Shown in pieces: positions 1 to 64,000 of a stretch of 64,000 nt of DNA. This DNA is from Candidatus Helarchaeota archaeon (GTDB taxonomy: Archaea; Asgardarchaeota; Lokiarchaeia; Helarchaeales; RDOG01): assembly GCA_019058315.1 (NCBI GenBank), contig JAHPZH010000003.1, forward strand, positions 204,351 through 268,350, written 5' to 3'. The notes under the pieces were generated by a model, which was not told where the DNA came from, searched no databases, and saw nothing but the letters and a program-made list of their open reading frames with translations. A program made the translations under genes and the position numbers. Within the stretch, counting starts at the first letter, position 1, and every line of letters starts with the position of its first letter.

Positions 1-1
1 G

Positions 2-388
2 CCAGAATACTCTTATCAAAATAGTCGTCTTGATTTCTTTTTAAGAAAAGAAAATGAAAAATATTTGGTTGAAGTTAAATCGTGTACACTCGTCAAAGAT
101 AAGATAGCACTATTTCCTGATGCTCCAACAGAACGCGGTGCAAGGCATGTTCATGAACTTATTGGAGCTTTAGAAAATGGCTATAAATCCTTTTTAATTT
201 TTATAATACAAAGGGATGATGCAGAATTTTTTAGCCCTAATGAAGAAACGGATAAAATTTTTAGTGAGAAATTAAAGCTCGCCGAAAAAAAAGGAGTCAT
301 CATAAAGGCTTTGACAAATAGAGTTTTTATTGACCAAAATAATTTATATATTGAACCTTCTAATGAAATAAAGTTAAAAATTAATTAA
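2..388 (+). CDS. sfsA: SfsA family DNA/RNA nuclease, 5' truncated by window edge
   Basis: Frame is open from base 2 (PEYSYQNSRLDFFL...EVKSCTL...FPDAPTERGARHVHEL), with hallmark SfsA motifs SRxDF, EVKS and FPDAPTxRG. Confidence 0.93.
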   Translation, partial: PEYSYQNSRLDFFLRKENEKYLVEVKSCTLVKDKIALFPDAPTERGARHVHELIGALENGYKSFLIFIIQRDDAEFFSPNEETDKIFSEKLKLAEKKGVIIKALTNRVFIDQNNLYIEPSNEIKLKIN

Positions 389-398
389 ATGGGAGAAA

Positions 399-1034
399 AT
401 GGTAATTATTAGAAAATGTCGCAAAGCTGATGCTAAAGGAATTATGAATGTTTGTTTTAAAACTGGATATATGGGAGAAGATGCTACAGGGCATTTTTCT
501 GATGTTAAACTTTTCGGACTTCTTTTTTGTCTTTATTATCCTAGATATGAGCGTGAGCACAGTTTTGTCGCAGAAGACAATAGAGAAATTGTGGGTTATA
601 TACTAGGTTCACCAGATTCTGAGCTTCAGGAACGTCTATTTTTAGCTAAAATTGGCTGGAGAATTCCTATTCGCCTCTTTTTTGTCACTTCTTGGCGATA
701 TTTTCAAGATATTAAAACAATTCTACACTTTATTAGATTACCCCGTTCTAATCCAAATTTTAATATTAATAAAAAATATCCAGCTCATCTCCATATTGAT
801 ATTTTGGAAAAATACCAGCGAAAGGGAATTGGAAGTAAATTAATGGATAAGTTTGAAACTCATATGCGAAAATTAGGTGTAAAAGGTATCCATCTCGGTA
901 CTTCAGAGGGAAATTATAAAGCTGTTCCTTTTTATAAAAAGAAGGGTTATAAAATAATACATAGAGATAAAATGGGTATGTGGCCTGATGCTCCCGAAAA
1001 GAGAGGTCTGCTTTTTGCAAAAAAGCTTATTTAA
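399..1034 (+). CDS. GNAT family N-acetyltransferase
   Basis: YPAHLHIDILEKYQRKGIGSKL acetyl-CoA motif A; NYKAVPFYKKKGY. Confidence 0.9.
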   Translation: MVIIRKCRKADAKGIMNVCFKTGYMGEDATGHFSDVKLFGLLFCLYYPRYEREHSFVAEDNREIVGYILGSPDSELQERLFLAKIGWRIPIRLFFVTSWRYFQDIKTILHFIRLPRSNPNFNINKKYPAHLHIDILEKYQRKGIGSKLMDKFETHMRKLGVKGIHLGTSEGNYKAVPFYKKKGYKIIHRDKMGMWPDAPEKRGLLFAKKLI

Positions 1035-1054
1035 TTTAATTTAAGTGTATAAAT

Positions 1055-1840
1055 ATGAAAGATATAATCCTTGCAATTGGAGCTCATCCTGATGATATTG
1101 ATTTTTTTGCTGGGGGAACAATTGCGAAATTCTGTGAGGAAGGTAAAGAAGCGTATTTTCTTATAACAACTGATGGACAACGTGGATCTTTGAGACCTGA
1201 TACAGACCCTAAAACTCTTATTGCCACCAGAGCAAAAGAGGCAAGAGCTGCCGCAAAGGTTTTAGGTGTTAAAGAAGTTTTTTTTCTAGGTTATGAAGAT
1301 GGTTTCTTAGATCGAACACCACATCTCGAATTAAGAGAACATTATATTAAATATATTCGTAAACTTAAACCTAATATTCTTATGACATTCGACCCATGGA
1401 ACCCATATGAACCACATAGTGACCATAGGAAAGTCTCTCTTGCTGCATTTGAAAGTTGCTATTTTTGTCATTATCCCCTTTTTCATCCGGAATCAAAACC
1501 AATTCATTTTGTATCGGAAATATGGCTCTTTCGATCTCCTAACCCAGATACTTGGATACAATTAAAAAATGTTCGAACTAAAATAAAGGCTTTGGCAAAA
1601 CACGCATCCCAAATCCAAATGTTACGAGAAGAAATATTAGGGCAATTAAAATCAGCAAATATCGAAACCTCGATATTAGAAGCACTTGATAATAAAACAC
1701 TTCTTGATATATTTGTTCGCAATATGGCTGAACAAGATGGGAAAAAGCAAGGTTACAAATTTGCAGAGGCTTTTAAAGTGTTTAAAATAGGATATGTCGA
1801 AGATATAAGGGTAATCATCGAAAAGATGAAAGAGTTATAA
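1055..1840 (+). CDS. PIG-L/LmbE family deacetylase
   Basis: AHPDD and HSDH metal motifs; KIKALAKHASQ; AEAF. Confidence 0.92.
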   Translation: MKDIILAIGAHPDDIDFFAGGTIAKFCEEGKEAYFLITTDGQRGSLRPDTDPKTLIATRAKEARAAAKVLGVKEVFFLGYEDGFLDRTPHLELREHYIKYIRKLKPNILMTFDPWNPYEPHSDHRKVSLAAFESCYFCHYPLFHPESKPIHFVSEIWLFRSPNPDTWIQLKNVRTKIKALAKHASQIQMLREEILGQLKSANIETSILEALDNKTLLDIFVRNMAEQDGKKQGYKFAEAFKVFKIGYVEDIRVIIEKMKEL

Positions 1841-2076
1841 AAAAGATATTAAAAAATGATATTTTGCTCTTTTTCTTTAATAAAAAAATTTTTTTATAAA
1901 ATAAATACACAAAATGAGTTTGCATTGTTTAATATTGCCAATATCATAACGCTTTTTAAGAATCATTAAGAATCAGTTCTAATGTAGGATTGGGAAAAAT
2001 TCCTTTTTAAAGTAATTAAAAGAATTTGTAAACCTTCCAAATCTTGCTAAAATTAAAAATAAAAGGGTGAAACTTC

Positions 2077-3078
2077 ATGGAGAGAAGAGTAAAATTAGGG
2101 TTAGTAGTAGTATTAATTCTTTTTGCAAGTGGTGCAGGAATTACAGGACTGATCTTAGTAAGCACGAGTCAAGAATTCCCAGCAGGGTTACTGCTTTTAG
2201 GAGCTGCTCCACAACAATCCAATGGTGGTGGGACCGGCCCAGGAACGCTAGGAACGCCAACAGGAGTAAGCGCTACTGATGGCACGTCAACATCGTATTC
2301 TACGGTAACATGGAACGGGGTTTCTGGAGCTGAATCATACCACGTGTATAGATCCACATCTCCCTCAGGAACATACTCGCATATAGGGCAGACAACATCC
2401 TTATCTTTTAATGATGTATCTGCTGGACAGGGAACTCTCTATTATTATAAAGTAAGGGCATATTCACTGGAATTAGGTTATAGTGATTACAGTTCCTATG
2501 ATACGGGCTTTAAAAAGCTAATTGCGCCTACTGGAGTAATTGCTACTAATGGTACATCAACATCATATTCTCGAGTAACCTGGAATAGTGTTACTGGAGC
2601 TGAGTCATACTATATATATCGATCAACATCTTCCTCAGGATCTTACTCATATATAGGACAAACTTCATCATTATCTTACGATGATACATCCGCAGGACCT
2701 GGAACTCTTTATTATTACAAAGTTAGAGCTCATTCCTCAGTATTTGGGTTTAGTGATTACAGTTCCTATGATACGGGTTTTAAAAAACTATCTACACCTA
2801 CTGGAGTGTCTGCATCGGATGGAACTTATTCTGACTGGGTGCGAGTAACATGGAATGCTGTACCTGGAGCTGATTTATATGGTGTATTTGTATTCAGTTC
2901 TAGTAGTATGAGTGATTTTCTTTATATGGCAGGAGAAACAGCGTCCCTATCTTTGGATGATACAATTGCAGGGATAATTTTTGATGGAATTGTTTTATAC
3001 TATAGAGTTGCAGCAGCGTCTTTTTCATCTAACTCAACTAGTGACCTTAGTAGTTATAATACCGGATATACATTTTAA
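2077..3078 (+). CDS. Membrane-anchored or secreted protein with three fibronectin type III repeats
   Basis: N-terminal hydrophobic segment, Gly/Thr linker, then three ~90-aa repeats PTGVxATxG...VTWNxVxGAxxYxxYR...YYYKVRA; 270-nt DNA periodicity. Confidence 0.85.
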   Translation: MERRVKLGLVVVLILFASGAGITGLILVSTSQEFPAGLLLLGAAPQQSNGGGTGPGTLGTPTGVSATDGTSTSYSTVTWNGVSGAESYHVYRSTSPSGTYSHIGQTTSLSFNDVSAGQGTLYYYKVRAYSLELGYSDYSSYDTGFKKLIAPTGVIATNGTSTSYSRVTWNSVTGAESYYIYRSTSSSGSYSYIGQTSSLSYDDTSAGPGTLYYYKVRAHSSVFGFSDYSSYDTGFKKLSTPTGVSASDGTYSDWVRVTWNAVPGADLYGVFVFSSSSMSDFLYMAGETASLSLDDTIAGIIFDGIVLYYRVAAASFSSNSTSDLSSYNTGYTF

Positions 3079-3210
3079 TATTTTAATTTTCCTTTTTTTT
3101 TCTAATTTTGGCAGTTTTTTTTCTTCCAAGGGATTGTTTTTTAATAGTTTTAGGAAATTAAAAATAATTAACTCATGTATTTTTAATCCTAAAAAATAAA
3201 ATGAAGAAAA

Positions 3211-3381
3211 ATGCACGAATTAGAGATTTGTTATATCTGTAAAAAAGAAATTACAGAAGATAGAGCTAATTGTGCTTATTGCAATACACCTTATCATAAA
3301 AAAGAACTAAATAATTGGATAAAACGCTTTAAAAAATGTCCAAGATGTGGTAGGGAATTGAAAGAATTCGTAATTATGTAG
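3211..3381 (+). CDS. Stand-alone 56-aa RING-like zinc finger protein (not in ORF track)
   Basis: Manual translation MHELEICYICKKEITEDRANCAYCNTPYHKKELNNWIKRFKKCPRCGRELKEFVIM; pattern CxxC-x10-CxxC-x4-H-x2-E...W...CPxC closely matches the RING-like domains of the next two genes. Confidence 0.82.
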   Translation: MHELEICYICKKEITEDRANCAYCNTPYHKKELNNWIKRFKKCPRCGRELKEFVIM

Positions 3382-3515
3382 ACGATTCCTCCTTTACCTT
3401 GACTCTAAATTTTTTAAATAATATTTAATTAAACTATATTGTATTATTTTGATAAAACAATTGAAGCAATTTTTGGTAATATTTCGGGGGTTTTTGACTG
3501 AAAACCAAAGATAAA

Positions 3516-4421
3516 GTGAAAGGAGTTTTGACACTAATAGGAATTATCATATTAATAATAGGCGTTTATTTAGTTTTAACATTCATTTTTATAACAAGGG
3601 ATAATTATAGAATGCAAGGAGAATGGGGCATATTTTTAATTATTATTAGTTTATATCCAAATATCCCAGATCATATTAACTTGGGACTTACTCTTATAAT
3701 TTTTAGGAATTTAAATGAAGGACGACTACCTTTAGGATCAACTTTAACATTTATGGGTATACTTTTATTGTTACTCCCATGGATTTCTGGGTTTAGAACT
3801 AAGGCTAAAGCGCAAAGTGTATTGACAATCATTGGAATTAGCTTGGAATTAATTGCTCTTAATTTACTATTAACAAATACCAATATGGGAGTAGTTTTTG
3901 CTTGGGGAGCGGGTTTAGGTGTAGTTGGAGCATGGATATTGGTTTTAACAAATGTCCATTGGAACTTAATGCAGACTGAGCGAGATCCAGGTTATAATCC
4001 AACCCAGCAAATTCGAGAAAGAATAAAAAAGCGTCCGTTCAAAATTAGACAAGACACAGAGAAAGTTCTAAAACTTTCAAAATGTCCTGTTTGTAAAGCT
4101 CCTTTAAAAGATAGTTCTAGTGACTTTTGTGAATCTTGTAATACAAAATTAATTAAATGTCCGATATGTAAACAACCGATTAACAAAGAAAACTTAATTT
4201 TCTGCCCATTTTGTAGTTCACCTTTTCATAAAACTGAATTTCTTGAATGGTTAAAAGTTCATGCTAATTGTCCTCGATGTAAAAATGAATTAGATATGTG
4301 GGAATTTCAAAAACATTTAGAGGAAAGTAAAAATGAGTTATCTAAGATTCAGTGTCCTGAATGTAAAAAATTCATACCAAATGATTGTAACTATTGTATC
4401 TTTTGTGGATTTAAAATATGA
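3516..4421 (+). CDS. Multi-pass membrane protein with C-terminal Zn ribbon, RING-like finger and Zn ribbon (paralogue 1)
   Basis: About 5 hydrophobic segments, then CPVC..CESC, CPIC..CPFC..HKTEFLEW..CPRC, CPEC..CIFC; start may be the in-frame CTG at 3498 after GGGGG. Confidence 0.8.
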   Translation: MKGVLTLIGIIILIIGVYLVLTFIFITRDNYRMQGEWGIFLIIISLYPNIPDHINLGLTLIIFRNLNEGRLPLGSTLTFMGILLLLLPWISGFRTKAKAQSVLTIIGISLELIALNLLLTNTNMGVVFAWGAGLGVVGAWILVLTNVHWNLMQTERDPGYNPTQQIRERIKKRPFKIRQDTEKVLKLSKCPVCKAPLKDSSSDFCESCNTKLIKCPICKQPINKENLIFCPFCSSPFHKTEFLEWLKVHANCPRCKNELDMWEFQKHLEESKNELSKIQCPECKKFIPNDCNYCIFCGFKI

Positions 4422-4448
4422 AATTATAATTACTAGATCTAATTCTTA

Positions 4449-4718
4449 TTAGCAGATTTGTTTATAAACAGGTGTAGTATCAACTAAAATAATTAATAAA
4501 CACTTATTTTGTTGGAAGAGGTCTTTTGTATTATTCTCATCCAGCTTTTGAATTAATGTTATTAAATCTCCTTTTGAATCTTCAAGAAATTATATATTAC
4601 TTTGGTAATCTTGTTTAATGGATTCTGCAGTTTCAGTATTTATCAAGATAACACTAACAAAATGTTCCTTGATAGAAACTCGATTTTTCTCTTGAAAATG
4701 AACTTTAATTTCATTTTT
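4449..4718 (-). pseudogene. Diverged copy of the last 90 codons of the PQQ-propeller gene (5973-6242) with an internal stop
   Basis: Translates KNEIKVHFQEKNRVSIKEHFVSVILINTETAESIKQDYQSNI*FLEDSKGDLITLIQKLDE...DTTPVYKQIC*, colinear with the C-terminus of 5973..8621. Confidence 0.93.
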
Positions 4719-4852
4719 GAACGCTAGGAACACCAACTGGAGTAAGTGCTACTGATGGCACGTCAACATCGTATTCTACGGTAACATGGAACGGGGTTTC
4801 TGGAGCTGAATCATACCACGTGTATAGATCCAGATCTCCCTCAGGAACTTAC
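4719..4852 (+). pseudogene. 134-nt internal fragment of the FN3 gene (copy of 2243-2376)
   Basis: Direct alignment shows 5 mismatches in 134 nt; the fragment abuts the PQQ fragment with no spacer. Confidence 0.95.
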
Positions 4853-4893
4853 GATTTAAAAAAATAACTATTATTTAACAATTTTGAAATTAC

Positions 4894-5005
4894 CCTTTTC
4901 CTTAACTCTAAATTTTTTAAATAATATTTAATTAAATTATATTGTAATATTTTATATTTTATAAAAACAATTGAAGTACTTCTTTGAAATATTTCGGGGG
5001 TTTGA
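4894..5005 (+). repeat. Duplicated upstream/promoter region of the membrane-RING genes (copy of 3391-3497)
   Basis: Shared blocks actctaaattttttaaataatatttaattaaa, aaaacaattgaag and aatatttcgggggttt precede both paralogues. Confidence 0.88.
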
Positions 5006-5052
5006 TTAAATATTAATTTTAATCCCACTCAATAACTTCATGATGATAAAAA

Positions 5053-5904
5053 TTGTCAAATAAAAGTATAAAAAATATAAGTTATGGAATTTTATACATT
5101 AATACTTATTTAACCTACCTCTTATTTGTGGCATTTTTAACGTTAAGATCGTATAATAGGATTCGAAATCCTCAAAGTGTTGTATATTTGATTGGTATCA
5201 TAGGTTTATTAATTTCCACAATATTTCTTCTTTGTGGCTGTGATAATAAAAGAAGAAATATATTCTACTTTGGTTTAGGATTATTGGTTTTGGTCTCAAT
5301 ATTTTTAATAGTAAACGGAATCTTTATTTCTAATATTTATCCTAGTATATCAAGAATTCAAATTATATTATCTATTATAGCCTTAATTATTGCTTTTATC
5401 AGCTTTATTTTAAATAAATATCAATGGGCAAGTGATTTATCTTATATAGAAGATAGACAGGATTATATTCCGATATCGAGATCTGGAGAAATTCGAAATC
5501 GTCCTTTTCCATATCATGAAATTAATACTGTTAAATCTGAAATAAATTTTAGATCAAAATACTTAATTTGTGATATATGCAATCATAAAAACGATATTTC
5601 CAATATCGTTTGTGCATCTTGTAATACAAAATTTAATAGATGTCCGATATGTAAACACCCGATTAGCAAAGAAGATTTAGTATTTTGCCCATTTTGTAAT
5701 TCATCTTTTCATAAAACTGAATTTCTTGAATGGTTAAAAATTTATGCTAATTGTCCCCGTTGTAAAAAAGAATTAGATATGTGGGAATTTCAAAAGTATT
5801 TAGAGGAAAGTAAAAGTGAGTTATCTCAGATTCAATGTTCTGCATGTAAAAAATTAATACCAATTGATTGTAAGTATTGTATCTTTTGTGGAGCTAGGAT
5901 CTAA
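5053..5904 (+). CDS. Multi-pass membrane protein with C-terminal Zn ribbon, RING-like finger and Zn ribbon (paralogue 2)
   Basis: About 4 TM segments; C-terminus from CNTK onward is highly similar to 3516..4421, but the N-terminus is not alignable by eye. Confidence 0.8.
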   Translation: MSNKSIKNISYGILYINTYLTYLLFVAFLTLRSYNRIRNPQSVVYLIGIIGLLISTIFLLCGCDNKRRNIFYFGLGLLVLVSIFLIVNGIFISNIYPSISRIQIILSIIALIIAFISFILNKYQWASDLSYIEDRQDYIPISRSGEIRNRPFPYHEINTVKSEINFRSKYLICDICNHKNDISNIVCASCNTKFNRCPICKHPISKEDLVFCPFCNSSFHKTEFLEWLKIYANCPRCKKELDMWEFQKYLEESKSELSQIQCSACKKLIPIDCKYCIFCGARI

Positions 5905-5972
5905 AAATATTATTATAATATGTATTTCTTACCTAAAAACCAATTAGATGGTTTATTATAAGATTCAACTTT

Positions 5973-8621
5973 TCAGCAGATTTGTTTATAAATGGGTGTA
6001 GTATCTATTAAAACAATTAATAAGCACTTATTTAGTTGGAAGAGGTCTTTTGTAATATTCTCATCCAGTTTTTGAATTAAAGTTATCAAATCTCCTTTTG
6101 AATCTTCAACAAATGATATATTACTTTGGTAATCTTGTTTAATGGATTCTGCAGTTTCTGTATTTATCAAGACAACACTGACAAAATGTTTCTTAATAGA
6201 CACACGATATTTCTCTTGGAAATTAACTTTGATTTTATTTTCTAGCAATTCAATTGATTCAACTTTAGCTTTAACAGGGTTTATAGCAGGACCTTTAGCC
6301 TTTTCTAGACGATAAGTACCAGCAGTCATAAAATTATTATCTTTGTTTTTAACGTTCATCAAATCCAAAATAGGACCGAATAGTGGAATATCTGTAACTG
6401 GTGTTTCAAAATAAGCTGTCGCACCCGTTTTTAATTCTTTTCTTTCATTGAATTGTCCAGATATTTTTAATAATTTGAAGGGCATTCCTACTCCTGCCCA
6501 ATCTAATCTGAAACCGGATGCGAATATCGAAAAAGTTCCATCATCATCATAAGTCAGATCGAGAGGAAATCGAAATGGTGTACTTGAAGGTTGAGCAATT
6601 ACTTTATAAGAAGCTGGGCGAGGATCAGAATCACGTTCTATGCCTGTAATTTTTTCTCCCATCATACACCAGAATATATATCGCTGTTTATTTGGATCAT
6701 GATAAACGGGTGAGGCAATCAAGTAAACATCATCCATTGCAATTATTGATAAGTTCATTATTAGGGCTTCTTGCCAAGGAAAAATATTTCTCAAGACAAA
6801 AATGTCCCCAGGTTTCTGTGCTTCGGCATCACCAATTTGAATTAGCAGTTCATTTTTTGGTTTAATTGGCGTAGAATGAGCTGTTTTGAAAGTGAAATTA
6901 GTGTCAAATTTCCCTTCGGCTTTTTTACCACGCCAATATCGATCAAGTCTAACGGATCTCCAGCCATATTTTTTAGGAATAATATAATTACCGGTAATTT
7001 GAAGTGTGTAGGTTTCACCAGGTTGAAGAAATTCCATTGGGACGATATTTATATAGCGTGCATCTGTTGAAATTTGAATGTGCATTTTAAATTCAATATC
7101 AGATTTCACTTCAACGTTTTCAATTCGTACATCTTGTAATTGACCTTTTTTGGTTACTATTAGACGGAAAAAAAGTGTATCAGACCGTCCAAGAGGTTGT
7201 TCAGCTTTAATATCATATTTATCTTTATCAGTTCTTTTCAATTCTTCTAAAATTGGATGCCCTCCAGGACTAACACGAACAATATATATTCCATCTTCTG
7301 GCCAATCAGGGGTAGGATTAAAGTTACAACGCAGATCTTGATGAGCTTTTTTAGATTCCATGTAAGAGAATGGAATATAATACAAATTTCCATTTTGATT
7401 AGATGCATATATTCCGCTTGGTGAGAGTGCAATCGAAGAAGGGACAAAATGATAGCGATCTAATTCATCAAATTCTTCGGATGCATTAAATTGATGACAA
7501 TCAAAGCTCCAAATGCGGTTCCCATCTTTTCCAGATAATTTGTATATGTTTCCATCTCCACTTGCAATATATACATTATCATCTTGGTCCAAAACACACC
7601 CACACCGATTCGGTCCAAGAGTGGGAAAGGACCATTTCATTTTTCCTGTTTCTGCGTCTAACGCATAGACAATTCCATCGGAGGAAGAAACAATAACTGT
7701 GGATCCGTCATGTGTCACTGTTGCTGATGACCATACATCACTCTTTGTATGGAATCTCCATTTAACTCTTTGATCTTCAGGAAGATCTTTTTCACTTCTA
7801 AAACAGTAAATATTATTATTTCCTGACCCGATAACAACGCTACCATCATCAAGAATTGTGGGTGACGCACCTGCCATTCCATAAATAGGATATTCCCATC
7901 TTAATTCTCCATTATCGTCTACACTGCGAAAATATGTATCTAAACATCCAAAATAATGGTCACCTTCTGGGGCAAATCCAGTCGGAGACCCACTCCATAT
8001 TTGATTACGAGTCATAAACTCTGGAACAGCACGTTTCATAGTTTCAGGATCAATTTGGTAAAAAGCAAAATCATCACAAGGTGCTAATAAACGTCCAGTT
8101 CCAGAAAATGTAAAATCAGATTCAAACCAATTACATTTTGGAACACCCATAAATTTTTCGTCTATATAATGATCAGTAGCTTCAAAGGCTCCTATAATTT
8201 CTCCAGTTTGGCAGTCTACTTTACGGGCGAAACCATCTGCTCCTGGGAAAAAAACATAATCTTTTTCTTGTCCAGTTTTTGGATCTGTCCTTCTGGCTAT
8301 TACGGCTGCATCGTCAATAACATTGTCTGTTTTAAATTTCCATTTTAAAGATCCATCTGGATTAATGGCATAAAAATAAGTATCAGCAGAACCTAAATAT
8401 ATGGTGCCGTCTGCACCTATAACTGGAGCACAAGTAATTGCCTTACCGGTTTTAAATGCCCATGGCTTGTCCGGAAATTTTATATTCTTTGAAAAAATTT
8501 TATCTTTCCAATTCGGAGCTCTACCAGTATTTCGTATATCTGCTCTTAAACTCGGCCAAAATGCTTTTTCATCTAAACGCCAATAGGGTGATTTTAACTT
8601 TTTTTTTTTCATCTTTATCAA
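5973..8621 (-). CDS. PQQ-like (BamB-type) beta-propeller repeat protein with C-terminal beta-rich domains
   Basis: Repeats such as IYLGSADTYFYAINPDGSLKWKF and VYALDAETGKMKWSF; no obvious signal peptide. Confidence 0.85.
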   Translation of the reverse strand: MIKMKKKKLKSPYWRLDEKAFWPSLRADIRNTGRAPNWKDKIFSKNIKFPDKPWAFKTGKAITCAPVIGADGTIYLGSADTYFYAINPDGSLKWKFKTDNVIDDAAVIARRTDPKTGQEKDYVFFPGADGFARKVDCQTGEIIGAFEATDHYIDEKFMGVPKCNWFESDFTFSGTGRLLAPCDDFAFYQIDPETMKRAVPEFMTRNQIWSGSPTGFAPEGDHYFGCLDTYFRSVDDNGELRWEYPIYGMAGASPTILDDGSVVIGSGNNNIYCFRSEKDLPEDQRVKWRFHTKSDVWSSATVTHDGSTVIVSSSDGIVYALDAETGKMKWSFPTLGPNRCGCVLDQDDNVYIASGDGNIYKLSGKDGNRIWSFDCHQFNASEEFDELDRYHFVPSSIALSPSGIYASNQNGNLYYIPFSYMESKKAHQDLRCNFNPTPDWPEDGIYIVRVSPGGHPILEELKRTDKDKYDIKAEQPLGRSDTLFFRLIVTKKGQLQDVRIENVEVKSDIEFKMHIQISTDARYINIVPMEFLQPGETYTLQITGNYIIPKKYGWRSVRLDRYWRGKKAEGKFDTNFTFKTAHSTPIKPKNELLIQIGDAEAQKPGDIFVLRNIFPWQEALIMNLSIIAMDDVYLIASPVYHDPNKQRYIFWCMMGEKITGIERDSDPRPASYKVIAQPSSTPFRFPLDLTYDDDGTFSIFASGFRLDWAGVGMPFKLLKISGQFNERKELKTGATAYFETPVTDIPLFGPILDLMNVKNKDNNFMTAGTYRLEKAKGPAINPVKAKVESIELLENKIKVNFQEKYRVSIKKHFVSVVLINTETAESIKQDYQSNISFVEDSKGDLITLIQKLDENITKDLFQLNKCLLIVLIDTTPIYKQIC

Positions 8622-8644
8622 AAAATAAGGGAGATTGAGGAATT

Positions 8645-9112
8645 CTAAACAATTACGATTTGATTGATTTTATCCCCTTTTTGAATGGCATCAACAACGT
8701 CTTGACCTTCAGTAACTTGACCAAAAACCGTGTGGACTCCATCCAGCCAATCTGTAGCTTTATGTGTTATGTAAAATTGCGCTCCATTCGAACAAGTTCC
8801 AGCAACTTTTCTTCCAGAAGGCTCATGTTTACATGTTCCAGCATGCGCCATAGCTAAACTACCGCGTTTATGTTTGATTTCTGGCTTGATTTCACATTCA
8901 TTTTGGATTCCATCAGGATGACCACCCATACCTGTTCCATGCATACATCCAGATTGAATCATGAAATCTGGGATAACCCTATGAAAAATTAGACCATTAT
9001 AAAATCCTCTTTGGACAAGATCAAGGAAATTTTTTACGGTATTGGGAGTAGAGGTATCAAATAATTGAATTTTTATATCGCCTTTTGTTGTTTTAATAAT
9101 CACATCTGTCAT
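8645..9112 (-). CDS. Cyclophilin-type peptidyl-prolyl cis-trans isomerase
   Basis: FHRVIPDFMIQSG, RGSLAMAH, GAQFYITH, WLDGVHTVFGQV. Confidence 0.95.
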   Translation of the reverse strand: MTDVIIKTTKGDIKIQLFDTSTPNTVKNFLDLVQRGFYNGLIFHRVIPDFMIQSGCMHGTGMGGHPDGIQNECEIKPEIKHKRGSLAMAHAGTCKHEPSGRKVAGTCSNGAQFYITHKATDWLDGVHTVFGQVTEGQDVVDAIQKGDKINQIVIV

Positions 9113-9185
9113 GAATTTCTACATCCATCAAAATTTTTAAATTATAACAATTTTTTTTAATTATTAACATTTTACATTTATTAAT

Positions 9186-10058
9186 TTGGTGTTTTTATTG
9201 AAAGCTTTAATAATTTATTTCTCTCAAACTGGTGGAACTGAAAAAATTGCAAAACAAATACAGAAGGGAATTCTGAAAAGTGGCAATGAATGCGAAATGG
9301 TTCGAATCAAAGATGCAAAAAATAAAAAATTAGTTGATTTTGACTTAATTGGTTTAGGTTGTCCAACTTTTTATTACCGAGAACCTCTAAGTGTAAAATT
9401 ATTCATACAAAATATAGATAATGCAAATGGGAAACATTGTTTCATTTTTTGTACACATGGTTCTGTTATTGGTAATACATTTTATTATATGAACGAAGAA
9501 TTGAATAAAAAGGGTTATTTGGTTATAGGGGCATTTGATTCTTATTCTGAATCCTCCATTCAATTTTATCCCCAACCAATGCACACTGCTAAACATCCTG
9601 ATGATATAGAACTTAGAGAAGCTGAGGAATTTGGTCAAAAGATATGTAACACCAGTCTAAGAATACAAAAGGGAGAAAAAAAACTAATTCCAAATTTTGA
9701 AGAAATTGAGAATACATGGTGGGCAAGAGACTCAAAGCTAGCGACACCTGAAGCATTAAGATCAATGACTCCTAAATTTATAATTAATATTGAAAAATGT
9801 ACAAAATGTTTAACATGTCAAGACAATTGCCCTGGAGATGCTATTGACGTTGAAGCCGATCCACCAGAAATTCAAAAAGAAGGATGTATTTTTTGCTGGT
9901 TTTGTGAAAAATTATGCCCAGAAGAAGCTATTGAAGCAGATTGGACTTCAGCAAGAAAATTATTTAAGGGAAATTTGAGGAGATATATAAAGGAATTAAA
10001 AAAAGCTGAGGAACAAGGAAAATTTAGACCATATGTGGATTATGAAAAAATAAAATAG
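9186..10058 (+). CDS. EFR1-like flavodoxin / 4Fe-4S ferredoxin fusion
   Basis: YFSQTGGTEKIA FMN loop plus two CxxCxxCxxxCP motifs. Confidence 0.9.
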   Translation: MVFLLKALIIYFSQTGGTEKIAKQIQKGILKSGNECEMVRIKDAKNKKLVDFDLIGLGCPTFYYREPLSVKLFIQNIDNANGKHCFIFCTHGSVIGNTFYYMNEELNKKGYLVIGAFDSYSESSIQFYPQPMHTAKHPDDIELREAEEFGQKICNTSLRIQKGEKKLIPNFEEIENTWWARDSKLATPEALRSMTPKFIINIEKCTKCLTCQDNCPGDAIDVEADPPEIQKEGCIFCWFCEKLCPEEAIEADWTSARKLFKGNLRRYIKELKKAEEQGKFRPYVDYEKIK

Positions 10059-10073
10059 AATTTTTTAATCCAT

Positions 10074-10595
10074 TCATTTTTTTTGTTCAATATTACAAAC
10101 TTGTTGAAAAATAATATCCCATAGTTCTCTTTCATTTAAATTATAATATCGTTTCATAACAAATGGAAAAAATATTCCCATACCAACTAAATATATTCCT
10201 ACTATAAGGCATTCCAAGCTTGTTAGAAATAAACTTAAGTATTTTGTGTTGTTGATATTTTTAAATACCATATATATAAAAATCATCCCTATTACAAAAA
10301 GTATTGATGTAATTAGATTAATTAAATATAATTGTTTTTTATTGAAACTTATTTTAATGTCTGTTTTTAGGGTTCCTTCTAATAATATTTTCCCACTAAA
10401 AGTGAAATTTTCATTCCATCCGAAAATTCCCTTATATTTAATTTTATTCCAACTAAATTTAATTTCATCCTTATTTTGTTCCAATTTATTATGTTTGATA
10501 TTATAAATTCTATCAATTTGTTGTAAGGCAAGCCAGATTTCCCCAAAACAAGTCTCTCTCTGCTTATTTACTGAATTTGAATACAAAATAATCAT
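10074..10595 (-). CDS. Hypothetical membrane protein with two C-terminal TM helices
   Basis: 173-aa ORF with two hydrophobic segments; no recognised motif. Confidence 0.6.
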   Translation of the reverse strand: MIILYSNSVNKQRETCFGEIWLALQQIDRIYNIKHNKLEQNKDEIKFSWNKIKYKGIFGWNENFTFSGKILLEGTLKTDIKISFNKKQLYLINLITSILFVIGMIFIYMVFKNINNTKYLSLFLTSLECLIVGIYLVGMGIFFPFVMKRYYNLNERELWDIIFQQVCNIEQKK

Positions 10596-10781
10596 TCTAC
10601 TGAATAGATTAAAATTTTATGTTTCCCATGATGATAATCTTTTTTATAATTTAAATAAATTTACATTCTGGAATATAACAGAAAAAGGATTTTAATTGTA
10701 TAATATTTTTTAATAGAGGGTAAATTCAATAACATAAATAGAACTATTTTAATATAAAAAACATTAAAAAAGCTTTTATGA

Positions 10782-11573
10782 TTAGATTTTAGATTTCCAT
10801 TGGTCTACTTTTTTCCTAAATGCATCTATTGAGCTGGAGTCCATAGGAAGATCGGGAGCATGTTTTAATTTACCGCTAACTGTTCCAATATCTCGAATTA
10901 TTGAAGAAAAGCCTATTAATTCTGCAAGATCATCCCTAATATTTTCTAATATTTTTTGTAAATCATGAGTGGTTGTTTCTTCAGTAATTTGAGATTTGAG
11001 ATTTTCAAGCATTGTTAAAGCTTCTGTATTTTGTTCTTTAGGTTCTAGTGCTTTAGGTTTAGGTTTTGCTTCGGGCTTTGGGGGTGGTGGAGGAGTTCTG
11101 GGTTTGAACTTCGAAGCACCAGCTCGTTTTTTTAACACATCAACACTACTATAACGAGAGATTGTAGCAGATGTCGCAGTTTCACTTTTTATAGAAGGAG
11201 TACTTTCTTCAGAAAAAATACTTACTGTTGTTGGAGCAGCAGTTGCTTCAACTGATGAAGGTTGTTTTTCTTTAGGACTAGTTAAAACATCTGTTAAACT
11301 AACCTTTGCCTCTGTAGGTCTTGCTGTGCTTACTGCTTTTTTTGTTGTACTTATAGGCTTAGAAATCTTTCCCCCTTTTAAATTCAGAATTTCTTGTTCT
11401 AATTCAGAAATTCTCTTTTCTTGATCAAGGATTATATTAATCAATTCTCTTGAAGATTTTCGTTGTTTTTTTTCTAAATCTAAAAGTAAATCATTGATTT
11501 CATCGTTTAGATCTATAATTTTTTTTATTTCGTCCTTTGTCATTTTTAGATCCTTATTAACCAAATCAACCAT
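10782..11573 (-). CDS. Hypothetical protein: coiled coil, Ser/Thr/Pro-rich linker with PPPPP, helical C-terminal domain
   Basis: Heptad-like N-terminus, low-complexity middle, RTPPPPPKPEAKPKPK. Confidence 0.75.
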   Translation of the reverse strand: MVDLVNKDLKMTKDEIKKIIDLNDEINDLLLDLEKKQRKSSRELINIILDQEKRISELEQEILNLKGGKISKPISTTKKAVSTARPTEAKVSLTDVLTSPKEKQPSSVEATAAPTTVSIFSEESTPSIKSETATSATISRYSSVDVLKKRAGASKFKPRTPPPPPKPEAKPKPKALEPKEQNTEALTMLENLKSQITEETTTHDLQKILENIRDDLAELIGFSSIIRDIGTVSGKLKHAPDLPMDSSSIDAFRKKVDQWKSKI

Positions 11574-11740
11574 TTAATTAATATTTTACTAGAACTTATT
11601 CTTGATTTTAATTTTAGATGTATAATTTAATGAATAATGCATATTTTTATTAAGAATTAAAATTAAATTTTAATTTTATAATATCATAATAAATTTGAAG
11701 CATGGGATAAGGCAGATTTGATATCAAGAGGTTAATTAAT

Positions 11741-13111
11741 TTGCAGAATTCTGAAATTAAAAGTACAAAAACTTCTTATGAAGATAAAACCGAGCTAATT
11801 ACTCACGTAGGAATGATTTCACATCATGGATATTTTGCGGGTGATCCTCAATTAGGGAAAGTAGATACAGGAGGTCAAGTTGTATTTGTTTTAGAACTTA
11901 GTAAATATCTTCATGAAGTTTGCGATATGAAAGTTACAATATTCACTAGATTATTTAATGAAGACGAATCTCCAATTCATGCTAAGGTACTGGAACCTGT
12001 AAGTGAGGGTGTAAAAATAGTTAGAATAGCTGATAAAATGAGCAAAAAAGGTTTTATTAGAAAGGAAGATTTATACCCTTATCTCTCCGAAACAGCTGAA
12101 AATATTGTGAAATGGATAAATAACAATGAAAAAATAGATATTATTCATTCCCATTATGTTGATGGGGGCATTTTAGGGGAGCAAGTTTCTAGGCAGCTTA
12201 ATCTACCTTGGGCACATAATTCCCATTCACTCGGAAGGGTTAAACGTGATGCATTTGTAAAGAAATTAAAAGACCAAGATGAAATAGAAGAAATTGATAA
12301 ACACTTTAACTTCGATTTACGCTTTAAAAATGAAGAAATGATTTATGAAAAATGTCATCAGATTTTTGCAGAATCTCTAGATGAAAAAACGAAATTATTG
12401 AAATATTATGGTCAAAAATATGATGGAAAAACTGCAATAATTCCACCTGGAGTGAACATGGAAGTTTGGCATCCAAATCCAGTTAATAAGGACGAACATC
12501 CATTAAATAGTCTATTCTCGGTAAAGGATCATCGTTATGTTTTTTCCGTATCCAGAATAGATCCTAGAAAAGGTTTGGACTTGCTGATAGAAGCAACACC
12601 ACTTCTTAGAGAAAAAATTGATGAAGATATAAAAATAGTAATTGGTGGTGGTTCAAAAAAAGGAAGAACTTTAAAGCCATATGAAAAATCCCTACATGAG
12701 TTAGCCGCAGAAATTGATCCTGATAAAGAATTTATCTATCTTACTGGTTATATTCCAGATGAGGATATTTTAGATTATTATAATGCAAGTGAAGTTTTTG
12801 TATTGCCAGCAAGATGGGAATTATTTGGAATTACGATGTTGGAAGCAATGGCTTGTGAAAAACCTGTCATAGTAACTAAATTTGGAGGACCAGCATCGAT
12901 TATCGAAGATGGTTTTAACGGTATATTAGTTGATCCAACGAATAAAGAAGAACTGTCATCGAAAATAATCAAGGTCTTAAATGATAGAGAATTAGCAAAT
13001 AAATTGGGAAAAAATGCTTTAAAAACGATAATAAAAAAATATTCATGGTCTCATGTTGCTCAAGAATATTATAATTGTTATTTACAAACGACTAAATCAT
13101 TTTATAAATAA
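11741..13111 (+). CDS. GT4 glycosyltransferase, sucrose-phosphate/mannosylfructose-phosphate synthase-like
   Basis: ISHHGY...LGKVDTGGQVVFVLELS, IHSHYVDGG, HSLG, SRIDPRKG, ELFGITMLEAMAC. Confidence 0.85.
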   Translation: MQNSEIKSTKTSYEDKTELITHVGMISHHGYFAGDPQLGKVDTGGQVVFVLELSKYLHEVCDMKVTIFTRLFNEDESPIHAKVLEPVSEGVKIVRIADKMSKKGFIRKEDLYPYLSETAENIVKWINNNEKIDIIHSHYVDGGILGEQVSRQLNLPWAHNSHSLGRVKRDAFVKKLKDQDEIEEIDKHFNFDLRFKNEEMIYEKCHQIFAESLDEKTKLLKYYGQKYDGKTAIIPPGVNMEVWHPNPVNKDEHPLNSLFSVKDHRYVFSVSRIDPRKGLDLLIEATPLLREKIDEDIKIVIGGGSKKGRTLKPYEKSLHELAAEIDPDKEFIYLTGYIPDEDILDYYNASEVFVLPARWELFGITMLEAMACEKPVIVTKFGGPASIIEDGFNGILVDPTNKEELSSKIIKVLNDRELANKLGKNALKTIIKKYSWSHVAQEYYNCYLQTTKSFYK

Positions 13112-13173
13112 TTGATTAACTTATAATAGAATTTACAATTGATATATTTAATGAGGTTAATCAACTGGAATGG

Positions 13174-14745
13174 TTGTCAGAAGTCAAACAAGGAAAATAT
13201 AAAGGAATTAAACAAGCCGCATTATATTATGAGAAAAGTTTTAAGAATCCAGAATTTAAAAAAATAACCATTGAGGAATTATTAAAAAAAATTGGCTCAT
13301 CTATAATTGATGAACGTATTGATGCTTCTTGGATGCTACTTAAAATCATTAATTGCCATCCATTAACACTTTTTGAGAATATTTCAAAGTTAAATTTTTT
13401 TTTAAAGGATGAAAGTAAAGAAGTTGTTCGGAATATAGCGAAAATTATTGAATTTTTAGCATATAAAGACCCTGTAAAAATCGCCACTTCGATTCCTAAT
13501 CTTGTCGACTTGTTGGATGACGAAGATACACAATTAAGATTCATTGCTTCACTTATTTTTAAAGCAATCTCACGTAAATATGATAAAATAATCCAAATTC
13601 CAAAATTATTGAATTTACTTTATGATGTAAATGAAAAAACTCGTTTAAATGCTGTTAACACATTAATTGAAGTAACAGATGAGCATTTAGATAAGATTCT
13701 AGCGACATTATATCAGCTATTAAATGACAAGAGATATCAAGCGGAAGTAATTGATATTATTTTTAAAATTTCTTCAAAATATCCAGAAAAAACTGTAATT
13801 TCACTTATTCCACATTTAAAAAATAAAAATAATACCATTCGGCGATTTACACTTGTGTTTCTAAATAATTTTGGTGGGAAAAATTTAGATTATTTAAAAA
13901 AAGCTATTCCTCAATTAATTAAAATTTTACAAGATAAAGTTCGTAATAATCGAATATTAGTGAGTAATCTACTATTAAAGATTAGTCAAGATCACGGTCA
14001 AGATTTTAAAGATGACCTTCCAAAATTGCTTGAAAGTTTTAAAAAAGAAAAAGGTGATATTCAACTAAATATTTCAGCAATTTTAATTAATATTAATAGA
14101 TATTACCCAGATCAAATAAAAATTATTTCAGAAATCTCAAAGAAATTGGAAAAGATTTCTAAATCATCAAATTTTAAAAAATCAAGTATTGCTAGAGAAA
14201 ATTTAAGTACTATTTTAAAATGGAATGACGATTATGGTCCAGCCATAAAAATATGTCAAGAATTTATCCAAAAACATCCTTTAGAAGAAAATTTTAATTT
14301 ATTGATAAACATAGCACAAATTTATCACATAATTGGAGATTTTAAGAATGCAATTCGTTATTTTTTAGAAGCATCAAGATCTTCAGATGCATATTTCAGA
14401 TTATTATCTTTAATTATGTTATCATATGACTATATTCTTCAACATTTTTTCAAGGACGCATCAAAATTCTTAAAAAAAACAAATGAACAATATGAAAAAT
14501 TAAGTGATTTATTATCTTTAAAACGAAATCAGCAAATTACCCTCATGATTTCATATATTAAAGAATTAATTCAATTCGATTTTAACAAAGCCAGGGAATA
14601 TCTAACGAAACTTTCAAATTTAAATAATTTTACTCATAAATGGGAAAAACGAGCTATAAAGAATGAATTTCAGAATTTATTTGATATTGAACAACATTAC
14701 AAAATATATATAGCAAAATCTTCAAAAAATAATAAAGTTTTATAA
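13174..14745 (+). CDS. HEAT-repeat protein with C-terminal TPR-like helices
   Basis: Repeats LxDExxEVVRN, LLDDEDTQLRF, LYDVNEKTRLNAV; TPR-like NIAQIYHIIGDFKNAIRYFLEA. Confidence 0.78.
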   Translation: MSEVKQGKYKGIKQAALYYEKSFKNPEFKKITIEELLKKIGSSIIDERIDASWMLLKIINCHPLTLFENISKLNFFLKDESKEVVRNIAKIIEFLAYKDPVKIATSIPNLVDLLDDEDTQLRFIASLIFKAISRKYDKIIQIPKLLNLLYDVNEKTRLNAVNTLIEVTDEHLDKILATLYQLLNDKRYQAEVIDIIFKISSKYPEKTVISLIPHLKNKNNTIRRFTLVFLNNFGGKNLDYLKKAIPQLIKILQDKVRNNRILVSNLLLKISQDHGQDFKDDLPKLLESFKKEKGDIQLNISAILININRYYPDQIKIISEISKKLEKISKSSNFKKSSIARENLSTILKWNDDYGPAIKICQEFIQKHPLEENFNLLINIAQIYHIIGDFKNAIRYFLEASRSSDAYFRLLSLIMLSYDYILQHFFKDASKFLKKTNEQYEKLSDLLSLKRNQQITLMISYIKELIQFDFNKAREYLTKLSNLNNFTHKWEKRAIKNEFQNLFDIEQHYKIYIAKSSKNNKVL

Positions 14746-14767
14746 AAACAAAAATGTTGTGAGAGTC

Positions 14768-15289
14768 TTATTCAAGCTTATTTAATTTAATTTCCAAAAC
14801 TCCATTCTTATAAGAAGCAGAAATATTATCTTTGTCTACTTTACATGGTAAAGCTATTCTCTTATGGATTTTTCTTTTATGAACAGAAATTAAAATACTT
14901 GTACTTTTTAAATTGAGTTTTATATCATTTTTTTCTAAACCTGGTAAATCTACAATTATAATTAATTTTTCTTCATCATCTATAATATCAACTAAAATAT
15001 CTTTAGAAATATAAGGTTTAGAAAGAGTAGCAGCTTTGGGTTTTAAAGGTAAATTATTTCCTGTAATTCTAAAAATATCGCTATCATTGAATTGATCCAA
15101 ATTCAAATTACCTTTTTCTATTTGATCTTGAAATTGTGTAAAGAATTTTTCAAATTCCGGTAAAATTTTCTTGAAATTTTCAGCTAGATATTTGATAAGA
15201 TCATTAAAATTTTCACTTGGAATATCATCTTCGTCTCTGTCATCTTTCCTATTTTTTTTCTTTTTATTTTCGTCGAAATCGTCTACCAT
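14768..15289 (-). CDS. hsp20: Small heat shock protein (Hsp20/alpha-crystallin)
   Basis: VDIID...VDLPGLEKNDIKL...ASYKNGVLEI. Confidence 0.93.
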   Translation of the reverse strand: MVDDFDENKKKKNRKDDRDEDDIPSENFNDLIKYLAENFKKILPEFEKFFTQFQDQIEKGNLNLDQFNDSDIFRITGNNLPLKPKAATLSKPYISKDILVDIIDDEEKLIIIVDLPGLEKNDIKLNLKSTSILISVHKRKIHKRIALPCKVDKDNISASYKNGVLEIKLNKLE

Positions 15290-15443
15290 AAACTCACAAC
15301 TAATATATCAAAGAAATCGTTTAATAAAATATTTATTATTAGGGCATTAAAAATCAAAAGATTTAAAGGAAATAAAAACCTTAATTTGTTAAGAATTTAT
15401 AGAGAAATGATTTAACTTTTTATATATTAATGGAGCTAAAATC

Positions 15444-15620
15444 GTGCCAGGAAGTCATGGTAGCTTAACAAAAGCTGGGAAAGTGCGCCAACAAACTCCA
15501 AAAGTGGAGTCGAAGAAAGCACCTAAGCCTATACCCCGAATAAGGAATAAAAGGAATTATATTAAGAGAATAATTCAGGGGCAGAGGGTTGGGCAAGAAA
15601 AGTTTGATAGAAGAAGATAA
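15444..15620 (+). CDS. rps30e: 30S ribosomal protein S30e (eS30), not in ORF track
   Basis: GTG start after GGAG; [25 protein letters not shown]...[13 protein letters not shown] carries the HGSLxxAGKVRxQTPKV signature. Confidence 0.96.
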
Positions 15621-15820
15621 AAAACTTTTTATTTCTTGTAAATTTAACTTTTTTATTAACAACAATTTAGTTTTTTTTTTGAGTAAAGATGATGAAAAAA
15701 GTTTGTTGGAAGAAACTAATAAAGACAGAGTACTTAAAATAAAAAAAGTTTAAAATCTTTTAGAATAGAGGATTTAAAATAAAGAAAAAAATGGCAAAAA
15801 GCCAATTTTTTGAAGCAATT

Positions 15821-16111
15821 TTACTTTTTTGTTAATTCCAGCGTTATTTCGATTGTTGAAACAGAGAAATCGCCTCTATCTTTACTATGGATAGTTTCGG
15901 TTCCTGTCTCAATTTTTCCTATTTTGACTTGATTTTCCAAGAATCGAGATCTTAAGATTTCTGCTACATCTACAGCTCTTGAAATAGCTCTTCCTCTTGC
16001 TTTAATAACAATATCTTTAGAACCACCTTGAATTATTGCAAAACAAGCCATAACATAATTCATTGCAGATTTTTGTCCAATATATACCACATTATCATGG
16101 ATTTTACTCAT
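15821..16111 (-). CDS. albA: DNA/RNA-binding protein Alba
   Basis: VYIGQKSAMNYV, IKARGRAISRAVDVAE, VSTIEI; start moved to ATG 16111 because GGTGA upstream looks like the Shine-Dalgarno. Confidence 0.96.
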   Translation of the reverse strand: MSKIHDNVVYIGQKSAMNYVMACFAIIQGGSKDIVIKARGRAISRAVDVAEILRSRFLENQVKIGKIETGTETIHSKDRGDFSVSTIEITLELTKK

Positions 16112-16140
16112 TTTGTTTTTCACCTTTGTAGTTTTATGGT

Positions 16141-16248
16141 TTATGCACTAATTTTTTTTAGAAGATATTTTTTACCTTCGGATTTTTTTGGATTTGTTTT
16201 AGGTTTGCTTAATTTTACAATTCTTTTAATTTCCCTTGGTAAGATCAT
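16141..16248 (-). CDS. Possible 35-aa Lys-rich small protein directly upstream of alba
   Basis: MILPREIKRIVKLSKPKTNPKKSEGKKYLLKKISA*; TTTTAAG about 25 nt upstream of the ATG; stop 30 nt before the alba start. Confidence 0.35.
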   Translation of the reverse strand: MILPREIKRIVKLSKPKTNPKKSEGKKYLLKKISA

Positions 16249-16336
16249 AAAAAAATTGTATAAGACCTTAAAAGAAAAGTAATTATAAATATCTTTTTAT
16301 TCAAATTTAGAATTATCTAAAGATTATAATTGATGA

Positions 16337-17320
16337 TTATAATTGATTTACAAGGTTAGGTGGCATTTCCCCTTTTAATGCCAATATAAGATTCTTTGCT
16401 GCTATTAACGCCATTTTAGTCCTTGTTTCATAAGTTGCAGAACCGATATGTGGTAATAATACAACATTTTCTAATCTAACAAGCGGGTTTTTTTCTGCAT
16501 CAATTGGTTCACGAGTATAAACATCTAATCCTACAGCAGCAATTTTCTTTTCCTTTAATACCTCAATTAATGCTTGCTCATCGATTACGGAACCTCTAGA
16601 GGTATTGATCAGAATAGCAGTTTTTTTCATTAAATTTAACTCTTTTTTACCTATCATCTTTTTAGTTTCATTTGTCAGTGGAACATGAATACTGACAATA
16701 TCCGCTTCTTTCAATAGGGTTGTTAAATCCATAAATTTGGCTCCTAGTTTTTTTTCAATCTCTGGTTTTGGTGTTCGACTAAAATAAATTATTTGCATAT
16801 TGAAGCCTACGGCTCGCCTTGCAACTGCAGATCCAATTCTACCCATTCCAATAATTCCCAAGGTCTTTCCATATAAGTCATAACCCAATAAAAGAGTAGG
16901 AGTCCATCTTTTCCATTTTCCAGCCCTTAAATATTTATCAGCTTCAATTAACCGTCTTGCAGTTGCAAATATTAACCCCCAAGCGATATCTGCTGTGGCT
17001 TCGGTTAATACCCCCGGTGTATTAGTTACCATTATTTTTTTCTTCGTAGCAAATTTAATATCAATATTATCAAAACCAACTGCATAATTACTGATTATTT
17101 TTAAATTTTTTGCAGCCGAAATTACTTCTCCATCGATCTTATCTGATAAGCTACATAATAATCCGTCAATATCCGCAATTTCGCGTTTTAGTTTATTCTT
17201 AGTCAAAATTTCTGCTTCTGATTGTATTTTAATTTCAGCATTTGGTAATTCTTTGCGGATTAAATCGATTCCTTCTGATAATATCTCTCGTGTGATAAAT
17301 ATTTTCAAGGCCAAAATCAC
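16337..17320 (-). CDS. gyaR: Glyoxylate reductase / D-2-hydroxyacid dehydrogenase
   Basis: AVGFDNID, NTPGVLTEATAD, GMGRIG, NTSRGSVIDE, LPHIGSAT. Confidence 0.9.
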   Translation of the reverse strand: MILALKIFITREILSEGIDLIRKELPNAEIKIQSEAEILTKNKLKREIADIDGLLCSLSDKIDGEVISAAKNLKIISNYAVGFDNIDIKFATKKKIMVTNTPGVLTEATADIAWGLIFATARRLIEADKYLRAGKWKRWTPTLLLGYDLYGKTLGIIGMGRIGSAVARRAVGFNMQIIYFSRTPKPEIEKKLGAKFMDLTTLLKEADIVSIHVPLTNETKKMIGKKELNLMKKTAILINTSRGSVIDEQALIEVLKEKKIAAVGLDVYTREPIDAEKNPLVRLENVVLLPHIGSATYETRTKMALIAAKNLILALKGEMPPNLVNQL

Positions 17321-17373
17321 CCCATTTGTAATGGCAATAATAAAAATAAAAAGAAGAGAGTTGAAATAAATAA

Positions 17374-18579
17374 TTAAATTACTTTCTTTTTCTTAAGAGC
17401 TTTTATTTCTTCATCATTATATCCTAATTCGCTTAAAATTTCTTTTGTATGATGCCCCATTGGTGGTCCGGGGAATAAAAATTTCGCAGGAGTATCGGAC
17501 AATTTTATTGGAAATCCAATTTGTTTCATAGTTTCTCCATCGCCAATGGGCACGTCAATAACCATTTCTCTAGCTTTCACTTGAGGATCATCTTCAACTT
17601 CCCAAAGTTCATTCATGGGAGCTACACATGTATCGACTTTCCTTAATTCCTTAACCCAAGTATCTCTATCTTTGGTGAGAAATATCTTTTCAAATTGTTC
17701 GAACATCAAATCTTGAGGGGTTTTACCACTTCTTTCAGCTTCTTCTCTCGATATTTCCTTAACTCCCATTACTTTTATTAAATTCATATAAAATTTAGGT
17801 TCCAAGGCTCCAACTGTGATGTATTTTCCATCTTTACATTTATATATCCAATATTGTGGAAGCCCACCTGATAACATATTTCTTGAAGGATCTTGCCTCA
17901 CATTATCTACCAGGTATGAACTATAAACCATAGGAAGGAAACCAAGAGTTCCATCCATCATAGCTACGTCTATATACTGACCTTTTCCTGTTTTTTCGCG
18001 TGCAACTAATGCTATCAATATACCTATGACCGCATGTAGTCCTCCACCAAACATATCTCCTATCTGAAGTCCGGGTACTATTGGTTTCTTAGTTTCTCTA
18101 TCTCTCGTCACTGATGCTACACCAGATGTTCCTATATAATTGAGATCATGTCCTGCATAGTCCCGATAAGGCCCATTTTGTCCATAGCCTGTAATCGAAC
18201 AATAAATTATTCTAGGATTTATTTTTGCTATAGTTTCATAATCCACACCTAAATTTTTTACAACTCCCGGTCTAAATTGCTCTACAATTACGTCAGCAGA
18301 CTCTGCTAATTTATAAAAAATTTCTCTTCCTTCATCAGTTTTTAAATTTAGTGAAATATTTCTTTTATTTCGATTTAATGCATGATAAAGATAACTATCT
18401 TTTTTTCTAGTTCCGGGAATGGTAACATGAGGTGGAGCCATACGTGCGTTGTCTTGACGAACTCTGGATTCAATTTTAATAACATCAGCCCCGAAATCTG
18501 AAAAATATCTTGTACCAAAAGGTCCTGGAAATAACATAGTCAAATCTAAAATTTTAATTCCTTCTAAAGCTAAAACCAT
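17374..18579 (-). CDS. CaiB/BaiF family III CoA-transferase (AMACR-like)
   Basis: LEGIKILDL..PGP..DFGADVIKIE, NRNKR, EQFRPGV, GYGQNGPY..AGHDLNY. Confidence 0.93.
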   Translation of the reverse strand: MVLALEGIKILDLTMLFPGPFGTRYFSDFGADVIKIESRVRQDNARMAPPHVTIPGTRKKDSYLYHALNRNKRNISLNLKTDEGREIFYKLAESADVIVEQFRPGVVKNLGVDYETIAKINPRIIYCSITGYGQNGPYRDYAGHDLNYIGTSGVASVTRDRETKKPIVPGLQIGDMFGGGLHAVIGILIALVAREKTGKGQYIDVAMMDGTLGFLPMVYSSYLVDNVRQDPSRNMLSGGLPQYWIYKCKDGKYITVGALEPKFYMNLIKVMGVKEISREEAERSGKTPQDLMFEQFEKIFLTKDRDTWVKELRKVDTCVAPMNELWEVEDDPQVKAREMVIDVPIGDGETMKQIGFPIKLSDTPAKFLFPGPPMGHHTKEILSELGYNDEEIKALKKKKVI

Positions 18580-18788
18580 AATAATCGCCTTTTAGATTCC
18601 TTTCTCTAATCTTTAATTCTGAAATCATTTAAATTAAGGTCTAAAGATTTAAATTTTTTATTGTAGCATTTTAGTAATATTTGAAAATAATGAATTAATC
18701 GAATATATTCAATTAAAAAACTCAAAAAATTAAGAAAAAGTCGTAAATGGTGTATACTAATATAGTAGAGTAAGAGAATCTTTCAATC

Positions 18789-19004
18789 TCATTTTTTATC
18801 TTTGCTTGACAGATACCAGTCTAAATACTCTTTTCTTCGTTTTTCCTTTTCAAAATCCTTAGTTTTTTCGTGTTTGACTTGATCTCGAAGTTTTTCTTGT
18901 AAATCGTCAAGTTCGACTCTTGTAAGGCTCAAACCACAGCGTTTACAAGTGTATCTGTACAAGGCATACTTCATTTTGCCTGCGCACTCGGGGCACTTTG
19001 CCAT
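18789..19004 (-). CDS. Small zinc-ribbon protein with charged helical tail
   Basis: CPEC...CKRCG followed by a K/E/R-rich helix ending YLDWYL. Confidence 0.8.
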   Translation of the reverse strand: MAKCPECAGKMKYALYRYTCKRCGLSLTRVELDDLQEKLRDQVKHEKTKDFEKEKRRKEYLDWYLSSKDKK

Positions 19005-19054
19005 TCAAAACATCTCTTCATCTATTTAAAATCTATTTCAAAACATCTCTTCAT
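19004..19054. repeat. 18-bp direct repeat ttcaaaacatctcttcat, period 33 bp, over the start and upstream region of the zinc-ribbon gene
   Basis: Exact copies at 19004-19021 and 19037-19054. Confidence 0.85.
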
Positions 19055-19253
19055 TTATTCTATAAAAGTAATATAATAAAAGAATTACGATTTCAAAAAA
19101 TTGGTAATATAAAAAACGGTGGAATTAGTTGTATATGAATTGTACGTTGAACAAATTACTCTCATTAAATATATTTTTATTAGATTGAATAAATTACAAA
19201 ATAGTATAAATTTATCAACAAAAAGTGTTTTTAAAAATAATAAGGTGTAATTC

Positions 19254-20261
19254 ATGGGCGGTTATGGTTCTGATTACGATTACTCTGACGATGATAGTGT
19301 TGTAAAAAAAAGTGCGGCTTCTTATAATATTGACCATGGACGAAAATATGAAACAAAAGGGGCTGTACCTCCCCCAGTTGGAAAACATTTAATAACTGAA
19401 GCGAAATTTCCTATAGTTGTTGCAGTAGATGTAACAGGCTCTATGAAAACGTGGCCTCAAATCATATTTGAAAAATTATGTATTTTGTATAATGAAGCGT
19501 TATTTTTCCTTCCCGATACACTTAAAGATGATTTTGAAATCTCTTTTGCAGCAATTGGAGATGCATATAGTGATTCTGCACCTTTACAAGTCACGGATTT
19601 TGCAGAAGGGGCAGAGTTGGATGAAAATATAAAGGCTCTTTATCCTGAGGGGGGAGGTGGAGGACAAACACGCGAAACATATGAATTAGCAGCTTATTAT
19701 TATTTAAAACACTGTGATATGCCCAATGCGCTTTCACAACCCAAACCCTTACTAATTTTTGTTGGGGATGAGGGATTTTATTCCAAAATTAACAGGAAAC
19801 ACATAATGGATTTAATTGGTGATAAAGTAAAAACTGACCAAATTGCAAAAAATATGTTTGAACAATTACGACAAAAGTTTAATGTCTACATTTTGAGAGT
19901 AAGATATGACTCTGAAGCATCGAATAAAAGAATAAATGAAGATTGGGTAAAAGTACTAGGCGAAAATAATGTAATTTTAATGAAACAACCAAGAAGAATT
20001 GTAGATACAATTCTAGGTATTATCGCAACAATAGTAGATGGATGGGATAAATTTAAAGATCGGATTGAAATACGTCAGACGCCTGAACAAGTTGATCAAG
20101 TTTATTCAACTTTAAGCGGTCTTCAAATAGAAAATAAAAAATATGTTTATAAATTTCAAGCTTTGCAATGTCCAAAGTGTGGTGGTGCATTGGATGAAGT
20201 TCCAGATTATAATAAACCCGTAAAGTGTCCTTTCTGCCAAATTCAACTTGTTCGAATTTAA
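19254..20261 (+). CDS. vWA-domain protein with C-terminal zinc ribbon
   Basis: MIDAS-type DVTGSM, AIGDAYSD, EGGGGGQTRETYELAAYY, FVGDEG; C-terminal CPKC...CPFC; N-terminus MGGYGS. Confidence 0.85.
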   Translation: MGGYGSDYDYSDDDSVVKKSAASYNIDHGRKYETKGAVPPPVGKHLITEAKFPIVVAVDVTGSMKTWPQIIFEKLCILYNEALFFLPDTLKDDFEISFAAIGDAYSDSAPLQVTDFAEGAELDENIKALYPEGGGGGQTRETYELAAYYYLKHCDMPNALSQPKPLLIFVGDEGFYSKINRKHIMDLIGDKVKTDQIAKNMFEQLRQKFNVYILRVRYDSEASNKRINEDWVKVLGENNVILMKQPRRIVDTILGIIATIVDGWDKFKDRIEIRQTPEQVDQVYSTLSGLQIENKKYVYKFQALQCPKCGGALDEVPDYNKPVKCPFCQIQLVRI

Positions 20262-20270
20262 ATGGTTTAA

Positions 20271-20858
20271 ATGCATTATATTGAAGACGCTTCAATAGAG
20301 AATATTTGGAAAAAAGCAAAGAATTTAATCCTAAATAAAGGATCAGAAATTCTTGATGAAAAAGAAGAATTATTTGAAATTCTTGACCTCTTTTTAATTA
20401 TTAAACAGCCAGAGACATCAGACCAAGAGAAACAAATTCATGATAAAGAAATGAAAAAATGGATGATGGAAAATTTTACTGAAATAAAGAATATTCCCGA
20501 ATTACACGATACAAAGAGTTATGGTTGGAGATTATACAATTTTCAAGGAAAAGATCAAATTAAATGGATAATCAATAAGTTGAAAAAGAAAAAAGCTACC
20601 AAATCAGCAACGATAGTGACTATAGAACCGAAAGATGAAAATTATATTCCATGCGTAAGTTTGCTAGATTTCAAAATTAGAAATGGAGAATTATTAATGT
20701 CTGTCACATGTAGAAGTCTAGATTTTGGTAAAAAAGCTTTGTATAATTTATATTTTTTATCTGATATAGCCCACGATGTTGCAAAAGAACTCAAAATCAA
20801 TAATATTAAACTAAAAATCTTTGTTATATCTGCTCATATTTATAAAAAAGATACGTGA
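20271..20858 (+). CDS. Archaeal-type thymidylate synthase (ThyA)-like protein
   Basis: YGWRL, DQI, catalytic PC (YIPCVS), RSLDFG...N, SAHIY; the usual RR phosphate-binding pair appears as KS. Confidence 0.82.
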   Translation: MHYIEDASIENIWKKAKNLILNKGSEILDEKEELFEILDLFLIIKQPETSDQEKQIHDKEMKKWMMENFTEIKNIPELHDTKSYGWRLYNFQGKDQIKWIINKLKKKKATKSATIVTIEPKDENYIPCVSLLDFKIRNGELLMSVTCRSLDFGKKALYNLYFLSDIAHDVAKELKINNIKLKIFVISAHIYKKDT

Positions 20859-20970
20859 ATCAGCTTGGATGAAGAATACTGGCGGTAAAAGTCAAACATT
20901 ATTTATTTTTCACAAGCCAATATAGGATAGAAAATTGAAATAATTAAAAAATAAATAGGGATACATGTTA
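20859..20970 (+). pseudogene. Degenerate remnant of the 5' end of the QueC-like gene
   Basis: ttggatgaagaatactgg (LDEEYW) matches QueC ttgaatgaagaatattgg (LNEEYW); aatagggatacatgtt resembles aatagaggatatattt (NRGYI); spacing is 89 vs 90 nt. Confidence 0.6.
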
Positions 20971-21029
20971 ATTTGGTCAAAGAATTTAAATGAAAATAAT
21001 GAAGTGTTTCATGACTGTGGATTGAGATA

Positions 21030-22115
21030 ATGGAGCAAGAGATTTTATTTGAAGATAATCAATATGGAAGAATTAAATATAATATTAATGATAAACTATG
21101 GTTAAAAAGTAGAATCTTGATAAAAAAAGATAGTATAGAAATTTTCGATGAAGATGATAAGATATATATAACCATTCCTTTTCAAGATATTACTTTTTTT
21201 AAAAATTATAAAAAATACTCTCAAATTAAATCAAATAAGGTCATAATATTTATACAATTTACAGCGAAAAAGAAATTACAAATTTATGAAAATTTTCTTA
21301 AAATTTTGAAGAAAAGCATATTTGAAAATCTGTTTGATAAAAGTAACCCTAATTTCCAGATTTCAATTAAAGAATTCGCAAATAAATACGATTTTGATGA
21401 AGAATTAATAAACAATTCAATAAATAATGTGCTAGGAAATCATAAAAATAGAGGACAATTATATAAAGATAAATTTTTTTTATCCGATAAATTTCAAGGA
21501 GCAGTTTTATCGTATCTAAAACCAGTATATGAAACTACAATAAATACTATTGCAACTAAATTTAGAGTTGAAAATAAATTAGTTAAAAATTCAATTTTAC
21601 AAATGATTCAAAATCAAATAATTGATGCTAATCTAATTGATGAAAAAATTTTCTTCCCTAGGAAATTACAAGAAGCTGTTTTGAAGTATCTAGACCCAAT
21701 TTATGAAATTTCAATAATTAATATTGTAAATAGATTTAGGGTTAAAAAGGAATTAGTTATAGATTCATTAAAGAAGATGTTAAATGAGAAATTAATCAAT
21801 GGTCAATTAAACGATGAAAGAATATTCTTTCCTGAAAAATTTCAAGAAGCATTTTTAAAATACATTGAACCATATGATGAATTTACCTTTAAAAATCTGG
21901 CAGAGAACTTTAAAATGAGACTAGAAACGGTAATAGAAGAAATTAAAATAATGATTGAAAAAGGTGTAATCAAAGGCAGATTAACCACTGATGGAGTTGT
22001 ATTCAAACAAATTGAGTTGATTAAAATGGAGTGTCCTTCTTGTAAGGCACCTTTAGAAAAGTCTCCACCTTGTAAATGTGCTCATTGTGATTTTTTTATT
22101 GAAAAGATTGATTAA
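21030..22115 (+). CDS. Protein with PH-like N-terminus, tandem PCI-like winged-helix repeats and C-terminal zinc ribbon
   Basis: Three clear ~57-aa repeats K[FL]QxAxLxY[LI]xPxxE...I.ALID/GRL; CPSCKAPL...CAHC; paralogue of 30899..31732. Confidence 0.7.
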   Translation: MEQEILFEDNQYGRIKYNINDKLWLKSRILIKKDSIEIFDEDDKIYITIPFQDITFFKNYKKYSQIKSNKVIIFIQFTAKKKLQIYENFLKILKKSIFENLFDKSNPNFQISIKEFANKYDFDEELINNSINNVLGNHKNRGQLYKDKFFLSDKFQGAVLSYLKPVYETTINTIATKFRVENKLVKNSILQMIQNQIIDANLIDEKIFFPRKLQEAVLKYLDPIYEISIINIVNRFRVKKELVIDSLKKMLNEKLINGQLNDERIFFPEKFQEAFLKYIEPYDEFTFKNLAENFKMRLETVIEEIKIMIEKGVIKGRLTTDGVVFKQIELIKMECPSCKAPLEKSPPCKCAHCDFFIEKID

Positions 22116-22168
22116 GAAGATATTTAGTGTTTTTCAATCTAATTAAAAAATGATAAAAATCAAAATAT

Positions 22169-22984
22169 TTGATGTTCCATATGAAATTGAATGAAGAATA
22201 TTGGCATAGAATACTTAATTTATATGGAAAAAATTATAATAAAAACATAAGACTGCTCAAAGAATTCTTAAAATCAAATAGAGGATATATTTTCGAAAAA
22301 CCTATAGACGAAACGGTTATAATATTATGCTCTGGAGGTATGGATTCTACTATTCTTATTGATTTGGTTATTAACAATTGGAATTCTAAAGTTATAATCA
22401 TATATTTTAAAAGGGATGCTAAAAATGAGGAGTGGGAAGAAAAAGCAGTCGATTATTTTTTTGAGTTTTATAGGGCGAGATATCCCAATAATATCGTAGA
22501 TTTATTAAAATTAAAGGTTCAAATTCCTCTGAGAATCAATAAGGAATATCTAGATAGAAATCGTCAGAAAATATTAGGATTACCTATGAGAAATTCCACC
22601 ATGTGGAATAATACTGTAGCTCAAGCAGTATATTTAAGTGGGAAATATAAAACTACAATACGAACTATATTAATTGGTTCTGTTAAAGATGATAGAGATA
22701 ATCCTGAATCTGGACCATTATCCCTTCTATCTCAGACTATAAATACTTGTATCTGCACAGCTATATGGAATTGGCAAGTATATTCTCCTCTTTTAGATGA
22801 TTCTTTTAAAAAGGGAGGGTTTTCGAAAATCGACCTCATAAAATATGCACAAGAAAATGATATTCCTATTGAAAAAACAAGATCTTGTTTTGAAAAGACG
22901 GAAACTCCATGTGGAAAATGTCTTGCTTGTGAAAATAGGATAAAAGCTTTTTCAGAATATAAAAATTCTCTTTTAACTGACTAA
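22169..22984 (+). CDS. QueC-like PP-loop ATPase (7-cyano-7-deazaguanine synthase family, non-canonical)
   Basis: SGGMDS, PMRN, and Zn site SCFEKTETPCGKCLAC; lacks canonical YGQ and YPDC motifs; ~45-aa N-terminal extension. Confidence 0.85.
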   Translation: MMFHMKLNEEYWHRILNLYGKNYNKNIRLLKEFLKSNRGYIFEKPIDETVIILCSGGMDSTILIDLVINNWNSKVIIIYFKRDAKNEEWEEKAVDYFFEFYRARYPNNIVDLLKLKVQIPLRINKEYLDRNRQKILGLPMRNSTMWNNTVAQAVYLSGKYKTTIRTILIGSVKDDRDNPESGPLSLLSQTINTCICTAIWNWQVYSPLLDDSFKKGGFSKIDLIKYAQENDIPIEKTRSCFEKTETPCGKCLACENRIKAFSEYKNSLLTD

Positions 22985-22993
22985 TTCGATCGT

Positions 22994-23605
22994 TTATTTA
23001 TCAAGGCCGGATATATTTATACAATAAACTAATCGTTTAAGAATTTTCAATTGTAAAATTAAAATAGTAACCGCAATAGGTAATGAAATTGCAACAAGTA
23101 CAATTATATAGATTATTAGAATTGTCATTGGATTTTGAATTGAAAATATATTAGGACTAAATAGTGGTCTAATGGAGAAAGGTTTTATTATAAAAAGTAG
23201 TGGAAATAATAAAATAATCATACCAAATAAGATTATTTGCCCAATAATTCCTATATAACTAAATATTTTTCCTTTTTTCTCTATATATAATATATCTTTT
23301 TCTTCCACACCGTGAGCTCCTAAAAATTTCATAATACTATTAATTGCCTTTACCCAATAAAGTTGTGTTATAATTGGAATCAATATACTTATGAGATAAT
23401 TTCTAAAAACATCCTTTAACTCTAAAGCGTCTGGGTTTTTGTATTTAAGCTCATTTAACTTTATTGCAATACCAATATCTTCTACCATCCTAATTGTTGA
23501 AAAAACCGTTCCGGCAAATGGTATAAATATATATGGCAAAATTTTGATTAATCTATTCCAAGCATCGTTTAATCTCCACCATATATTTTTATTATTGTCA
23601 TTCAT
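22994..23605 (-). CDS. Hypothetical multi-pass membrane protein
   Basis: Four hydrophobic segments; convergent with the QueC-like gene. Confidence 0.65.
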   Translation of the reverse strand: MNDNNKNIWWRLNDAWNRLIKILPYIFIPFAGTVFSTIRMVEDIGIAIKLNELKYKNPDALELKDVFRNYLISILIPIITQLYWVKAINSIMKFLGAHGVEEKDILYIEKKGKIFSYIGIIGQIILFGMIILLFPLLFIIKPFSIRPLFSPNIFSIQNPMTILIIYIIVLVAISLPIAVTILILQLKILKRLVYCINISGLDK

Positions 23606-23951
23606 AGTTCCTCGCCTTCATTGATATATAAGAATTAATACTTTATTAATTTATTATTTTATTTAAATTTTTAATCAAAAATTTTGGAATGAACAGCTTA
23701 TAAATAGTAATTTCATTATTTTAATTAATATTATACTATTTATAATTTAAATATCAAAAAAATCTATTCAATTTTAAAAAAAATACGATTTTTTTTATGA
23801 CAGATGGAAATTTCGTTGCTTTAACTTGTGTAAATAAAATTATCGTATTTATTAATGATAAAAATATACCCCAATAATTAGGTTAAAAAATATACTTTCT
23901 ATTTCTTTCGATGGAAATTGACTTCCTAAAAATATTCTAAGGGATATAAAA

Positions 23952-24779
23952 ATGGAATTCTTAAAAAATAAAAAGTTTCTACAAATCTCGAACTTAGTGA
24001 CATACTTTTTGACTATATTAGTGAATTTTTTGGCGAATATTCTTCCATTAGGAGGTAGAACGACTGGTGGAGTATCCGACAGTTATCCAGATCTCTTTGC
24101 GCCAGCGGGTATCACCTTTAGTATTTGGAGTGTAATTTATGTTCTTTTAGGAATCTTTGTTTTTTATCAAGCCAGAGATCTTTTCAAGGACCAAGAAGAT
24201 GATATTCCTTATATCGAAACAATAAGTTTTTATTATATATTAAGCAATATCTTCAATATTATATGGCTATTCTCGTGGCATTATAATATAATTCCGCTTA
24301 GTTTTCTGTTAATGATTGGAATATTGCTCACATTGATTAAAATATATCTAAACTTAAATATTGGTCTTGAGGATATATCAACAAAGGATAAAATTTTAGT
24401 TCACTTGCCCTTCAGTGTTTATTTTGGATGGATTTCAATAGCAACAATTGCCAATACTACTGTTCTTTTAGTCGCAACGGGTTGGGATGGTTTTGGAATA
24501 TCAGAGCCTATTTGGACTATTATAGTATTAATTATTGCCTTAATTTTGACCTTATTGATGCAATATATCCGAAAAGATATTGCTTACAGCATAGTTGTCA
24601 TATGGGCCTCTATCGGAATAATTATTAAGCGATTAGCTCCAATTACGTTACAAGTATTATTCCTTAATCTAGGTGTAATTCTTGAGCCAATTTACTATGA
24701 AATCGTTATTACAGCAGGAATTGCAATATTAGTAATAAGCATTGGAATTATTTTAATAACAATTAAGAAATTTAAATAA
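23952..24779 (+). CDS. TspO/MBR-related tryptophan-rich membrane protein
   Basis: NILPLGGRTTGGVSDSYPDLFAPAGITFSIWSVIY; PFSVYFGWISIATIAN. Confidence 0.8.
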   Translation: MEFLKNKKFLQISNLVTYFLTILVNFLANILPLGGRTTGGVSDSYPDLFAPAGITFSIWSVIYVLLGIFVFYQARDLFKDQEDDIPYIETISFYYILSNIFNIIWLFSWHYNIIPLSFLLMIGILLTLIKIYLNLNIGLEDISTKDKILVHLPFSVYFGWISIATIANTTVLLVATGWDGFGISEPIWTIIVLIIALILTLLMQYIRKDIAYSIVVIWASIGIIIKRLAPITLQVLFLNLGVILEPIYYEIVITAGIAILVISIGIILITIKKFK

Positions 24780-24968
24780 TTTCTTATTTTAATTTTTTTT
24801 TAATCGATTAATTCTTTCTATAATTGCTTTTATTCTTTTAAAAAATCGTGTTTCTTTTGTAAAATAGGTTATTTTTAAAATGTAGGAAATGTGATAATTT
24901 TAAATATTATTACTTCTCCTAATTATAATTACAAATTCTAATTAGTTTAGAATATAAAAAACAAATGG

Positions 24969-25190
24969 GTGAATTTATTGGCAGAATCGGTATATAAATT
25001 TATAGAATTAGTTGGTTCATCTGAAAAAAGCTGGGAAGACGCTATCAGATTAGTTGTGGATCAAGCTGCGAAATCGTTACGTGATCTTCGGATGGTTGAG
25101 GTAGTAGAGTTAGGTGTAAAACTGGACGAAAGCAAAATAGTCTTATTTAGAGCTCGAGTCAAAGTATCTTTTAAATATGAAGGCAAATAA
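24969..25190 (+). CDS. Dodecin family flavin-binding protein
   Basis: VYKFIELVGSSEKSWEDA...AAKSLRDLR...RVKVSFK. Confidence 0.92.
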   Translation: MNLLAESVYKFIELVGSSEKSWEDAIRLVVDQAAKSLRDLRMVEVVELGVKLDESKIVLFRARVKVSFKYEGK

Positions 25191-25242
25191 AATCTTAAAT
25201 TTATTCTAATCTTTTTTTTCTATTTGTAAATCCTTTTTAATA

Positions 25243-26169
25243 TTATGAAAAATCTTCTAAGATTTGATCTAATATCCCAAGAGCACTTTTTATGGCATTT
25301 TCATTTTCACATACATGATCTCCAATCATGAAATTCTTGTAACCTAATTTTATTCCAAAACCAATATCACACAAGTCAGAACATGACGGGATTGATTTTG
25401 GATTGAGGGTTGAAAGCAAAATTCTTGAAGCTAAAATAGCTTGGGGATCTTTTTCAATAATTAATTTCATTGCATTTAATATTTCATGGGGACGATCTAT
25501 TTCGATATAAAGATCTCCTCTAGCAGCCAATAATTTCACTTTATCTTTGACTAAAGAATATCGAAATTTTATGAACTCTAACCCTTTCTCAGTTTCAATT
25601 TTTGCAACCATTTTTGCTTCGGGATCTAATTCCAAAACGTCCTTAACATCAGATATTTGCTCAACAAAGGAGATCATATAGTTGTGTATATCGCATTCTT
25701 TTGAGGCTTCGATATATTTAATGTCATTTTCTGTCAAATAACCATAAATTTTCAAAGAATTATCTGGGATATTGATAGATGCACCTTTGCCAAATCGAAT
25801 CTCAAAATCTTCAGGGGCTTTTTTTGGAGTTTTTATTTTAAGTTTATTTCCATCAATTATTTCTTCGATTATTAAATACCTTTCTCCTTCATTAAAATAC
25901 ATTGCAGTTGGAAGTTTTACTTCAATTTCATGATTAAGCGGAATTAATTCCTTTGGTACTCTCACATTTTCGGCGATTCTTAATTCTCTGCATTTTAAAT
26001 CAATCCATAGTTCTTTGTTTTTCACTTTATTTTTCAAAATTTCAATAATTTCTTGAGGAGTTTGTGAAAACGGGATTGCAGAATTAAATCGTAATCCCAC
26101 TATCCTGGGATGGCGAAGTATAGGATCAAGATAATCAGCAAATGGATGTATAGTTACAAATATACTCAA
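25243..26169 (-). CDS. Divergent pyruvate-kinase-like barrel protein lacking the C-terminal regulatory domain
   Basis: DLKCRELR, INIP, ISFVE, AKIET, AARGDLYIE; 308 aa; canonical NFSHG, ATQM and MLSGE are replaced. Confidence 0.78.
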   Translation of the reverse strand: MSIFVTIHPFADYLDPILRHPRIVGLRFNSAIPFSQTPQEIIEILKNKVKNKELWIDLKCRELRIAENVRVPKELIPLNHEIEVKLPTAMYFNEGERYLIIEEIIDGNKLKIKTPKKAPEDFEIRFGKGASINIPDNSLKIYGYLTENDIKYIEASKECDIHNYMISFVEQISDVKDVLELDPEAKMVAKIETEKGLEFIKFRYSLVKDKVKLLAARGDLYIEIDRPHEILNAMKLIIEKDPQAILASRILLSTLNPKSIPSCSDLCDIGFGIKLGYKNFMIGDHVCENENAIKSALGILDQILEDFS

Positions 26170-26488
26170 TTTAAGCCCTCTTTTTCGATTTGCCTATTTT
26201 TATTTTAATTAATGAATTCAGTTTATAATTTTTTTTAAAGTTTTTAATAACGAAACATCTAGAAATATATACAGTTATTTTACAAATTATTCCTTTTTAA
26301 TAAATTTCCTTTCAAAAAATCCCTCCCTTTTTACCTTTAAAATCCGCTCGTAATTAAAGCTCGATTTAAAAGCAGACTTTTATTTCAAAAAAATATTAAA
26401 TAATGGTAGATTATGGAGCTTTTCTTCTTTTTACTCGCTAGACCTTCCAGAGGTCAACTGAATTTCATAAGTAGGACCTTATTGTAAA

Positions 26489-27367
26489 TTAATTATTAGA
26501 ATGGTCAGCGATAATTAATATTTGATGTTCTGGTACAAGAGGTTCATTCAATCCAAGATATTTCGTTTTAATTATATCATATCCATATGATTTCAGAATT
26601 TTATCCCATCCTTTTAGGCTAAGAAAATTAAGAGGTACAGTAATATCTTCATCTCCAATTACTCGATTGTAAAACCAATCAAAAAAGCAATTACACATCC
26701 TTATATCATCTTTTTCAATATAGCCTTCAATAATTACTAATCGTTTTTTAGTTATTCTCGTTGCTTCCTTCAACAAATGTTCAGGGTCGTTCGCATGATG
26801 CAACACGGTATATAAAATGGTAGTATCTACTTCTTTATCTGATAAAGGTATCTTTTTCTCTGGATTATATAAGATCAATGGTAGTTCTGTGTGATTATAA
26901 TCCACAATATCAACCAGTATTACATCTTTCTCGAGTTGTTTTTTTACTTCTAAGCCTAGAAACCCCTCTCCAGCACCGAGATCAAGTATTTTCTCTCCAA
27001 TAAGATATTCTGCAATTAATTTAAAACTCCTTTTAGCACGTTTATATGAATTACCCTTTCGATCTTTTTCATCATCAACACGTCTTCGGATAAATTTTCT
27101 CAGCGTTTCTTCGACTTTAATGAGAGGTTTTCCTTTTTTTAGTCCTTTATTTATAGTTCTATTTACATAGAACCAAAAAATATGTCTTTTAAAAAAATTC
27201 AAATTAGCATTTTTCATAGCAGATAGAAATAATGACCGAATTTTATTCCAATAGTGCTTTTCTTTTTTGTTTTTCTTAGAAAATATTGGATATATGATAT
27301 TTTGTACAAGATCTATGTCGTTTTGATTAACAGGTTTGTGAAATTTTATCATTTCTTTTTGAATCAT
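26489..27367 (-). CDS. Class I SAM-dependent methyltransferase
   Basis: ILDLGAGEG motif I; YTVLHHANDP..LLKEATR. Confidence 0.9.
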   Translation of the reverse strand: MIQKEMIKFHKPVNQNDIDLVQNIIYPIFSKKNKKEKHYWNKIRSLFLSAMKNANLNFFKRHIFWFYVNRTINKGLKKGKPLIKVEETLRKFIRRRVDDEKDRKGNSYKRAKRSFKLIAEYLIGEKILDLGAGEGFLGLEVKKQLEKDVILVDIVDYNHTELPLILYNPEKKIPLSDKEVDTTILYTVLHHANDPEHLLKEATRITKKRLVIIEGYIEKDDIRMCNCFFDWFYNRVIGDEDITVPLNFLSLKGWDKILKSYGYDIIKTKYLGLNEPLVPEHQILIIADHSNN

Positions 27368-27390
27368 TTATTTGACACAACCTCTATTAG

Positions 27391-27436
27391 ATAAGTGAGC
27401 AATTACTCACTTATAAAGTTTATGAGTAATTACTCA
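27391..27436. promoter_or_regulatory. Tandem palindromic operators (core TGAG[T/C]AATTACTCA) between the divergent methyltransferase and TetR genes
   Basis: ataagtgagcaattactcacttat (27391-27414, one mismatched pair) and perfect tgagtaattactca (27423-27436); cores are 27 bp apart. Confidence 0.85.
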
Positions 27437-27448
27437 CTTAATATAATT

Positions 27449-28066
27449 ATGAAATCAAGTAAAAAATTTTCACGAAATAAACAAGAAAAAATTAATTTGA
27501 TTTATGATACATTTTTTAAATTAATCTTAAAACAGGGATATCACAAAACAAGCACAAATCATGTTGCAAAATCAGCTAAAATTAGTATTGGAACCATCTA
27601 CAAATATTTTCCGAAAGGAAAAATAGATATCATAAGAAGATATTTTGAAAAATCGATGGAAACGTTTTTAGATAGTCAACAATTAAGCAATATGAATGAT
27701 GAAAATGTAAGAGATTTGCTCAATCATTTTGTATTAGATTTATTTGAAAATCATAAGAAAAATAAAGGATATAACCTAGCTCTTAGATCTGCAATACAAT
27801 CAGATAAAATATTGCATGATGTACATAAAGAGAAGATTTTCCATTTTTTTAAAGAGTTAGTGCAGAAATTAAGGAAATCAAATGAAAATTTTAAGCAAAT
27901 CTCCGAAAAAAAATTAGTAGATGTATTTATTTTCATGTATAATCTTGTTAATGCAATTTTATATCATCATTTATCAATAATGGAATTATTTGATACAGAT
28001 GATAAATTTATAGATTATCTTTCAGACTTAGTGGCATTTTCATTACAGTATTATTTTAAAACATAA
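27449..28066 (+). CDS. TetR/AcrR family transcriptional regulator
   Basis: GYHKTSTNHVAKSAKISIGTIYKYFPKGK HTH; start moved to ATG 27449 because the track N-terminus MSNYSL x2 is the operator repeat translated. Confidence 0.92.
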   Translation: MKSSKKFSRNKQEKINLIYDTFFKLILKQGYHKTSTNHVAKSAKISIGTIYKYFPKGKIDIIRRYFEKSMETFLDSQQLSNMNDENVRDLLNHFVLDLFENHKKNKGYNLALRSAIQSDKILHDVHKEKIFHFFKELVQKLRKSNENFKQISEKKLVDVFIFMYNLVNAILYHHLSIMELFDTDDKFIDYLSDLVAFSLQYYFKT

Positions 28067-28116
28067 AGAAATTGAATCCATGGACTAAACAGAAAGTTGA
28101 ATTAATTATCTCCGAT

Positions 28117-29400
28117 TTATCCTTTAAGTTCAGAGATAAATTTTTCACAATTTGCACAATAAATTAGGAATTTTTTATAAAGAAATAGATAATCATCACA
28201 AAGTGGGCAAGTTCGTTCAAGAGGCTCCATTTCAGCCATCTTTAGTTGATCTTCTAAAGGATAGTTAGGATGAGATTTCAAATAATTATCAACTTTTTCA
28301 ATACTACAATTAATTTCTATATTATATTCATGCTTTGGGTCATTATACTGCTCTATATTGTCCGTACTTTCATCATATTCAACTTTTTCAATATTTTGAA
28401 CTTCTACCTCCTCATCTAAAGATTGTACATTTTTTTCTTGATTTATGATCTCATCAAGTTCTTCTAACACTAGATCTTGAACTTCTGTATAATCATTTAG
28501 TATTTTAATAAATTCAAGTACGAAATAAAATCCAGGTACTAAAATAAAAAACGATAATAATGAAATATTTCTCAAACTAAGTAAAATATTATGGGGAATA
28601 ACTAATAGTGATAAATAAAATAAAGGAATGCCCGGAATAAGTAGTCCTACACCAATTACTAGATATAGTATTGAAATTAATGGAAATTTAGTTGTTGGCG
28701 GAGATATTACGATTCTTTCTTGAGTTTGCCTATAAAAAACAAAACCAATTACTAAATTTATGAAAATTAGAGGAATATATGAATAAAGCATTAACGAATT
28801 AAAATAATTATATTCATCGTAAATAAAGACTGTAACAAACAAGTTTGAAAAAACTAATCCGATTATTCCCGCTGTTAAAGCACTAATACCAGTGCCTATA
28901 GATAGGATTCTATTCTTCATATACTTATTGTAAACAATAAATTGGATACCTAGTAGGAAAAAAAATAATCCAAAGAAATTAAATTGAATTTGCCAAAGAC
29001 GATTATTTAACATCAATGATAAAGGACTATTTTTATCTTGTAATAATTCCAGTAAAATGAGAATATGTTGTGGATTATTTCTGTAAAAAATTATATAGAA
29101 AAATATATAAGACACAGGATTTACAGTAGGTGCAACTAATTGATAAAAAAAGATGAAAACAAATAATAATCCTGATGTTATTGTCATTACAAATACAAAT
29201 AAGGAAAGAATTTTCCCTTTTTCTTTATAAAATTGAAGAAAATAATCCCCCATTAGAATGATGCCTACACCAATTAGCAAAAAAATCCATGAATTTTGAT
29301 AAATTGAATAGTAAGAATCGATAAAGAATAATAAACTTAAGGAAAGGATTATACTGCCTAAGAGACTTATTTTTGGGTGATATTCCTCAAATTCTTCCAA
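28117..29400 (-). CDS. Multi-pass membrane protein with acidic linker and C-terminal zinc ribbon
   Basis: About 8-9 hydrophobic segments, E/D-rich linker, CPLC...CANC. Confidence 0.72.
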   Translation of the reverse strand: MEEFEEYHPKISLLGSIILSLSLLFFIDSYYSIYQNSWIFLLIGVGIILMGDYFLQFYKEKGKILSLFVFVMTITSGLLFVFIFFYQLVAPTVNPVSYIFFYIIFYRNNPQHILILLELLQDKNSPLSLMLNNRLWQIQFNFFGLFFFLLGIQFIVYNKYMKNRILSIGTGISALTAGIIGLVFSNLFVTVFIYDEYNYFNSLMLYSYIPLIFINLVIGFVFYRQTQERIVISPPTTKFPLISILYLVIGVGLLIPGIPLFYLSLLVIPHNILLSLRNISLLSFFILVPGFYFVLEFIKILNDYTEVQDLVLEELDEIINQEKNVQSLDEEVEVQNIEKVEYDESTDNIEQYNDPKHEYNIEINCSIEKVDNYLKSHPNYPLEDQLKMAEMEPLERTCPLCDDYLFLYKKFLIYCANCEKFISELKG

Positions 29401-29563
29401 TTTTTTTACTCCAGATCTAATATTTTATTAAAATTCAATTAATACAGTCATATATTTTAACAATTAAATAGTTAATATTTCCTCCAAATAACTCCATTAT
29501 TGGAACTTGTTAAAATAATTTTTCTTTTAATTTGGATATTTCAATGAAGATCTAGTGAGGGGA

Positions 29564-29581
29564 ATGTTATCATGATAACAT
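29564..29581. promoter_or_regulatory. Perfect 18-bp palindrome ATGTTATCATGATAACAT upstream of the GTPase gene pair
   Basis: Exactly self-complementary; ends 85 bp before ATG 29666, in a divergent intergenic region. Confidence 0.7.
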
Positions 29582-29665
29582 CACCATATTCTTTTGATTT
29601 ATAGCATAATTCGTTTCCTAGTGTCATTAAAAGTACATACTCGATAATATCGGGGTGAAAATATA

Positions 29666-30181
29666 ATGGCACAAGCAAAGGTCGCTGCAAAAATTGCTTT
29701 TGTAGGTTTTCCGAGGGTTGGCAAATCTACACTATTAAAAATGGTACAAGGATATAAACCACCTTTAGATTATAAGCCAACCATTGGTTTAGACATTGGT
29801 TCAACTAGACTTTGTGAAAATGTAAATGGGGTTATATGGGATATTGGAGGACAAAAAAACTTTCAACCATTATGGGATTCTTTTCTGAAAGGTGCTAATT
29901 TAATTGTGACAGTCACAGATTCAACTCCAAAAAATGTCCTGCAAACAAAACAAATGCTAAATATATTAGCAAGGAAACAAAATACCAGAATAATAGCTAT
30001 TGCAAATAAGCAAGATATGGATGGACATATGTCTGCTGAACGAGTTGAAAATATTTTACAGGTCCCCACTTATCCTATGGTAGCAATAGAGGAAAAAAAT
30101 AAAGATAATTTTCATTTGTTTATTATCGAAGAATTGATTAAAGCTACCGAACCAGAAGAAGGAGATAATGATGGAAATTAA
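29666..30181 (+). CDS. Arf-like small GTPase (Ras superfamily)
   Basis: G1 GFPRVGKST, G2 PTIG, G3 WDIGGQ, G4 NKQD. Confidence 0.93.
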   Translation: MAQAKVAAKIAFVGFPRVGKSTLLKMVQGYKPPLDYKPTIGLDIGSTRLCENVNGVIWDIGGQKNFQPLWDSFLKGANLIVTVTDSTPKNVLQTKQMLNILARKQNTRIIAIANKQDMDGHMSAERVENILQVPTYPMVAIEEKNKDNFHLFIIEELIKATEPEEGDNDGN

Positions 30182-30677
30182 ACAGGATGATATACAATCA
30201 ATAGCTGTTATTGGTTTTGATGAAATTACGGGACCAGTCTTAAAATGGAAAAAAGATTTCATCAGTTCAAATGTTCAAGTAGAGCAATTTCTAACTAGTT
30301 TTTATATTATGTTCAATAATGGATCTAATTTCATGCCTAAAGCAATACAATACGATAATTTTTCAGTAATTACGATCTTTAAAGAAATGGATTTGACCTG
30401 TTTCTTTTTAAAAAATAAAGATCTGTTGGATGCCGCAAATCTAGAGCAATTAGAACAGCAATATATTCCAAAGCTTAAGAAACAAGTACGAGAAAAAACA
30501 ATAAAAGAGGAAATGGTCGGATTACTAGAAAATGAAGAAATGACTGTTAAAGAAATTAAAAAACATTTTAAATTTAATGCAAATACAGTTAGAAAATATC
30601 TTAGAGCACTTGAAGAAGAAGGAAAACTTAAACGAATCGGTACAGAAGGAAGAGCCATAATCTGGGGCGCTTCTTAA
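30168..30677 (+). CDS. Longin/uDENN-like domain fused to a C-terminal winged HTH
   Basis: IAVIGFDEITGPVL (FDxxxGP hairpin typical of uDENN/longin); C-terminal MTVKEIKKHFKFNANTVRKYLRALEEEGKLKRIG; overlaps the GTPase stop. Confidence 0.72.
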   Translation: MMEIKQDDIQSIAVIGFDEITGPVLKWKKDFISSNVQVEQFLTSFYIMFNNGSNFMPKAIQYDNFSVITIFKEMDLTCFFLKNKDLLDAANLEQLEQQYIPKLKKQVREKTIKEEMVGLLENEEMTVKEIKKHFKFNANTVRKYLRALEEEGKLKRIGTEGRAIIWGAS

Positions 30678-30898
30678 AATAATTTATCATTCCATTTTTT
30701 TTATTTATTCATTTTTAAAATATTAACTTAATATTTAGCCAATTTTAAAAACCTACGAATAAAAGGCTTATAATGAAGTTTTTTTAAGATATTATACCAT
30801 TAAAATTAATAAATTATCCATAAAACAATTAATGCCAATATAAAAAAATATAAAATAAAGTTTTTAATAACTAATATTAAGAAATTGTAGGGATAACA

Positions 30899-31732
30899 AT
30901 GTCAGATATAACCTTATTAACAATAGAAAAGCATGCAAAAATTTGTAAAAAATATCCTTTTAGCAGACGGACTGGACGAATTTTCAAAGAAAAGCTTCTT
31001 GATAGTATGGTTTGGGTAACTCAAGAGGGAATTTCTATTTCTGATAAAGAATTTCAATACCCAATAAAAATACTATTTGACGAAATAAATTATATTAAAG
31101 AAATAGAAATGGATTGTAAAGCAGTTTATATTAATTATGCTAATAGTGAAATTATATATTTTTTATTTTTAAGTTCTTTTGGTTGGCAGGAAGAGAAACA
31201 TAATGAATTTTTTGAACTTCTTCAAGAGCTATTAGATCAACAGCAAGAACTCCGTATAGATAAATTAAGGGCTAATATTCTTGAATATATTTCACCTTAT
31301 GATGAAATAACTTTTGGAACTATTGCTGACCACTTCAAATTGAGTTTTGAAGTTGTTCAAAATGAAATTAAAAAAATGATTGAAAATAAAAAACTTAAAG
31401 GAAAATTGTGTCTGGATAAAATTATCCTTAGAGAACCACTCAAAGAAGCATTTAAAATAAATCTTTTTGATTATATAAAACCTTATGATGAAGTGACATT
31501 TGAAAGTCTGTCAAAACATTTCAAATTAGATAAGGATTTTATTGAAAATGAAATAAAGAGAATGCTAAAAGATGGAAAGCTACAAGGTAGTTTATGCTCA
31601 GATAAAATTATTTTGAGAGAAAGAACTCCAAAATTAACATTATTAAAATGTCCAAATTGTAATGCTCCTTTAGAATCTAAACCGCCTTGTAAATGTGATC
31701 ATTGTGGAGTCTTAATTGAAATTTCCCTATAA
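30899..31732 (+). CDS. Protein with PH-like N-terminus, two PCI-like winged-helix repeats and C-terminal zinc ribbon
   Basis: YISPYDEITFGTIADHFKL..EIKKMIENKKLKGKL repeated twice; CPNCNAPLESKPPCKCDHC. Confidence 0.7.
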   Translation: MSDITLLTIEKHAKICKKYPFSRRTGRIFKEKLLDSMVWVTQEGISISDKEFQYPIKILFDEINYIKEIEMDCKAVYINYANSEIIYFLFLSSFGWQEEKHNEFFELLQELLDQQQELRIDKLRANILEYISPYDEITFGTIADHFKLSFEVVQNEIKKMIENKKLKGKLCLDKIILREPLKEAFKINLFDYIKPYDEVTFESLSKHFKLDKDFIENEIKRMLKDGKLQGSLCSDKIILRERTPKLTLLKCPNCNAPLESKPPCKCDHCGVLIEISL

Positions 31733-31743
31733 AATCTTTTAAA

Positions 31744-31764
31744 TTTAGAAAACCCTTTTCTAAA
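31744..31764 (+). terminator. 9-bp perfect stem-loop just after the stop of 30899..31732
   Basis: tttagaaaa-ccc-ttttctaaa; AT-rich and weak, could instead be a protein-binding site. Confidence 0.35.
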
Positions 31765-31968
31765 GATAATAAAATATAAGATATAAGAGTAATTATCTTT
31801 ACAGTTTAGGTGTATAAAATCAATATAATTAAAGAGCTAACTGTAAAAAAAAGACTTAGTTGAAATAAAGAAATATTATTTTGAATTAAATGAAAATTAT
31901 TTAAAAATAATCAAATTATTTAGACTTGAATTTAAATTGATCTGTATATAGATTTAGGAGACTTCTAT

Positions 31969-33159
31969 TTGGGCGATATAGTTGAAAAACATTTGACAGG
32001 AGATAGTGTTTTTAAAGAAGAATCTACACTATTTCGTGAATATGTCCCAGATAAATTACCTCGCAGAGAAAAAGAGATTGCACGTTTAACTCGTGATTTT
32101 AAACCGCTAACTAGTAAAAAAGGTGCTTTCTCAGTTAATGTAGCCATAATAGGCAATGCTGGAATAGGAAAAACATCAATTGCAAAATATTTCATGGAAA
32201 GATTTCCTAAATCGGCCGAAAAAGTAGGTAAAAAAGTATATTGTGTTTATTATAATTGTTATACATATCGTACGAAGAGTTCGATTTTAAGACATTTACT
32301 AAATAAATATTTTAATGTATTTTCTACTCGTGGTTTTTCGGATAATGAGTTACTCTCTGATTTAATGAAGAGTCTGAACAAACAAGATTCTCACCTCATT
32401 TTAATTCTGGATGAAGCTAATGTTTTAGGGGGTGAAGATATTTTAAGCTTTATTTACATTCCAGAAGCTTTTGAATTTGGACAATCCAGAATTTCAACAA
32501 TTTTAATATCAAGATTAACAGAATTCAATTCGTTACTAAATGTTCAATTAAGTGAACGAATTCATGATAAAATCCAATTATCAGGATATAATGAAGACGA
32601 TTTACGAGAAATTTTAGGCTATAGAGCAGAATTAGCGTTTAAAAATAATGTAGTATCCACCGATGTTTTTGATCAAGTAGTTTCAATAGCTGCTAATACT
32701 CAAAATGCCCGTCATGGCATTGAAATCTTTTATCATGCAGGTAAAATCGCTGATCAAGAAGAGCTTTCTTATATCACTCCAGAAATGGTAAGAAAAGCAA
32801 AAGCATATGTTTATCCTGAGTTGCGTTCCAGTGTATTAGAAGAATTAAAAGAACAAGAATTATTTGTTTCAATTGCTATTGCTCGTCATTTGAAAAAGGA
32901 TAATATTGCCCATACAAGCATAGATGAAGTTTATGAATTTTATAAGATCGTCTGTGAAGAAAATGGAGAAACACCTCAAGCAAAAGTTACATTTCGTCGT
33001 CATATAGATGTATTAGCCAAAACGGGGATAATTTATAAAGTGGTTGAGCCAGTTGGGGGAGGAAAACGTGGAAGAAGATCAATTATAACACTTCAAGATA
33101 TCCCCGCAGAAGTATTAGAAGAAAAATGTACTAATATATTAGAAAAAAATGAAAAATAG
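31969..33159 (+). CDS. cdc6: Orc1/Cdc6 replication initiation protein
   Basis: YVPDKLPRRE, Walker A GNAGIGKT, Walker B ILDEAN, C-terminal wHTH with GGKRGRRS. Confidence 0.95.
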   Translation: MGDIVEKHLTGDSVFKEESTLFREYVPDKLPRREKEIARLTRDFKPLTSKKGAFSVNVAIIGNAGIGKTSIAKYFMERFPKSAEKVGKKVYCVYYNCYTYRTKSSILRHLLNKYFNVFSTRGFSDNELLSDLMKSLNKQDSHLILILDEANVLGGEDILSFIYIPEAFEFGQSRISTILISRLTEFNSLLNVQLSERIHDKIQLSGYNEDDLREILGYRAELAFKNNVVSTDVFDQVVSIAANTQNARHGIEIFYHAGKIADQEELSYITPEMVRKAKAYVYPELRSSVLEELKEQELFVSIAIARHLKKDNIAHTSIDEVYEFYKIVCEENGETPQAKVTFRRHIDVLAKTGIIYKVVEPVGGGKRGRRSIITLQDIPAEVLEEKCTNILEKNEK

Positions 33160-33160
33160 A

Positions 33161-34105
33161 TTATAGAGATACATCTAAATTTAATTCTGTGCAAATTTCT
33201 TTATATCTATTTCTTACAGTCACTTCTGTGACACGTGCTACTTTTGCCACCTTTGTTTGCGTTTTTTTCTCATTCATTATGACGCTGGCAATATAAACGG
33301 CTGCTGCTGCTACGCCACAAGGTCCTCTACCAGATGTTAATCCGAAATCAGTTGCTTTTTTTAAGATTTCAATAGCTTTTAGTTGCACTTTAGTGGAAAG
33401 TTCTAAATCTTGGGAAATGCGAGAAATATAATCTACGGGATCAACATTTGGAATTTGGATATTTAACTTATTAATTATAAATCTATAGCTTCTACCAATT
33501 TCTTTTTTACTCGCTTTGGCGATTTCGGCTATCTCGTCCAAAGTTCTGGGCGTTCTACATTGTCTTAGAGCGGCATATAAGGCTGCAGATGCGACTTCTT
33601 CAATTGATCGACCACGCACTAAACGTTTTTCCACAGCTTTTCTATAAATAAATGCTGCTACTTCTTTTACGTTTTTTGGTATCCCTAAATGTGATGACAT
33701 ACGGTCTAATTCTGAAAAAGCAAGCGCTAAATTACGTTCTGTGGCATCAGATACACGCATACGTCTGTTCCACTTTCTTAAACGGTATATTTGAGCTCTA
33801 TTTTTTCCTCTTAAATTTTTACCTGCATAATCTTGATTTCGCCAATCGATCATAGTACTAAGACCTTTATCGTGGATCGTATAAGTCATCGGCGCACCAA
33901 CCCTTACGCGTTTTTCTTTTTGTTCAAAATCAAATGCACGCCATTCTGGTCCGTGATCCATTAGTTTGCTTTCAATTACTAAGCCACATTGGCTGCAAAT
34001 TAGTTCTCCCCTCTCACTATCTTTTAGGATATGGGAGTTTCCGCATTCACTACATTTAGCATTAAATTCATTATTAAAATGATGGGTAACTCTTTGTAAA
34101 TCCAT
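33161..34105 (-). CDS. tfb: Transcription initiation factor IIB
   Basis: Zn ribbon [41 protein letters not shown]. Confidence 0.98.
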
Positions 34106-34120
34106 TTTTAATATTCTCCC

Positions 34121-34384
34121 TTATTGTTTTTTCTTAAAATTTTTCCCTTTCTTTTTAATATAGAGATTTTCTCCAATTAAATTAGAGTAATTTTGATTTT
34201 TGTTTAGAGGTTTAATTAATATATAGGGTTTATTTACAGACCCTATGATATCATAAACATAACCAATTTTTTTCTTTTTTTCGTCGGAAACAATATTTCT
34301 TTTGCCTATCTTTGGAATAAAGTAAGATTTAACAACAATATTCATTTGTGATGAAATATGAATGACTGTGCCTAACTTATTCAA
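34121..34384 (-). CDS. gar1: H/ACA RNP subunit Gar1/Naf1
   Basis: LGTVIHIS...KIGYVYDIIGSVNKPYILIKP; lies next to tfb; start moved to TTG 34384 after GGGGA. Confidence 0.85.
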   Translation of the reverse strand: MNKLGTVIHISSQMNIVVKSYFIPKIGKRNIVSDEKKKKIGYVYDIIGSVNKPYILIKPLNKNQNYSNLIGENLYIKKKGKNFKKKQ

Positions 34385-34527
34385 AGCGGATAAATCCCCG
34401 ACAAAATTATACTGTAAGGAATTATGGATCAGAATCACATTAATAAATATTTTGGTAATAAACAAATTTGCAAACATAAGAATTTTGATAATATCAAACA
34501 ATTGGCTTAGATATAACGATTATACGC

Positions 34528-34812
34528 TTATTTTTTCAATTTTTTTAAATGTTTAGTTAATTTTATTAGAATTTTACCTTTTTTCTCTGATGGATTTAAT
34601 ATTGACAATCTGCCAGGGCTCCACCAGCATTTTGGATAAGCTTTACCAATTTCTATTTCAAACTTATATCCTAAAGCGCCAGCAGACTTTGCCATCATTT
34701 CTAAGGATGGCGATTTTATAGCTAATTTCTTACTTACCCTTCTTCCCTCGTTTCTCGTCTTTTCTGCATCAAAATATGCTGGATAAAAATACAGTTTATT
34801 TCTTTTCTTCAT
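34528..34812 (-). CDS. srp19: Signal recognition particle protein SRP19
   Basis: YPAYFDAEKTRNEGRRVSKKLA..P; KAYPKCWW..GR. Confidence 0.95.
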   Translation of the reverse strand: MKKRNKLYFYPAYFDAEKTRNEGRRVSKKLAIKSPSLEMMAKSAGALGYKFEIEIGKAYPKCWWSPGRLSILNPSEKKGKILIKLTKHLKKLKK

Positions 34813-34980
34813 GGGATTATATAATTGTCTTTCCCTTATTAAAGTATGCAGATATGCTTTATTTCAATTTAAGGAACTTTAAAAAAGTAATTTTCTTTAT
34901 GTTTGCTTAATAAAAAAATTAGAATTTTATGATAATTAATCAAAATACGAAATTTAAAATTTTTAAATGAGGTCAATCAA

Positions 34981-35361
34981 GTGCATGAATTTGCGACAGC
35001 TCAGAAAATTGTAAGAACTGTAGTTTCTGTTGCAATGCGTAATAATGCAAAAGTTATTAACGAAATATTATTGGAATTGGGAGAATTAACATTTGTAAAC
35101 CCCGATCAATTGAAATTTGTTTTTAAAATTGCAGCAGATAAATCAATTGCTAAAGATGCAATATTGAATATTGTTAGTAAACCTGGAGAAATAAAATGCA
35201 AAGATTGCGGCTACGAAGGAGGATTAAAATATGAAGAAGATCGTCCTGAATTTCACTCAATGGCTGTTTTATTTACTCTTGATTGTCCAAAATGTAAAAG
35301 TAAAAATACTGAAATAATTGGTGGTCGTGAATTGACCATTAAAAATATAAAAGTAGTTTAA
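34981..35361 (+). CDS. hypA: Hydrogenase maturation nickel metallochaperone HypA
   Basis: MHE N-terminus, GEL..V.PDQLKF, CxxC...CPxC, GRELTIKNI. Confidence 0.95.
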   Translation: MHEFATAQKIVRTVVSVAMRNNAKVINEILLELGELTFVNPDQLKFVFKIAADKSIAKDAILNIVSKPGEIKCKDCGYEGGLKYEEDRPEFHSMAVLFTLDCPKCKSKNTEIIGGRELTIKNIKVV

Positions 35362-35363
35362 AA

Positions 35364-35750
35364 TTATTCTTCTTTTACCAATACAGCATTTAATTGTCCT
35401 TGTTGACCTGGTCTACTAGTTATTCTTGCCGGACCCAATTCGGTTTCAATAATTGTACCTTTTGTGATTATCTTTCTCCTATCATATTCTTTATTTGCAG
35501 GATTTTCTAAAACAGAAACAATTGGAACTTTACCTTTAGTCTGACCCTTAAAGTCAGTTAAATTAACGAATTCAGCTTGTAATAATTTCCTTTTTGTATT
35601 ACCACCTAAAGTTCTTACTTTTTTAGTTTTTTTTGGACCAAGCAAAGTTTCAATAGGAGGATTGCCTGCTTCGAAACTTCTTTTTTTCCTAAATGACTTG
35701 TATCTTCCGCCTGTGCCTTTCCTATTTGATCTACCTTGATAATTCACCAA
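35364..35750 (-). CDS. rps8e: 30S ribosomal protein S8e
   Basis: RKGTGGR, RTLGGNTK, IITKGTIIET..G.ARITSRPGQQG.LNAVL. Confidence 0.97.
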   Translation of the reverse strand: MVNYQGRSNRKGTGGRYKSFRKKRSFEAGNPPIETLLGPKKTKKVRTLGGNTKRKLLQAEFVNLTDFKGQTKGKVPIVSVLENPANKEYDRRKIITKGTIIETELGPARITSRPGQQGQLNAVLVKEE

Positions 35751-36030
35751 TTTTTGATTCTTCCATAAAGAATTTGTGTTTATAAAATAAAGAACTGCAC
35801 TTTTAATTTAAATTTTACTTTTAAAAACCATAAAAAAGACAATTATGATTTTGGAATAAATTTCTTTTTGCATACACAAAATTTTTATATAACAATATAT
35901 CCTTTACTCCTTTAAGTCATGAGGTCTTAATAGATGATAAAAAGGATGTCGTTAAATTGGGGCAACGGTAAAAATAAAGAAAAAGAAGAGGTCAGAACTC
36001 TTCACATTAATACGCGAAAGCATTGTTGTT

Positions 36031-36585
36031 TTGTCCTTGTGTGCCCTAGGTGAAATGCTAACTGGCACCTTTCTCGAATTTGGGATAACTTACTTACCAG
36101 GTTTGTTAATCTTAGTCCCAGCAATCCTACAAATGCGGGGTATGATATCAGGTTCTTTCTCATCAAGAATTTCTACAGCATTACATATCGGAACTATTGA
36201 GCCGCAATTGAGGAATAATACTAAAACATTTTATCAAAATATTTATGCAATTCTTATCCTATCAATATTCACACCTATTCTAGCTGCAGCAATCTCTTCC
36301 CTCGTGAGTGAACTTTTAAATGTAAATAATATTGGTTTTTTGGCCTACTTATTTATCGCATTTATCGCGGGTCTAATTTCAGGTCTGATTCAACTTTTTA
36401 TAAGCATATTAAGTGGTATTATTGTTTTTAATCGTGGTCTTGATCCAGATATTATCGTTTTTCCCTTATTGTCAGTTATAGGGGATATTCTTTCAGTTTT
36501 TTCTCTAATTGTGACTACAGATTTGTTTATTTCTTTACAAGGACCAGCATATATTTTATTGGGATGGTTGGAGGGATTATTGTAA
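36031..36585 (+). CDS. MgtE-type divalent cation transporter membrane domain (split gene, part 1)
   Basis: PAILQMRGMISGSFSSRISTALHIG; GLDPDI..P..SVIGD; frame is open upstream to ~35956, so the start is uncertain. Confidence 0.85.
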   Translation: MSLCALGEMLTGTFLEFGITYLPGLLILVPAILQMRGMISGSFSSRISTALHIGTIEPQLRNNTKTFYQNIYAILILSIFTPILAAAISSLVSELLNVNNIGFLAYLFIAFIAGLISGLIQLFISILSGIIVFNRGLDPDIIVFPLLSVIGDILSVFSLIVTTDLFISLQGPAYILLGWLEGLL

Positions 36586-37130
36586 TGGTGAAATCAGAAT
36601 TTTTTAAAATATTACAGGAGAATTCGCCTATCATAATTTTTTGCCTCTGTATTGGAATATTATCAGGTTATTTTTTAAATTCTTCATCAAGTGATGGCTT
36701 CGGTATCTTATTGATTGCTCCAGCTATAATGGCTACAACTGGTAATATTGGATCAATTTTTGGCTCACAACTAACAACTGCTCTCCATTCAGGGATTATA
36801 GGAGCAAAATTTAAAAACATTAAGATTTTATTCACTAAAATTTTAGGGATGATTATTTTAAGTCTATTAATGTCCATTTTAATTGGGTTTTGTGCTTATA
36901 TTATTTCATTAATCATAAAAATACAAGGAAGGGAATTATTTCATTTCTTATTACTTACTTTTTTCTCAGGATTAATTACTTCCTCGCTGATGATATTAAT
37001 ATCGATTTTTGTGTCTTATGTTACATTTTCTAGAGGGCTTGACCCAGATAACTTTGTAACACCTTTAGTTTCAACGCTTTCGGATTTTATAAGTGTATTA
37101 ATACTAATTATTGTCGATTTAATTATATGA
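36585..37130 (+). CDS. MgtE-type divalent cation transporter membrane domain (split gene, part 2)
   Basis: PAIMATTGNIGSIFGSQLTTALHSG; GLDPDNFVTPLVSTLSD; TAATG overlap with part 1. Confidence 0.87.
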   Translation: MVKSEFFKILQENSPIIIFCLCIGILSGYFLNSSSSDGFGILLIAPAIMATTGNIGSIFGSQLTTALHSGIIGAKFKNIKILFTKILGMIILSLLMSILIGFCAYIISLIIKIQGRELFHFLLLTFFSGLITSSLMILISIFVSYVTFSRGLDPDNFVTPLVSTLSDFISVLILIIVDLII

Positions 37131-37175
37131 TATTCAAAAAATAGGTGGGTTATTTATAATAATTTGAAAAAATTT

Positions 37176-37535
37176 TTATAATTTATCAAGAATTACCCGT
37201 AAATTTCGCAATATTAATCCAACGGAGCTTGCAGCGTCTGCTCCAGTAAGAACTATTAGTATTACATCATCTGAAGCTACTAAAACACAATATCCTTCGA
37301 TAGCTTTGAGACTTAATTCAGTTACATTACCTTTTTCAATTGAACCACCTAATTGTGATGAACTATCTACTGTAGCTATTGCATTTTTTGCAATTCCTTC
37401 ATGATCCATGTCTGTTATTGTTTGTGCTACAATCACTTTTTTCTTTTTTCTGTCAACTGCTGCTATTCCTTCAACTTCAGGCACGGAATCCATTAATTGA
37501 GCCAATTGTGGTTCGATATCCTCTTTTTTTACCAT
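37176..37535 (-). CDS. Roadblock/LC7 domain protein
   Basis: LMDSVPEVEGIAAVD...G.IEKGNV.E......G....V...GLILRNLR. Confidence 0.85.
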   Translation of the reverse strand: MVKKEDIEPQLAQLMDSVPEVEGIAAVDRKKKKVIVAQTITDMDHEGIAKNAIATVDSSSQLGGSIEKGNVTELSLKAIEGYCVLVASDDVILIVLTGADAASSVGLILRNLRVILDKL

Positions 37536-37566
37536 AGCATTTCACCTCTAATCCATTAAACCTTTC

Positions 37567-37875
37567 TTAAAAAATCTTGACTCCTTTTTCTTTTAATACT
37601 ATAAGGATATATTCTTCTTCAGGGGCTATTAATACTTCACCAAACATTGTTGTTATTGTAAGGAAACTCATTGCTCCTTCCTCTTCCAATTCTGAGACGA
37701 CATTTCGAGCTTTCCCTACAAGACTGGTAATATGTGCAGCAATTTTTTCAGTTTTTTCAGTTTCATAAGTTGTACTAATTGGGAGTCCCTCAGTTGTTGT
37801 AACAATAACTCCTTTTACCCCTTCAAAACGTTTTAATTTTTTCAACGTTTCATCAAAAATTTTACGTCCAATCAA
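37567..37875 (-). CDS. Roadblock/LC7 protein resembling dynein light chain roadblock (DYNLRB)
   Basis: [30 protein letters not shown]...[15 protein letters not shown] aligns without gaps to the remembered human DYNLRB1 sequence. Confidence 0.9.
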
Positions 37876-38119
37876 TATTTACACCGAACATGTTCGTTAC
37901 TTTTTAGAAATTCTAATAATCTTGAAAAATTCATTATTTTTTTGAAATTCGAATAAGATTGTATACTTTTTATTAAATATAAAATTTTCTTCATACTCTT
38001 TAAACTAATAACTAATTAAATTTCACAAATTAATTTGCAATAATCCAATTTAAATTTATGATACAAAATAATTAGTTACTTATAATTCAAAATTTAATAT
38101 TTCAAAATTGTGATATATC

Positions 38120-39415
38120 ATGAAAGTCTATTTAGTTTCAATTCAATATGTTCCTAATATAACTGGAGGTGGAGGGGTTGTAGTTAAAGAACTCTCACGT
38201 GAACTTGTTGAAGCTGGAGATGATGTTACAGTTCTAACCATTGGTTTAAAAGATAAAGCAGAAGAAAATGTAGATTTAATTGATGAAACTGGAACCTTTA
38301 CAGTTAAAGTAAAACGTTTTTTTGTTTCAGATTCTAAAAAAATATCGAATCCATATGTTGGCACAAAGAGGGATGAGTTCAGAAGGTTTGAGGAATTAAC
38401 AGAGCAAATTTTCGAATATTTAAAAGATAAAGAAGGTGTCATTCATCTTCATGGTCATTATATCATTCCTGCATTAGCGAAATCAATTAAAGAAAAAGGG
38501 AAAAAAAATCCAACTTTAATATCTTTCCATGCATTAGAATCTGTGGCACTTGAAGCTAAAAATATTAAAGATGAATATGCATTAAATTACATTAAAGAAA
38601 GAGAAGAGATAGGATTAAAATACTGTGATTATGCAATAGTTAATAGCGGAAAAGTGGAAAAACAACTTAAAAAGATGTATCCCAGCACATTTTCTGATGA
38701 AAAAGTCAAAGTGATTCCAAATTATGTTTCTAATGAGCTTATTCATACGAAAAAGATATCAGATGAAGAGCTTTTACAAATAAGAAGAAAATATGGGTTA
38801 AGAGAAGATTCAAAAATAATATTTCATGTAGGAAGAATTGATAAAATCAAAGGAATTGAATATTTAATTGAAGCAATGGAAATTGTTTCTCCTAAATTTA
38901 AATCAAATATTACCATAGTTATTGCGGGATTTTTAGAGGAAAAACAAATGGATTATTTTAATTCTATTTCAAATTTGGCTAAAAAAATTATGAATAAATA
39001 TCCCAATATCGAGATAAAGTTCATTCCAAACATGGATGCTGAAGATAAGATTTACTTTTTTGATGATTGTGCATTTTTTTTAACTCCTGCAATATTAGAA
39101 CCCTTTGGTTTGACTACATTAGAAGCTTGGGCGAGGGGAAAAACGGTTATTAGAAGTGATAATGAAGGAAGTCGATATTTATTTGATATTAAGGGGGAGG
39201 TTTCTAAACCATTTGAAAAGAAAGATACAGGAATTATTGTCAACTTTGATTCTGATAGAAAGGAGAATTTAGCAGAAGCAATAATTTGGTTATTGAATAA
39301 TCCAAAAGAAGCGGAAAAAATGGGAGAATCAGGTAAGAAAGCAGTTTACGAAAAATATTCATGGAAAAATACGATAAAAATTTATCGAAATTTATATCAA
39401 TCAGCTACTGATTAA
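38120..39415 (+). CDS. GT4 family glycosyltransferase
   Basis: GGGGVVVKELS, VGRIDKIKG, EPFGLTTLEAW. Confidence 0.92.
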   Translation: MKVYLVSIQYVPNITGGGGVVVKELSRELVEAGDDVTVLTIGLKDKAEENVDLIDETGTFTVKVKRFFVSDSKKISNPYVGTKRDEFRRFEELTEQIFEYLKDKEGVIHLHGHYIIPALAKSIKEKGKKNPTLISFHALESVALEAKNIKDEYALNYIKEREEIGLKYCDYAIVNSGKVEKQLKKMYPSTFSDEKVKVIPNYVSNELIHTKKISDEELLQIRRKYGLREDSKIIFHVGRIDKIKGIEYLIEAMEIVSPKFKSNITIVIAGFLEEKQMDYFNSISNLAKKIMNKYPNIEIKFIPNMDAEDKIYFFDDCAFFLTPAILEPFGLTTLEAWARGKTVIRSDNEGSRYLFDIKGEVSKPFEKKDTGIIVNFDSDRKENLAEAIIWLLNNPKEAEKMGESGKKAVYEKYSWKNTIKIYRNLYQSATD

Positions 39416-39472
39416 GTTTCATTAAATATCCACTTTTTTTATAATATAAAATAACAAAAAATACATTATTAT

Positions 39473-40999
39473 TTAAGTTCCAGCAATTCTTTTGGGGTAT
39501 CGAGTTTGAGCTTTGAGATTTTCATGTAATAATTTATCTATTAATTCAAATTTCTTCTCTTTAAAATCAGGAATATACCACAAATTATTTAACTCATCTG
39601 GATCATTCTTTCTATCATAAATATCTCCATAATTTGGCAGACTTTCATAAACTGTCAATTTGTATTCTTCAGTTATCAAATGTCTTAATCTTGACTTAAG
39701 TGGACCTATCTCTTCATCATTTTCGATAAAACAACAATCTCTTATTTTCATCTTGGGGTCGTTTAAAATAGGTGTTATATCAAATCCTTGCATATCTGGT
39801 GGATGATACTTTTTTTCTATCCCTAATAGATTCAAAATGGTTTTTGGATAATCAATAGAGCTAATTAAAGAATTTGAAATACTCCCAGGTTTCGTTAATC
39901 CTGGAACTTTCCATATAGAAGGAATCTGTAGAACTCCATTAAAAGGACAAGGCCCTTTAAATAAAAGCCCATGGTCGCCCATTAGATCACCATGGTCGCT
40001 ATTATAGATTACAATTGTGTTATTCGAATGACCTAGGTCATTTAAAGAGGCTAATATTTGCCCTATACAAAAATCTACATAGGCTACTGAAGCATAAGTT
40101 AACGCAATGAATTTGCGTACCTCACTTTCAGTACTTTCCCTCAAAAATGCTCTTTTAAATGGTGGTTTTTTTAAATGTTCTCCCAAATATTTATGATTAT
40201 ACAAATTTTTAGCATCATTGAAACTTTTAGGGAGTATGACATCTTCAGGTTTATACATATCTTGAAATCTTTTAGGTGGATATACTGGATAATGTGGATC
40301 AGGAAATGAACAGTGTAAATAAAACGGTTTATCTCCATAATTACCCTTTGTATATCTTTCAAGAAAGGCGATACTGCGTTCCATAACATAAGTTGTATTA
40401 TAGCATTCTTCAGGAATTTCATCACAGAAAAGGTCAAATAAACTATCATAGTTAATTGCCCTTTTTTTAACCTCTTCAGCTACTTTAAGAGATTTTTCTT
40501 CTAACCATTCTATATAATGACCTGTGCAAATTGAACCGTTTCCTGTAACTAATTCGACTTCATCATATCCATAATAAGGGAGGGGAAAGTTTTCTCTTAC
40601 AGGGGCTTTTTTGGCTCTATCATCTATCCAGCTAGAGATATCTTCTGCAGATTTAATTTTACTAAAAAATGGAAACATCCAAAATTGATGATGAATTTTT
40701 CCAATAGCTGCTGTATGCCAATTATTATTATGCAAAGTCTGAGTTATAGTTGGAATATCTGGTTGTAAAATCATTCCATTACTCCTGACCCCATGAACAT
40801 TTGGATATAATCCTGTTATCATCGAAGCACGATTTGGCATACATATCGGATTTGTGCAAAAAGCATTTGTAAATCTAACACCCTGATTTGCTAATTTATC
40901 AAGGTTTGGTGTTTTCAAAATGGGATTTCCTGAACATCCCAAATGATCTGCACGATGTGCATCTGTAATTATAAATAAGACATTAAATTTTTCACTCAT
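39473..40999 (-). CDS. Sulfatase (formylglycine-dependent family)
   Basis: NVLFIITD, CMPNRAS (CxPxR), GKIH, DPHYP, SDHGD. Confidence 0.93.
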   Translation of the reverse strand: MSEKFNVLFIITDAHRADHLGCSGNPILKTPNLDKLANQGVRFTNAFCTNPICMPNRASMITGLYPNVHGVRSNGMILQPDIPTITQTLHNNNWHTAAIGKIHHQFWMFPFFSKIKSAEDISSWIDDRAKKAPVRENFPLPYYGYDEVELVTGNGSICTGHYIEWLEEKSLKVAEEVKKRAINYDSLFDLFCDEIPEECYNTTYVMERSIAFLERYTKGNYGDKPFYLHCSFPDPHYPVYPPKRFQDMYKPEDVILPKSFNDAKNLYNHKYLGEHLKKPPFKRAFLRESTESEVRKFIALTYASVAYVDFCIGQILASLNDLGHSNNTIVIYNSDHGDLMGDHGLLFKGPCPFNGVLQIPSIWKVPGLTKPGSISNSLISSIDYPKTILNLLGIEKKYHPPDMQGFDITPILNDPKMKIRDCCFIENDEEIGPLKSRLRHLITEEYKLTVYESLPNYGDIYDRKNDPDELNNLWYIPDFKEKKFELIDKLLHENLKAQTRYPKRIAGT

Positions 41000-41050
41000 T
41001 TATATCGATTCCTTAAGATTTCTTAATTTAATAAATTCTATCTAAATTAT

Positions 41051-41725
41051 TTACTCAATTTTTTGGATTATATAAAAAGCTGAAACAAAAATCTTTGGAT
41101 CAGCTTTAACCATATCTATCTCTTTTTGCTGTTTATTAAGTACTTTAAGAGCATCTGGATCACTATTATATTTTTTATATAATTGTTTAATTCGAATTTC
41201 GAGAGGACCATAATATTCTTCCCACCAAGCATCATCGGGTAATGAAAAGTGATTTAATAATTTATAACCACAACTACGTATCTCTTTAAATCCAGATTTC
41301 ACCCTTATAATATCATCATGTATAACCAAAAACCCTTTAGGTTTAAGTAACCGCTTCCATTCTATAAGACCTTTTGTGAAACCAATTATAAATATTGAAC
41401 CCTCGGCCCAAACAATATCAAAACTTTCATCTGGAAATTTTATATCAAATAAAGAACAATTTAAAGCCTTTATTCGATTTGAAAACCCTGCCTCTTCAAT
41501 TTTTTTATTTAATCTATCTAAGAGAGATTGGTTAATATCAATTCCAATTATTTCACCATTACTTAACTTAGCTAATTCAATGGTTTGAACACCCGATCCG
41601 CAACCTATGTCAAGAATTCGTGGTTTATCTAATTTAGGGAGTATTTGAAATGCTTTTCTTGTATATTTAAGAAAATTTTTTCTAAAATAATCTAGATTTA
41701 TTTCAAATAATACATCACTAGACAT
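41051..41725 (-). CDS. Class I SAM-dependent methyltransferase
   Basis: ILDIGCGSG; FDIVWAEGS; LLKPKG. Confidence 0.92.
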   Translation of the reverse strand: MSSDVLFEINLDYFRKNFLKYTRKAFQILPKLDKPRILDIGCGSGVQTIELAKLSNGEIIGIDINQSLLDRLNKKIEEAGFSNRIKALNCSLFDIKFPDESFDIVWAEGSIFIIGFTKGLIEWKRLLKPKGFLVIHDDIIRVKSGFKEIRSCGYKLLNHFSLPDDAWWEEYYGPLEIRIKQLYKKYNSDPDALKVLNKQQKEIDMVKADPKIFVSAFYIIQKIE

Positions 41726-41767
41726 TAATTATCAGCTGATTATATCTGCGTTAAAAAAAAATGAGAT

Positions 41768-43498
41768 TTATAATTGAATGCCTAATTGCATCAATAATTT
41801 CCTAACCTCTGGGATTTTAAAGTCGATGAGGATATCAAGTACTGCTGGCACATTTGAATCTATTGCTCGCTTAATTGCTGGACTAATTTCATTAGGATCA
41901 GTAATTCTTTCCCCGTAACATCCAAATCCCTTTGCAATATCCGCATAATTGGTTTTAGGATCTAAATCTGTATCAATAAATCTTTTATCGAACGTTATTT
42001 TTTGAACTCCTTTAATCATACCCCAAGCTGAATTGTTTGCAATGAAACAGAGAAATGGAGTATTTAACCTTACAGCTGTTTCTAACTCTTGAACATTAAA
42101 GAGAAAGCTTCCATCCCCGACTATCATTACAACTTGTTTATCGGGATGGGCTAATTTAGCTCCAATTGCATAAGGGATTGAAGTCCCGAGATGTCCCATT
42201 CCAACGGAAAACATTGTAGTTTTAGGAAATCTCGGATTGTAAAAATCAATCTGTGATAAAGTATGAAATACAATATCTCCTCCATCCAATATTATTATAG
42301 CATCTTTATCTAGATTTTCAAGTACATTTTTTAAGAATGTTTCTGGTCTCATTGGTGTTTTTATCTTCAAAGCTCGTTTATTTATTGATTCTATATTGTT
42401 TTTCCGGATTTTAACTAAGTTTTGCAGCCATTCAGTTTCTTCCTTTTTACTAGTTCGTTTTTTTACTTCTTCTAAGATTTGTTTCAATACTGCTTTACAA
42501 TCCCCAACAATAGGAAGGTCGATTTTTCTATTGACACCTATCATTGCGGGATCGATATCGACTTGTATTGTTACAATTTCATCACGCCAAATAGGTGCTG
42601 ATCCATAACCAACAGTATAAGAAAATTTACTACCAAATGCCATAACAAAATCAGTCTCTTGAATTGCACTAAATACTGGGGGTGCATTTAAAGTGATGCC
42701 TAAAAAAGTCTTTTTATCACTCGATATCGCACCAATTCCCATCATTGTTGTAAAAGCAGGTATTTTAAGATATTCTGATAATTCTTGAAATTCTGACCAA
42801 GCATTTGCATTGATAACCCCACCACCGGCAATTAGGAGAGGTTTTTTAGCATTTAATAATAAATCAACAGCTTGTTTTATTAAAATAGGATCAGCTTCAT
42901 TTTTACCAGTAAATCTATAAAACTCTGGTTTATAAAATTCAAATTTTTTATCAGTTTCAGCATATAATGCATCTTTAGTAATTTCAATAAAAACTGGTCC
43001 TGGACGCCCACCTAAAGCTTGACGATATGCTTTTCTAATCGCATCTGGAATTTTATCTATATTACGCACTTTTATTTGATATTTTGTTATTGGTCTGAAT
43101 AAACTAATCTGATCTAGTCCAGATTGAAAGGCGAATTTATCATCAAGGGCTTCTAATTTTGAAGGGGCAATTACAATTAGAGGAATATTATCACTATTTG
43201 CTGCTGCAACAGCTGGAACCATATGTGTTGCTCCGGGTCCGACAGTCCCCATACAAACTCCGGGTATATTTGAAACACGTGACCATGAATCGGCTGCATG
43301 AGCAGCTCCTTGCTCGTGTCTGAACATTATAGTATCTATACCTTCCTCACGACCCCATCTATAGATTGCATCATAGATGGTTAAAAGTTCACCACCTACT
43401 AATCCAAAAATATATCTAACACCTTCAGCTTGAAGACATTTAACTATTAACTCTCCACCGGTTAATACTTCTTTTTTTTCATTTATTTCCTTACTCAA
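41768..43498 (-). CDS. Thiamine pyrophosphate-dependent enzyme (acetolactate synthase / 2-hydroxyacyl-CoA lyase-like)
   Basis: RHEQGAAHAAD, GPGATH, GRPGPVFIE, GDGSF...NNSAWG. Confidence 0.93.
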   Translation of the reverse strand: MSKEINEKKEVLTGGELIVKCLQAEGVRYIFGLVGGELLTIYDAIYRWGREEGIDTIMFRHEQGAAHAADSWSRVSNIPGVCMGTVGPGATHMVPAVAAANSDNIPLIVIAPSKLEALDDKFAFQSGLDQISLFRPITKYQIKVRNIDKIPDAIRKAYRQALGGRPGPVFIEITKDALYAETDKKFEFYKPEFYRFTGKNEADPILIKQAVDLLLNAKKPLLIAGGGVINANAWSEFQELSEYLKIPAFTTMMGIGAISSDKKTFLGITLNAPPVFSAIQETDFVMAFGSKFSYTVGYGSAPIWRDEIVTIQVDIDPAMIGVNRKIDLPIVGDCKAVLKQILEEVKKRTSKKEETEWLQNLVKIRKNNIESINKRALKIKTPMRPETFLKNVLENLDKDAIIILDGGDIVFHTLSQIDFYNPRFPKTTMFSVGMGHLGTSIPYAIGAKLAHPDKQVVMIVGDGSFLFNVQELETAVRLNTPFLCFIANNSAWGMIKGVQKITFDKRFIDTDLDPKTNYADIAKGFGCYGERITDPNEISPAIKRAIDSNVPAVLDILIDFKIPEVRKLLMQLGIQL

Positions 43499-44289
43499 GT
43501 TATCATTCCTCCGGATATTCTAAAATCATTACCAGTAATCCAATCAGCATCCTTGGATGCTAAAAAACAAATAAGTCCTGCCACATCTTTTGGTAATCCC
43601 ACTTTTTGATGTTTTAATGGGACAACTCCCCCAAAACCCGCAATTTGCTCGGCAGTAACATTTGATCCCCAAATTCCTGTTAATATAGTCCCGGGAAGGA
43701 CCGCATTAACGGTTATACGGCGACTCCCCAATTCCAAAGCTAATGATTTTGTAAGTGCTATCACTCCAGCTTTAGAAGCTGAATACGCGGACATCTTCGC
43801 CTTGGGGATTTTACCTCTCATGCTTGCAACATTGATAATTTTTCCTCGGATAGGTGATTCTTCTGTATGAGGATTTTTTACCATACTTTTCAGAAAGTAT
43901 TTACACATTAGAAAAGTACCACGTAAATTAACATCAATTATTCTATCCCATTGTTCAATTGGAATACTCATTAAGCTAGATATGCTATTTGCTCCGATTC
44001 CGGCGTTATTAACTAAAATATCCACCTGTTTAAACCTTTCAATTGATTTTTGAACAAAATTATTAACATCTTCTTTTTTTGAAATATCACCTATTATAGT
44101 CAATACTTCTTTATTCATCTTTTTTATTTCAGATTCGGTACTTTCTGCATTTTCCTTATTCATATCTATATTAACTATATTTGCTCCTTCTTCTGCAAAC
44201 CTTAATGCTGTTGCTTTTCCTATGCCACTACCACTTCCAGTAATTACCACAGTTTTTCCTACAAATCTATTCAAATTCAACAGAATCAC
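43495..44289 (-). CDS. Short-chain dehydrogenase/reductase
   Basis: TGSGSGIG, NNAG, YSASK; 4-bp overlap with the TPP enzyme gene. Confidence 0.94.
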   Translation of the reverse strand: MILLNLNRFVGKTVVITGSGSGIGKATALRFAEEGANIVNIDMNKENAESTESEIKKMNKEVLTIIGDISKKEDVNNFVQKSIERFKQVDILVNNAGIGANSISSLMSIPIEQWDRIIDVNLRGTFLMCKYFLKSMVKNPHTEESPIRGKIINVASMRGKIPKAKMSAYSASKAGVIALTKSLALELGSRRITVNAVLPGTILTGIWGSNVTAEQIAGFGGVVPLKHQKVGLPKDVAGLICFLASKDADWITGNDFRISGGMIT

Positions 44290-44545
44290 TTAATCAATCT
44301 ATATTTCAATTTTAAAATAAATTTAGAAAATAATTATACTTTATAAAACAATAATAAATAAGATACTGTTTCAATTGAAATCATCTTATTACTAAGAGAG
44401 GATATTATTTTTCATAAGATTTAAAGCTCTAATTGAGGAAAAATTCAAGTTCTCAAAATTTTCTTCTTTTTAATTAATTATTTCCCTTCGTAAAAAAAGA
44501 TTTTAATTTGAAAATATGAATATATGATCAATAAAAAAAAGGTTA

Positions 44546-44971
44546 TTGATTAAATTGCCACAAATTGAAGTAAAAAAAGAGATGAAAGCAACTGCAAAGA
44601 CGATTTATGATATATTAGATGATACAATGGATATGGCTAAGTGGAATCTTGTGGTTAGAGAAGTAGAGGAGCTCGAACCTGATAAAAAATATTTCCTAAA
44701 AACAAATGTTGGCGATATTACGGCTACAAGGACTGAAAGTGTTCCAAATGAAAAAATTTCTACATCTCAAGTAGGTAGTCCAATGACTGAGATGGGCTAT
44801 ATTTTGAAATCAAAAGGTGATACTACAGAGGTTACAATTTGGGGAAAATTCGATGATCCAGGACAGGAACAAATGTTAATGATAGCAGGTGACGTATTTC
44901 TAAAAAGTCTAAAGAAATACTCAGAATACATTGAAGCTGGCGGAGATCCAAAGGAATTCAAGAAAAAATAA
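44546..44971 (+). CDS. SRPBCC/START-like protein
   Basis: IYDILDD..DMAKWN..V.EVE...VPNEKI..TEVTIW pattern. Confidence 0.72.
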   Translation: MIKLPQIEVKKEMKATAKTIYDILDDTMDMAKWNLVVREVEELEPDKKYFLKTNVGDITATRTESVPNEKISTSQVGSPMTEMGYILKSKGDTTEVTIWGKFDDPGQEQMLMIAGDVFLKSLKKYSEYIEAGGDPKEFKKK

Positions 44972-45018
44972 GCAAATAATAATTTAAATTCCTATTCTAT
45001 TTTTTATTTTTCAATTTT

Positions 45019-45693
45019 TTATAAAACTGAAATATCCAAAAACCAATATCCATCCTTAAATTTCTTTTCTTTTTTCTCAAGATTAATTGGATAGGAAAAT
45101 GTCGGCCCATCTGTAACAATGGTGTGATATTCACCAATTTCTCCTGATAAATCGATGCCAGTAGTTTCTAACTCTGCAATAACTTCCTTATTTAAGGTCT
45201 TACCTAAGAAATTCTTATCTAATTTATCTTCTTTGATTACTATAATGGTGGCTTTAAATCCAAGATCAAGTAGTTCTCCGAGTAGTTCTTTCCTTGATCT
45301 TTTCCAAAGTGGTAGAAATGGTTTGATATTAGCATAGGAACAAACACGTTCGACCCATTCGCGGTGCTCATCGATATCTATATCGCCAAAAATTCCTACT
45401 TCTATTCCCTCCTTTTGAAATTCTTGAAGAGCAGAAATAAAATTTGCCTCATAATCATCCCAAGATGTAGATCGAGTAACAAGAGGAATACCTAAGGCTT
45501 TGGTTTGTTTTTGAAGCGAATCAAATGAGATTCCGTGAGATCTTGACCTTTTTCCATCTTCTCTTAACATATTCAAGAGATATCTTGGGCGACCTCCCAT
45601 TTTAATGGCATGATAAAGTGAAAGCGAAGAGTCTTTTCCACCGCTCCATGAACAAAAGAAGGAAAAATTTTCTTTCATTATTCTATCACTCAT
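45019..45693 (-). CDS. Diphthine-ammonia ligase-like (Dph6/MJ0570) ATP pyrophosphatase
   Basis: SWSGGKDS, FGDID, PLWK, GEIGEYHT.VTDGP. Confidence 0.88.
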   Translation of the reverse strand: MSDRIMKENFSFFCSWSGGKDSSLSLYHAIKMGGRPRYLLNMLREDGKRSRSHGISFDSLQKQTKALGIPLVTRSTSWDDYEANFISALQEFQKEGIEVGIFGDIDIDEHREWVERVCSYANIKPFLPLWKRSRKELLGELLDLGFKATIIVIKEDKLDKNFLGKTLNKEVIAELETTGIDLSGEIGEYHTIVTDGPTFSYPINLEKKEKKFKDGYWFLDISVL

Positions 45694-46430
45694 TTAGTAG
45701 CTATTGCTATTAGTCTTCTTGCATTATTATCGTATGGATTTCTATTTAAATCCCCTATTAATTCTACTGATTTAAACCCAGATTTATATAACGATTTAGC
45801 TATTTCTGATCCTGAATAAAGACGATGTGTGAAAGTAAATTCTTTCCGAATATTGTTTTTGATCATTATCCATCGATTCCTTATCTTACTCCAATTTTCA
45901 ATAGGCTTACTATCCATCAAATATAAAACTCCATCCTCCTCAACCCAGCTTTTTTCAGTAAAAATAGGAGCCAGAGTCTCTTTTCCTACTAGATCTAATA
46001 GGAATTTTCCACCAGATTTTAGAGACAAATAAATATTCTTTAATACCTTCTCATCATCTTCTTGATTTTCAAAGTAGCCAAATGAAGTAAACAGATTTAA
46101 AATTATGTCAAAAGTATTTGGTTTACAAAAATTTCTCATATCTGCTTGCAAAAATTCTGCATTCAGGCCTTCATTTTTTACTTGATTGCGTGCTTTCTCT
46201 AAATATTTCAAAGTCCTATCTACACCTAATATTTTATAGCCTCTACGTGCAAACTCTAAAGAATGCCTTCCAGGACCACAACATAGATCTAATATATATG
46301 CATCTTGAGCAATTTCAAGCAAAGAAATAATTTTTTCTACTTCTTTGGGAGCTCTATCCCAATGATCTTTGCTGAATATTTTAGAGGACATAGTTTCCCA
46401 GAACTCATCATCTTCATACCAATGCTTCAT
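45690..46430 (-). CDS. Class I SAM-dependent methyltransferase
   Basis: ILDLCCGPGRHS, DMR, FTSFGYF; ATGA overlap with the Dph6-like gene. Confidence 0.92.
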   Translation of the reverse strand: MKHWYEDDEFWETMSSKIFSKDHWDRAPKEVEKIISLLEIAQDAYILDLCCGPGRHSLEFARRGYKILGVDRTLKYLEKARNQVKNEGLNAEFLQADMRNFCKPNTFDIILNLFTSFGYFENQEDDEKVLKNIYLSLKSGGKFLLDLVGKETLAPIFTEKSWVEEDGVLYLMDSKPIENWSKIRNRWIMIKNNIRKEFTFTHRLYSGSEIAKSLYKSGFKSVELIGDLNRNPYDNNARRLIAIATK

Positions 46431-46488
46431 TTTAATATCTCCAACCTTTCACATTTTTTAATAAATATATTTTACAAAACCTCAGATT

Positions 46489-47397
46489 CTAGGGATTTTC
46501 TTTTATAAAATCTTTAATTATTTCAATAATCTCATCTGGAGCGTCTTCTTGTAAGAAATGACCTGCGTTTTCAATTTCATAACATTTAGTACCAGGATAG
46601 ATTTTATTCCATACTTCTATGATTTTCGGAGGAAATATTCTATCTTTCATACCCCAAATAAGAATTTTAGGTTTATCATTTAATAAACCCAAATTATCTC
46701 TAATTTCTTGCATAATTTTTGAACTTGGATGGTTATCACCTTTTGGAATATCCTTGGGAAATGCCATTGCACCAATACAAGATTCTTTATTGGGAAATGG
46801 AGCCGTATAAGCTTTTTTTAGCATCTTTTTTTCCTCGCGAGGTATTTTTCTAGCTAAAGTTCCCAACATTATCTGTGGTATAAAGGCTTTCATATTTCCC
46901 ATTAATTGATCATAAGTACCATCTTCTACCATGGATTCAAACCATAATCTTCTATGCGCTTTTGCCACACCTACAGATGTATTCATAATAACTAACCGTT
47001 TTACACGTTCTGGATTGCGAGTTGCAAAGCCAAATGAAATAGGACCACCCCAATCTTGAAAAATAAACGTAATGTTATTTAGATCCAATTCAAGGAGTAG
47101 TTCTGTAAGATTATCAACATGTTGAGCTAATAGATATGGCTTATTTTGAGGTATTTCACTTTTTCCAAACCCCATATGATCTGGAACAATTATTCGGTGA
47201 GATTCTGACAGTTTCGTGATAAATTTCCTATATAAATAACCCCAAGTCGGTTCACCGTGAACACATACAATTGGTTCACCTTCTCCTTCATCCACATAAT
47301 GCATTTGAAATCCATTGATCTCTTTATAATGAGGCTTAAATAGGAATGTTCCATTAAAGGCTTCGTTCATTATCGATTTTGCCATTTTATTCACCAA
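46489..47397 (-). CDS. Haloalkane dehalogenase-like alpha/beta hydrolase
   Basis: HYVDEG, HGEPTW, PDHMGFGKS, QDWGG nucleophile elbow, GHFLQED. Confidence 0.9.
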   Translation of the reverse strand: MVNKMAKSIMNEAFNGTFLFKPHYKEINGFQMHYVDEGEGEPIVCVHGEPTWGYLYRKFITKLSESHRIIVPDHMGFGKSEIPQNKPYLLAQHVDNLTELLLELDLNNITFIFQDWGGPISFGFATRNPERVKRLVIMNTSVGVAKAHRRLWFESMVEDGTYDQLMGNMKAFIPQIMLGTLARKIPREEKKMLKKAYTAPFPNKESCIGAMAFPKDIPKGDNHPSSKIMQEIRDNLGLLNDKPKILIWGMKDRIFPPKIIEVWNKIYPGTKCYEIENAGHFLQEDAPDEIIEIIKDFIKENP

Positions 47398-47489
47398 TTA
47401 ATTAAAAGAATTATAATAAATAAATAAAAAAATTAAAAAAATTAAATAGAGCAAAAATTTATAAAAAAGAACCAATTAAAAGATTTTAA

Positions 47490-47954
47490 TTAGCCTTCAA
47501 GCTCTTTGACAATTTTCGCGACTGTGCGTTTCATATCAAGAAAAATAAGCCCTAATTTTACATTTTTTGAAGCAGATACGGTTAAAACTGCGTTTTCACC
47601 CGCAGCCATGGATATTAGATACCCATCAGAGCCTCTAATCATAACTTGTTCCAGTTCCCCTTTCATTAACTCCGCAGCTGCTCTCTCACCCAAACTTAAC
47701 ATTGCAGCTGTCATGGCTGCTACCCTAGCCTCATCTACATCTCTTGGTAATGCAGATGCAATAGGGAGCCCTTCAGCACTCACAATCGCAGCAGCCTCTA
47801 TTTCGGGGATTGAGGATTCTAGATCCTTGAGTATTTTAGTTAATTTCTCCGGTTTATCACCAGTAGGAACAATACCAAAACTAAAATCCATCGGTCCACC
47901 GGGAGCGTCCGGCACTTTCATTGGAGGCGGTTCCATTTCTTTCCTAATCCTCAA
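47490..47954 (-). CDS. Roadblock/LC7 (MglB-like) protein with Pro-rich N-terminal extension
   Basis: IEAAAIVSAEGLPIASAL..DEARVAAMTAAMLSLGERAA.EL.KG.LEQV...KLGLIFLDM. Confidence 0.93.
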   Translation of the reverse strand: MRIRKEMEPPPMKVPDAPGGPMDFSFGIVPTGDKPEKLTKILKDLESSIPEIEAAAIVSAEGLPIASALPRDVDEARVAAMTAAMLSLGERAAAELMKGELEQVMIRGSDGYLISMAAGENAVLTVSASKNVKLGLIFLDMKRTVAKIVKELEG

Positions 47955-48223
47955 AATTATGGGAACTTTAAATTATAATGAAGTATATTTCTCTACTTTT
48001 AAATTATTTTTTTTTCTGATATTTAAATATATTTAACTCAATTCTTCCTATATTTTTTTTACTATTATCTAAGAGTTCATTCTTTTAAAATAATATCCAT
48101 CCTAATAAGAAAAAAATATTATTTTAATTAATATCCCGCTATTCTCGGTTAATATTCTAAAAAAAATTGAATGTAAATTTTTTAATAAATTAAAATTTTA
48201 AAAGAAAGAAAAATAATAATAGA

Positions 48224-51200
48224 TTATTTATAATCCCCGATATTTTCAAGAGTTTTTAGAAATTCTTGCCTTTCTTCCTTTGACATTCCAGCTAGTTCCT
48301 TCAACATTGCTATTTTTTCAGAGTCAGTTAAATCATCTAGTTTTAATATTTTCTCAATTTCAGTTTTTGATAAAGTTGTAAATCCTTTCTTAAAGAAATC
48401 CTCAATTTTCTTGTCTTTAATGAAGTCCAATGCAGTTTTTGACTTTACTAGACTTTTAAGTTTTGAATCCAAGTTTTTATCACCAATTCCCATGAATTTT
48501 GGTTTACTTCTAGTTACGGCAGCTATAGAAATTATGGAAACAGCAGCTATAGCACCTATAATTATAAAACCTAGAGGTGATAATAGAAAATCTAATATAC
48601 CTCCTTCTCCTCCAGGGGGGAATAAGGGTATTTGAGGTTCACTAGGCTTTTCAATGACTGTATAAACGTAAGAAAATGTCATATTAATATTGTTACTTGT
48701 ATCATTCACCCAAATTGAAAAATTAATTATAGTTCCAACAGTTCTTTGAGAGAAAACATACAACCAAAAACCATCATAATAATTGCCTGTATAGAAATTC
48801 ACCGTATCATTCTGAAATGTTCCAGTATAGTTGTGGCTGATAATAACTTTACTCACATTAACATTATCACTAATCCATATGAAAATAATCACATCATCTT
48901 CATCAGTTGGTGGATTTGGGTTTATTGTTACATAATGAATATTGGGAATTTCATTATCAATTATCGTATAATTGAATGAGCTATTAATATTAAAATTATT
49001 GTTTGTGTCGTTAGCTATTATTAAATAGTCAATTGTGGTTCCTGCTAGATTAGAGGGGATAATATAGTACCAATAGCCATCTTGAGGGGTTCCAGAAAGT
49101 GGAAACATTGTGTAATTACTCGGAGTACCCGTATGATTTGAATTAATTATAACAGTATCTATTCCCACGTTATCGGTAACACGAACAGTAATATTAACCA
49201 TATCCAAGTTGCCAGGCTTAACTAGATCTCGAGATACCAAAACTATATTTGGATTCTCCCTTACCACTACATATTGGTAAGGGCCAACAGTGTCAGGATT
49301 ATTAGTTGTATCATTTACCCAGATTGAATAAACAACCCTAGTTCCTATGGCTTGGGCGGGAATCGTGAAATTCCAATACCCATCTTGATTAGAACCTGAC
49401 AAGAAATCCATATCATAATCAGTTGGGGTCCCTGTGTGGTTTGAATTGAATAAGACAGTATCAATTCCCACATTATCAGTAATATAGACAGTGATATTAA
49501 CTATATATAAGTCACTAGGGGTGGATGGATCTCGAGAAACTGTAACTATATTTGGATTCTCATTATCAATTATCGTATATTGGTATGGTCCATCAATATC
49601 AAAGTTGATAGTTGTTGTATCACATGCCCAGATTGAATAATTGATAACTGTTCCTGCAAAATTGGCAGGAATAGTACAGTTCCAATAACCATCTTGAAAG
49701 GTTCCTGATAGGAAATCCATTGTATAATTGTCTGTAGTTCCTGTATGATTCGAAATAAGTAAAACTTTGTCTACTTGTACATTATCAGTAATACGAACAG
49801 TAATATTAACTGAATCAAGGTTACCAGGGTTTAGTGGGTTCCTAAAAACTGAAATTATATTTGGATCTTCGTTATCTATTACGGTATATGGATATGGACC
49901 ATCAGAAATCGAGTTATTACTTGTATCATTAACCCAGAATGAATATACAATTGTAGTTCCTGCTGTTTTTGCAGGAATTGTAAAGTTCCAATAGCCATCT
50001 TGAGCATCTCCTGATAGAAAATCCATTTCATAGTCGGTTGGGGTTCCTGAATGATTTGAATTAATCATAACGGTGTCAACCCCCACATTATCAGTAACTT
50101 GGATAGTAATATTAACAGGATCTAAGTTCCCAGGACCAGGTGGATCTATTAAGATTGAATCTATAACTGGATCCACAGCATCACTTATTCCTACTGTATA
50201 TTGGTAAGGACCATCAGTTTCCGGATTATTAGTTGTATCATTAACCCATATTGAATAAACAACTCTGGTTCCTGTAGGATAGGCAGGAATGGTGAAGTTC
50301 CAATAGCCATTCTGGTAAGATCCTGATAGGAAATCCATTGTATAATTGTATGTAGTTCCTGTATGATTAGAATTGATTAAAACGGTGTCAACTTCCACAT
50401 TATCAGCAATAATGCAAGTAATATTAACCGTATCCAAGTCACCAGGATTAAATGGATCTCGAGTAACTGCAATTATATTTGGATTTTCGTTATCAATTAT
50501 AGTATATTGATATGGTCCATCAGTAACATTATTATTACTTGTATCATTAGCCCAAATTGAATAATTAATTATAGTTCCAGCAGTATAGTTAGGAATAGTA
50601 TAGTTCCAATAACTATTTTGAGGGGTTCCTGATAGAAAATCCATTTTGTAAAATTCAAGGATTCCTGTGTTGATTATAACGGTGTCTACTCCCACATTAT
50701 CTGTAACACGGACAGTGATATTAACTGTATCCAAGTTGCCTGGGTTGAACGGATCTCTAGAAACTGAAACTATATTTGGATTTTCGTTATCAATAACAGT
50801 ATATTGATATGGTCCAGTTGTGTCAGGATTGTTACTCGTGTCATTCACCCAGAATGAATAACTAATGGTAGTTCCTGCTGGTTGGGCAGGAATTGTATAG
50901 TTCCAATAACCATCTTGAAATGTTCCTGATAAGAACTCCATTTCATAATCGGTAGGAGTTCCAGTGTGATTTGAATTGATTAAAACGGTGTCTACTCCCA
51001 CATTATCTGTGATATTAATAGTAATATTAACAGAATCCAAGTTACCAGGATTAAATGGATTTCTAAATACAGTATCAATATTCGGGTTTTCACCGTCGCT
51101 TATGAGATATTGGTATGGTCCATCAGTACTGGGATTGTTAGTTGTATCATTTGCCCAAATTGAATAAGTAACTGTAGTTCCTGCTGGATAGGCGGGAATT

Positions 51201-54200
51201 GTATAGTTCCAATAGCAATCTTGAATAGTTCCCGATAAGAAATCCATTTCATAATTTATCAGAGCTCCAGTATGGTTTGAATTGATTAAAACAGTATCTA
51301 CGCCTATATTATCAGTAACATGAACAGTAATATTTACAGTATTTAGATTATTAGGGAAAAGAGGGTCCCGTATAACTGAAATGATATTTGGATTCACACC
51401 ATCTATTATTGTATATTGGAAAGGACCATCTGTATTAAAGTTATTAACTGTATCATTCACCCAAATTGAATAAGAAATTGTAATTCCTATTGGAGATGCG
51501 GGAATAGTATAATTCCAAAAACCATTTTGAGCATCTCCACCTAGAAAATCCATTTCATAATTTAATGGGGTCCCTGTATGATTTGAATTGATTAAAACCT
51601 TGTCTACTCCTGTGTCATCAGTAATTTGCACGGTAATAATTACCGAATCTAAATTAGTTGGATTAGCTGGAACTCGTGAAATTGAAGCTACATTTGGAGG
51701 ATTTCCTTTTGTATTTACATACATTACTTCTTGATCAGATCCCCATTCACCATTTGTTGAATCAAACCAAACAACATGGAGATGCCCGTATTTATCTGCG
51801 ACGATATCGGGTCTATAACTGTGATCATTATTCCATCCGTATAGGTCTGAAATGACAGTTGCATTTGACCATCCTGAGGAAGGATAACTTACATACATAA
51901 TTTCAGTATCTAAACCCCAAGTGCCATTTGTTTGCTCTTCCCAAACAACATGTAATTTACCATTTTCATCAGTAATTATTCGAGCAAATCTACTAGTATC
52001 ATTATTCCAACCAGTACTATCATCTGAAATACAAGTTGCATTAGACCAACCAGAGGTTGTATGATTAATGTACATGATTTCTGCATCAGTTCCCCATTCA
52101 CCAACTGTTCGATCCTCCCAGACTACATGTAAATTTCCATTATTATCCATTGCTATATCAGGATTATAATTATTACCAGTATTCCAACCATAGATATCTG
52201 AAATACAAGTTGCATTAGACCAGCCCATAGATGTATAATTTGCATAGAATATTTCTATATCTGCTCCCCATTCACCATTCGTATCATCACGCCAGACCAC
52301 ATGTAAATCCCCATTATTATCTGTTATAATTTCTGGAGCTTCACTTGAGGCGTCATTCCATCCATAAATATCAGAAATACAAGTTGCATTTGACCAACCA
52401 GCTGCAGTATAGTTTGCATACATTATTTCTCTATCAGTTCCCCATTCACCATCTGTCAAATCTTGCCAAACTACATGAATGATTCCATTATTATCCGTGG
52501 CGATACTAGGATACTGACTATTACCGTCATTCCAACCATAAAGGTCTGAGATGCAAGTTACATTGGACCACCCAGCCGCAGTATAATTAACATAAAATAT
52601 TTCTTCATCCGTACCCCATTCACCATCAGTCCTATCATACCAGACCACATGAATTACACCATTAATATCTATAGTAATATCAGGAGCAGAACTATAATCA
52701 TCGTTCCATTGTGTAAAATCGTCTGAAATCACTGTAGCATTGGACCATCCCGCCATCGTATAATTTGCATACATAATTTCTTGATCGGATCCCCATTCTC
52801 CAGGTGTAGTATCAGCCCAGATAACATGTAAATTTCCATTATTATCAATTGCTATTCGAGAAAAAGAGCAAGAACCATCATTCCAACCATATACATCAGA
52901 AATTGCAGTTGCATTAGACCATATGAAAATATTTGAAAAGACATTATAATGGTATGGAACTGTGTTATTGAAGCTATTATTTGTATTATTAGTCCATATG
53001 GAATAAACAATAGTAGTGCCAGCAGGAGAAGCAGGAATAGTATAGTTCCAATAACCATCTTGATTATTTCCTGAAAGTAAATCCATTTCGTAATATATTG
53101 GAGATCCAGTATGATTTGAATTGATTAATACTGTATCTATTCCTCTATCATCGGTAATATGGGTTGTAATATTTACTGAGTCTAAATCATTGGGATCAGC
53201 AGGATATCTTGAAACTGCAGAAATATTTGGAGGTTTTCCTCTCGTATCTACGTACATAATTTCATCATCTGTTCCCCATTCACCATTTGTGCGATCCTGC
53301 CAAGCTATATATACATTTCCAATATTATCTGTAGCAATACAAGGATTTTCACTATTGTCGAAATTCCAATCAGTATTATCATCTGAAAGCACAGTTGCAT
53401 TAGACCAATCCACACCTTTATAATTTGCATACATAATTTCAAAATCCGTTCCCCATTCACCAGCTGTGTTATCCTCCCAAACAACATGCAAATTGTTATT
53501 ATTATCAGTAGTAATAGAAGGCACAAAACTTGTACCATCATTCCACCCATAAATATCAGATATCACTGTTACATTCGACCAACTCGCTCCTGTATAATTA
53601 ACATACATTATTTCTACATCAGCACCCCATGGACCATCTGTATAATCCATCCAGACGACATGTATATTTTCAGCAAAATCTGAGGTAATACTTGGATATC
53701 TGCTATCATCATTATTCCATCTAGTAAAATCATCTGAAATTACAGTTGCATTGGACCAGCCTGCAGCAGTATAATTTGTATACATTATTTCAATATCTGA
53801 ACCCCATTCACCATTTGTTCTATCTTCCCACACTACGTGAACTACTCCATTTTTATCCGTAGTGATGCTTGGGTTCTCACTAAAATCATTATTCCACCCA
53901 TAAATATCAGAAATCACAGTTACATTTGACCAACCCTTACTGGTGCGGTTTACATACATTATTTCTCTATCAAAACCCCATTCACCATCTGTGTCATCTT
54001 GCCAGACAACGTGTAAATTTCCATTATTATCCGTGGCGATTTCTGCATAATAACCACTACCATCGTTCCAACCAGTAAAATCGTCAGAGATAACAGTTGC
54101 ATTGGACCAACCTGAACCAGTATAATTTGAATACATTATTTCACTATCAATTCCCCATTCACCATCAGTGTAATCCTGCCAAACAACATGTATATTTCCA

Positions 54201-57200
54201 TAAATATCTACAGCTATACTAGGGACTGAACTTATGTCATCATTCCACCCGTAAAAGTCTGAGATACAAGTAACATTGGACCAACCAGCCAAAGTGTAAT
54301 TTGCATAATATATTTCCATATCTGTTCCCCATTCACCATCCGTAGCGTCTTCCCAGACAACATGTATATTTCCATTCATATCCGTTGCGATACTGGCTCC
54401 CCCACTATCACCATCATTCCAACCAGTAAAATCATCTGAAATGACTGTTACATTGGTCCAACTTGAAATTATATGAACTGTATATTGAAAAGGTCCATCT
54501 GTATCAAAATTATTATGTGTATCGTTCACCCAAATAGAATAAATAATCGTTGTTCCTGCAGTTTGAGCGGGAATTGTATAGTTCCAATAACCTTGTTGAG
54601 CATTCCCCGATAGAAAATCCATTTCATAATCTATAGGAGTTCCTGTATGATTTGAATTTATTAAGACGGTGTCAACACCTATATTATCTGTTATATATAC
54701 AGTAATATTAACTAAATCCTCATAATTTGGACTAATCGGATCTCTTGAGACTGAATTAATTTTAGGAGGACCTCCTTTTGTATTTACATACATTACTTCA
54801 GTATCAGCTCCCCATTCACCATCAGTATAATCATACCAAACAACATGTATATCACCATTTTTGTCAGCAAAAATCTTGGGGTACGAACTTGTATCATTAT
54901 TCCAACCAGTGATATCGTCTGAAATTACCGTTGCATTGGACCAACTTCCGTCAATATAATTTACATACATAATCTCCGTATCTGTTCCCCACTCACCATC
55001 TGTAAATTCAGACCATACGACATGTAGATTTCCATTATTGTCAATGTCTATGTTGGGATAATAACTCGAACCATCATTCCAACCAGTATAATCATCCGAA
55101 ATCACAGTAGCATTAGACCAATTTGAACCTGTATTATTTACATACATGATTTCTACATCAGAACCCCATTCACCATCTGTGAGATCATAAAAGACCACAT
55201 GTATATCCCCACTATTATCAATAGCAATACTCGGGTAATAACTCCCTGCAACATTCCATCCATAAATATCTGAAATCGCTGTTGCATTGGACCAATTTGT
55301 ACCATTATAATTAACATACATTATTTCCCAATCTGTTCCCCATTCACCATCTGTATCATCTTGCCAGACAACATGTATATTCGAATTATTATCCACAGCT
55401 AAATAAGGGTTCCAACTCCCACCATTATTCCACCCATAAATATCTGAAATACAAGTTGCATTAGACCAGATTCCAGATGAACAATTTGTATACATAATCT
55501 CATCATCAGTTCCCCATTCGCCATTCGTCGCATCATACCAAACAACATGAATATTACCATTCTTATCCGTGGTGATACTAGGTTCTTCACTATCACCATC
55601 ATTCCACCCAGTATAATCATCTGAAATCACTGTAGCGTTAGACCAACCCGCTGTGGTATAATTTGCATACATTATTTCTCTGTCAAGCCCCCATTCACCA
55701 TCTGTGGTGTCATACCAGACCACATGTAAATTTCCATTATTATCGATGGCGATTTCAGGTCCATAGCTATCACCATCATTCCACCCAGTATAATCGTCCG
55801 AAATCACTGTAGCGTTAGACCAACCCGTTGTGGTATAATTTGCATACATTATTTCTGTATCCGATCCCCACTCTCCATTTGTATAATCTTGCCAGACAAC
55901 ATGGACATTTCCATTATTATCAACAGCGATGCTAGGATACCAACTCGAATCACTATTCCACCCGGTAAAATCGTCCGAAATCACAGTAGCATTAGACCAT
56001 TTCAGAATAGTTCTAATTTTATATTGGTATGGACCATCTATATCGAAGTTATCATCTGTATCATTAACCCAGATTGAATAAATAATGGTTGTTCCTACAG
56101 GATAAGTAGGAATTGTGTAGTTCCAATAACCATCTTGATTATTACCTGATAGTAAATCCATTTCATAATTTGCTGGAGTTCCTGTGTGATTTGAATTGAT
56201 TAAAACTGTATTTACTCCTAAATCATCAGTAATATGGGCAGTAATAATAACTTGATCTAAGTTATTTGGATTAATTGGGTTCCTTGAAACTGAAATTATA
56301 TTTGGAAAATCGCTAGATTTATTTGAATACATTATTTCAACATCAGATCCCCATTCACCGTCTGTATTATCTTGCCAGACCACGTGAATGTTATCATTAT
56401 CATCGAATCCAAAATCCACGAAATAGCTATCTCCATCATTCCAGCCATTATAGTGGGAAATGCAAGTCGCATTAGACCAAGAAGAACCTTTATAATTTAT
56501 ATACATTATTTCATAATCAAGTCCCCATTCTCCATCAGTGCCATCTTGCCACAATACATGAATATTTCCATTACTATCTGCACCAATTCTGGGGTTCAAA
56601 CTATACCCATCATTCCATCCTGAGCTATCATCTGATATTACAGTTGCGTTTGACCAACCTGAAGCTGATGAATAGTTAGTATACATGATTTCTACATCAT
56701 CACCCCATTCACCATCCGTGTAATCATACCACACAACGTGCAGATTTCCATTAATATCTACAGTGATCCTTGGTCTCGAACTTATATCGTTATTCCATCC
56801 ATAAATATCTGAAATAACCGTAGCGTTGGACCATCCAGAACCGGAGTAATTTGCATACATAATCTCCCGATCAGTTCCCCACTCACCAACCGTTTCATCC
56901 TCCCAAACAACATGAAGGTTTCCTATGTCATCAGCAGAAATACTGGGATATCGACTTGTACCATTATTCCACCCCGTGAAATCGTCTGAAATTATTGTAG
57001 CATTAGACCAGCCTAAGGCAGTATAATTAACATACATTATTTCTTGATCAGTTCCCCACTCACCATTTGTTTCATCTTGCCAAACAACGTGAATATTCCC
57101 ATTTATATCTGTCGTAATGCTAGCATAAAAACCAGAATCATTGTTCCAACCATAAATATCAGATATTGCGGTTACATTGGACCAACCCGATTCGGTGTAG

Positions 57201-59221
57201 TTTACATATAGGATTTCAGTGTCAGTTCCCCATTCACCATCTGTCGTATCAGTCCAAACCACGTGAATATTACCGTTAATATCAGTAGCAATGCTTGGAT
57301 AGGTGCTCCCACCAACGTTCCAAAGAGTGTAATCATCAGATATTACTGTTGCATTAGACCAACCCGATTCAGTGTAATTTGCATACATTATTTCGTTATC
57401 TGTCCCCCATTCACCATTCGTTGTATCATACCAGACAGCATGAACGTTCCCAAAAATATCGACGGCTATACTTGGGTTAAAACTATCACCTATATTCCAC
57501 CCAGTAATATCGTCTGAAATTACAGTAGCATTAGACCAAATTGAACTGACAGTATATTGGTATGGACCATCAGTGGCCAAGTTATTATAAGTATCATTAA
57601 CCCAGATTGAATAATTAATTATAGTTCCTATTGTTTGAGCAGAAATTGTATAGTTCCAATAACCATCTTGATTGTTACCCGAAAGCAAATCCATCTCATA
57701 ATCCATAGGAGTTCCTGTATGGTTTGAATTAATTAAAACAGTATCTACTCCATAATTATCAGTAATATGAGCAGTAACATTCACTGAATCGAGATTGTTA
57801 GGATTAATTGGATCCCTTAACACAGAGAGTATTATTGGATTCTCAGGTTCCTTACTTGAGTACATTATTTCTGTATCTGTTCCCCATACACCATCAGTAT
57901 TATCATACCATACAACATGCAATCTTCCGTCTTTGTCAATGGCAATATGAGGATAAAGGCTATCTCCATCGTTCCAACCAGTATTATTATCTGAAATTAG
58001 GGTTGCATTAGACCAATTGGTACCAGTGTAATTTGCATACAAAATTTCATCATCAGAACCCCATTCACCATCAGTGTCATCCTGCCATACTACAAAAACA
58101 TTATCATGTATATCTATAGCTATGTCAGGATTAAAGCTACCAGCATCATTCCATCCGTAAATATCTGAAATTGCAGTTGCATTGGACCAGCCTGCACTAG
58201 TGTAATTTACATACATTATTTCTATGTCTGTTCCCCATTCACCAGCTGTGTTATCAAGCCAGACCACGTGAACATTTCCATTACTATCCGTTGCAATACT
58301 AGGATTTTGACTTGAACCACCATTCCATCCATAAATATCAGAAATTGCAGTTGCATTAGACCAACCAGAGGTGGTATAATTAGCATACATTATTTCTACA
58401 TCTGCTCCCCATTCACCTATAGTGGTATCCTGCCAAACTACATGCAAATTCCCATCTTTATCTTTAGCGATGCTAGGATATATACTGGTTCCATCATTCC
58501 AACCAGTAAAATCGTCAGAAATCACAGTTGCATTGGACCAGCCTCCCCCAGTGTTATTTATATACATTATTTCATTATCAATTCCCCATACTCCATGTGT
58601 AGTGTCTTCCCAGACTACGTGTAAGTTGTTATTATTATCAATAACGATTTTAGGCATGTAGCTACTTCCATTATTCCATCCGGTACTGTCATCTGAAATT
58701 ACGGTTGCATTGGACCAGCCTGTGGCAGTATAATTTGTATACATTATTTCTGTATCTGTTCCCCATTCACCATCAGTATAATCCTCCCAAACCACATGTA
58801 AGATTCCATTATTATCCGTGGCGATACTAGGATACTGACTATTACCGTCATTCCAACCATAAAGGTCTGAGATACAAGTTACATTGGACCAGCCCGCCGC
58901 AGTATAATTTACATATAGTATCTCTCGATCATTTCCCCATTCACCATCAGTATAATCCATCCAGACCACATGTACAATTCCATTATCATCTATGGCTATA
59001 CTTGGCATAATACTAGTATCAATATTCCATCCTGTAGAATCATCCGAAATTACAACGACAGTAGACCAACTAGAAGAACTTAAATCTAAATTATTATTAT
59101 CAACAACGGGTAATGATGGAATTATAGGAGAAATAGGAATAATTGAAAGGATAAAAACAAAAGGAATCAGAATAACAATGATAAGCATAATATATTTGAT
59201 AAAATTATTTTTATATTTCAT
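48224..59221 (-). CDS. Giant single-pass surface protein: signal/TM, five units of [7-blade propeller + Ig-like], nine more Ig-like domains, TM, ~95-aa cytoplasmic tail
   Basis: 35 ~59-aa repeats WSNATxISD..GWN...S..P.I..D..G..HVVW.D.T.GEWG.D.EIMY in five groups of seven; 14 ~100-aa repeats P.I..V.R.P..P...D.V.IT..ITDN.GVDTV; dense NxT sequons; ATG 59221 follows GGTGA. Confidence 0.9.
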   Translation of the reverse strand: MKYKNNFIKYIMLIIVILIPFVFILSIIPISPIIPSLPVVDNNNLDLSSSSWSTVVVISDDSTGWNIDTSIMPSIAIDDNGIVHVVWMDYTDGEWGNDREILYVNYTAAGWSNVTCISDLYGWNDGNSQYPSIATDNNGILHVVWEDYTDGEWGTDTEIMYTNYTATGWSNATVISDDSTGWNNGSSYMPKIVIDNNNNLHVVWEDTTHGVWGIDNEIMYINNTGGGWSNATVISDDFTGWNDGTSIYPSIAKDKDGNLHVVWQDTTIGEWGADVEIMYANYTTSGWSNATAISDIYGWNGGSSQNPSIATDSNGNVHVVWLDNTAGEWGTDIEIMYVNYTSAGWSNATAISDIYGWNDAGSFNPDIAIDIHDNVFVVWQDDTDGEWGSDDEILYANYTGTNWSNATLISDNNTGWNDGDSLYPHIAIDKDGRLHVVWYDNTDGVWGTDTEIMYSSKEPENPIILSVLRDPINPNNLDSVNVTAHITDNYGVDTVLINSNHTGTPMDYEMDLLSGNNQDGYWNYTISAQTIGTIINYSIWVNDTYNNLATDGPYQYTVSSIWSNATVISDDITGWNIGDSFNPSIAVDIFGNVHAVWYDTTNGEWGTDNEIMYANYTESGWSNATVISDDYTLWNVGGSTYPSIATDINGNIHVVWTDTTDGEWGTDTEILYVNYTESGWSNVTAISDIYGWNNDSGFYASITTDINGNIHVVWQDETNGEWGTDQEIMYVNYTALGWSNATIISDDFTGWNNGTSRYPSISADDIGNLHVVWEDETVGEWGTDREIMYANYSGSGWSNATVISDIYGWNNDISSRPRITVDINGNLHVVWYDYTDGEWGDDVEIMYTNYSSASGWSNATVISDDSSGWNDGYSLNPRIGADSNGNIHVLWQDGTDGEWGLDYEIMYINYKGSSWSNATCISHYNGWNDGDSYFVDFGFDDNDNIHVVWQDNTDGEWGSDVEIMYSNKSSDFPNIISVSRNPINPNNLDQVIITAHITDDLGVNTVLINSNHTGTPANYEMDLLSGNNQDGYWNYTIPTYPVGTTIIYSIWVNDTDDNFDIDGPYQYKIRTILKWSNATVISDDFTGWNSDSSWYPSIAVDNNGNVHVVWQDYTNGEWGSDTEIMYANYTTTGWSNATVISDDYTGWNDGDSYGPEIAIDNNGNLHVVWYDTTDGEWGLDREIMYANYTTAGWSNATVISDDYTGWNDGDSEEPSITTDKNGNIHVVWYDATNGEWGTDDEIMYTNCSSGIWSNATCISDIYGWNNGGSWNPYLAVDNNSNIHVVWQDDTDGEWGTDWEIMYVNYNGTNWSNATAISDIYGWNVAGSYYPSIAIDNSGDIHVVFYDLTDGEWGSDVEIMYVNNTGSNWSNATVISDDYTGWNDGSSYYPNIDIDNNGNLHVVWSEFTDGEWGTDTEIMYVNYIDGSWSNATVISDDITGWNNDTSSYPKIFADKNGDIHVVWYDYTDGEWGADTEVMYVNTKGGPPKINSVSRDPISPNYEDLVNITVYITDNIGVDTVLINSNHTGTPIDYEMDFLSGNAQQGYWNYTIPAQTAGTTIIYSIWVNDTHNNFDTDGPFQYTVHIISSWTNVTVISDDFTGWNDGDSGGASIATDMNGNIHVVWEDATDGEWGTDMEIYYANYTLAGWSNVTCISDFYGWNDDISSVPSIAVDIYGNIHVVWQDYTDGEWGIDSEIMYSNYTGSGWSNATVISDDFTGWNDGSGYYAEIATDNNGNLHVVWQDDTDGEWGFDREIMYVNRTSKGWSNVTVISDIYGWNNDFSENPSITTDKNGVVHVVWEDRTNGEWGSDIEIMYTNYTAAGWSNATVISDDFTRWNNDDSRYPSITSDFAENIHVVWMDYTDGPWGADVEIMYVNYTGASWSNVTVISDIYGWNDGTSFVPSITTDNNNNLHVVWEDNTAGEWGTDFEIMYANYKGVDWSNATVLSDDNTDWNFDNSENPCIATDNIGNVYIAWQDRTNGEWGTDDEIMYVDTRGKPPNISAVSRYPADPNDLDSVNITTHITDDRGIDTVLINSNHTGSPIYYEMDLLSGNNQDGYWNYTIPASPAGTTIVYSIWTNNTNNSFNNTVPYHYNVFSNIFIWSNATAISDVYGWNDGSCSFSRIAIDNNGNLHVIWADTTPGEWGSDQEIMYANYTMAGWSNATVISDDFTQWNDDYSSAPDITIDINGVIHVVWYDRTDGEWGTDEEIFYVNYTAAGWSNVTCISDLYGWNDGNSQYPSIATDNNGIIHVVWQDLTDGEWGTDREIMYANYTAAGWSNATCISDIYGWNDASSEAPEIITDNNGDLHVVWRDDTNGEWGADIEIFYANYTSMGWSNATCISDIYGWNTGNNYNPDIAMDNNGNLHVVWEDRTVGEWGTDAEIMYINHTTSGWSNATCISDDSTGWNNDTSRFARIITDENGKLHVVWEEQTNGTWGLDTEIMYVSYPSSGWSNATVISDLYGWNNDHSYRPDIVADKYGHLHVVWFDSTNGEWGSDQEVMYVNTKGNPPNVASISRVPANPTNLDSVIITVQITDDTGVDKVLINSNHTGTPLNYEMDFLGGDAQNGFWNYTIPASPIGITISYSIWVNDTVNNFNTDGPFQYTIIDGVNPNIISVIRDPLFPNNLNTVNITVHVTDNIGVDTVLINSNHTGALINYEMDFLSGTIQDCYWNYTIPAYPAGTTVTYSIWANDTTNNPSTDGPYQYLISDGENPNIDTVFRNPFNPGNLDSVNITINITDNVGVDTVLINSNHTGTPTDYEMEFLSGTFQDGYWNYTIPAQPAGTTISYSFWVNDTSNNPDTTGPYQYTVIDNENPNIVSVSRDPFNPGNLDTVNITVRVTDNVGVDTVIINTGILEFYKMDFLSGTPQNSYWNYTIPNYTAGTIINYSIWANDTSNNNVTDGPYQYTIIDNENPNIIAVTRDPFNPGDLDTVNITCIIADNVEVDTVLINSNHTGTTYNYTMDFLSGSYQNGYWNFTIPAYPTGTRVVYSIWVNDTTNNPETDGPYQYTVGISDAVDPVIDSILIDPPGPGNLDPVNITIQVTDNVGVDTVMINSNHSGTPTDYEMDFLSGDAQDGYWNFTIPAKTAGTTIVYSFWVNDTSNNSISDGPYPYTVIDNEDPNIISVFRNPLNPGNLDSVNITVRITDNVQVDKVLLISNHTGTTDNYTMDFLSGTFQDGYWNCTIPANFAGTVINYSIWACDTTTINFDIDGPYQYTIIDNENPNIVTVSRDPSTPSDLYIVNITVYITDNVGIDTVLFNSNHTGTPTDYDMDFLSGSNQDGYWNFTIPAQAIGTRVVYSIWVNDTTNNPDTVGPYQYVVVRENPNIVLVSRDLVKPGNLDMVNITVRVTDNVGIDTVIINSNHTGTPSNYTMFPLSGTPQDGYWYYIIPSNLAGTTIDYLIIANDTNNNFNINSSFNYTIIDNEIPNIHYVTINPNPPTDEDDVIIFIWISDNVNVSKVIISHNYTGTFQNDTVNFYTGNYYDGFWLYVFSQRTVGTIINFSIWVNDTSNNINMTFSYVYTVIEKPSEPQIPLFPPGGEGGILDFLLSPLGFIIIGAIAAVSIISIAAVTRSKPKFMGIGDKNLDSKLKSLVKSKTALDFIKDKKIEDFFKKGFTTLSKTEIEKILKLDDLTDSEKIAMLKELAGMSKEERQEFLKTLENIGDYK

Positions 59222-59374
59222 CTTCTCACCTAAATTTGAAAATAAAATCAATCTAAAATGATGAAATTTTACTTATAAATGCATGACGTCCATTTTAAAA
59301 TTAGGTTGTGGTAGTCGAGTATGTAAAAAATGATTAAAAAAGGGATATTTTATTTTAGAAATAAAATTAAGGGA

Positions 59375-61642
59375 CTACATTTCCTTGGTAAAAATTTCTG
59401 CTACAAGATCTTTGGCAGTTCTAAAGCGCCCAACATCTCCAACGAAATTTTTTAAATCGTTTTCATATTCTTTTTCAAATCTTTTTAATAATTTCTCCTG
59501 TCGTTCTACTGTTAATTGGTTGGGAATTCCTGAAGTAATGAGTGCAGCTACTGTGTATTGTCCATCTTTCAAAAGTATTTCAAAATGCTCATAAGAAAGG
59601 TTTTTCATAGCTGTTTCTTTAGCTGTTTTTGACAATTCCATCCCAAAACTTTGTATTGCAGTTAGAAAGCCACCAATTAAATCAGAATCGAGCGATTCTT
59701 CGGTAAAATTGTGATTATACATACTCAAACCGTTAGCTTTGTTAATCACCATTAATGCAAATAGTATTTGATTCGAATATTGTATATTCATTTCATTTAA
59801 TTGCTTTTTTAAATCCGCATTTCCCCTCTCAATATTTTTCTTTGTAGTTTCATCTACATTTGGTGATTTAAAGTAAGTCTCGGAAGTTGTGTCAGAAAGA
59901 ATGATTATAGCTTCTATCCAATTTAGAATATCATATTGTAAGTTTAAATATGTCCGATCCCAGATTTTCTCATCCTTTATATTTTTTAACTCATTAATCC
60001 ATTTATTAAACATTGTAGTTAGTATTGTGGTTACTTTTTGATCAGGGAAATAAGAATTTGATTTAATATTCAATTCTTTTAATACTAGTATGATATCATT
60101 AATATCCGATTTGTTTGTGCATAGATTATTTAATTCGGAAATCCTTGAAGCAAGTTCAATCGCATTATAAATTTTATTGGTAATAGCATCCATCGTGGTT
60201 ACTATTTTTGTTGTAACTTCAAGTGCAACAGTTATCAAATTCTTAATATACGCAATAAATCCAGTCGCTTGCTTCATATCTGATGTCCAGACTTCAAGAT
60301 TAATATTTGAATCAACAATATTCAATTCTACAATCATTGTATTTCCTGTAACTTTAGCAGTACCAGAAAAAATCGCATTCATTTTATCAAAATCTATTTC
60401 AATTTCGGCTAAATCAAGAGCAGATATTTGATCGCTTGCTATTTTAAAAGCTTGGGAACCGGGAATGTTGGAAAAGTAGACTTTGGCTGCTCCTCTTAAT
60501 AGTGATTTCTTCCAATTTTCAATATCCAATTTTGTTGCTTTTTGGGGGGTTACTAAAGGACATTTAATCCATATTTCCTTTGGCTCAATAGTCAAAGAAT
60601 GAGGTTTTCCATATGTATCTACATATGATAAAGTTCCAAAAACGTTAGATTTTCCACAAGTCAGAGGGATTAAAGTAAAATCTACGCCTCTAGATTCTCC
60701 AGGAGTTAAAACATCGATTTCTTGAATTCTATTTTCTATCCTATATTGAGTAGTAGGGGTTAACATAACACTAAGTTTAGATATTGTTGTTGGTGTTTCA
60801 TTCCTAACTGCAACTTTAAAACGAATATTTCCCCCAATATGATCAAATTCGCGTAAGATTTTAATTTGTTCAGTTGCGAGAGGTGGTGGAGTTACTTTCC
60901 TAATTATAGGCGGTTTAATTTCTAATTCAGGAATCTTTAAAATTTCTTGAATAGGAGTTATTTTCTCTAGATTTCCGAAAAAATTGGTTTGTCCATATTC
61001 TTCCTTTTTGTTTATCAAATTTAGTTCTAGTAAAATTTTGATAATATTTCTTACATTTTCCAATTTTAAACCTGAATTATCTACTAAATCAGATAAATTT
61101 ATTCCAGGTTCTAATAATATTAATACTAAAATTTTGAGATTCTTTGGATCTTTTAGTGTAAAAATCGCTTTATCAAATTCAAGATTGATTTTAGAATCAA
61201 AAAATGCCATTTTATTTGTAATTTTATTTTTCCTTATAAAATCAAATTTTTCTAACATTTTTAAGTGCCAAGCAATTAAACGCGGCGATAGATTGAGTTC
61301 TTTACGTAATTCTCTTAAATGACACCCAGGTTTTTTAAAAATATATTTATATATCTTATTCCGATTATTATTTTCAAGAACTATCTCTTTAGTAATTTTA
61401 GAGCCTTCGATAATATAATTTCTCAAAATTAATTGATAAATAGCTTGACTAATATCGTTTTTTGAATCTTTTAATTCATTAATAGATTTTTTATACAATT
61501 CTTGAAGATCTAAGGGTCTATCTTTCGTTAATTTATTAGCGATTTTTAAGATTGATTCTTCAAGAGGTGAAAGTTTTAATTCTTTTATTAATATCACCCT
61601 TATTAGTGCATAATTATGCAGAACAGTAAATATCTTCTCCAA
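59375..61642 (-). CDS. Cytoplasmic multidomain protein: winged HTH, coatomer/adaptin appendage-like sandwich + platform, helical region, longin
   Basis: NRNKIYKYIFKKPGCHLRELRKEL..WHLKMLEKF (wHTH); FKVAVRNET..ISKLSV..LTPGES..VFGTLSY..EIWIKCP (appendage-like); LMVINKANGLSMY..DSDLIGGFLTAIQSFG..FEKEY..L.NFVGDV..F (Asgard-type longin); true start may be GTG ~61598. Confidence 0.75.
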   Translation of the reverse strand: MEKIFTVLHNYALIRVILIKELKLSPLEESILKIANKLTKDRPLDLQELYKKSINELKDSKNDISQAIYQLILRNYIIEGSKITKEIVLENNNRNKIYKYIFKKPGCHLRELRKELNLSPRLIAWHLKMLEKFDFIRKNKITNKMAFFDSKINLEFDKAIFTLKDPKNLKILVLILLEPGINLSDLVDNSGLKLENVRNIIKILLELNLINKKEEYGQTNFFGNLEKITPIQEILKIPELEIKPPIIRKVTPPPLATEQIKILREFDHIGGNIRFKVAVRNETPTTISKLSVMLTPTTQYRIENRIQEIDVLTPGESRGVDFTLIPLTCGKSNVFGTLSYVDTYGKPHSLTIEPKEIWIKCPLVTPQKATKLDIENWKKSLLRGAAKVYFSNIPGSQAFKIASDQISALDLAEIEIDFDKMNAIFSGTAKVTGNTMIVELNIVDSNINLEVWTSDMKQATGFIAYIKNLITVALEVTTKIVTTMDAITNKIYNAIELASRISELNNLCTNKSDINDIILVLKELNIKSNSYFPDQKVTTILTTMFNKWINELKNIKDEKIWDRTYLNLQYDILNWIEAIIILSDTTSETYFKSPNVDETTKKNIERGNADLKKQLNEMNIQYSNQILFALMVINKANGLSMYNHNFTEESLDSDLIGGFLTAIQSFGMELSKTAKETAMKNLSYEHFEILLKDGQYTVAALITSGIPNQLTVERQEKLLKRFEKEYENDLKNFVGDVGRFRTAKDLVAEIFTKEM

Positions 61643-61786
61643 TAATAGAATTTTTTGGGGCTATTTTTATTTTAATGATTGGATATTAATAAATTTTCTT
61701 ATAAATTTGAATAACGATTAAAAATAATATAGATTGTTTCTAGTTATTGATAATTAAAAAAAAGGGAATAAAATTGAATAATCGTA

Positions 61787-64000
61787 TTATTCAATGTTTT
61801 CAAGAGTTTCTAGAAGTTCTTTTCTCTCTTCCTTTGAGAAACCAGCTAATTCTTTAATTAACTCAATTTTTTCAGAGGTACTCAAATCATCTAATTGCAA
61901 TATCTTTTCAATTTCATTCCTTGATAAGGTTGAAAACTCTTTCTTGAAGAAATCTTTAATATATTTTTCTTTTACGAAATCCACAGCAGTTTTTGATTTA
62001 ACTAGATTCTTAAGTTTAGCATCCAGATTTTTTTCACCTACTCCCACAAATTTTTGCTTTCTCTTAGGTATTACAACTATCGAAATTATGGCGAGAGCTG
62101 CAATAGCACCTATAATTACAAAACCTAAAGGTGATAATAAGAACTCAATAATACCTTCTTCTCCTTGTACTCCCAATAAACCTAAAAGTAATGGAGGTTC
62201 GATAGGTTTTTCTTTCTCAGTAACAGAATAATAGTAATTTATTGAGCTGATATTATTATTTCTTGTGTCATTCACCCAAATTGAGTAATTAATGGTAGTT
62301 CCTGCGGAATAGGCGGGAATGGTGAAGTTCCAATATCCATCTTGAGCAGTTCCAGAAAGATAATCCATCTCATAATATATTAAGGTACCGGTGTGGTTCG
62401 AATAAATTAAAACAGTGTCTACACCCACATTATCAGTAATATGGACTGTAATATTAACTAGATCTGAAGCTTCAGGGTTAAGTGGGTCTCTTGAAACCAA
62501 GATTATGTTGGGTGCTTCATTATCGATTATCAAATATTGGTACGGCCCAAAAGTAATGTTGTTATTTCTTGTGTCATTTACCCAGATCGAATAAATAATA
62601 GTAGTTCCTGCAGGATAGGCAGGAATGGTATAGTTCCAATAACCATCTTGAGGAGTTCCAGAAAGAAAATCCATTTCATTATATGTAAAGAAACCAGAGT
62701 GGTTTGAATAAATTAAAACTGTGTCTACGCCTACATTATCGGTAACATTAACGGTAATATCAACTGTATCTAAGTTGCCAGGAAAATATGGATCCCTTGA
62801 ATCTGAAATGACATTGGGATTCTCATTATCAATTATCGTGTACTGGTAAGGGCCGTCAGTAGCGGGATTGTTGTTTGTATCATTTACCCAGATCGAATAA
62901 TTAATGGTAGTTCCTGCGGGATAGGCAGGAATACTATAGTTCCAATAGCCGTCTTGAGGAGTTCCGGAAAGTGGGTCCATCTCGTAACTCAATATAGAAC
63001 CGGTGTGATTAGAATAGATTAAAACTGTGTCTACGCCTACATTATCAGTAACATGAACCGTAATATTTACTGTATCTAAGTTGCCAGGGGTAAGTGGGTC
63101 CCTTGAAGTTGAGACTATATTAGGATATGTGAAATCATATGTTGTATATTGGTAAGGACCATCAGTATTGGGGTTGTTATTTGTATCATTCACCCAAATC
63201 GAGTAGGTAACGGTAGTTTCTGCCACTACGGCGGGGATGGTATAGTTCCAGTAACCATCTTGAGGAGTTCCAGAGAGTGGGTCCATTATGTAATCTACTG
63301 GAGAACCAGTATGGTCAGAATTGAGTAAAACGGTGGCTACTCCCACATTATCTGTAATACGAACAGTAATATTAACTAGATCTAGATTACTTGGGTTAAG
63401 TGGGTCCCTTGAAACTGAAATGATATTGGGAGGCTCATTATCAATTATCGTGTACTGGTAAGGACCGTCAGTAGTGGGATTGTTGTTTGTATCATTCACC
63501 CAGATCGAATAATTAATGGTAGTTCCTGTGGAATAGGCGGGAATAGTATAGTTCCAATAGCCATCTTGAGGAGTTCCAGAAAGTGAATCCATCTCGTAAT
63601 TCAATATAGAACCGGTGTGGTTAGAATAGATTAGAACGGTGTCTACGCCTACATTATCAGTAATATGAACGGTAATATTAACTGTATCTAAGTTGCCAGG
63701 AGCAAGTGGGTCTCTTGAAACTGAAATGACATTAGGATTCTCATTATCTATTATCGTGTACTGGTAAGGGCCGTCAGTAGCGGGATTGTTGTTTGTATCA
63801 TTCACCCAGATCGAATACGTTATGGTAGTTCCTGCCAGATTTGCAGGAATGGTATAGTTCCAATAGCCGTCTTGAGGAGTTCCGGAAAGTGGGTCCATTT
63901 CGTAATCTACTGGGGAACCCGTATGATCAGAATTGAGTAACACCGTATCTACTCCCACATTATCGGTAATACGAACGGTAATATTAACCAAATCTAAATT
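61787..64000 (-). CDS. Second large surface protein (5' part outside the window): at least six Ig-like repeats, TM, cytoplasmic tail
   Basis: Frame is open to base 64000; 300-nt near-identical DNA repeats; same Ig repeat, TM (LLSPLGF.IIGAIAA) and tail as 48224..59221. Confidence 0.9.
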   Translation of the reverse strand, partial: NLDLVNITVRITDNVGVDTVLLNSDHTGSPVDYEMDPLSGTPQDGYWNYTIPANLAGTTITYSIWVNDTNNNPATDGPYQYTIIDNENPNVISVSRDPLAPGNLDTVNITVHITDNVGVDTVLIYSNHTGSILNYEMDSLSGTPQDGYWNYTIPAYSTGTTINYSIWVNDTNNNPTTDGPYQYTIIDNEPPNIISVSRDPLNPSNLDLVNITVRITDNVGVATVLLNSDHTGSPVDYIMDPLSGTPQDGYWNYTIPAVVAETTVTYSIWVNDTNNNPNTDGPYQYTTYDFTYPNIVSTSRDPLTPGNLDTVNITVHVTDNVGVDTVLIYSNHTGSILSYEMDPLSGTPQDGYWNYSIPAYPAGTTINYSIWVNDTNNNPATDGPYQYTIIDNENPNVISDSRDPYFPGNLDTVDITVNVTDNVGVDTVLIYSNHSGFFTYNEMDFLSGTPQDGYWNYTIPAYPAGTTIIYSIWVNDTRNNNITFGPYQYLIIDNEAPNIILVSRDPLNPEASDLVNITVHITDNVGVDTVLIYSNHTGTLIYYEMDYLSGTAQDGYWNFTIPAYSAGTTINYSIWVNDTRNNNISSINYYYSVTEKEKPIEPPLLLGLLGVQGEEGIIEFLLSPLGFVIIGAIAALAIISIVVIPKRKQKFVGVGEKNLDAKLKNLVKSKTAVDFVKEKYIKDFFKKEFSTLSRNEIEKILQLDDLSTSEKIELIKELAGFSKEERKELLETLENIE

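Follow-up and report, generated by a model that had tools for sequence, protein, structure and literature searches.

A duplicated cassette of giant surface proteins and winged-helix, appendage and longin domain proteins in a Helarchaeota genome

Gene content of the locus

The analyzed stretch of DNA (64,000 nucleotides of contig JAHPZH010000003.1 of a Candidatus Helarchaeota archaeon, in the following termed the window) harbors three co-oriented ORFs on the minus strand (Table 1), the first of which is open at its 5' end. They encode a surface protein (P0003), a cytoplasmic protein (P0001) and a giant surface protein (P0002), the gene set that had been proposed in an earlier sequence-only reading of the window. 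P0001 comprises 755 amino acids if read from a TTG codon; judged by the family alignment, the GTG at 61597 is the likely start, resulting in approximately 740 amino acids. P0002 has 3675 amino acids counted from a TTG, and the ATG at 59221, which is preceded by GGTGA, is its likely start, giving 3665 amino acids in line with the earlier estimate. The P0003 gene extends beyond the window across a gap of 100 N and encodes at least about 2090 amino acids in total. A second paralogue of P0001 (56% identical) is located upstream of the P0003 gene, outside the window, so that the locus represents a cassette of two genes, receptor and partner, that has been duplicated in tandem. Read from the sequence, an individual TATA-like box, with a T-run in front, precedes each gene of the window, so co-transcription is not evident there. 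No small GTPase or ESCRT gene was found within the cassette.

Table 1. Features of the receptor/partner locus in window coordinates.
Feature	Position	Strand	Basis
P0002, giant surface protein	48224..59251	(-)	ORF and translation, family hits, repeat count, start context
P0002 tail (aa 3580-3675)	48227..48514	(-)	Alignment; match to tail profile A4 (E 8.6e-29)
TM helix of P0002 (aa 3552-3579)	48515..48598	(-)	Hydropathy scan, alignment of 13 paralogous C-termini
Intergenic region P0001-P0002	59252..59374	(-)	T-run behind stop codon; TTTATAAG box; GGTGA before ATG 59221; read from sequence
P0001, cytoplasmic 3 x wHTH-appendage-four-helix bundle-longin protein	59375..61642	(-)	ORF, Pfam, AF2
Longin domain (aa 626-755)	59378..59767	(-)	VIA
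Helical bundle (aa 456-625), 'Vps28-C-like' part of the published architecture	59768..60277	(-)	AF2 models
Appendage platform subdomain (alpha/beta, aa 361-455)	60278..60562	(-)	VIA: AP4 beta platform; whole-appendage alignments
Appendage sandwich subdomain (Ig-like, aa 257-360)	60563..60874	(-)	AF2; Foldseek and VIA: alpha, beta2 and COPI appendages, BBS9
Triple wHTH module (aa 16-245)	60908..61597	(-)	Pfam, NCBIfam, profile search
Recognition helix of wHTH-2 (aa 119-133, SPRLIAWHLKMLEKF), predicted tail docking site	61244..61288	(-)	Complex model
Intergenic region P0003-P0001	61643..61786	(-)	AT-rich; T-run right behind stop codon; TTTATAAG box 5' of P0001; read from sequence
P0003, C-terminal 736 aa of upstream surface paralogue of P0002	61787..64000	(-)	ORF, Pfam
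P0003 tail (aa 644-736)	61790..62068	(-)	tblastn, alignment of C-termini, tail profile A4
TM helix of P0003 (aa 616-643)	62069..62152	(-)	Hydropathy scan, alignment of 13 paralogous C-termini

Surface proteins and their cytoplasmic tails

P0002 and P0003 are paralogues with beta-propeller and Ig-like repeats and one transmembrane (TM) helix each. An N-terminal signal anchor of P0002 is followed by five propeller/Ig units, each consisting of approximately seven propeller blades and one Ig-like DUF7743 domain, then by about nine more Ig-like domains, the TM helix and a tail. The protein contains 140 N-x-S/T sequons and matches the Pfam families DUF7743 and SBBP as well as the NCBIfam PDIAV lipoprotein family. 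In the visible part of P0003, six Ig-like DUF7743 domains precede the TM helix and the tail.

Both C-termini are arranged in the order hydrophobic helix, basic stretch and tail, and the tails are paralogous (69% identity across 126 amino acids, tblastn E 3e-44), which bears out the shared TM helix and conserved tail noted earlier. The basic juxtamembrane stretch of P0002 leads into a conserved helical domain of approximately 55-60 amino acids with the motif LS..E...IL.L....SEK...LKELA.LS.EEREEFL..LE. The tail domain is a three-helix domain, and the tails are acidic in most cases.

Domain architecture of P0001

The N-terminal half of P0001 is formed by three winged-helix (wHTH) domains of the ArsR/MarR type. 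Pfam assigned HTH_24 (E 3.9e-11), HTH_HVO_0163_N (39 bits, cut-off 31) and MarR, in accordance with the sequence-only reading, and NCBIfam assigned ArsR/SmtB. A profile search of structures with the wHTH region retrieved the DNA-binding ArsR/SmtB, HlyU, Lrs14 and MarR proteins and gave no match to the ESCRT-II winged helix. The second winged helix (wH2, residues 89-155) has a net charge of +9. The conserved H and L of its recognition helix are general ArsR features and do not by themselves indicate a protein-binding role.

The folds of the remaining part were read from an AF2 model of residues 245-755 (mean pLDDT 91.3) and searches of the PDB. Residues 257-470 resemble adaptin and COPI appendages (Foldseek E 3.6e-10 to 1e-7), with a Z of 14.0 for the alpha-adaptin ear across approximately 200 residues (VIA). 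A real platform subdomain is present, as the AP4 beta platform alone aligns with a Z of 12.9 (rmsd 2.6 A, 113 residues); the appendage named in the earlier reading is thus an appendage indeed rather than a generic CARDB/Ig fold without a platform. The C-terminal longin domain was likewise recognized correctly. It matches Trs23 (Z 14.1), Fuzzy (13.8), Sec22b (13.2, rmsd 2.6 A), VAMP7 (12.4) and AP3 sigma (11.7) in VIA, and about 60 further copies of longin domains are found in the genome; none of the Pfam longin or roadblock models matched P0001.

Between platform and longin, the AF2 model contains one long helix and a four-helix bundle that had escaped the earlier reading. The top matches of this part in a wide VIA search were generic four-helix bundles (Z 11.6), with the yeast Vps28 C-terminus on rank 15 (Z 9.7, rmsd 2.3 A, 92 of 94 residues). 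Neither a Foldseek match at E <= 0.001 nor a Pfam VPS28 match was obtained for the bundle. In these model-based searches the Vps28-C assignment appears unspecific, being neither confirmed nor excluded.

Linkage of tail and wHTH genes

Fourteen tail-bearing membrane proteins are encoded in the genome (tblastn and tail profile), and all 14 genes adjoin a gene for a triple wHTH protein, seven of these being standalone (approximately 250 amino acids) and the other seven also containing the appendage-longin part. In further genomes from the class, 31 of 34 loci with a tail gene are followed directly by a wHTH gene, which often overlaps; of the three loci that are not, two lie where the contig stops. 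For full-length P0001 homologues in other assemblies, a tail-bearing gene was found directly upstream in four of five sampled cases. The linkage spans unrelated membrane proteins, namely propeller/Ig giants, beta-helix proteins and polytopic Zn-ribbon proteins of approximately 540 amino acids. Soluble small ORFs of the tail domain (72-92 amino acids) without a wHTH neighbor exist as well. The gene adjacency postulated from the window is thus conserved. The expected co-occurrence applies to tail and wHTH genes but frequently not to the appendage-longin part, since the usual partner of the tail, here and in relatives, is a standalone triple wHTH protein of approximately 250-300 amino acids without appendage or longin.

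Several receptors carry parts of the module covalently. Four receptors of the genome consist of ectodomain, TM helix, appendage, bundle and longin and have no tail. In a library at 50% identity, P0145 is a receptor-TM-wH-appendage protein, P0095 a receptor-TM-module-tail protein and P0209 a receptor-TM-(tail-like)-3xwHTH protein, while P0180 and P0194 have the order 2TM-3xwHTH.

Predicted contact between tail and wHTH module

A complex model of P0001 residues 1-248 with a 78-amino-acid tail construct scored 0.72, compared to 0.28 for the best of three controls. Among solved complexes, 58 of 80 attained this mark, as did 2 of 110 mismatched pairs; both counts are only approximate because own alignments were used in the complex modelling. 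The runs share at least 51% of the contacts with a partner pLDDT of at least 56, and a single run out of three scored 0.00; the outcome reflects model confidence rather than a measurement. The predicted interface comprises wH2 residues 119-125, 127-129 and 132 and the last two tail helices (residues 41-78 of the construct). An interaction of the tail, as anticipated by the sequence-only reading, is hence predicted, albeit at another site than proposed. The pair with the lowest predicted error, wH2 position 125 and tail position 67, covaries across cassettes (W-F, R-W, K-Y, I/A/V-F). This covariation could stem from shared ancestry, because cassettes duplicate as units and independent events are few.

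Proposed function and alternatives

Based on the wHTH adjacency, the complex model and the receptor fusions, the wHTH module is the most likely docking site of the tail, rather than appendage or longin. The best explanation, to which a probability of about 0.5 is assigned, is docking of the receptor tail on wH2, by which the partner would be held at the membrane and its DNA-reading surface masked. The receptor is a giant glycosylated single-pass surface protein, the three-helix, mostly acidic tail domain of which might grip the wH2 recognition helix in the cytoplasmic partner. Extracellular events (ligand binding, clustering or damage) would change the hold of the receptor and might release the partner. 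Since the partner in most genomes is the wHTH module alone, the simplest output would be transcription. The covalently tethered wHTH forms (P0145, P0209, P0180) argue against a simple release to DNA, barring cleavage or membrane-bound DNA. Since the module is fused directly behind the TM helix in other receptors encoded by the genome, docking might be the non-covalent equivalent, which places the appendage-bundle-longin part as an interaction hub under the receptor, where appendage and longin might recruit partners.

A rather doubtful alternative is that P0001 is a cargo adaptor for sorting, the wHTH domains of which have lost DNA binding and only grip the receptor tail. The appendage would recruit accessory proteins, the bundle would bind ESCRT-II like Vps28-C and the longin would be a platform for a small GTPase, with the giant surface proteins being sorted, clustered, shed or turned over. 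This function was proposed in print by Makarova et al. (PMC10936438, section 6) and was also the line of the sequence-only reading. It is in accordance with the appendage and longin folds, the permanently tethered wH forms of the library, the presence of Snf7 (three copies) and EAP30 (two copies) in the genome, and the substitution of the HTH by a PCI domain, a protein scaffold, in some paralogues; the fusion of the module behind the TM helix in the four receptors here and in several of the library suits a role at receptors more than one at DNA. However, the majority of tail partners are plain triple wHTH proteins without adaptor module, the wHTH profile is nearest to bona fide DNA-binding regulators, the match to Vps28-C is unspecific and the cassette is devoid of small GTPase and ESCRT genes.

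It is unlikely that the wHTH protein is an ordinary local regulator of the neighboring surface gene and that the tail binds cytoskeleton, lipid or another target, never the wHTH. Regulator genes often adjoin their targets, and the ArsR/MarR-like character of the domains, the promoter-like box before each window gene and the soluble tail-domain ORFs without wHTH neighbor would fit such a regulator. Against it stand the linkage, which tracks the tail across unrelated ectodomains and topologies rather than one type of target, the overlapping genes in many relatives, the complex model exceeding its controls, the covarying contact and the receptor-TM-(tail-like)-wHTH fusions. Very improbable is a tail bound to appendage platform or longin with the wHTH as separate DNA-binding output, a geometry modelled by the sequence-only reading on eukaryotic cargo and accessory motifs that bind AP/COPI ears and sigma/mu subunits: eukaryotic appendage platforms and longins are peptide-binding sites and P0095 unites module and tail in a single chain, but tail genes mostly have wHTH-only partners, the four receptors with directly fused module have no tail, and the modelled tail lies on the wH2 recognition helix.

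Comparison with known systems

The combination of HTH or PCI, adaptin appendage, Vps28-C-like bundle and longin in Asgard archaea was described by Makarova et al. 2024 (mBio, PMC10936438, section 6), where such multidomain proteins were proposed to bind ESCRT-II through Vps28-C, and appendage/Vps28 fusions were reported by Liu et al. (10.1101/2020.10.19.343400). P0001 shares the kinds and order of domains with this family, to which about 70 close P0001 homologues in Loki-, Hel- and Hodarchaeota-labelled assemblies belong. Neither publication mentions a partner receptor, a conserved tail or the gene neighborhood. Of the 'undescribed system' claimed earlier, the domain architecture has therefore been published, and the connection of the receptor tail with the wHTH module appears to be new, being absent from the literature searched.

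The pairing logic is that of the bacterial HAAS/PadR-like wHTH dyad, for which a role as an alternative to two-component systems has been suggested (PMC11237479). In this dyad, membrane proteins of diverse kinds carry a small cytoplasmic domain of three helices, and the gene for a wHTH regulator invariably lies next to theirs. The archaeal tail is C-terminal, whereas HAAS is N-terminal; the archaeal partner is a triple ArsR/MarR/HVO_0163-type module instead of a single PadR domain, and some archaeal partners add the appendage-longin module. Pfam HAAS touched one of 13 tails (22.8 bits over 20 residues, cut-off 27). A genuine PadR and HAAS pair exists separately on a Helarchaeota contig.

Membrane anti-sigma factors with their ECF sigma factors and the membrane-tethered one-component regulators ToxR and CadC are similar in that a DNA-binding domain on the cytoplasmic side is bound by, or part of, a protein that crosses the membrane once; in the complex model, the tail covers the DNA-reading helix. 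These systems have no sequence relation to the archaeal pair, and archaea are not known to possess sigma factors.

An Ig sandwich with a TBP-like platform directly behind it, as in P0001, is found in the ears of AP2 alpha/beta2 and COPI beta/gamma and in the GAE-platform-helical part of BBS9 (whole appendage: Foldseek E 3.6e-10; VIA Z 12.6-14.0 over approximately 200 residues, BBS9 Z 12.6 over 254 residues). P0001 and the eukaryotic ears share 10-13% sequence identity, superposition of the entire appendage results in an rmsd of 7-8 A, which points to a different angle between the subdomains in P0001, and the HEAT-repeat trunk and hinge of AP/COPI are absent. The longin has the fold of Trs23/Bet5, Sec22b, VAMP7, Fuzzy and AP sigma/COPI zeta (113-127 residues, rmsd 2.6-2.9 A, Z 11.6-14.1) but, besides matching none of the Pfam longin or roadblock models, forms the C-terminal end of a multidomain chain. 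For these eukaryote-like modules, the conserved tail points to a testable physical partner.

Organization of the locus

The window carries three genes on the minus strand, which confirms the observation of the sequence-only reading: a cytoplasmic protein of 755 aa (P0001) is encoded between two paralogous surface proteins (P0003 and P0002), the last 126 residues of which are 69% identical to each other.

Open reading frames of the receptor locus
Feature	Position in the window	Strand	Basis
P0003, partial surface protein (5' open)	61787-64000	minus	ORF call
P0001, cytoplasmic wHTH-appendage-longin protein	59375-61642	minus	ORF call
P0002, giant surface protein	48224-59251	minus	ORF call

Translation of P0002 likely starts at the ATG at 59221, resulting in a protein of 3665 aa. 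Its N-terminus is a signal anchor, followed by five propeller units, each composed of about seven blades of ~58 aa (SBBP/PDIAV-lipoprotein-like) and capped by one Ig-like DUF7743 domain. About nine additional Ig-like domains, a single transmembrane (TM) helix and a cytoplasmic end of 96 aa complete the protein, which contains 140 N-glycosylation sequons. According to the neighbouring contig sequence, the P0003 gene runs on to a total of at least about 2090 aa across a gap of 100 N (G000:C11:268351-268450), which begins one base past the window end. The N run breaks the tandem Ig-like repeats of this gene and shifts the frame. Upstream of P0003, a second P0001-like gene is located, the product of which shows 56% identity to P0001. 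The locus thus consists of a two-gene cassette duplicated in tandem. It is flanked by unrelated housekeeping genes, encoding a hydrolase, a methyltransferase and a diphthamide synthase on one side and Maf-like and Xaa-Pro peptidase-like proteins on the other. The source genome (Asgard, 5.8 Mb in 12 contigs) has its closest database proteins labelled as Hodarchaeota, Promethearchaeota, Helarchaeota and Lokiarchaeota.

Both intergenic regions (59252-59374 and 61643-61786, minus strand) contain a T-run straight after the preceding stop codon and a TTTATAAG box before the next gene. These elements were picked out by eye, while a sigma-70/terminator scan was disregarded as unsuited to archaea. They suggest separate archaeal promoters rather than a single operon, and since each gene has its own T-run and box, co-transcription is not evident in the window. 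The sequencing runs listed for the region are exclusively of DNA from sediment metagenomes.

Linkage of receptor tails and wHTH genes

The conserved cytoplasmic tail of P0002 and P0003 was found in 14 membrane proteins of the source genome by tblastn and a tail profile. A gene for a triple winged-helix (3xwHTH) protein adjoins the tail gene in all 14 cases, seven times as a standalone gene (about 250 aa) and seven times fused to the appendage-bundle-longin part, hereafter the module. Of 41 close relatives, 37 possess the tail; when the whole phylum was sampled, it occurred mostly in one class (38/40 genomes of one family), with weak partial matches in one other family. In other genomes, the wHTH gene lies immediately downstream of the tail gene, often overlapping it, in 31 of 34 loci, and two of the three exceptions stop at a contig end. 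Five full-length P0001 homologues from other assemblies were sampled. In four cases, the gene immediately upstream encodes the tail (E 1.4e-12 to 1.7e-7), and in the fifth, a divergent tail-like motif stays below the threshold. The adjacency of the two genes noted in the sequence-only reading is conserved. The tail occurs on different kinds of membrane protein, namely propeller/Ig giants, beta-helix proteins and, in the form of two repeats, polytopic Zn-ribbon proteins (about 540 aa).

In one family of relatives (L039:1348-2976, minus strand, and similar loci among L028-L060), the tail is found on a polytopic protein of about 530-590 aa rather than on a giant one. A Zn ribbon forms the N-terminus of this protein, which also contains a long acidic linker and two tail repeats in tandem, and the gene behind it encodes a wHTH protein of about 300 aa. 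Short ORFs for soluble proteins (72-92 aa) that comprise nothing but the tail domain (E 1e-8 to 2e-12) occur in the source genome (G000:C5:22425-22562, minus strand) and in many relatives (L066-L073). The surroundings of nine of these ORFs were checked, and a wHTH or module gene was absent within 3 kb in every case. The small proteins could act as free competitors for the wHTH site. Beside another tail/wHTH cassette of the source genome, a 3233-aa protein (G000:C3:800490-810188, minus strand) ends in a different helical motif, LSDEDRKMIRDSILLLDPDEQRTTIDDLKKQ, which may represent another type of receptor tail. A 1571-aa protein (G000:C1:212907-217619, minus strand) is encoded just downstream of the tail/wHTH pair on contig C1; its C-terminus, DPTLISGFIQAVKGFGSELS, resembles the first half of the Asgard longin motif (E 6e-6 in the longin search).

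Domain architecture of P0001

Three wHTH domains were assigned by Pfam to residues 16-225 (approximately) of P0001, each above its cut-off (HTH_24, 42.8 bits versus 21.9; HTH_HVO_0163_N, 39 versus 31; MarR, 24.9 versus 24.6). A profile of the wHTH module matched ArsR/SmtB, HlyU, Lrs14 and MarR structures in the PDB (E 6e-10 to 1e-3), and by these matches the domains belong to the DNA-binding ArsR/MarR class. An ESCRT-II-like interpretation of the array was dropped, as only DNA-binding regulators were matched in the PDB. Likewise, a conserved W-H-L in the recognition helix was not retained as a sign of protein binding, because H and L are general features of ArsR proteins.

For residues 245-755, sequence searches of the PDB gave no significant match, and the same was true for the tail. 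Fold searches were based on an AF2 model of this part (58 homologues, pLDDT 91.3). Model residues 13-118 form an eight-stranded Ig-like sandwich, which lies within the alignments to alpha, beta2 and COPI appendages. With Foldseek, ranks 1-17 in the PDB were taken by AP2 alpha/beta2 and COPI appendages and two BBS9 entries (E 3.6e-10 to 3e-6). Whole appendages aligned across about 200 residues with Z-scores of 12.6-14.0, the highest value belonging to the alpha-adaptin ear (VIA-align). The AP4 beta platform alone aligned to model residues 118-234 (Z 12.9, rmsd 2.6 Å, 113 residues; VIA-align), so a true platform subdomain follows directly behind the sandwich, and the appendage proposed from sequence is upheld. 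In the AF2 model, the angle between the two subdomains deviates from that in eukaryotic ears, with an rmsd of 7-8.5 Å over both compared to 2.6 Å for the platform alone, and this deviation may be an artefact of the model. Of the ligand-binding residues of such ears (FxxxW/platform Trp site), no more than a loose I-x-x-W was seen, in the first platform helix of some family members. In eukaryotes, the ear is located at the end of a HEAT-repeat trunk and hinge in a large adaptor subunit; the N-terminal half of P0001 consists of the three wHTH domains instead, and in paralogues, this half is replaced by TM receptors or PCI domains.

The last 130 residues of P0001 fold as a longin in the same model (DSSP order E,E,H,E,E,E,H), as the sequence-only reading had stated. 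The best matches with VIA-align were Trs23 (Z 14.1), Sec22b (Z 13.2, rmsd 2.6 Å, 120 residues), VAMP7 (Z 12.4) and AP3 sigma (Z 11.7), while no curated longin or roadblock model of Pfam or NCBIfam matched P0001 at E ≤ 0.1. About 60 further matches to this longin (aa 625-752) are encoded in the source genome, many of them as the C-terminal part of proteins that are 1000-2700 aa long. Between platform and longin, a long helix and a four-helix bundle were predicted (pLDDT 89.6 when modelled alone). The bundle resembles generic or designed bundles best (Z up to 11.6, VIA-align). The C-terminal domain of yeast Vps28 (2j9u_A) ranks 15th, below these generic bundles (Z 9.7, rmsd 2.3 Å, 92/94 residues). 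A profile search of the PDB matched Vps28 at E 0.3, no member of the P0001 family matched the Pfam VPS28 model, and a Foldseek search with the bundle gave nothing at E ≤ 0.001. Variant architectures also occur (P0110, 545 aa; P0061 and P0062, about 640 aa), with 3xwHTH, bundle and longin and without the appendage, or with a PCI domain replacing the wHTH array.

Predicted contact between tail and second winged helix

The complex was modelled from the wHTH module (64-row alignment) and the C-terminal 78 residues of P0002 (13 rows). It scored 0.72 (runs 0.00, 0.73 and 0.72) compared to 0.28 for the best of three controls. The mark for this score was reached by 58/80 solved complexes and 2/110 mismatched pairs, counts which are approximate because custom alignments were used. 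At least 51% of the contacts were in agreement in the complex runs, and the partner pLDDT was at least 56. In the model, the recognition helix of the second winged helix, wH2 (S119-K132, SPRLIAWHLKMLEK), lies against the last two tail helices, and the pair with the lowest predicted error is W125 of wH2 and F67 of the tail. These two positions change together across cassettes (W-F, R-W, K-Y and I/A/V-F); the R-W pairing, of type B, is encoded at C3:603329-608450. The covariation is suggestive only, since the events are few and cassettes duplicate as units. The net charge of wH2 is +9, an indirect hint of DNA binding, and the majority of the tails are acidic.

Receptor fusions and interpretation

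Four receptors of the source genome continue from the TM helix straight into the module, and propeller repeats of the P0002 type are present in one of these receptors. Further fusions were found in a library clustered at 50% identity, namely receptor-TM-wH-appendage (P0145), receptor-TM-wH-module-tail (P0095), receptor-TM-(tail-like)-3xwHTH (P0209) and 2TM-3xwHTH (P0180 and P0194). Taken together, these fusions bring the wHTH array as well as the module to the cytoplasmic side of membrane proteins.

The evidence is best explained by a receptor/partner dyad, the receptor of which would dock on wH2 with its tail. The tail would sequester its wHTH partner, as the predicted contact covers the DNA-reading helix, and the module would serve as a receptor-proximal hub, recruited either by direct fusion or by docking of the tail on wH2. 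A serious rival is a sorting adaptor, with which the tethered wH forms and the direct fusions of the module agree well. Sequestration, by analogy akin to anti-sigma/sigma pairs or the bacterial HAAS-PadR dyad, is favoured because the wHTH domains are of a DNA-binding class, wH2 is strongly basic, the majority of the tails are acidic and the modelled contact lies over the DNA-reading helix. A far-reaching proposal, which we consider improbable, is that the cassette is a working proto-adaptor: the wHTH array would read the receptor tail and, being linked to an appendage hub and to a longin as platform for GTPases, would pick the cargo for membrane sorting driven by GTPases or ESCRT. The eukaryotic scheme, with its cargo tail, adaptor, ear and longin, would be derived from this arrangement, HEAT trunks having later replaced the winged helices. 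If so, the selection of specific membrane proteins for such sorting would already take place in Asgard archaea. Docking of the tail on the appendage or the longin, the geometry of the sequence-only reading, is the least supported arrangement, because most tail partners lack both domains. The earlier interpretation is thus partly supported, its domains and gene linkage being retained and its docking geometry not.

Many adaptin-appendage and longin proteins are encoded in Asgard genomes. To our knowledge, their binding partners are known to nobody, which limits all arguments on archaeal precursors of eukaryotic trafficking. A concrete candidate partner is supplied here, namely the conserved tail (about 60 residues) of giant surface proteins, for which the predicted interface names individual residues. 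Independent gene fusions set the module directly under the membrane at such receptors and, together with the tail, turn a list of domains into testable pairs.

Comparison with known systems

The architecture of HTH or PCI domains combined with an appendage, a Vps28-C-like bundle and a longin was published by Makarova et al. (PMC10936438), who proposed links to ESCRT-II and small GTPases, and C-terminal fusions of Vps28 and adaptin/COPI domains were noted earlier by Liu et al. (10.1101/2020.10.19.343400). The architecture of P0001 is therefore already known, and the locus cannot be called an undescribed system on this account. Neither text mentions the partner receptors or the tail, and the linkage of receptor tail and wHTH gene, the interface model and the fusion evidence were not found in the searchable literature.

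A close analogue is the HAAS/PadR dyad of bacteria, in which a small helical membrane-linked domain is likewise always encoded beside a wHTH gene, as is the case here in 14/14 loci of the source genome and in 31/34 loci of other genomes; the parallel is one of logic, not of homology. One of 13 tails reached 22.8 bits over 20 residues with the HAAS model PF22564 (cut-off 27), and a genome scan gave E 0.7 on tails. Homology of the tail to HAAS was rejected on this sub-threshold match, and HAAS was kept as an analogue only. The partners differ as well: that of HAAS is a standalone PadR-type wHTH protein, whereas the tail is paired with a triple HTH_24/HVO_0163_N/MarR module without a PadR match. 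On a Helarchaeota contig, the gene of a P0001 homologue is immediately followed, on its downstream side, by a canonical PadR gene and then a gene for a HAAS-domain membrane protein (L061:3335-4956, plus strand); Asgard archaea therefore contain genuine HAAS-PadR dyads alongside the tail/wHTH dyad. With 14 copies in a genome of 5.8 Mb and a distribution largely confined to one Asgard class, the tail/wHTH dyad seems, by analogy, to be an archaeal counterpart of HAAS-PadR and anti-sigma logic.
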